Source: a virus | Lineage: Duplodnaviria; Heunggongvirae; Uroviricota; Caudoviricetes | Virus record (IMG/VR): IMGVR_UViG_2657244940_000005 | Length of the DNA: 14,144 nt | Reading direction: 5' to 3' (one strand) | Shown here: positions 1 through 14,144 of the stretch, piece by piece | How positions within the stretch are numbered: position 1 is the stretch's first letter | Layout: each line of letters starts with the position of its first letter | The notes under the pieces: model-generated | Told to the model about the DNA's origin: nothing | The model's input: only the letters and a program-made list of their open reading frames with translations | Database searches by the model: none | Program-made: the position numbers and the translations under genes

Positions 1-1
1 G

Positions 2-181
2 GGCGTGGCGCGCGTGGTTGCTGCAATGCAAGACCCCAATCCGCAGGTCGCTGGACGTGGACTTTACCGTCTGCAACAGGCTGGCATTGACGTCAGCCAC
101 GGGCTGATGATGAGTGAAGCTGAGCAATTGAATAAAGGCTTTCTCAAGCGGATGCGCACCGGCTTTCTAATGCGAAAGTAA
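2..181 (+). pseudogene. ribD: 5'-and-3'-truncated fragment of a riboflavin-biosynthesis deaminase (RibD-like, CMP/dCMP deaminase domain)
   Basis: Frame 2 translates to [55 protein letters not shown], which I recognise as the deaminase-domain region of enterobacterial RibD. After RMRTGF (ending at 166) the frame reads LMRK and stops at 179-181, whereas intact RibD continues for about 220 more residues. Identification is from memory of the protein, not a search. Confidence 0.6.
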
Positions 182-440
182 GGCGCGCCGGAAGTGTGCC
201 GTTTGCCTTCTGCCCTGCCAGCAGCTGCGGCAGGATGCGTGTGCGGAACTTGGTCATACCGTTGAGCGCGATAGACAGCAGTTGATGCTTGATGTACGGG
301 TTACGGAAACGTCCGGTGACTGCACTGGCGAAAGACTCCAGCTCATCGCGTGGCAAATCCAGTACCGGAATAATATCTAGAAGAACGCCGGGCAAGGGCT
401 GAAGCAATGGCAGCTCGCCTTGATAGCCTGGCGTGTCATA
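168..440 (-). pseudogene. Internal fragment of an unplaced gene on the minus strand, inside six-frame ORF 144..503
   Basis: The middle of the 119-aa minus ORF (…[69 protein letters not shown]) has ordinary globular-protein composition. Its last 7 residues plus stop are just the reverse complement of the ribD fragment, and its first ~40 residues look non-protein-like. It feels like a sugar-acid or polyol dehydrogenase C-terminal region (possibly UxaB-like), but I cannot confirm that from memory. Boundaries are approximate. Confidence 0.3.
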
Positions 441-531
441 TAACATCCCGCCAGCTAAACCACGTCGAAGCGGCAGAACTGCTGCGTGTGAATGCTGAAG
501 CAATCCAGAACGAAGCGCAGGAGATCCACTG
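407..531 (+). CDS. Small hypothetical protein (41 aa), first visible gene of the rightward early operon
   Basis: ATG at 407 preceded by AAGGG; translates to [41 protein letters not shown]. Its TGA stop (529-531) abuts the ATG of the zinc-finger gene at 532 (TGATG). Below the ORF-track size cutoff. Its 5' part overlaps the minus ORF 144..503, so both cannot be real. Confidence 0.35.
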
Positions 532-759
532 ATGGCTGATGCAATGGATCTCGTACAGCAGCGCGTTGAAGAAGAACGCCAGCGTCATATCCGTGCTGCC
601 CGCGCCAAAACGCCGGGCGTGTCCCGCGTGCTTTGCATTGAGTGTGAAGCAGCAATTCCGCCAGCACGCCGCCGTGCCATTCCTGGAGTGCAGCTTTGCA
701 TTACCTGCCAGGAAATCGCAGAGCTGAAAGGCAAACATTACAACGGAGGTGCTGTATGA
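532..759 (+). CDS. DksA/TraR-family C4-type zinc-finger protein (phage early protein)
   Basis: 75 aa with CIEC…(17 aa)…CITC, the CxxC-N17-CxxC arrangement of TraR/DksA zinc fingers; such genes sit upstream of gene A in P2/186-like phages. The stop overlaps the Dam start (ATGA at 756-759). Confidence 0.8.
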
Positions 760-1613
760 GCACCATCCTGAAATGGGCGGGAAATAAAACTGCCATTATG
801 TCCGAACTGAAAAAACACCTTCCTGCTGGCCCGCGACTGGTTGAACCTTTCGCGGGTTCCTGTGCTGTGATGATGGAGACGGATTACCCCAGCTATCTTG
901 TTGCGGATATTAATCCTGATTTAATCAACCTCTATAAAAAGGTTGCTGCTGATTGTGAGGCGTTTATATCTCGTGCCAGAGCTTTATTTGAGGAAGCAAA
1001 CAGGGAGGTGGCTTATTACAACATAAGGCAGGAGTTTAATTACTCCACTGAAATTACTGATTTCATGAAAGCGATATATTTTCTGTATCTCAATCGTCAT
1101 GGTTACCGTGGGTTATGTCGCTATAACAAGAGCGGGTATTTCAACATTCCCTACGGTAATTATAAAAATCCGTATTTCCCTGAAAAAGAAATTCGCGCAT
1201 TTGCAGAGAAAGCCCAGCGGGCAACGTTTATCTGCGCCAGCTTTGATGAAACGCTGGCGATGTTGAAGGCGGGGGATGTGGTGTATTGCGATCCGCCGTA
1301 TGACGGTACGTTTTCCGGCTATCACACTGATGGTTTCACTGAAGATGACCAGTATCACCTGGCATCCGTTCTTGAACATCGGTCATCAGAAGGACATCCG
1401 GTCATTGTTTCTAACAGTGACACATCCCTGATCCGTTCGCTGTATCGCAATTTTACTCACCACTACATCAAGGCAAAACGCAGCATCGGCGTAGCAGCTG
1501 GTGAGAGTAAATCTGCAACAGAAATCATCGCTGTTTCTGGGGCGCGCTGCTGGGTGGGATTTGATCCTTCGCGTGGCGTGGATAGTTCTGCCGTGTATGG
1601 AGTGCGTGCATGA
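756..1613 (+). CDS. dam: Dam-type N6-adenine DNA methyltransferase (D12 class)
   Basis: ATG at 756 with GGAGG 6 nt upstream; N-terminal SAM-binding motif ([11 protein letters not shown]) and catalytic DPPY motif ([12 protein letters not shown]) in the order typical of Dam-family enzymes. The six-frame ORF begins at 696, but the RBS-supported start is 756. The stop overlaps the A start (ATGA at 1610-1613). Confidence 0.9.
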
Positions 1614-4024
1614 GCCATGCTGATATGAACAACTGCAGCGGCTTTAACGAGGCCGCCGCAGCATTCTCATGGAACAGCCCGAAAAAGGCTATTAACCCTT
1701 ATCTGGACCCGGCGGAAGTTGCGCCGGTTTCTGCGCTTTCAAACCTGATCACTCTGTACGCTGCCGATAACGAGCAGGAACAACTGCGCCGCGAGGCACT
1801 GAGTGATCAGGTCTGGGAGCGTTATTTCTTTAATGCATCCCGTGATCCTGTCCAGCGCGAAATGGAGCAGGATAAGCTCATTAGCCGGGCAAAGCTGGCG
1901 CATGAGCAGCAGCGTTTTAATCCGGACATGGTCATACTGGCGGACGTTAACGCCCAGCCTTCCCATATCAGCAAGCCGCTGATGCAACGTATTGAATACT
2001 TCAGCAGCCTGGGCAGGCCAAAGGCTTATTCCCGCTATTTGCGTGAGACGATTAAGCCATGTCTGGAACGACTGGAGCATGTACGCGACAGTCAGCTATC
2101 CACTTCTTTTCGCTTTATGGCAAGCCATGAAGGGCTGGACGGCCTGCTGATCTTGCCTGAAATGAGTCAGGATCAGGTGAAACGCCTGTCTACTCTTGTC
2201 GCTGCGCATATGAGTATGTGTCTTGATGCCGCTTGTGGTGATTTGTATGCCACCGATGATGTTAAGCCAGAAGAAATCCGCAAGACATGGGAAAAGGTGG
2301 CAGCAGAAACCCTGCGACTGGATGTCATACCGCCTGCGTTTGAGCAACTCCGCCGGAAAAGAAACCGCCGTAAACCCGTACCCTATGAACTCATTCCGGG
2401 TTCGCTGGCGCGTATGTTGTGCGCCGACTGGTGGTATCGGAAATTGTGGAAGATGCGTTGTGAATGGCGGGAAGAGCAGTTGCGTGCTGTTTGCCTGGTC
2501 AGCAAAAAAGCATCTCCCTATGTCAGCTATGAAGCCGTGATGCATAAACGTGAGCAGCGCCGTAAGTCGCTGGAGTTTTTCCGTTCTCATGAACTGGTGA
2601 ACGAAGACGGCGACACGCTGGACATGGAGGATGTGGTAAACGCCAGCAGCAGCAACCCTGCGCATCGCCGCAATGAGATGATGGCCTGTGTTAAAGGTCT
2701 GGAGCTTATCGCGGAAATGCGCGGTGACTGCGCCGTTTTCTACACCATCACCTGTCCGTCACGTTTCCATTCCACGCTAAATAACGGCAGGCCCAACCCG
2801 ACCTGGACAAATGCGACGGTAAGACAAAGCAGTGATTATCTGGTCGGCATGTTTGCTGCATTTCGTAAGGCGATGCACAAAGCCGGATTGCGCTGGTATG
2901 GCGTGCGGGTGGCTGAGCCGCATCATGACGGCACAGTTCACTGGCACCTGTTGTGTTTCATGCGCAAAAAAGACCGCCGCGCCATTACTGCATTGTTGCG
3001 TAAGTTTGCTATCCGTGAAGACCGCGAGGAGCTGGGTAATAACACGGGGCCACGCTTTAAGTCTGAGCTGATAAACCCGCGCAAAGGAACGCCGACTAGC
3101 TACATCGCGAAATACATCAGTAAGAACATTGACGGGCGTGGTCTGGCTGGCGAGATCAGCAAGGAAACGGGTAAATCTCTGCGTGATAACGCTGAATACG
3201 TTAATGCCTGGGCGTCTCTGCATCGTGTTCAGCAATTCCGCTTCTTTGGCATTCCGGGGCGTCAGGCTTACCGTGAACTGCGATTGCTGGCTGGTCAGGC
3301 GGCAAGGCAACAGGGTGACAAAAAAGCAGGTGCGCCGGTACTGGATAACCCGCGCCTTGATGCCATTCTGGCTGCAGCTGATGCTGGTTGTTTTGCCACC
3401 TACATCATGAAGCAGGGCGGCGTACTGGTTCCCCGTAAATATCACCTCATCAGAACCGCTTATGAAATCAACGAAGAGCCGACCGCCTATGGCGATCACG
3501 GCATTCGTATTTATGGCATCTGGTCACCCATTGCAGAGGGTAAGATCTGCACTCATGCAGTGAAGTGGAAAATGGTTCGTAAGGCCGTTGACGTTCAGGA
3601 GGCGGCAGCCGACCAGGGCGCTTGCGCCCCTTGGACTCGTGGCAATAACTGTCCCCTTGCTGAAAATTTGAACCAACAAGGGAAAGACAAATCAGCTGAT
3701 GGGGATACCAGAACGGATATCACCCGCATGGATGACAAGGAGTTGCACGATTACCTGCACAGTATGAGCAAAAAAGAGCGCCGGGAACTGGCAGCAAGAT
3801 TACGCCTGGTTAAACCGAAACGGCGTAAAGACTACAAACAGCGAATTACAGAGTATCAGCGTCAGCAGCTCGTCTATGAACTGAAGTCCAGAGGATTTGA
3901 TGGCAGCGAGAAAGAGGTCAATTTGCTCCTTCGCGGCGGCAGTATTCCGTCAGGAGCAGGCCTGCGTATCTTCTATCGGAACCAGCGTTTGCAGGAAGAT
4001 GATCAGTGGCGGAACCTGTATTAA
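1610..4024 (+). CDS. A: Replication initiation endonuclease, P2 gpA family (rolling-circle HUH relaxase)
   Basis: 804 aa; HUH-type motif (VHWHLL) and paired active-site tyrosines ([14 protein letters not shown]) characteristic of P2 A / phiX174-type Rep proteins; GGAG 7 nt upstream of the ATG; position and size match P2 gene A (761 aa as I recall). Confidence 0.92.
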
Positions 4025-4177
4025 TTACGCGGGTTAACAATTCGTGCTATTAATAATACCAGGCATATCAGGCTGATGAACGTAAAAAAACGTTTTACAT
4101 CAGTAAGATTATTATATACTGTAAATATAAACAGTGGTTATACATATAGTATTGCGTGTGGTGTCATAGGAGGAAAG
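4025..4177 (+). promoter_or_regulatory. AT-rich intergenic region, putative promoter for the cargo genes
   Basis: Sharp drop in GC content immediately after the A stop (ttaattacgcgggttaacaattcgtgctattaataatacc…), a TTTACA hexamer at 4094-4099 and several TATA-like hexamers downstream. The exact -35/-10 pairing is not resolved by eye. Confidence 0.3.
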
Positions 4178-4366
4178 ATGCAGGACTATTTTTTGGAGTC
4201 TTTGAAGCTCCAGCGCATTGATTTTTTTCTTAAGCTTGTAGCGGCTAGTGAGTGTAGTGATGAAGAGAAGGGGCTGGCTCTGCAGTGGGTTTCTGAATTG
4301 ACTGATGAACTCATGGCAAAAATCAGAACCCACGAATACAACCGCTCAATGGATGTCATCAGCTGA
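4178..4366 (+). CDS. Hypothetical small protein (62 aa), probably helical, in the accessory locus
   Basis: ATG at 4178 with a perfect AGGAGG 4 nt upstream; MQDYFLESLKLQRIDFFLKLVAASECSDEEKGLALQWVSELTDELMAKIRTHEYNRSMDVIS. No family recognised. The longer six-frame ORF from 4076 lacks an RBS. Confidence 0.55.
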   Translation: MQDYFLESLKLQRIDFFLKLVAASECSDEEKGLALQWVSELTDELMAKIRTHEYNRSMDVIS

Positions 4367-4376
4367 GGTGACTTTT

Positions 4377-4610
4377 ATGCGCATTGAAATAATGATCGAT
4401 AAAGAGCAGAAGATTAGCCAGTCTACCCTGGACGCCCTTGAATCCGAGCTTTACCGCAATCTGCGCCCCCTGTATCCCAAAACGGTAATTCGCATTCGCA
4501 AAGGTAGCTCTAACGGTGTGGAACTAACCGGACTGCAACTGGACGAAGAAAGAAAACAAGTGATGAAAATTATGCAGAAGGTGTGGGAAGACGACAGCTG
4601 GCTGCATTAA
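4377..4610 (+). CDS. DinI-family protein (SOS/RecA-modulator-like)
   Basis: ATG at 4377 with GAGG upstream; MRIEIMIDKEQKISQSTLDALESELYRNLRPLYPKTVIRIRKGSS…KIMQKVWEDDSWLH resembles E. coli DinI (MRIEVTIAK…, acidic C-terminal helix with conserved W). Confidence 0.75.
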   Translation: MRIEIMIDKEQKISQSTLDALESELYRNLRPLYPKTVIRIRKGSSNGVELTGLQLDEERKQVMKIMQKVWEDDSWLH

Positions 4611-4745
4611 GAAACGTTGCTGGCGTCTGAACTTGCTTCTGGCGTCAGCAAGGTTGAACAACGAGCCCTTGCGAGGCGTTAGCTCTGTAGTGCATGTCTA
4701 TGCCGCATGAGATCGCATGATCGTTTGAGGATCGTTTTTGCTAAG

Positions 4746-4770
4746 GCCCGCCAGAACTGGCGGGCTTTTG
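4746..4770 (+). terminator. Rho-independent terminator candidate closing the rightward early/cargo transcript
   Basis: Perfect inverted repeat GCCCGCCAG / CTGGCGGGC (4746-4765) followed by TTTT (4766-4769). Confidence 0.55.
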
Positions 4771-4814
4771 CGTAGATCATGCAGGTGCATGAAAACCACT
4801 ACATAAAGCGGGCA

Positions 4815-4833
4815 GGCGTAGCGGGGATACGAG
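4815..4833. other. Candidate cos (cohesive-end) core, tentative
   Basis: GGCGTAGCGGGGATACGAG shares the GGCG-GCGGGGA core with the 19-nt P2/186 cos sequences as I remember them (GGCGAGGCGGGGAAAGCAC and GGCGTGGCGGGGAAAGCAT), and lies between the end of the A-side genes and the 3' end of Q, where cos sits in P2. The reference sequences are recalled, not checked. Confidence 0.2.
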
Positions 4834-4919
4834 CGCGCGCAACGGGGTGAAATGGTGAAAATCCGGCGCAATCTCCGGCACGCTGGCGGCTTCAATTGGT
4901 GAGGGTGGGGGAGCGGCAG

Positions 4920-4956
4920 AAAAAAAGAAGCGCCCCGCAGAATGCTGCTGGGGCGC
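4920..4956 (-). terminator. Rho-independent terminator candidate downstream of portal gene Q
   Basis: GC-rich hairpin GCGCCCCGCAG…CTGCTGGGGCGC (4930-4956) followed on the minus strand by a T-run (plus-strand AAAAAAA at 4920-4926); lies 3' of the Q stop at 4992. Confidence 0.55.
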
Positions 4957-4991
4957 TGTGAGGGGTAGTCTTGTTGTCGTGGTGCGGTGGG

Positions 4992-6047
4992 TCAGTCGTT
5001 GCGCTTGTCTTCTGTCAGTCCCAGCGTGTACGGCTCAAAGCGGATCACTTCTTCTCCAAGCCAGTCGTTAAGCTCCTGCAGTCGCTTCTGCAGCGGCATC
5101 AGCTCGTTGCGGACAAAGACGCGGCTGGCCTTTTCCACATCACCAAAGCCGCCGGTATTGTTGGGAATAATGCCCATCATCTGCGGCGGTACGCGGTGCG
5201 CTGCCATCATGTCATCGCGGCTCACGTTCTTGATGTTCAGAAACTCATCCTTTGCCGCAACCTCCGATAACGGGATGATCTGGATGCCGTCCTTTTTACC
5301 GTTGGGTGAGTACATAAACAGGTTACGGAAGTTGCCCGGCCCTTTGGCGCTTTTCATTGCCTGGCGGATATTGTTCACGTCCTCCTGATTCTGTGCTGCG
5401 TCGGTCATGTACATGATGAAACCCGCATGGCTGCCGTTGATGTAATACTTCCGGCGGAACAGCGTTGCGGACTCGTTGAGCAGGGTTGACGGGATGGCGG
5501 AGAGATAGCCGGGCAGCCCGTAAATCTCCTGGTTAATATCCGGCTCCAGCAGATGAAAGATGTTGCCCTGCGTAAATTCATAGGGCTGCGTGGTCAGGCC
5601 ATACTGCACAAACCAGTAGGTGTCGAGGTCCACGCCACGGCGTGTGTACTTCGCCAGTGCTGGCTCCAGTGAGAGAACGCCGCCGAGCCGGTTGGTGCGC
5701 TTTTCCAGATAGGCGTTACCGAACACCAGATAGTCCTGTACGAAACGGGCAAAAGCCTGCTGGCTGAGCAGGCGGTGCGGGATGTAGGTACTGCTGAGAA
5801 TGTCACGCTTAACGGCAATCGGTGAGCTGTGATGCACGGCGGCGCGATAGGTCCGCGCCAGTCCGTCAAAGCTCACCGGCGGCTCATACCAGCGGTCCAT
5901 CTGCACGCATTCCACGTAGTCCAGCAATTCGCGTCGGTCTAACACCGGCACCGGGTCGCCAAAGCTAAACGCCTCTGCCGCAGCGCCGCCAGATTCTGCG
6001 TTGTGATCCACCGCTGCGCGGTTGTTCTTGTTTTTACGTTTGCTCAT
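4992..6047 (-). CDS. Q: Portal protein, P2 gpQ family
   Basis: 351 aa, similar in size to P2 Q (344 aa), and positioned immediately downstream of the terminase ATPase region on the leftward strand. Its ATG overlaps the stop of the upstream gene (ATGA at 6044-6047). Confidence 0.9.
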   Translation of the reverse strand: MSKRKNKNNRAAVDHNAESGGAAAEAFSFGDPVPVLDRRELLDYVECVQMDRWYEPPVSFDGLARTYRAAVHHSSPIAVKRDILSSTYIPHRLLSQQAFARFVQDYLVFGNAYLEKRTNRLGGVLSLEPALAKYTRRGVDLDTYWFVQYGLTTQPYEFTQGNIFHLLEPDINQEIYGLPGYLSAIPSTLLNESATLFRRKYYINGSHAGFIMYMTDAAQNQEDVNNIRQAMKSAKGPGNFRNLFMYSPNGKKDGIQIIPLSEVAAKDEFLNIKNVSRDDMMAAHRVPPQMMGIIPNNTGGFGDVEKASRVFVRNELMPLQKRLQELNDWLGEEVIRFEPYTLGLTEDKRND

Positions 6048-6769
6048 GCCGCCTGCTCCTTGTCAGCCTGGGGCCATTCGCACATAAACAGCATTTTCCA
6101 GTCCTCCGGTGATAATTCTTTTTTCATGTCATTCAGCCATTCATCATCAAAGAGCGCGGCTCCGGTTGCGAGCGTAGCCCCGGATGCTGCAGCGTCATCA
6201 GCGGTAAAGGTCATGCAGGTAGTGCTGTTGCGGGCGATCAGATTCTTGTATTCCTGCCATGCTTCCGGGCTGGGGCTTGGGGTGGTGTAGTAGGTAGCGT
6301 GATAGCGCGCGTGCATGGACAGGCTTTTGGCGAGCGCAATCATATTTTTGGGGGAGTCAGCCCAGGCATACTCTGACACGTAGACGTTTCCATGGAGCGC
6401 GGCGGCGAGACTTTCCGGCCCGATAAAATAAATGACCGCACCGTTTGGGAGTTCCAGATGCGCTTTACCTGATTTTATTTTCCCAAGATGCGTCCAGGCT
6501 GCTGCCTCACTTAAAAAAGCTGATATATAGGTTTTGACGGTCAGGGCTGATGCCGGGGTGCAGCCCAGAAAAATCTGGTTGCGTCCGGTGTGCAGTGCAT
6601 CGTTCAGGGCTTCGTAGGCGAAAAAGAAATCCGCGCCAGCCTGACGCATTTTTGTAAGCACGCGGTTTCTGCTGCGTGCGCCACTGTTCCATTCATGCTG
6701 GTAAGCAAAGAAAGGGCGATCTACAGGCAGGCTGGCGGTGGTCATGAGGTTAGTTGGGGTTGAGTGCAT
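6044..6769 (-). CDS. Standalone terminase-ATPase-domain paralog (241 aa), an extra gene between P and Q
   Basis: Aligns over its whole length with the central ATPase core of the adjacent P protein: [50 protein letters not shown] against [55 protein letters not shown], HGN-Y-(D/S)EY-W, TPS, LFD and MCE(W/F) are conserved; by-eye identity is roughly a third. It lacks P's N-terminal ~135 aa and the entire C-terminal nuclease domain. Walker-B-like LYLDEY of P is VYVSEY here. The start overlaps the P stop (TGATG at 6767-6771) and the stop overlaps the Q start. Confidence 0.7.
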   Translation of the reverse strand: [241 protein letters not shown]

Positions 6770-8535
6770 CAGAAAATCTCCACAATGTTGCTGGTATTGG
6801 CGGCTTCGCCCTGCAGCGGTTCGTTAAACAGTGCGTGCATCGTTGCCCAGGCCAAATCTGCGTGGCTGGCTTCTTCGCTGCGGCTGGCTTCATAGGTAGG
6901 GCGGTTGCCGCTGGCTGTAGTGGCGCGACGGATAGCCATAAAGGATTGCGCAATGTCGGTGTGCCCGGCGTCAAACTCCAGACGGCGGTGGCTGATAATG
7001 TCGTATGCCTTGAGCACCAGTGCGTTTTTGACGTTGGGGTTGTAGACAAACTCCCGCACCGCAGGAAAGAACGCTTTCACGTTCTCGTAGACACCGTGAC
7101 CAACGCCGGTCGAGTCGATGCCGATATATGTCACGTTGTACTGCTGCGTCAGTTTTTTAATGGCATCAGCCTGGGCGCGGAAGTCCATTCCGCGCCACTG
7201 GTGACGCTCAAGAATGCGGAACTTACCACCTGGCACGGCTGGCGGTGCCACCACCACGCATCCGGCGCTGTCGCCGTTCTGCGTACCTTTTGCCGGGTCA
7301 TAACCGATCCACACTTCGCGCCAGCCAAACGGGCGCAGCGCCAGTGCATGAAAGTCGGTCCAGACTTCCCAGCTGTCTACCATGCACGCCTGCAGCTCGC
7401 TGAGCGGGAATACGGACGCGAGATCGTCCACGAACTCACACATCAGCAGATTCTGGTATTCGTCCGGGCTGTACTCCATGCGCAACTGGTCAAGGTCGAA
7501 CAGGTTACATCCGCCGCGCACCGCATCTTCCACAGTGACTATCTGGCGGTACTGCCCGTCTGCGCACAGCAGGCCGGGGGCCAGATTGCTGTGGGACAGG
7601 TCGATGTCCACCTTATCGGCTTTGTTGCGCCCTCGGTTGAACAGCGCACCGGACCAGAACGGATAAGCACTGTGTGTCAGGCTGGATGGCGTGGAAAAAT
7701 AGGTCTGTCGCCATTTTTTGTGAATAGCCATACCGGAAGCCACTTTGCGCAGCTCCTGGAATTTCGGTATCCAGAAATATTCATCCAGATACAGGTTGCC
7801 GTGGTAACTCTGGGCCGTGCGGGCATTGGTGCCGAGGAAGTAAAGCGTGGCCCCGTTAGGAAGCACCATCGGATCACCTTTCAGCTCCACCTCGACTTCA
7901 TTGGCGAAATCGATGATGTACTGCTTAAAGACGTGAGCCTGTGCCTTACTGGCAGAAAGGAAAATCTGGTTACGTCCGGTAAGCAGGGCGTCAATCAGGG
8001 CCTCACGGGCAAAATAGAAGGTCGCGCCGATCTGGCGTGACTTTAGCAGGTTGCGGATGCGGTTGGTTTTTCCGGCTTCCCACCAGTGGCGCTGGTAGTT
8101 AAACATGGAGGAATGGAAAATTTCTTCCAGCTTCTCAATTTGTTCATCGGTGAAAACATTCTTTTCCGGCTGACGGCGCGGGCCTTTGTTACGGTTGGCG
8201 ACGTTAGGGTTTAAGTCGGCTTCGTTGCCGCCATTGTTAAACTTGCCGATCCGCGCGTGGCGTTCCGACTGGCGCGCCAGCAGGTCAATTTCTTTGAAAT
8301 CTTTCCCTTCTTTGTGCTCCTTCATAATGAGCTGGCAGTAGCGTGCGGCGGTGGTGAGCTGCATCTGATCCAGCGGCCCATAGTCACCCCACTTGTCGCG
8401 TTTTTTCCAGCTGTGAACGGTTGCAACTTTCTCGCCCAGCATTTCAGCAATGCGGGCTACGCGGTATCCCTGAAAGTACAGCAGCATGGCCTGCCGACGG
8501 GGATCGAGATCTGCGGGTGTCAGTGTGGTGTTCAT
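6769..8535 (-). CDS. P: Terminase large (ATPase) subunit, P2 gpP family
   Basis: 588 aa versus 590 aa for P2 P; deviant Walker A of the lambda gpA type (LKSRQIGATF), Walker B (LYLDEY), and a C-terminal nuclease-domain-length extension. Confidence 0.92.
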   Translation of the reverse strand: MNTTLTPADLDPRRQAMLLYFQGYRVARIAEMLGEKVATVHSWKKRDKWGDYGPLDQMQLTTAARYCQLIMKEHKEGKDFKEIDLLARQSERHARIGKFNNGGNEADLNPNVANRNKGPRRQPEKNVFTDEQIEKLEEIFHSSMFNYQRHWWEAGKTNRIRNLLKSRQIGATFYFAREALIDALLTGRNQIFLSASKAQAHVFKQYIIDFANEVEVELKGDPMVLPNGATLYFLGTNARTAQSYHGNLYLDEYFWIPKFQELRKVASGMAIHKKWRQTYFSTPSSLTHSAYPFWSGALFNRGRNKADKVDIDLSHSNLAPGLLCADGQYRQIVTVEDAVRGGCNLFDLDQLRMEYSPDEYQNLLMCEFVDDLASVFPLSELQACMVDSWEVWTDFHALALRPFGWREVWIGYDPAKGTQNGDSAGCVVVAPPAVPGGKFRILERHQWRGMDFRAQADAIKKLTQQYNVTYIGIDSTGVGHGVYENVKAFFPAVREFVYNPNVKNALVLKAYDIISHRRLEFDAGHTDIAQSFMAIRRATTASGNRPTYEASRSEEASHADLAWATMHALFNEPLQGEAANTSNIVEIF

Positions 8536-8581
8536 GGCACAAACCTACAGCCTTGAATGAAGGCTTTCCCCGCCTGCGGTT

Positions 8582-8599
8582 TGTGTGGTTGTCGGTACA
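8582..8599. promoter_or_regulatory. TGT-N12-ACA dyad, candidate Ogr/Delta-type late-promoter activator site for the O operon
   Basis: TGTgtggttgtcggtACA in the P/O divergent intergenic region. The dyad centre lies about 88 bp upstream of the O ATG (8678), compatible with the -55 placement of P2 late-promoter dyads plus a ~30-nt leader. Confidence 0.45.
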
Positions 8600-8677
8600 A
8601 ATACCGCGCATTGTTTCACTGCCCCCATCACCGCAACCATAAGGCTCCAGTAAGTTTTTTCTAACGGAGCACGGCTC

Positions 8678-9511
8678 ATGACAGTGAAAGCAAAGCGTTT
8701 TCGCATCGGGGTGGAAGGTGCCACCACCGACGGACGCGAAATCCAGCGTGAATGGCTGGAACAGATGGCAGCCAGCTACAACCCGGCGGTTTACACCGCG
8801 CTGATTAACCTTGAGCACATCAAGTCTTATCTGCCGGACAGCACCTTTAACCGCTACGGCAAAGTGACGGCGCTGTTTGCTGAAGAAATCACGGAAGGTC
8901 CGCTGGCAGGCAAGATGGCGCTGTATGCCGACGTTGAGCCCACGGAGTCCCTGGTGGAGCTGGTGAAAAAAGGCCAGAAATTATTCACCTCTATGGAAGT
9001 CAGCCCGAAGTTCGCTGATACGGGCAAAGCCTACCTGGTCGGCCTGGCTGCCACTGATGACCCTGCCAGTCTGGGCACTGAAATGCTGACATTCAGCGCC
9101 AGTGCAGCCCATAACCCGCTGGCAAACCGCAAGCAGAATCCCGCCAATCTTTTTACCGCTGCAGAGGAAACGGTGATCGAACTGGAAGAAATCCAGGATG
9201 ACAAACCGTCCCTGTTTGCCCGTGTCACGGCGCTGTTCACCAAAAAAGAGCAGTCCGATGACGCCCGGTTCTCTGATGTGCATAAGGCCGTGGAACTGGT
9301 CGCCACTGAGCAGCAGAACCTGAGTGCGCGCACCGAAAAATCCCTGTCTGAGCAGGAAGAACGCCTGTCTGAGCTGGAGACTGCCCTGCAGGCACAGCAG
9401 ACCGCCTTTAACGAACTGGTGGACAAGCTGAGCCAAGAAGACAGCCGCCAGGACTACCGCCAGCGTGCAACAGGCGGTAACGCCCCCGCTGACACTCTGA
9501 CCAATTGCTGA
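8678..9511 (+). CDS. O: Capsid scaffolding protein, P2 gpO family
   Basis: 277 aa (P2 O is 284 aa as I recall), first gene of the rightward late operon, GGAG RBS; coiled-coil-rich C-terminal half (…LSEQEERLSELETALQAQQTAFNELVDKL…). Confidence 0.88.
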   Translation: MTVKAKRFRIGVEGATTDGREIQREWLEQMAASYNPAVYTALINLEHIKSYLPDSTFNRYGKVTALFAEEITEGPLAGKMALYADVEPTESLVELVKKGQKLFTSMEVSPKFADTGKAYLVGLAATDDPASLGTEMLTFSASAAHNPLANRKQNPANLFTAAEETVIELEEIQDDKPSLFARVTALFTKKEQSDDARFSDVHKAVELVATEQQNLSARTEKSLSEQEERLSELETALQAQQTAFNELVDKLSQEDSRQDYRQRATGGNAPADTLTNC

Positions 9512-9527
9512 TGGAGCACAAAACCTG

Positions 9528-10586
9528 ATGAAGAAGAATACCCGCTTTGCTTTTAACGCTTACCTGCAGCAACTGGCGCGTCTGAACGGTGTGGCAGTTG
9601 AAGAACTGTCCAGCAAGTTCACCGTAGAGCCGTCCGTGCAGCAGACATTGGAAGACCAGATCCAGCAATCCGCCGCTTTCCTGACGCTGATTAACGTCAC
9701 GCCAGTGACTGAGCAGTCCGGTCAGCTGCTGGGGTTGGGAGTTGGCAGCACCATTGCCGGAACCACTGATACCACCGCGAAAGAGCGTGAACCTGTCGAT
9801 CCGACGCTGATGGTCGATGTGGAATATAAATGCGAGCAGACCAACTTTGACACGGTACTGACCTACGCGAAGCTGGACCTGTGGGCGAAGTTTCAGGATT
9901 TTCAGGTGCGTATCCGTGACGCCATCGTGAAACGTCAGGCACTGGACCGCATCATGATCGGCTTTAACGGCGTGAAGCGTGCGAAAACCTCCAACCGTAG
10001 CGAAAACCCGTTACTGCAGGATGTGAATAAAGGCTGGCTGCAGAAAATCCGTGAGGATGCACCGGATCACGTCATGGGCAGCACCACCACGGGCGGTGAA
10101 ACCACACCGGGTGCGGTGAAAGTCGGGAAAGGTGGCGAATATGCCAACCTGGACGCCGTGGTGATGGATGCCGTTAATGAGCTTATCGACGTGGTCTATC
10201 AGGACGATGACGATCTGGTGGTGATTTGCGGTCGTGAACTGCTGTCTGACAAGTATTTCCCGCTGGTCAACAAAGAGCAGGAAAACAGTGAAAAACTGGC
10301 TGCCGATATGATCATCAGTCAGAAACGCATGGGTGGCCTGCAGGCCGTGCGTGCGCCGTTCTTCCCGCCGAATGCGCTGCTGATCACCCGTCTGGATAAC
10401 CTGTCCATCTACTGGCAGGAAGACACCCGCCGCCGTTCAGTTATCGACAACCCGAAACGTGACCGGATTGAAAACTTTGAATCCGTTAACGAAGCCTATG
10501 TGGTTGAGGACTACCGCTGCGCCGCACTGGTGGAAAACATCCAGATTGGTGATTTCAGCGCCGCCGCAGCCGAAACCGGAGCGTAA
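9528..10586 (+). CDS. N: Major capsid protein, P2 gpN family
   Basis: 352 aa; near-colinear with remembered P2 N (…TRFAFNAYL…KFTVEPSV…GKGGEYANLDA…ISQKR…LSIY…VVEDY…GDFS…). Confidence 0.93.
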   Translation: MKKNTRFAFNAYLQQLARLNGVAVEELSSKFTVEPSVQQTLEDQIQQSAAFLTLINVTPVTEQSGQLLGLGVGSTIAGTTDTTAKEREPVDPTLMVDVEYKCEQTNFDTVLTYAKLDLWAKFQDFQVRIRDAIVKRQALDRIMIGFNGVKRAKTSNRSENPLLQDVNKGWLQKIREDAPDHVMGSTTTGGETTPGAVKVGKGGEYANLDAVVMDAVNELIDVVYQDDDDLVVICGRELLSDKYFPLVNKEQENSEKLAADMIISQKRMGGLQAVRAPFFPPNALLITRLDNLSIYWQEDTRRRSVIDNPKRDRIENFESVNEAYVVEDYRCAALVENIQIGDFSAAAAETGA

Positions 10587-10589
10587 TCC

Positions 10590-11240
10590 ATGAGCCTGAG
10601 TCCCGCACGGCAGCATCGCCTGCGCGTTCAGGCTGAACAGGCCGCCCGCGAGGGCGGCAGTGTTCGCCACGCATCGGGCTATGACCTGATGCTGCTGCAA
10701 CTGGCGGAAGACCGCCGCCGTCTCAAGGGCGTTCAGTCCACGGTCAAAAAAGCGGAAATCAAGGTGGAGCTGCTGCCGAAGTACGCCGCCTGGGCAGAGG
10801 GTGTCCTGGCTGCCGGAGGCGCTCAACAGGATGACGTGCTGATGTACGTGATGCTGTGGCGCATTGATGCTGGAGATTATGCCGGAGCGCTGGAGATCGG
10901 GCGTCATGCCCTGCGTCATGGCTGGGTGATGCCGCTGGGTAACCGCAACGTGCAGACCGTGCTGGCAGAGGAAATGGCAGACGCCGCGCAGAGCGCAATG
11001 CTTGCCACCACCGGCTTTGATGCCGATCTGTTGCTGCAGACGCTGGAGCTGACAGACGGTCTGGATATGCCGGACCAGTCACGGGCGCGTCTGCATAAAG
11101 CGATTGGCGCGGTCCTGAGTGAAAGCAATCCGGCGTCTGCCCTTAATCATCTCAACCATGCGTTACAGCTCGATCCCCGCTGTGGCGTGAAAAAAGACAA
11201 ACAGCAGCTGGAGCGCAGACTGCGCAATGACAGCCGCTGA
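10590..11240 (+). CDS. M: Terminase small (endonuclease) subunit, P2 gpM family
   Basis: 216 aa; matches remembered P2 M (…AQQDDVLMYVMLWRIDAGDYAGALEI…LELTDGLDMPD…); starts 4 nt after the N stop. Confidence 0.88.
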   Translation: MSLSPARQHRLRVQAEQAAREGGSVRHASGYDLMLLQLAEDRRRLKGVQSTVKKAEIKVELLPKYAAWAEGVLAAGGAQQDDVLMYVMLWRIDAGDYAGALEIGRHALRHGWVMPLGNRNVQTVLAEEMADAAQSAMLATTGFDADLLLQTLELTDGLDMPDQSRARLHKAIGAVLSESNPASALNHLNHALQLDPRCGVKKDKQQLERRLRNDSR

Positions 11241-11335
11241 CAGAACGTGCCCCCGCGCACGGGCGGCACGGGGTGGCGAAAGGCACTGCCACATCAAAAC
11301 CCCGTCCACCGCCCTCTATTTCAGGAGAAAGCAGC

Positions 11336-11800
11336 ATGAAGTTTGTTGCGCCAGAACAGGCACCGGAACAGGCGGAAATCATCAGAAATACGCCGTTCTG
11401 GCCTGATGTGGACCTGTCGGAGTTTCGCAGTGTCATGCGCACTGACGGCACGGTGACGCAGCCGCGTTTAAAGCAGGTTGCGCTGTCGGCAATTTCGGAG
11501 GTCAACGCAGAGCTGTATGAGTTTCGCAGACGCCAGCAGATGCTGGGGTATGCCTCGCTGGCAGAGGTTCCGGCGGAACAGCTGGACGGCAAAAGTGAGC
11601 GCATTCAGCACTATTTCAACGCGGTTTACTGCTGGGCACGCGCCATGCTCAACGAACGTTACCAGGACTATGACGCCACGGCATCCGGTGTGAAGCGGGG
11701 CGAGGAACTGGCGGAAGCCAGCGGTGATTTATGGCGTGACGCCCGCTGGGCCATCAGCCGGGTACAGGACGCGCCGCACTGCACAGTGGAGCTTATCTGA
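11336..11800 (+). CDS. L: Head completion/stabilisation protein, P2 gpL family
   Basis: ATG at 11336 with AGGAGA upstream (154 aa); the six-frame ORF from 11273 begins at a GTG with no RBS. Position after M and before X matches P2. Confidence 0.82.
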   Translation: MKFVAPEQAPEQAEIIRNTPFWPDVDLSEFRSVMRTDGTVTQPRLKQVALSAISEVNAELYEFRRRQQMLGYASLAEVPAEQLDGKSERIQHYFNAVYCWARAMLNERYQDYDATASGVKRGEELAEASGDLWRDARWAISRVQDAPHCTVELI

Positions 11801-12003
11801 TGAAAGTGCGTGCGCATCAGTATGACACGGTGGACGCGCTTTGCTGGCGTCATTACGGGCGCACGCAGGGTGTCACGGAGCAGGTACTGAAGGCAAATCC
11901 GGGGCTTGCCGAATATGGCCCCTTTTTACCTCACGGGCTGCAGGTGGAGCTGCCGGACATTCCGACAACCACCACCGTGCAGACCGTCCAGCTATGGGAC
12001 TGA
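11800..12003 (+). CDS. X: Tail protein X, P2 gpX family (LysM-like)
   Basis: 67 aa, the same length as P2 X; ATGA overlap with the L stop. Confidence 0.8.
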   Translation: MKVRAHQYDTVDALCWRHYGRTQGVTEQVLKANPGLAEYGPFLPHGLQVELPDIPTTTTVQTVQLWD

Positions 12004-12006
12004 ATT

Positions 12007-12222
12007 ATGACGCTTGAGCGAATCAGCGCCTTTATCACGTATTGCATCGCCGTCGTGCTGGCCTGGCTGGGCGATTTGTCCATCAAGGATGCCTCAACGC
12101 TGGGCGGCCTGATGATCGGTGTGCTGATGCTGGCTATCAACTGGTACTACAAACACAAAGCCTACCAGCTTCTGCGCGACGGGCAGATCACGCGGGAGGA
12201 CTATGAATCCATCAATCGTTAA
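12007..12222 (+). CDS. Holin, small two-TMD type (pinholin-like)
   Basis: 71 aa with two hydrophobic segments (ISAFITYCIAVVLAWLG and LGGLMIGVLMLAINWYY) and a charged C-terminus; sits immediately upstream of the endolysin. Confidence 0.78.
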   Translation: MTLERISAFITYCIAVVLAWLGDLSIKDASTLGGLMIGVLMLAINWYYKHKAYQLLRDGQITREDYESINR

Positions 12223-12715
12223 ACGCTGCCTTGTCGGGACCGTGCTGGCTATTGCTGCCACGCTGCCGGGTTTTCAGCAGCTTCACACCTCCGTGGAAGG
12301 ACTGAAACTGATTGCCGATTACGAAGGCTGTCGTCTGCAGCCGTATCAGTGCAGCGCGGGTGTATGGACTGACGGCATTGGTAATACGTCGGGCGTCATT
12401 CCCGGCAAAACCATTACGGAACGACAGGCAGCAGAAGGGCTTATCTCCAACGTGCTGCGTGTGGAGCGGGCGCTGGAAAGATGTGTGAAGCAACAGCCGC
12501 CACAAAAGGTGTATGACTCGGTGGTGTCGTTTGCCTTCAACGTGGGGACAGGCAATGCCTGCAGCTCCACGCTGGTGAAATTGCTCAATCAGCGGCGCTG
12601 GGCGGATGCGTGCCGACAGTTGCCGCGCTGGGTTTATGTAAAAGGTGTGTTTAATCAGGGGCTGGATAACCGCCGTGCGCGGGAGATGGCCTGGTGTTTA
12701 CAGGGAGCAAACTGA
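12203..12715 (+). CDS. K: Endolysin, phage lysozyme (GH24) family, P2 gpK position; possible N-terminal SAR segment
   Basis: 170 aa; lysozyme signature DYEGCRLQPY…GVWTDGIGNT; N-terminal Gly/Ala-rich hydrophobic stretch (CLVGTVLAIAATLPG); the start overlaps the last 20 nt of the holin gene. Confidence 0.88.
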   Translation: MNPSIVKRCLVGTVLAIAATLPGFQQLHTSVEGLKLIADYEGCRLQPYQCSAGVWTDGIGNTSGVIPGKTITERQAAEGLISNVLRVERALERCVKQQPPQKVYDSVVSFAFNVGTGNACSSTLVKLLNQRRWADACRQLPRWVYVKGVFNQGLDNRRAREMAWCLQGAN

Positions 12716-12717
12716 AA

Positions 12718-13094
12718 TGAAAAAGAAATTAATCAGCGGACTGTTTCTGATGTTATGGATGGCGTTGTTAATCGCAGCAATGGTGTATCCGCAGGGGATT
12801 TTTCCGGTACTGGCAGCGTCCGGCGTTTGGGTAGCCTGTTTGCTGACATGGGCGGTAATTCCGGTAGCACTGGCTGCGTTAATTAATAATAGCCCGCTCT
12901 GGCAGGAGTTAAGGGCATCTTTGCTGAAGACAATTACCCGAAAAGAAAACGTATTTATCAGTTGGGTGATGCGATTGCTGATTGTCGTAAGTCTCGCCTG
13001 GACGGGGTGGGCTATTACCCTGGTCTTTTATCTGCTGACCGTTATTGCCTTCTGGATCACCCGTAATCAGATGGCGCAACAGGTAGCAGCATGA
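12718..13094 (+). CDS. lysA: LysA-like integral membrane lysis-accessory protein
   Basis: ATG at 12718 (MKKKLISGLF…), 125 aa with multiple predicted TM helices; follows K as in P2. The six-frame ORF from 12645 overlaps K and lacks an RBS. Confidence 0.7.
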
Positions 13095-13519
13095 ACCGGT
13101 TGCTGCTGGTTGTGCTGGCGTTATTACTGGCGGCGCTGGGCTGGCAGACGTGGCGGCTGGCTGATGCCAGCCAGACCATCAGCACGCAGTCAGACGAGCT
13201 GCAGAGCAAAAGCCAGACACTGGCAAAGAGCAACAGCCAGCTTATTAGCCTGTCCATTCTGACTGAAACCAATAACCGGGAGCAGGCGCGGCTCTATGCC
13301 GAAGCAGAACAGACCAGCGCGCTGCTGAGACAACGACAACACCGGATCGAGGAGCTGAAACGTGAGAACGAGGATTTACGCCGCTGGGCTGATACTCCTT
13401 TGCCTGCTGACATTATCCGGCTGCGGGAACGTCCGACACTCACCGGAGGTGCAGCTTACCGTCAGTGGTTGTCCGCGAGTGACGCCGTGTCGGCTGGAGC
13501 AGGCAACGCCGCGCACTAA
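13091..13519 (+). CDS. lysB: LysB-like i-spanin (Rz-like)
   Basis: 142 aa; N-terminal TM anchor (LLLVVLALLLAALGW) followed by a coiled-coil-rich periplasmic region; ATGA overlap with the lysA stop. Confidence 0.75.
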   Translation: MNRLLLVVLALLLAALGWQTWRLADASQTISTQSDELQSKSQTLAKSNSQLISLSILTETNNREQARLYAEAEQTSALLRQRQHRIEELKRENEDLRRWADTPLPADIIRLRERPTLTGGAAYRQWLSASDAVSAGAGNAAH

Positions 13520-13652
13520 CGGTGATCTGGACGCGTTGCTGGATGAAACGGAGGCCGCCTGGGCGGTCTGTGCAGACAAAGTGGACATGATTATTGCGTG
13601 TCAGGAGCGAAACAGTGAACAAACCACAATCCCTGCGCCACGCCCTCAATAA
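13362..13652 (+). CDS. lysC: LysC-like o-spanin (Rz1-like outer-membrane lipoprotein), partly embedded in lysB
   Basis: Alternate frame overlapping the 3' end of lysB; lipoprotein signal with lipobox LLTLSGC; probable GTG start. Pro-rich C-terminus. Confidence 0.65.
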   Translation: MRTRIYAAGLILLCLLTLSGCGNVRHSPEVQLTVSGCPRVTPCRLEQATPRTNGDLDALLDETEAAWAVCADKVDMIIACQERNSEQTTIPAPRPQ

Positions 13653-14046
13653 AGCGGTGCCTTATGTCCGCAATAACCCGGACAAACTGCATCTGTTTGT
13701 GGATAACGGTTCGCTGGTTGCCACGGGGGCCAGCTCCATGTCGTGGGAGTACCGTTACACCCTGAACGCGGTGATTGAGGATTTCAGCGGCGACCAGAAT
13801 CTGCTGATGGCCCCGGTTTTGCTGTGGCTGAGGGATAACCAGCCCGATGCCATCAATAACCCGGCGTTACGGGAAAAACTATTCACCTTTGAGGTGGATA
13901 TTCTGCGCAACGATGTCTGTGATATCAGCCTGAACCTGCAACTGACGGAACGTGTGCTGGTCAGCACTGACGGCAGTGTGTCGAGTGTTGAAGCTGTAGC
14001 GGAACCCGATGAACCTGAAGAAATGTGGACGGTGAAACGTGGCTGA
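13615..14046 (+). CDS. R: Tail completion protein, P2 gpR family
   Basis: GTG at 13615 with AGGAG 7 nt upstream (VNKPQSLRHALNK…); the six-frame ORF from 13594 uses a TTG; position after lysC as in P2. Confidence 0.8.
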   Translation: MNKPQSLRHALNKAVPYVRNNPDKLHLFVDNGSLVATGASSMSWEYRYTLNAVIEDFSGDQNLLMAPVLLWLRDNQPDAINNPALREKLFTFEVDILRNDVCDISLNLQLTERVLVSTDGSVSSVEAVAEPDEPEEMWTVKRG

Positions 14047-14144
14047 ACTGCAGAAGGTGGACGACTGGCTGAGTGCTTTGCTGGCGAATCTGGAGCCAGC
14101 CGCCAGAAGCCGCATGATGCGCCAGCTGGCGCAGGAACTGCGCC
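14039..14144 (+). CDS. S: Tail completion protein, P2 gpS family, N-terminal part only (runs off the window)
   Basis: Open frame from GTG at 14039 (VAELQKVDDWLSALLANLEPAARSRMMRQLAQELR…) overlapping the R stop; assignment is by gene order. The start codon is uncertain. Confidence 0.5.
   Translation, partial: MAELQKVDDWLSALLANLEPAARSRMMRQLAQELR

Follow-up and report, generated by a model that had tools for sequence, protein, structure and literature searches.

A ribD/uxaB/prophage mosaic at the edge of a 186-type prophage contig of Escherichia coli is most likely a chimeric contig end

Prophages of the coliphage 186 type, which belong to the P2 family (Peduoviridae), are found in Escherichia coli at rcdA/ybjJ, and the element adjoins these genes in the annotated relatives F829 and TUM2820. 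The order of genes in the relatives is int, CI, a small regulator, CII, Fil, DUF5347, DUF2732, TraR/DksA, Dam and A, followed by the P2-type late genes. Two other known phenomena are relevant when such an element is found next to pieces of host genes. One is the class of chimeric draft-contig ends of short-read assemblies, which arise when extension, scaffolding or gap filling brings a chimeric library insert into a contig. Such ends occupy a terminal position, combine pieces of read or insert size from distant loci, carry ambiguous bases at the joint and form a unique structure whose relatives are intact. The other is alternative end joining, which in E. coli reportedly makes use of microhomology.

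We have analyzed a stretch of 14,144 bases, hereafter the window, which is the entire draft E. coli contig CDRA01000260.1 of assembly GCA_000947375.1, as identified by an exact match of its 804-residue A protein. The contig is numbered 260, which means that the WGS set of this assembly runs to 260 or higher. A literature search found no paper naming the assembly, the WGS prefix or the run accession. From position 380 onward the window shares the gene content and order of the 186-type prophages at rcdA/ybjJ. Unlike these, it lacks the int-CI-CII-Fil-DUF5347 arm, the contig stopping in the middle of a gene, and the hotspot between A and the portal gene is nearly empty. The first-pass annotation, made from the letters alone, had described the left edge as a mosaic; sequence comparison agreed with this and identified all three parts, namely a ribD piece, an inverted uxaB piece and a prophage cut inside DUF2732 (Table 1). 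The mosaic makes up the terminal 379 bases of the contig, and every base from 1 to 380 could be assigned to ribD, uxaB or the phage, save positions 373, 375 and 379, which are N in the deposited record.

Table 1. Coordinates of the parts and joints of the window, with the comparison on which each assignment is based
Feature	Position	Strand	Basis
Internal ribD fragment	1..167	+	100% identity to ribD of Nissle 1917, ATCC 25922 and others
Joint 1, ribD/uxaB	167	.	Three-way comparison of window, ribD and uxaB
Internal uxaB fragment (tagaturonate reductase), gene nt about 973-1180	168..374	-	Identity to uxaB; Pfam Mannitol_dh_C
Joint 2, uxaB/phage	373..380	.	Deposited AATANTNTCTNGAAG; window compared with the record and both parents
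DUF2732 gene, 3' part, first 77-81 nt missing	380..532	+	Aligned to intact copies L002, L125 and L126
186/P2-family prophage, remainder	532..14144	+	Collinear with relatives up to the last base of the contig

The ribD piece corresponds to nt 273-439 of the gene, that is, to RibD residues 92-146, and is of the type carried by phylogroup-B2-type E. coli such as Nissle 1917. The earlier reading that the window opens inside a truncated RibD was thus correct. The frame continues past 167 for only four foreign codons (LMRK) before a stop, whereas native ribD continues past the breakpoint as ...GGCTTTCCTTATATT. On its other side the piece leaves the contig at the left end. As ribD belongs to the essential genes of E. 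coli (Keio collection), truncation of the sole copy would not be viable, and a truncated ribD could only be an extra copy.

The DNA that follows matched uxaB on the minus strand in more than 5,400 E. coli genomes (megablast; 211 of 212 bases at window 167-378, gene nt 969-1180), in inverted orientation relative to the ribD piece, and its translation matched Pfam Mannitol_dh_C with an E-value of 1.4e-17. The minus-strand open reading frame at 144-503 is uxaB only to about 378, the remainder being chance read-through. Thus, the protein-like frame that had been proposed on the opposite strand at 168-440 does contain a gene fragment, now recognized as uxaB, but the homology ends at about 378. Beyond the two limits of the fragment, native uxaB continues as ...GCCGCTAATGCG and ...AATAATTTCTTCGTAG. 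An AscI site at 184-191 was considered as a cloning mark and rejected, being native to uxaB.

Phage DNA begins at 376-380, 77-81 nt into the DUF2732 gene, and everything to the left of codon 27 of this gene is missing from the window; the native phage sequence beyond the breakpoint is ...GCTCGTCTGGAAG. The early operon had been placed as starting at around 400-530. The open reading frame found there (407-532, 41 codons) is instead the C-terminal half of DUF2732, since it starts at the internal Met37 of a 77-residue protein and matches the Pfam DUF2732 model at positions 36-75 of 75. Downstream, the genes are those for TraR/DksA, a Dam methylase, the replication endonuclease A, a DinI-like protein, portal, a terminase-N paralogue, terminase, scaffold and capsid, and then for small terminase, head completion, tail X, holin, lysozyme, LysA/B/C and gpR. 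The Pfam search of each gene in 380-14144 returned a Phage_GPA replication endonuclease together with P2-type capsid and lysis genes, and the portal and terminase genes diverge from the scaffold/capsid/small-terminase module. About 930 complete E. coli genomes contain prophages that are collinear with the whole of 376-14144 and 95-99% identical to it. These comparisons place the DNA from 380 onward in the P2 family, as an ordinary member of the 186 type. Neither int nor repressor genes occur in the window, as the first-pass annotation had remarked. It had referred to the int, C, cox and B genes that normally lie to the left of A in a P2-type prophage; the early region of this phage is of the 186 type (CI, CII, Fil) and not of the P2 type with C, cox and B.

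The two joints differ in character. At joint 1, a single base (C167) is common to ribD and uxaB, and there is no filler, repeat or ambiguous base. At joint 2, the window reads AATAAT-A-TCT-A-GAAGAAC, where TCT (376-378) is common to uxaB and the phage. We have compared the window base by base with the deposited contig and found three differences in 14,024 bases, all of them at joint 2: positions 373, 375 and 379 are A in the window and N in CDRA01000260.1, which reads GGAATANTNTCTNGAAGAACG. The record has no other N up to base 14,024. The three sit within 7 bases, and in that register uxaB and the phage differ at all three. The preparation of the window seems to convert N into A, and other windows may share this problem. 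Here, the rewriting masked the record's own warning at the uxaB/phage joint and gave rise to an XbaI site that is false.

The false site invites the reading that the junction was engineered or cloned, with TCTAGA (376-381) introduced by a primer. In the window, this hexamer does span the joint, and the A at 375 and at 379 is neither the uxaB nor the phage base. Moreover, the string TCTAGAAGAACGCCGGGCAAGG, which carries the A variant at 379, was present in 0 viral contigs, while the G variant was present in at least 120, so that the A is not a natural variant of the phage. Yet the record reads TCTNGA, the site arising only from the rewriting of N into A, and the window is free of vector, marker and scar sequences. 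We have therefore rejected an engineered junction, which is extremely unlikely.

We have searched for either joint in other sequences. Megablast of window 1-800 gave matches in all 5,426 complete E. coli genomes, and the matched parts lay apart in each of them; no single place spanned either joint, and in none of these genomes did one place cover at least 80% of the query. A joint-spanning record was likewise absent from the phage collection and from plasmids (megablast), and exact string scans did not find the joint strings in viral, species-representative or metagenome contigs. The source contig is the only one on record in which the uxaB piece adjoins the truncated, 41-residue DUF2732 product, and the only other contig with this product simply begins at that point.

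Two further assemblies carry the same prophage, namely JAAGYL010000024.1 (L125, 75 kb) and contig 17 of the Logan assembly of ERR738810 (L126, 52 kb). Over 376-14024, L126 differs from the window at one position, the N position 379, and L125 at two, 379 and one further base. Both run uninterrupted through the DUF2732 breakpoint into a left arm with int, CI, CII, Fil, DUF5347 and a full DUF2732. Across 2,224 bases the two arms have the same sequence (100% identity), and in L125 the full arm is seen up to int, adjoining rcdA/ybjJ. The left-arm DUF5347 allele had no 100% identical cluster representative, the best reaching 97-98%. The gene calls differ between L125 7867-8163 and L126 1458-1682, which are the same DNA (100% identical); one gave a 98-residue Fil-family product and the other a 74-residue product, a difference of annotation and not of sequence.

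The intact relatives bear on the possibility that the left edge is a genuine boundary between prophage and host, either a degraded attL, an insertion among gene remnants or a scar that deleted the DNA from int to DUF2732. Such a reading would account for the absence of int, CI and the early promoter region from the window. It is at odds with the habit of this phage family, which integrates at rcdA/ybjJ with int at the boundary. ribD and uxaB are far apart on the chromosome, and they neighbor neither rcdA/ybjJ nor each other, so that the flanks are not those of the usual site. A single deletion cannot put an inverted 212-base uxaB piece between ribD and the phage, and the essential nature of ribD also speaks against it. 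Nor did the window contain an att core repeat or a tRNA, in addition to its lack of int, which agrees with the earlier statement that this is not a clean attL. The same description had favored a deletion scar or the insertion of a prophage among remnants of genes. Against this stand the mosaic's place at the very end of the contig, the N at the joint, the intact relatives and the unique joints. We consider a boundary or scar very unlikely, and the probability that it shares with the engineered junction is very small. A mobile element as the cause found no sign either, as direct or inverted repeats of at least 12 bases were absent from 1-1200, and neither an IS end, an att core nor vector sequence was seen in 1-380, the bases of which, apart from the three N, are explained by the three parents. 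The base composition showed no step at either joint.

By comparison, the features listed for chimeric draft-contig ends are largely those of the window. The mosaic is terminal, the ribD and uxaB pieces (167 and 212 bases) are each about the size of a read or of a library insert and come from distant loci, the structure had no second instance in the collections searched, and in L125 and L126 the prophage is uninterrupted at the breakpoint. Ambiguous bases are present at joint 2 (373, 375 and 379); their absence at joint 1 is unlike what would be expected of such ends. Taken together, the sequence comparisons indicate that the left 379 bases are very probably chimeric DNA that was added to a short-read draft contig at its end, and not chromosome. 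The ribD and uxaB pieces would then be spurious, and the left edge as a whole is most likely not real biology. That a truncated RibD abuts an opposite-strand fragment, with no clean attL, stood up to comparison; its interpretation as a scar or insertion did not, and assembly chimerism, which the first-pass annotation had itself raised as a caveat, is the likeliest answer.

A chimeric contig end could have arisen in the following steps. A chimeric library molecule or read would first have joined ribD to uxaB, giving rise to a small sequence of low coverage. An assembler, scaffolder, gap-filler or consensus step would then have added this ribD-uxaB sequence to the end of the phage contig, and the N at 373, 375 and 379 may represent conflicting reads at joint 2 that were written as N. 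Misassembly of a k-mer graph through a shared repeat was considered for joint 1 and ruled out, the parents sharing only 1 base there; with so little in common, a physically chimeric molecule is required. The real prophage of the isolate would run to the left through DUF5347, Fil, CII, CI and int to rcdA/ybjJ, like its near-identical relatives. The contig probably broke at DUF2732 through a branch in the graph, for example one caused by a second related prophage.

Fragmentation of this kind is seen in a sister assembly, whose 2,928-base contig CDQX01000325.1 carries an identical A gene and corresponds to window 1326-4253. The occurrence of the A gene on a 2.9-kb contig indicates that these assemblies fragment within the prophage, and suggests that a second related prophage or another repeat breaks short-read assemblies inside the element. 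Such a prophage or repeat could explain why the contig stops both inside DUF2732 and at 14144. On this reading, the int/repressor arm is missing because the contig broke off.

In principle, the chimeric molecule at joint 1 may instead have originated inside the cell. On this alternative, all or some cells of the isolate would carry a real illegitimate rearrangement, in which end joining of the microhomology type repaired double-strand breaks and captured 212 bases of uxaB as filler between a broken ribD and a 5'-truncated copy of the prophage, while an intact ribD remained elsewhere in the genome. The joints, with 1 and 3 shared bases and without repeats or mobile-element ends, are as end joining leaves them, and joint 1 does demand a physically joined molecule. 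In its 1-3 shared bases and its lack of site-specific or transposase signatures, the window thus resembles the junctions of alternative end joining in E. coli; three pieces, a captured filler and an essential gene as partner would be unusual for them. Such a rearrangement would need at least two joints, the duplication of a ribD segment and of a uxaB segment, and a prophage copy that is either truncated or a second one. Furthermore, the contig stops only 167 bases beyond the joint, N are present at joint 2, none of the collections searched contained another instance of the structure, and two other assemblies carry near-identical prophages in intact form. A rearrangement in all or some cells of the isolate is thus unlikely. 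Its fully specified form, a natural three-piece product with the 212-base uxaB filler between an extra, broken ribD and a DUF2732-truncated 186-like prophage, seems still a little harder to accept. If true, the joint would be a modest curiosity, an instance of end joining with capture of a filler in wild E. coli of clinical or environmental origin.

With a chimeric contig end as the preferred explanation, the main relevance of this locus is to quality control, as windows that consist of whole draft contigs can carry chimeric ends. CDRA01000260.1 allows no inference about the inducibility, the integration history or the defectiveness of the prophage.

Two observations concern the body of the prophage. 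The variable cargo hotspot between the A and portal genes (4024-4992) holds only a 62-residue open reading frame, the DinI-like gene and about 380 non-coding bases; at this place, close relatives carry DarT/macro-domain, SEFIR, AIPR/DUF2971 or reverse transcriptase cargo. In classical P2 and 186, genes Q and P are adjacent. In the window, a 241-residue gene (6044-6769, minus strand) lies between portal and terminase. Its product is paralogous to the N-terminal ATPase domain of the adjoining 588-residue terminase (33% identity, E = 2e-34), matches Pfam Terminase_6N and has no nuclease domain. To our knowledge, classical P2 and 186 lack this paralogue; TUM2820, L125 and L126 have it as well.

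Follow-up and report, generated by a model that had tools for sequence, protein, structure and literature searches.

Are the two small genes between the replication gene A and cos of a P2-family prophage exchangeable cargo, or do they belong to the prophage's own control circuit? The question arises from a stretch of viral DNA of 14,144 nucleotides (Caudoviricetes; IMG/VR record IMGVR_UViG_2657244940_000005), hereinafter the window, where a sequence-only reading of positions 4025–4745 had suggested horizontally acquired accessory cargo. We arrive at a different assignment: with a probability of about 0.9, a Fels-2-like (186-type) P2-family prophage has its SOS-induction operon in the region 4025–4772. 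At the level of sequence, the LexA box, the order of the elements, and the homologies give this region the regulatory architecture of such an operon.

Layout of the Locus

The order along the window is gene A, LexA box, a small acidic protein, a DinI homologue, terminator, and cos; the module thus occupies the interval between the replication gene A and cos, and it is transcribed in the same direction as A.

1610–4024, plus strand: replication gene A (Pfam Phage_GPA, 1.4e-127), with the stop at 4024
4025–4772, plus strand: SOS operon, the split tumA–tumB form of the tum (p95) operon of coliphage 186
4168–4173, plus strand: ribosome-binding site AGGAGG of tumA, 4 nt before the ATG, conserved in the alignment
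4178–4366, plus strand: tumA-like gene (ATG 4178, TGA 4366), encoding a 62-aa acidic protein (pI 4.6) that matches phrog_698
4365–4371, plus strand: ribosome-binding site GAGGTGA of tumB, overlapping the tumA stop codon
4377–4610, plus strand: tumB (ATG 4377, TAA 4610), encoding a 77-aa DinI-family protein and starting 10 nt after the tumA stop

Both genes described earlier, a 62-aa ORF with an AGGAGG ribosome-binding site and a DinI-like gene closely following it, are therefore present. Two other ORF versions were rejected: one of 96 aa from 4076, whose start lies upstream of the promoter and the LexA box, and one of 101 aa from 4305, which overlaps tumA and disagrees with the annotated homologues, all of which start at the equivalent of 4377. 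The absence of tin and old is likewise confirmed, as neither is found between gene A and the portal gene Q in the window, and the stops of tumB and Q (4992) are only 381 bp apart. A scan of positions 3900–5100 against Rfam yielded a chance-level match only.

The low GC content on which the cargo proposal partly relied is real, but mostly a property of the promoter: the A–tumA intergenic region has a GC of 0.333, tumA 0.444, and tumB 0.470, compared to 0.548 for the window. Horizontal acquisition was rejected as an explanation of these values, because GC is lowest in a promoter region that is conserved, and 186 and PSP3 carry the module as well.

A Predicted LexA-Controlled Promoter

The upstream region carries the signals expected for SOS control:

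4094–4099, plus strand: putative −35 hexamer TTTACA, located 17 nt before TACTGT and named by analogy to p95 of 186
4117–4136, plus strand: LexA (SOS) box TACTGTAAATATAAACAGTG, overlapping the putative −10 hexamer TACTGT (4117–4122)

The box TACTGTAAATATAAACAGTG agrees with the consensus TACTGTATATATATACAGTA at 17 out of 20 positions and is followed 41 nt later by the first ATG, that of tumA. No other CTGT-N8-ACAG site is present in the 14 kb of the window, where chance alone would give 0.15. Equivalent boxes, matching 16–19 out of 20 consensus positions, are located upstream of the homologous gene in eight out of eight related loci (nine out of nine loci compared), the comparison including the annotated LexA site of 186 and two ESSI2-like phages. 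The sequence-only reading had not mentioned the box.

The annotated p95 promoter of 186 consists of the −35 hexamer TTCACA, an 18-nt spacer, and the −10 hexamer TACTGT, the latter being the first six bases of the LexA box. By analogy, the −35 and −10 hexamers of the window form a putative counterpart of p95; the −35 hexamer TTTACA is conserved in the alignment with Fels-2, DuoHS, and SopEPhi. A generic sigma-70 scan of positions 3900–5100 called no promoter.

The 62-aa Gene

Judging from the sequence, tumA and tumB are both genuine genes. For the 62-aa ORF one could argue the opposite, namely, that it is not a gene and the DinI-like gene alone is functional: the ORF is short, searches of Pfam, NCBIfam, and PDB sequences with the 62-aa protein gave no match, and nearly all database records label the gene “hypothetical protein” (one calls it “levan regulatory domain protein”). 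However, the ORF is intact across phages of Escherichia coli, Salmonella, Klebsiella, Yersinia, and Cronobacter, the protein being 98% identical to Fels-2 STM2728, 98% to E. coli HS ECHS_RS04495, and 89% to SopEPhi orf10. The substitutions favour third codon positions and silent changes (20 synonymous vs. seven non-synonymous codon changes relative to SopEPhi), the ribosome-binding site is strong, and the PHROGs match is highly significant (phrog_698, 3.6e-38). Together with the published deletion phenotype considered below, this conservation has already refuted the non-gene interpretation, to which we give practically no credence.

The same searches qualify the earlier statement that the 62-aa protein belongs to no recognisable family: it stands for Pfam, NCBIfam, and PDB sequences, but not for PHROGs, where the protein matches, in addition to phrog_698, phrog_8554 (2.4e-8) and phrog_1993 (2.2e-3). 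These families link it to known inducers. PSP3 TumA is a member of phrog_1993 (2.7e-32), and the N-terminal 70 residues of 186 Tum match all three profiles (phrog_1993, 1.5e-23; phrog_8554, 3.4e-12; phrog_698, 5.9e-6), with Tum residues 6–44 aligned to positions 6–44 of phrog_698. Direct comparison of the 62-aa protein with the N-terminal half of 186 Tum by hhalign, based on thin alignments, gave E 2.7e-5 and probability 74% over columns 4–47 vs. 4–48; thus, the PHROG and hhalign alignments have a common register, at about residues 4–47. The shared pattern comprises an invariant Cys and, seven residues on, [LI]-A-L-x-[WL]-[VI]-[SA]-[ED]-[LI]. The 62-aa protein, PSP3 TumA, and the N-terminal half of 186 Tum are all acidic, with pI 4.5–5.1. 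Pairwise BLASTP of the 62-aa protein against 186 Tum and against PSP3 TumA revealed no similarity, and the MAFFT identity is about 19% to the N-terminal half of 186 Tum and about 16% to PSP3 TumA. Hence, the 62-aa protein is likely a remote homologue of the N-terminal half of 186 Tum, a relationship of moderate strength seen at the profile level.

Genetic data are available for an orthologue. The gene ECHS_RS04495 of DuoHS, a prophage of E. coli HS, has been deleted in-frame under the name tum (PMC12055606, 2025), and neither lysis nor viral foci were observed after mitomycin C treatment in the tum deletion or with lexA(Ind-), the response of an SOS reporter being retained in the tum deletion strain (PMC12055606). 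ECHS_RS04495 has 189 nt, is labelled “hypothetical protein”, and is flanked by the replication endonuclease gene and a DinI-like gene. The junction primers of that study, NHR24 and NHR28, have exact matches in the window at positions 4158–4180 (through the ATG) and 4364–4386 (from the TGA into tumB). These primer matches, taken with the position of ECHS_RS04495 and its 98% identity, show that the deleted gene is the orthologue of the 62-aa ORF of the window. By analogy with this literature on a 98%-identical orthologue from a different prophage, the 62-aa gene and a cleavable LexA would both be needed for induction. Moreover, the deletion keeps tumB and its ribosome-binding site, and thus TumB alone is insufficient for induction.

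The DinI-Like Gene

The assignment of the second protein to the DinI family is upheld by the match to Pfam DinI (PF06183), which scores 81.3 bits at a cut-off of 24.2 (E 6.6e-23) and covers profile positions 1–63 out of 63. TumB also matches phrog_189 (E 1.5e-29) at profile positions 71–148 out of 151, i.e., the C-terminal half of the full-length Tum profile. Its identity is 100% to Fels-2 STM2726.1 (a protein recorded as similar to PSP3 TumB), 78% to PSP3 TumB itself, and 41% to residues 71–145 of 186 Tum (E 3e-24). Relative to SopEPhi, tumB shows 22 synonymous and nine non-synonymous codon changes. In a sequence-level alignment, TumB residues 1–75 correspond to residues 1–77 of E. coli DinI (1GHH; E 2.7e-6), and with the NCBIfam equivalog for chromosomal DinI (PRK10597) TumB scores 42.7 bits, under the cut-off of 111. 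By these sequence comparisons, TumB is a phage-borne DinI paralogue (TumB type), and not an orthologue of the host dinI. As a member of the DinI family, TumB can be expected to bind RecA filaments and to influence the SOS response.

Two ESSI2-like phages carry the tumA-like gene alone, without a DinI gene before the portal gene; their tumA-like proteins are 39–45% identical (MAFFT). Hence, TumB is apparently dispensable for the presence of the LexA–tumA unit, and it may have an accessory role. It looks as if the LexA–tumA unit forms the core of the module and DinI is its frequent partner. As a speculation, and an unlikely one, the free-standing TumB, produced along with TumA, may do more than trim the host SOS response and, by acting on RecA filaments, slow the RecA-dependent repressor cleavage of co-resident lambdoid prophages or incoming phages; if true, the P2-like prophage would gain priority in polylysogens, a case of inter-phage interference.

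Terminators, cos, and Variable Slots

Downstream of tumB, folding and alignment to annotated features of 186 identify the following elements:

4617–4651, plus strand: strong hairpin directly after tumB, without a U-run (−23.5 kcal/mol, z −5.6), where 186 has its partial terminator t95a
4743–4772, plus strand: intrinsic terminator of the SOS operon (equivalent of 186 t95b), a hairpin at about 4743–4768 followed by UUUU
4815–4833, no strand assigned: equivalent of the cos cohesive end, GGCGTAGCGGGGATACGAG, matching the annotated 19-mer of 186 cos at 14 out of 19 positions within a 93-nt alignment
4921–4949, minus strand: terminator

The terminator previously placed after the pair is thus confirmed: its hairpin (about 4743–4768) is GC-rich (−23.4 kcal/mol, z −4.4) and lies, with the TTTT following it, just past position 4745, where the sequence-only reading had ended. 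Positions 4749–4840 of the window align to the t95b-to-cos junction of 186 with 76% identity (E 2e-14). The generic scan of positions 3900–5100 missed both the terminator at 4743–4768 and the minus-strand one at 4921–4949.

The window is similar to its relatives in three blocks: gene A through the stop of tumB (about 4608), about 4692–4860 with the terminator and cos, and from about 5061 on, inside Q. Two slots lie between these blocks. Slot 1 (4609–4691), which contains the hairpin 4617–4651, is empty in the window, while Fels-2, DuoHS, and SopEPhi carry additional genes there (0.8–1.5 kb, from the equivalent of about 4608–4682 to that of 4689–4692). Slot 2 (about 4844–5060), located after cos, is empty in the window as well, and in Fels-2, DuoHS, and 813R9 it holds 1.1–1.9 kb of genes between the equivalents of 4842–4860 and 5061–5113. 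One of the ORFs in slot 1 of Fels-2 has 732 nt, a length equal to that of 186 orf97, and an example of slot 2 cargo in the relatives is a protein with the Hypoth_Ymh domain.

Conservation and Distribution

The pair is retained in identical layout in all Fels-2-type relatives inspected, namely, Fels-2, SopEPhi, DuoHS (E. coli HS), and vB_EcoM-813R9. The layout is split in PSP3 too, 186 has the fused form, and the LexA box is present in all of them. The co-occurrence of the two genes suggested for checking is therefore observed in Fels-2, SopEPhi, DuoHS, and 813R9. The 756-bp cassette also matches 56 phage records (Klebsiella, Escherichia, Salmonella, Yersinia) and 1144 out of 5426 complete E. 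coli genomes, about a fifth, mostly with 95–99% identity; in 731 of these 1144 genomes, at least 80% of the cassette is covered.

These data bear on the proposal that the pair is exchangeable cargo of the gpA–cos hotspot, an uncharacterised anti-phage defence or anti-defence module. The location would suit such cargo, since the gpA–gpQ interval is indeed a documented defence hotspot in P2-like phages (Rousset et al., PMC9122126), the GC content of the pair is under that of its flanks, and, according to the annotation, plasmid-borne expression of orf97, a gene of the 186 SOS operon, blocks infection by 186, so that genes of SOS operons can show exclusion. On the other hand, the pair is conserved in each Fels-2-type relative examined, with the variable genes downstream and the breaks in similarity falling after the tumB stop and after cos, and its wide occurrence in E. 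coli genomes at such high identity is hardly that of exchangeable cargo. A search of the PADLOC defence models at E up to 1 gave no hit for the TumA-like protein or for TumB, the LexA control is the same as in tum, and deletion of the orthologue has an induction phenotype. We therefore regard the cargo proposal as very improbable, and retain, from the functions suggested by the sequence-only reading, lysogeny control and not defence. The variable part of the gpA–gpQ hotspot is the two slots flanking cos, both of which are empty here.

Nor is the module uncharacterised, given that the orthologue has been deleted as tum and shown to be needed for SOS induction (PMC12055606). The module is common in the P2 family and has been characterised before, which is one of the outcomes that the sequence-only reading had named as refuting its proposal. 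Published work describes it for 186, PSP3, Fels-2, and DuoHS, although it is under-annotated in databases. As the standard DNA-damage switch of 186/Fels-2-type P2-family prophages, the locus holds little new biology. Its value is in annotation, as the 62-aa gene can be named tumA (an SOS-induced antirepressor-type inducer), and in surveys of the gpA–gpQ hotspot, where the conserved tumA/tumB pair should be subtracted from the hotspot content.

Proposed Mechanism of Induction

In an undamaged lysogen, host LexA would occupy positions 4117–4136 over the promoter, keeping the operon off. Upon DNA damage, activated RecA would promote self-cleavage of LexA, and both genes would be transcribed. The TumA-like protein would then inactivate an immunity repressor of the 186 CI type, itself not cleaved through RecA, leading to derepression of the lytic genes; as for 186 Tum, the inactivation would most likely proceed by binding the repressor and preventing its binding to the operator. 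TumB, transcribed along with it, would not cause induction on its own; its most likely role is to adjust how strong or how long the SOS signal is, through binding to RecA filaments.

The immunity region lies outside the window, and the repressor was compared using the closest sequenced relative, vB_EcoM-813R9: the 813R9 repressor is a homologue of 186 CI with 32% identity (E 3e-34). Based on analogy with 186 Tum, binding of TumA to CI is the probable antirepressor step. Alternatively, the 62-aa protein could be an SOS-dependent inducer that does not sequester CI, acting via CI proteolysis or targeting Apl/Cox or CII; it would then have the regulatory logic, but not the mechanism, in common with 186 Tum. 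Similarity to 186 Tum is detectable at the profile level only, and the DuoHS genetics gives a requirement, not a mechanism; these points leave some room for other mechanisms. Such mechanisms are nevertheless quite unlikely, as the remote homology to the antirepressor half of 186 Tum is consistent in register, the repressor of 813R9 belongs to the same family as 186 CI, and both partners have diverged strongly (19% identity between the TumA-like protein and the N-terminal half of 186 Tum, 32% between the CI proteins). Strong divergence of both TumA and CI from their 186 counterparts is expected for partners that set immunity specificity.

Comparison With Known Systems

A parallel is provided by the Gifsy prophages, which carry a dinI homologue along with GfoA/GftA and share with the window the LexA box, the DinI homologue, and a small antirepressor acting against a non-cleavable repressor (PMC3121763). 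They differ in that dinI comes first, so that the order is reversed, and in being lambdoid phages with unrelated antirepressor and repressor families. E. coli DinI (1GHH) resembles TumB over the whole length, including the C-terminal acidic W-E-x-x-D-W helix, and is also LexA-controlled; unlike DinI, TumB is predicted to be co-transcribed with an antirepressor-type gene.

Coliphage 186 has the order gene A, p95 with the LexA box, tum, partial terminator t95a, orf97, t95b, and cos, and thus the same arrangement of a LexA-repressed promoter after gene A, with the box over the −10 hexamer, and a terminator and cos following. Its Tum is annotated as a protein of 146 aa, “expression repressed by LexA; inhibits CI DNA binding”, and combines in one polypeptide an N-terminal antirepressor half and a C-terminal DinI-like half. 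The similarity to DinI was placed in the second half of Tum by Bunny et al. (2002), as relayed in PMC3121763, and Tum has been reported to bind the CI repressor and block its operator binding (Shearwin et al., 1998, as cited in PMC3121763). The CI repressor family is common to 186 and 813R9. Compared with 186, the window has two genes, with a stop codon and 10 nt between them, and no orf97.

The split form is found in PSP3, where tumA (60 aa) is annotated as “similar to 5' end 186 tum; UV induction of prophage”, and tumB (77 aa), as “similar to dinI and 3' end of 186 tum”. PSP3 TumA and the 62-aa protein of the window are linked through profiles only, which is consistent with different immunity specificity. 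The position, the LexA box, and the two-gene split of the window are the same in PSP3, Fels-2 (STM2728/STM2726.1), and DuoHS (ECHS_RS04495/ECHS_RS04500), and from Fels-2 and DuoHS the window differs solely in missing their downstream cargo genes.

An additional terminase-like gene between P and Q

Between the genes of the terminase large subunit and the portal protein lies an additional ORF, which overlaps both adjoining genes, one at its start and the other at its stop.

4992-6047, portal gene Q
6044-6769, minus strand, additional ORF of 241 aa
6769-8535, terminase large subunit gene P

The 241-aa ORF matches Pfam Terminase_6N (1.2e-14) and has 33% identity with residues 145-368 of the adjoining P protein (E 1e-34), RQIGATF of P corresponding to RQAGADF. 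As judged from these similarities, it is a free-standing, diverged copy of the terminase ATPase domain, and it may act, e.g., as a decoy or in packaging interference. Yersinia phage vB_YpM_MLG42 and Escherichia phage 500465-1 also carry the ORF, with ~95% identity; among the matches listed, the records of Fels-2, SEN8, and Klebsiella phages lack it, and according to the annotation of DuoHS, the E. coli HS prophage, P directly adjoins Q.

Genes upstream of A and stand-alone tumA homologues

A zinc-finger ORF and a methylase gene precede the replication gene A, the latter overlapping the start of A with its 3' end.

532-759, DksA/TraR zinc-finger ORF
696-1613, plus strand, D12-class Dam-like DNA adenine methylase gene (Pfam 4.9e-77)

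Around 900-1350, within the methylase gene, GC is 0.38-0.45, which makes this the second low-GC patch of the window. Fels-2 has the same gene, and its record notes a similarity to the methylase of retron Ec67.

Two ESSI2-like phage loci (L006, 1501-1713, and L007, 1501-1725) encode distant homologues of the 62-aa tumA product, with 39-45% identity to it in the MAFFT alignment. In both loci the homologue has its own LexA box and lies by itself, without a DinI gene, between A and the portal gene; in NC_047854, the tumA-homologue ORF is unannotated.

Cargo slots, a hairpin and a terminator around cos

Alignment with relatives shows two insertion slots, 4609-4691 directly 3' of the DinI-family gene tumB and ~4844-5060 directly 3' of cos, which hold cargo genes in related phages and are both empty in the window prophage. 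The closest sequenced relative, Escherichia phage vB_EcoM-813R9, has a Hypoth_Ymh-domain gene in the post-cos slot and, between int and cI, a 1.7-kb gene annotated as "chromosome segregation ATPase" (4420-6096 of its own sequence); both are likely defence-type cargo, and both are absent from the visible part of the window. Folding gave a hairpin and a terminator in this region.

4617-4651, plus strand, highly stable hairpin with an 11-bp stem and no U-run (-23.5 kcal/mol, z -5.6)
~4921-4949, minus strand, strong intrinsic terminator with UUCUUUUUUU after a GC-rich stem (-22.4 kcal/mol, z -4.9)

The hairpin, directly 3' of the tumB stop, occupies the position of t95a, the partial terminator after tum in coliphage 186, and the subsequent segment, 4652-4683, is 94% identical to the 186 stretch just upstream of the operon terminator t95b. 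The minus-strand terminator, for which the consensus terminator scan gave no call, lies downstream of Q and is the equivalent of the tW terminator of 186.

Follow-up and report, generated by a model that had tools for sequence, protein, structure and literature searches.

A stand-alone terminase ATPase-domain gene, related to coliphage 186 W and with exchanged Mg2+-site residues, between terminase and portal in a P2-like phage

Few molecular motors have been studied as thoroughly as the large terminase subunit (TerL), which is also one of the chief targets of innate immunity in bacteria. A paralog that consists of the ATPase domain only, and that is made alongside the terminase and the portal protein, has been present in the sequence of the classical model phage 186 since 1998. 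In coliphage 186, a 248-aa CDS lies between Orf12 (the P homolog) and Orf2 (the Q homolog) and was deposited as 'W protein; similar to Orf12' (AAC34147, CDS 1215..1961 of U32222). The same P-W-Q slot is filled in PSP3, EtG, Yersinia enterocolitica phages 56.17 and 201.16, and the isolated phage MLG42 (95% identical), and the PSP3 and EtG records annotate the gene as 'similar to 186 W'. An earlier note on the locus described here had stated that P and Q are directly adjacent in 186 and that no described P2-family gene of this kind was known; both statements are contradicted by these records. Copies in E. coli carry the PGAP label 'terminase large subunit domain-containing protein', and if W should prove to be an ordinary gene, it would still provide an annotation lesson, namely that these genes, although labelled "terminase large subunit", do not encode one. 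Literature searches on the genetics of 186 gene W, on MLG42, and on the Yersinia phages returned nothing about this gene; in the passages retrieved from a 2026 survey of 5,945 P2-like genomes the gene is not mentioned and the word 'paralog' is absent. The annotation of 186-type W was already known, and the new elements presented here are the pairing of its Mg-site residues, its rarity, its dispensability, its recombination independently of P, and a sister subgroup located after gene A.

Here, we analyse the W-like gene in a 14,144-nucleotide stretch of DNA from a virus of the Caudoviricetes (IMG/VR record IMGVR_UViG_2657244940_000005), the whole of which is referred to as the window. The gene occupies positions 6044..6769 on the minus strand and encodes a 241-aa stand-alone terminase large-subunit ATPase domain, a paralog of gpP, as defined by the open reading frame and its translation, BLASTP, Pfam, AF2/Foldseek, and dN/dS. 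The upstream gene in the operon (6769..8535, minus strand) encodes a gpP-like terminase large subunit of 588 aa with HTH, ATPase, and nuclease regions (Pfam Terminase_5, Terminase_6N, and Terminase_6C) that is 97.3% identical to Fels-2 gpP. The downstream gene (4992..6047, minus strand) encodes a gpQ-like portal protein of 351 aa (Pfam Phage_portal) that is 84.9% identical to Fels-2 gpQ. The extra gene is joined to both neighbors through overlapping codons, as originally noticed: at the P/W junction, TGATG, the W ATG (6769-6767) and the P TGA have base 6769 in common, and at the W/Q junction, ATGA, the W TGA (6046-6044) overlaps the portal ATG (6047-6045). The junction sequences contain a GGAG Shine-Dalgarno element for W (6778..6781, minus strand), within the final P codons and 8 nt before the W start. 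In the W-less phage Fels-2, the GGAG element at the end of P serves Q instead. In the window, as in 186, Q has its own AAGGAG Shine-Dalgarno element (6056..6061, minus strand), located 8 nt upstream of the Q start within the C-terminal W codons (..DKEQAA*), and the C-terminal tail of W is conserved in the homolog alignment because the Q element sits in these codons. The GC content of W is like that of its flanks and no promoter signal above chance was found upstream of W, so that a moron-like composition and an own promoter were rejected. Mis-assembly or a recent duplication is also ruled out, in agreement with the earlier note, which had called the gene an old paralog; the P-W-Q arrangement recurs in complete E. 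coli chromosomes, in isolated phage MLG42, and in nine species-representative genomes, and W and P are only 33% identical.

The W protein is colinear with only the ATPase core of P (residues 145-368; 33% identity, E=1e-34, BLASTP), which bears out the original estimate of about a third identity, and its C-terminus coincides with the end of the P ATPase domain. A profile search and a structure prediction, both proposed in the earlier note, agree on this domain content. W matches Pfam Terminase_6N (PF03237) over residues 42-232, scoring 54.9 bits where the cut-off is 22; as had been anticipated, it has no match to Terminase_5, the gpP-type N-terminal HTH region, nor to Terminase_6C, the C-terminal RNase H-like nuclease, whereas P has a match to each. 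In other phages, the N-termini of TerL proteins dock TerS. The AF2 model of W (pLDDT 80.6, pTM 0.81) superposes on TerL ATPase domains; the top PDB matches in Foldseek are those of T4 gp17, P74-26, D6E, Sf6, and HK97, the best 28 PDB matches are TerL ATPase domains without exception (E down to 1e-7), and the BFVD matches are terminases throughout. A PDB sequence search with the W family profile gave nothing significant, and fold comparison alone succeeded. NCBIfam has no match to W. PHROG 3746 is matched by W (3e-93) and 186 W (5e-122), but it was rejected as a dedicated W family since P itself scores better (1e-160), and no family model in Pfam, NCBIfam, or PHROG separates W from P.

The window gene shares with 186 W its slot between the P and Q homologs, its strand, the overlapping stop and start codons, its size class (241 vs 248 aa), and its restriction to the ATPase domain of P, and the W/Q junctions are alike at the nucleotide level. 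The P-W-Q order with overlapping stop and start codons was found in every window-type and 186-type lineage looked up, including all nine species-representative genomes. In an NJ tree of the enterobacterial set, 16 short proteins, the window W and 186 W among them, form one clade with 100% bootstrap, separate from 14 P ATPase domains, although the tree has long branches. That W is an old, diverged stand-alone copy of the gpP ATPase domain, formed by partial duplication, is well supported, as is the assignment of the window gene to the coliphage 186 W protein family, within which it represents the Fels-2 group. The two proteins nevertheless differ considerably. They are about 32% identical, 186 W has the canonical KSRQIGAT and VYLDEF in place of KMRQAGAD and VYVSEY in the window protein, and some 25 residues that follow the C-motif in both 186 W and P are missing from the window clade. 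By its sequence, the window protein belongs to a derived subfamily in which Asp47 and Ser132 stand in place of the 186-W-like Thr and Asp. Gp20 (254 aa) of Yersinia enterocolitica phage vB_YenM_56.17 and related genes in Yersinia and Limnobaculum prophages occupy the same P-W-Q slot and likewise combine a Walker A ending in ...GAD with a non-acidic Walker B (GE or SE), but they keep the 186-like insertion after the C-motif and are 37-39% identical to the window protein. In a wider set that includes distant metagenomic short proteins, the monophyly of all short proteins has a bootstrap of 9.5% only, so that a single origin for all short TerL-ATPase proteins is not robust. Two metagenomic W-like proteins match their own P best, and the W-like kind may have arisen more than once.

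The gpP proteins of P2, 186, and Fels-2 share with W a homologous ATPase core (33% identity), including the deviant Walker A with its front Lys, the YQ motif, the catalytic Glu, and the C-motif; the Terminase_5 and Terminase_6C regions, the Mg-site residues, and the faster evolution of W set them apart. The deviant Walker A of W, K40-M-R-Q-A-G-A-D47 (KMRQAGAD; 6629..6652, minus strand), falls in the model between a strand at residues 35-40 and a helix from residue 46. The Walker B strand N-V-Y-V-S132-E133 (6371..6388, minus strand; model strand 128-131) has Ser for the Mg-site Asp but keeps the catalytic Glu, and the C (coupling) motif T159-Y-Y-T-T-P-S165 (6275..6295, minus strand) aligns with STPS of P. 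Y23-Q24 (6698..6703, minus strand) aligns with the YQ of P, a motif that we take to be the adenine-binding motif in T4 gp17. Among 26 homologs, K40, R42, Q43, G45, A46, and D47 are invariant, as are the catalytic E133, T159, T162, and S165 of the C-motif, and Q24, while Y23 is at least 90% conserved. The earlier note had correctly quoted the Walker A and the change of VYVSEY against LYLDEY in P, but it overlooked a second change at the final Walker A residue, the Mg2+ ligand, where Asp47 replaces the Thr of P and the Thr/Ser of all 69 full-length TerLs examined. The pairing of the two positions was surveyed after clustering at 50% identity, which gave 133 representatives. Of these, 102 combine Walker A Thr/Ser with Walker B Asp and 20 combine Walker A Asp with a non-acidic Walker B, while Walker A Asp with Walker B Asp occurs in a single, poorly aligned representative; the full-length TerLs (69/69) have T/S, D, and E. 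Judged from the motifs, the paired change of Thr to Asp in Walker A and Asp to Ser in Walker B is as suggestive of a carboxylate moved to a new position as of an inactivated site. Impaired hydrolysis, which had been predicted from the Walker B change, would therefore be one reading and not the sole one, since the Asp to Ser substitution is indeed present but is invariably accompanied by the Walker A change and the other catalytic residues are invariant. Across the W-like family the Walker B position holds S, G, P, A, or L, a variation that would fit a relocated carboxylate and also a dead site. In some distant relatives the catalytic Glu is lost (DH in P0142, DN in P0153, and DQ in P0189), and ATP hydrolysis is therefore not needed family-wide. 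The coupled exchange of two Mg2+-site residues in most members constitutes a natural experiment on P-loop chemistry.

A survey of P2-like prophages, also suggested at the outset, found that the gene is annotated but rare and is not a standard component of the packaging operon. Among complete E. coli genomes, window-type W is present in 21 and 186-type W in 8, compared with 1,228 genomes that have this P type, and W is absent from about 98% of the E. coli prophages that carry this P type. Fels-2 is W-less although its P is 97.3% identical to the window P, and the plaque-forming Eganvirus MHG75 is W-less although its P is 98.8% identical to that of 186. W is an accessory, dispensable gene and not a core gene. 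These phages bear directly on the proposal that W is an obligatory third terminase component, an essential head gene in the phages that carry it. In favor of this proposal, the depositors of the 186 sequence chose the classical name W for the CDS, the placement between P and Q and the coupling are strict across divergent enterobacterial lineages, and the active site is under strong purifying selection. Classical W is presumably a 186 gene defined by conditional-lethal mutants, but the lethality of an amber W mutation could be mere polarity on the coupled portal gene. Considering the viable W-less phages with near-identical P and the predominance of W-less prophages, we judge an essential role to be improbable.

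W is a real gene under purifying selection. Its dN/dS is 0.13-0.25, several-fold above that of P and Q, and it evolves several-fold faster than P. W recombines independently of P, as shown by discordant dS values, and P proteins that are 97-99.8% identical coexist with no W or with W variants that are about 25% different. A decaying, functionless relic of a tandem duplication might be suspected given that W is a partial copy of its neighbor gene and has a frameshift in the phage 500465-1 record; the portal is also split in that record, so the frameshift is likely a sequencing error. Dozens of lineages have an intact reading frame, with 33 invariant columns in homologs down to 34% identity, and the dN/dS and the confident AF2 model point the same way; the signs of selection and the conservation effectively refute a relic.

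A working explanation that we consider quite possible, although short of probable, is that W is an accessory gene of the 186-W family encoding a rewired ATPase that aids the gpP motor at the portal. The gene itself forms a small cassette inserted between P and Q and is made from the late P-W-Q message through translational coupling. According to this explanation, the protein would fold as a TerL ATPase domain that has probably retained ATP binding, with Asp47, which stands in the Walker A Ser/Thr position, providing the Mg2+-site carboxylate instead of the Walker B Asp, and with Glu133, Lys40, Arg42, Gln43, and the C-motif kept in the putative rewired site. W cannot cut DNA because the nuclease domain is absent, and it most likely acts with the gpP ATPase assembly because the ATPase domain is the only TerL-type surface left; it would join this assembly at the portal, most likely as an auxiliary or modulating ATPase subunit. 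Packaging would be improved in some conditions, with plaque formation possible without W. Several observations count against such a motor-subunit role, which is suggested by domain content and operon position only. Rarity, patchiness, fast evolution, P-independent recombination, and a sister subgroup located after replication gene A in other P2-like prophages (see below) look more like a conflict-related accessory gene than a part of the motor, and the catalytic Glu is lost in some distant relatives. The rewired site is itself open to the objection that the Walker B variation also suits a dead site.

Among the roles raised in the earlier note is a conflict-related one, that of an interference or exclusion factor. 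A nuclease-less, possibly hydrolysis-impaired W would then poison the terminase rings of P2-like phages in a co-infection, or those of satellites relying on the helper's terminase. The ATPase-only content has the look of a dominant-negative subunit, an accessory, fast-evolving, and patchy gene is what would be expected of such a factor, and some relatives are without the catalytic Glu. This proposal is weakened, however, by the P proteins of 97-99.8% identity found in W-less relatives and in prophages with another, 25% different W; self and rival would be indistinguishable, and a poisonous W would strike its own motor because its own P closely resembles the P of a rival. Satellites of the P4 type package with the helper's own terminase (PMC9122126), and poisoning that terminase would thus damage the helper. 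In addition, the window W lies in the late operon without its own promoter and would be silent in a resting prophage, unlike the usual exclusion genes, and the catalytic residues are invariant in the window subfamily. Interference by W is accordingly regarded as rather implausible.

A different conflict-related role is suggested by the sister subgroup, which is found in P2-like prophages after the replication gene A (representatives P0104 and P0120). These proteins have the same domain, Walker A Asp, and non-acidic Walker B as the window protein and are nested among the Asp-type W proteins in a clade with 99.5% bootstrap. They differ in that their genes come last in the early operon, within the gpA-gpQ region, a defense hotspot of P2-like prophages (PMC9122126), in prophages in which P and Q are adjacent. 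Proteins made from this position would precede TerL, as might be expected of a TerL mimic or decoy. As a decoy, W would copy the TerL ATPase face and absorb or block factors that recognize TerL, either Avs1-3-type sensors of innate immunity, which are triggered by binding the large terminase, or terminase-targeting inhibitors of prophages and satellites, thereby shielding the real terminase or averting abortive infection. The rarity, patchiness, and dispensability of W, its elevated dN/dS relative to P and Q, its exchange independently of P, and its possible multiple origins are consistent with this role. The active-site residues remain constant while the remainder of the protein drifts, as expected if a conserved TerL surface were imitated, and the PhiV-1 terminase chain in the structure of the Avs3 complex (8dgc_E) can be superposed with the W model at a TM-score of 0.64 (normalized to the query). 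A terminase-targeting prophage system is also known, namely TERi (TerI) of Listeria (bioRxiv 10.1101/2025.02.27.640495). Like W, TERi is prophage-encoded and acts on the terminase or the packaging step, but TerI is an unrelated small protein that is expressed in lysogeny and has dedicated self-immunity proteins, so the comparison is one of analogy only.

The expression of the window W in turn counts against the decoy role, since this W is made only together with P, at a similar level, and never ahead of it. A fragment limited to the ATPase domain could equally trigger a TerL sensor; according to Gao et al. 2022, Avs3 reportedly reads both TerL domains. PADLOC returned no family for W at E<=1, although its models cover defense and not anti-defense. 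Overall, we consider a decoy function unlikely, and slightly more so the broader proposal that W-type proteins are recurrently evolved terminase mimics, produced either late alongside TerL or early from behind gene A and serving P2-like phages as decoys or shields, in which the Mg-site rewiring would tune nucleotide occupancy. If true, the mimic reading would reveal a new class of anti-defense proteins derived from immunity's own target. Because W is dispensable, rare, and mobile, and because an accessory to the motor, a decoy, and a poison make contrasting predictions, the question is testable in 186, MLG42, and Fels-2.

One further difference between W-containing and W-less siblings concerns the portal protein, the first 25 or so residues of which differ between the two (W-less Fels-2 and MHG75). 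A co-adaptation of the portal N-terminus to the presence of W was considered and rejected, since the portals of P2 and phiCTX begin with the 'W+' type MSK(R/K)K and both phages are W-less. The difference in the portal N-terminus reflects a recombination breakpoint and not co-adaptation.

W is an unbroken 241-codon open reading frame (6044..6769, minus strand) located between P (6769..8535, minus strand) and Q (4992..6047, minus strand). The 588-residue product of P is assigned as a gpP-type large terminase (TerL) because the Pfam domains Terminase_5, Terminase_6N, and Terminase_6C are all present, and the 351-residue product of Q is assigned as the portal protein gpQ because it contains the Phage_portal domain. 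The W start codon has one base in common with the P stop codon (TGATG), the W stop codon overlaps the Q start (ATGA), and the Shine–Dalgarno sequences of W (GGAG) and Q (AAGGAG) each lie 8 nt 5′ of the start within the preceding coding sequence. W has the GC content of the adjoining genes, shows no upstream signal above chance for a promoter of its own, and is co-transcribed with the terminase and portal; its placement implies translational coupling. A 428-codon antisense reading frame running through P (6754-8040, plus strand) most likely stems from codon and GC bias rather than marking a gene.

W encodes a genuine TerL ATPase domain that stands alone and is under selection. BLASTP aligns the product with P at 33% identity (E = 1e-34) in a colinear match restricted to P residues 145-368, and Terminase_6N is its sole Pfam match; the HTH region and the nuclease are absent. 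The AlphaFold2 model, built from 26 homologs, is confident (pLDDT 80.6, pTM 0.81). Its top-ranking PDB structures are without exception terminase ATPase domains (T4 gp17, P74-26, D6E, Sf6, HK97, and the PhiV-1 terminase of the Avs3 complex), and its BFVD matches are exclusively terminases. Since the reading frame, its junctions, the BLASTP and Pfam results, and the fold matches all agree, the sequence description in the earlier note is correct.

The gene is as that note observed it, and the note's interpretation is borne out in part, but the novelty claimed for it in the P2 family does not stand. The note took P and Q to be adjacent in phage 186, which is wrong: record U32222 contains a 248-residue coding sequence (1215..1961) flanked by Orf12 ('P2 P homolog') and Orf2 ('P2 Q homolog'); it is annotated as 'W protein' and described as 'similar to Orf12'. 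The same gene is annotated in PSP3 ('similar to 186 W') and in EtG. A 254-residue version is present in the Yersinia enterocolitica phages vB_YenM_56.17 and 201.16, and the isolated Felsduovirus vB_YpM_MLG42 (MLG42) carries, as a 'hypothetical protein', a copy sharing 94.6% identity with the window protein, while E. coli copies are labelled by PGAP as 'terminase large subunit domain-containing protein'. A homolog search yielded 55 clusters of 220-254 residues, with identity down to 34%, and homologs occur in Citrobacter, Salmonella, Escherichia, Klebsiella, Leclercia, Phytobacter, Pantoea, Yersinia, Limnobaculum, and Buttiauxella. The order P-W-Q with overlapping stops and starts was found in every locus examined of these lineages and in nine of nine matches in bacterial genomes, taken one per species. 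Neighbour joining over the shared region groups 16 short proteins, 186 W and the window protein among them, in a single clade (100% bootstrap) apart from 14 P ATPase domains, and the branches of the short proteins are several times longer. The window W belongs, as a divergent member whose Mg2+ site is apparently rewired, to a family that has been annotated ever since the 186 genome. PHROG 3746 is matched by W, 186 W, and P alike; no curated model separates the W family from P, NCBIfam being without one, and no functional characterisation of the 186 W family was found in the literature consulted. In Escherichia phage 500465-1 (NC_049342, 6682-8439 of locus L001), two coding sequences, those of the W homolog and of the portal, are split or truncated, P and the W fragment are both named 'terminase large subunit', and the early region contains IS100 fragments; this record probably reflects frameshift errors or a degraded prophage.

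The Walker B change from LYLDEY in P to VYVSEY in W had been noticed from the sequence, but an altered last residue of Walker A (KSRQIGAT in P, KMRQAGAD in W) was overlooked. In the 26 homologs, K40, R42, Q43, G45, A46, D47, E133, T159, T162, and S165 are invariant, and residue 132 is Gly in the Yersinia clade and Ser in the others. Unlike the window protein, 186 W keeps the canonical Walker A Thr and Walker B Asp. The matches of an exhaustive profile search, clustered at 50% identity, gave 133 representatives. Of these, 102 pair Thr/Ser at the end of Walker A with Walker B Asp, eight pair Thr/Ser with a non-Asp residue, 20 pair Asp with a non-acidic residue (S, G, P, A, or L), and one, poorly aligned, has Asp at both positions; full-length terminases are T/S, D, and E in 69 of 69 cases. 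A Fisher test of this pairing gives p = 3e-16, with no correction for shared ancestry. In the Mg2+ shell of P-loop NTPases, the Ser/Thr of Walker A and the Asp of Walker B lie side by side, joined by a hydrogen bond. Because of this proximity, the Asp/non-acidic pattern reads most simply, on sequence comparison, as a single carboxylate shifted between the two positions, with catalysis possibly kept; alternatively, the site may bind ATP but be inactive. The catalytic Glu is gone in a few distant relatives (DH in P0142, DN in P0153, DQ in P0189), and the P0142 gene occupies the P-W-Q slot. PSP3 W (L006, 2935-3681) has VYLDDF against VYLDEF in 186 W, an Asp for the catalytic Glu in proteins otherwise 91% identical.

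A second location was found for proteins of the Asp/non-acidic signature. Four of them (P0093, P0098, P0104, and P0120) form one clade (99.5% bootstrap), and in the two long contigs read, those of P0104 and P0120, the gene follows the replication gene A in the same orientation, overlapping the end of A in one contig and separated from it by one small reading frame in the other; P and Q are adjacent in these P2-like prophages. These sister-subgroup genes (L025, 7001-7750; L026, 7001-7738), with Walker A Asp and Walker B Ser or Pro, fall inside the gpA-gpQ interval, a defence hotspot of P2-like phages (PMC9122126). Two metagenomic W-like genes in P-W-Q order on P2-like contigs (L023, 5001-5747; L024, 5001-5699), with canonical or degenerate motifs, the latter including His for the catalytic Glu in L024, score best against their own neighbouring P (259 versus at most 243 bits, and 160 versus at most 120 bits, for other P proteins). 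Because of these scores, and because monophyly of all short proteins in the wider set has only 9.5% bootstrap, partial duplication may be a repeated event, or gene conversion may have taken place between W and P.

W is under purifying selection (dN/dS 0.13-0.25), which rules out a functionless relic, and P (0.01-0.11) and Q (0.01-0.10) are held more tightly. W is dispensable, because close relatives with near-identical P do without it: Fels-2, with a P 97.3% identical to the window P and with P and Q adjacent, and the plaque-forming Eganvirus MHG75, whose P shares 98.8% identity with the 186 protein. That W is an essential third terminase subunit is very unlikely, being contradicted by these viable siblings; the classical lethality of 186 W mutants could stem from polar effects on the portal gene coupled to W. 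The poison or exclusion factor proposed in the earlier note is weakened to a similarly slim prospect, since W cannot tell its own P from the near-identical P of W-less relatives and is not expressed from a resting prophage.

W is rare: the window P type is present in 1,228 of 5,426 complete E. coli genomes, window-type W in 21, and 186-type W in eight; among 50,697 phage records, three carry window-type W. Synonymous divergence from the window is 0.23 for P and 0.74 for W in E. coli FORC_081, and 0.49 and 0.13, respectively, in MLG42. This discordance implies a recombination breakpoint on the left at the P stop codon and W start; on the right, the breakpoint falls within the first ~25 codons of Q. 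W moves independently of P. In FORC_081, P is near-identical to the window P and W differs by 25%; MLG42 and E. coli ET650 show the opposite pattern (6044-8535 compared with L020, L002, and L021), and in these comparisons W travels together with the 5′ end of Q. MLG42 (PP599993) is the sole isolated phage with window-type W. Its reported head of 128 nm and tail of 234 nm, for a genome of only 31.2 kb, compare with about 60-70 nm and 136-158 nm in W-less Eganvirus isolates of the same study (PMC11126057), and probably reflect a scale or measurement issue.

The conflict-like population signature of W and the early-operon subgroup are better fitted by the main rival, in which W would serve as a decoy for, or a shield against, TerL-recognising factors, than by a role in the motor; we consider this decoy unlikely. 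From the missing HTH region and nuclease and the retained ATPase surface, our best guess is that W would serve its phage's own packaging motor as an auxiliary or modulating ATPase, a tentative reading, somewhat short of even when the identity claim is included; the mechanism by itself is doubtful, if possible. Because the ATPase domain would be the sole terminase-type interaction surface left, the natural partners of W would be the gpP ATPase assembly and the portal. Tests are simple in the tractable phages 186, MLG42, and Fels-2, which makes the purpose of an ATPase-only terminase paralog approachable.

The gpA-gpQ hotspot of the window (4076-4610) is almost empty: it contains a DinI-like gene plus a 96-residue reading frame that matches no family, and no defence system is recognisable in it. 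The left end (1-375) is a patchwork of an internal RibD fragment (2-172, plus strand; profile positions 92-146 of 367) and a reading frame (144..503, minus strand) with an internal fragment of a tagaturonate-reductase (UxaB)-like gene, and prophage early-region sequence (DUF2732, TraR/DksA) begins abruptly at 376. The first 700 bases of the window match up to three separate places per E. coli record, three in each of the listed records and a median of two per genome. Such a structure suggests either a chimeric contig end or a rearrangement, and it leaves P-W-Q unaffected.
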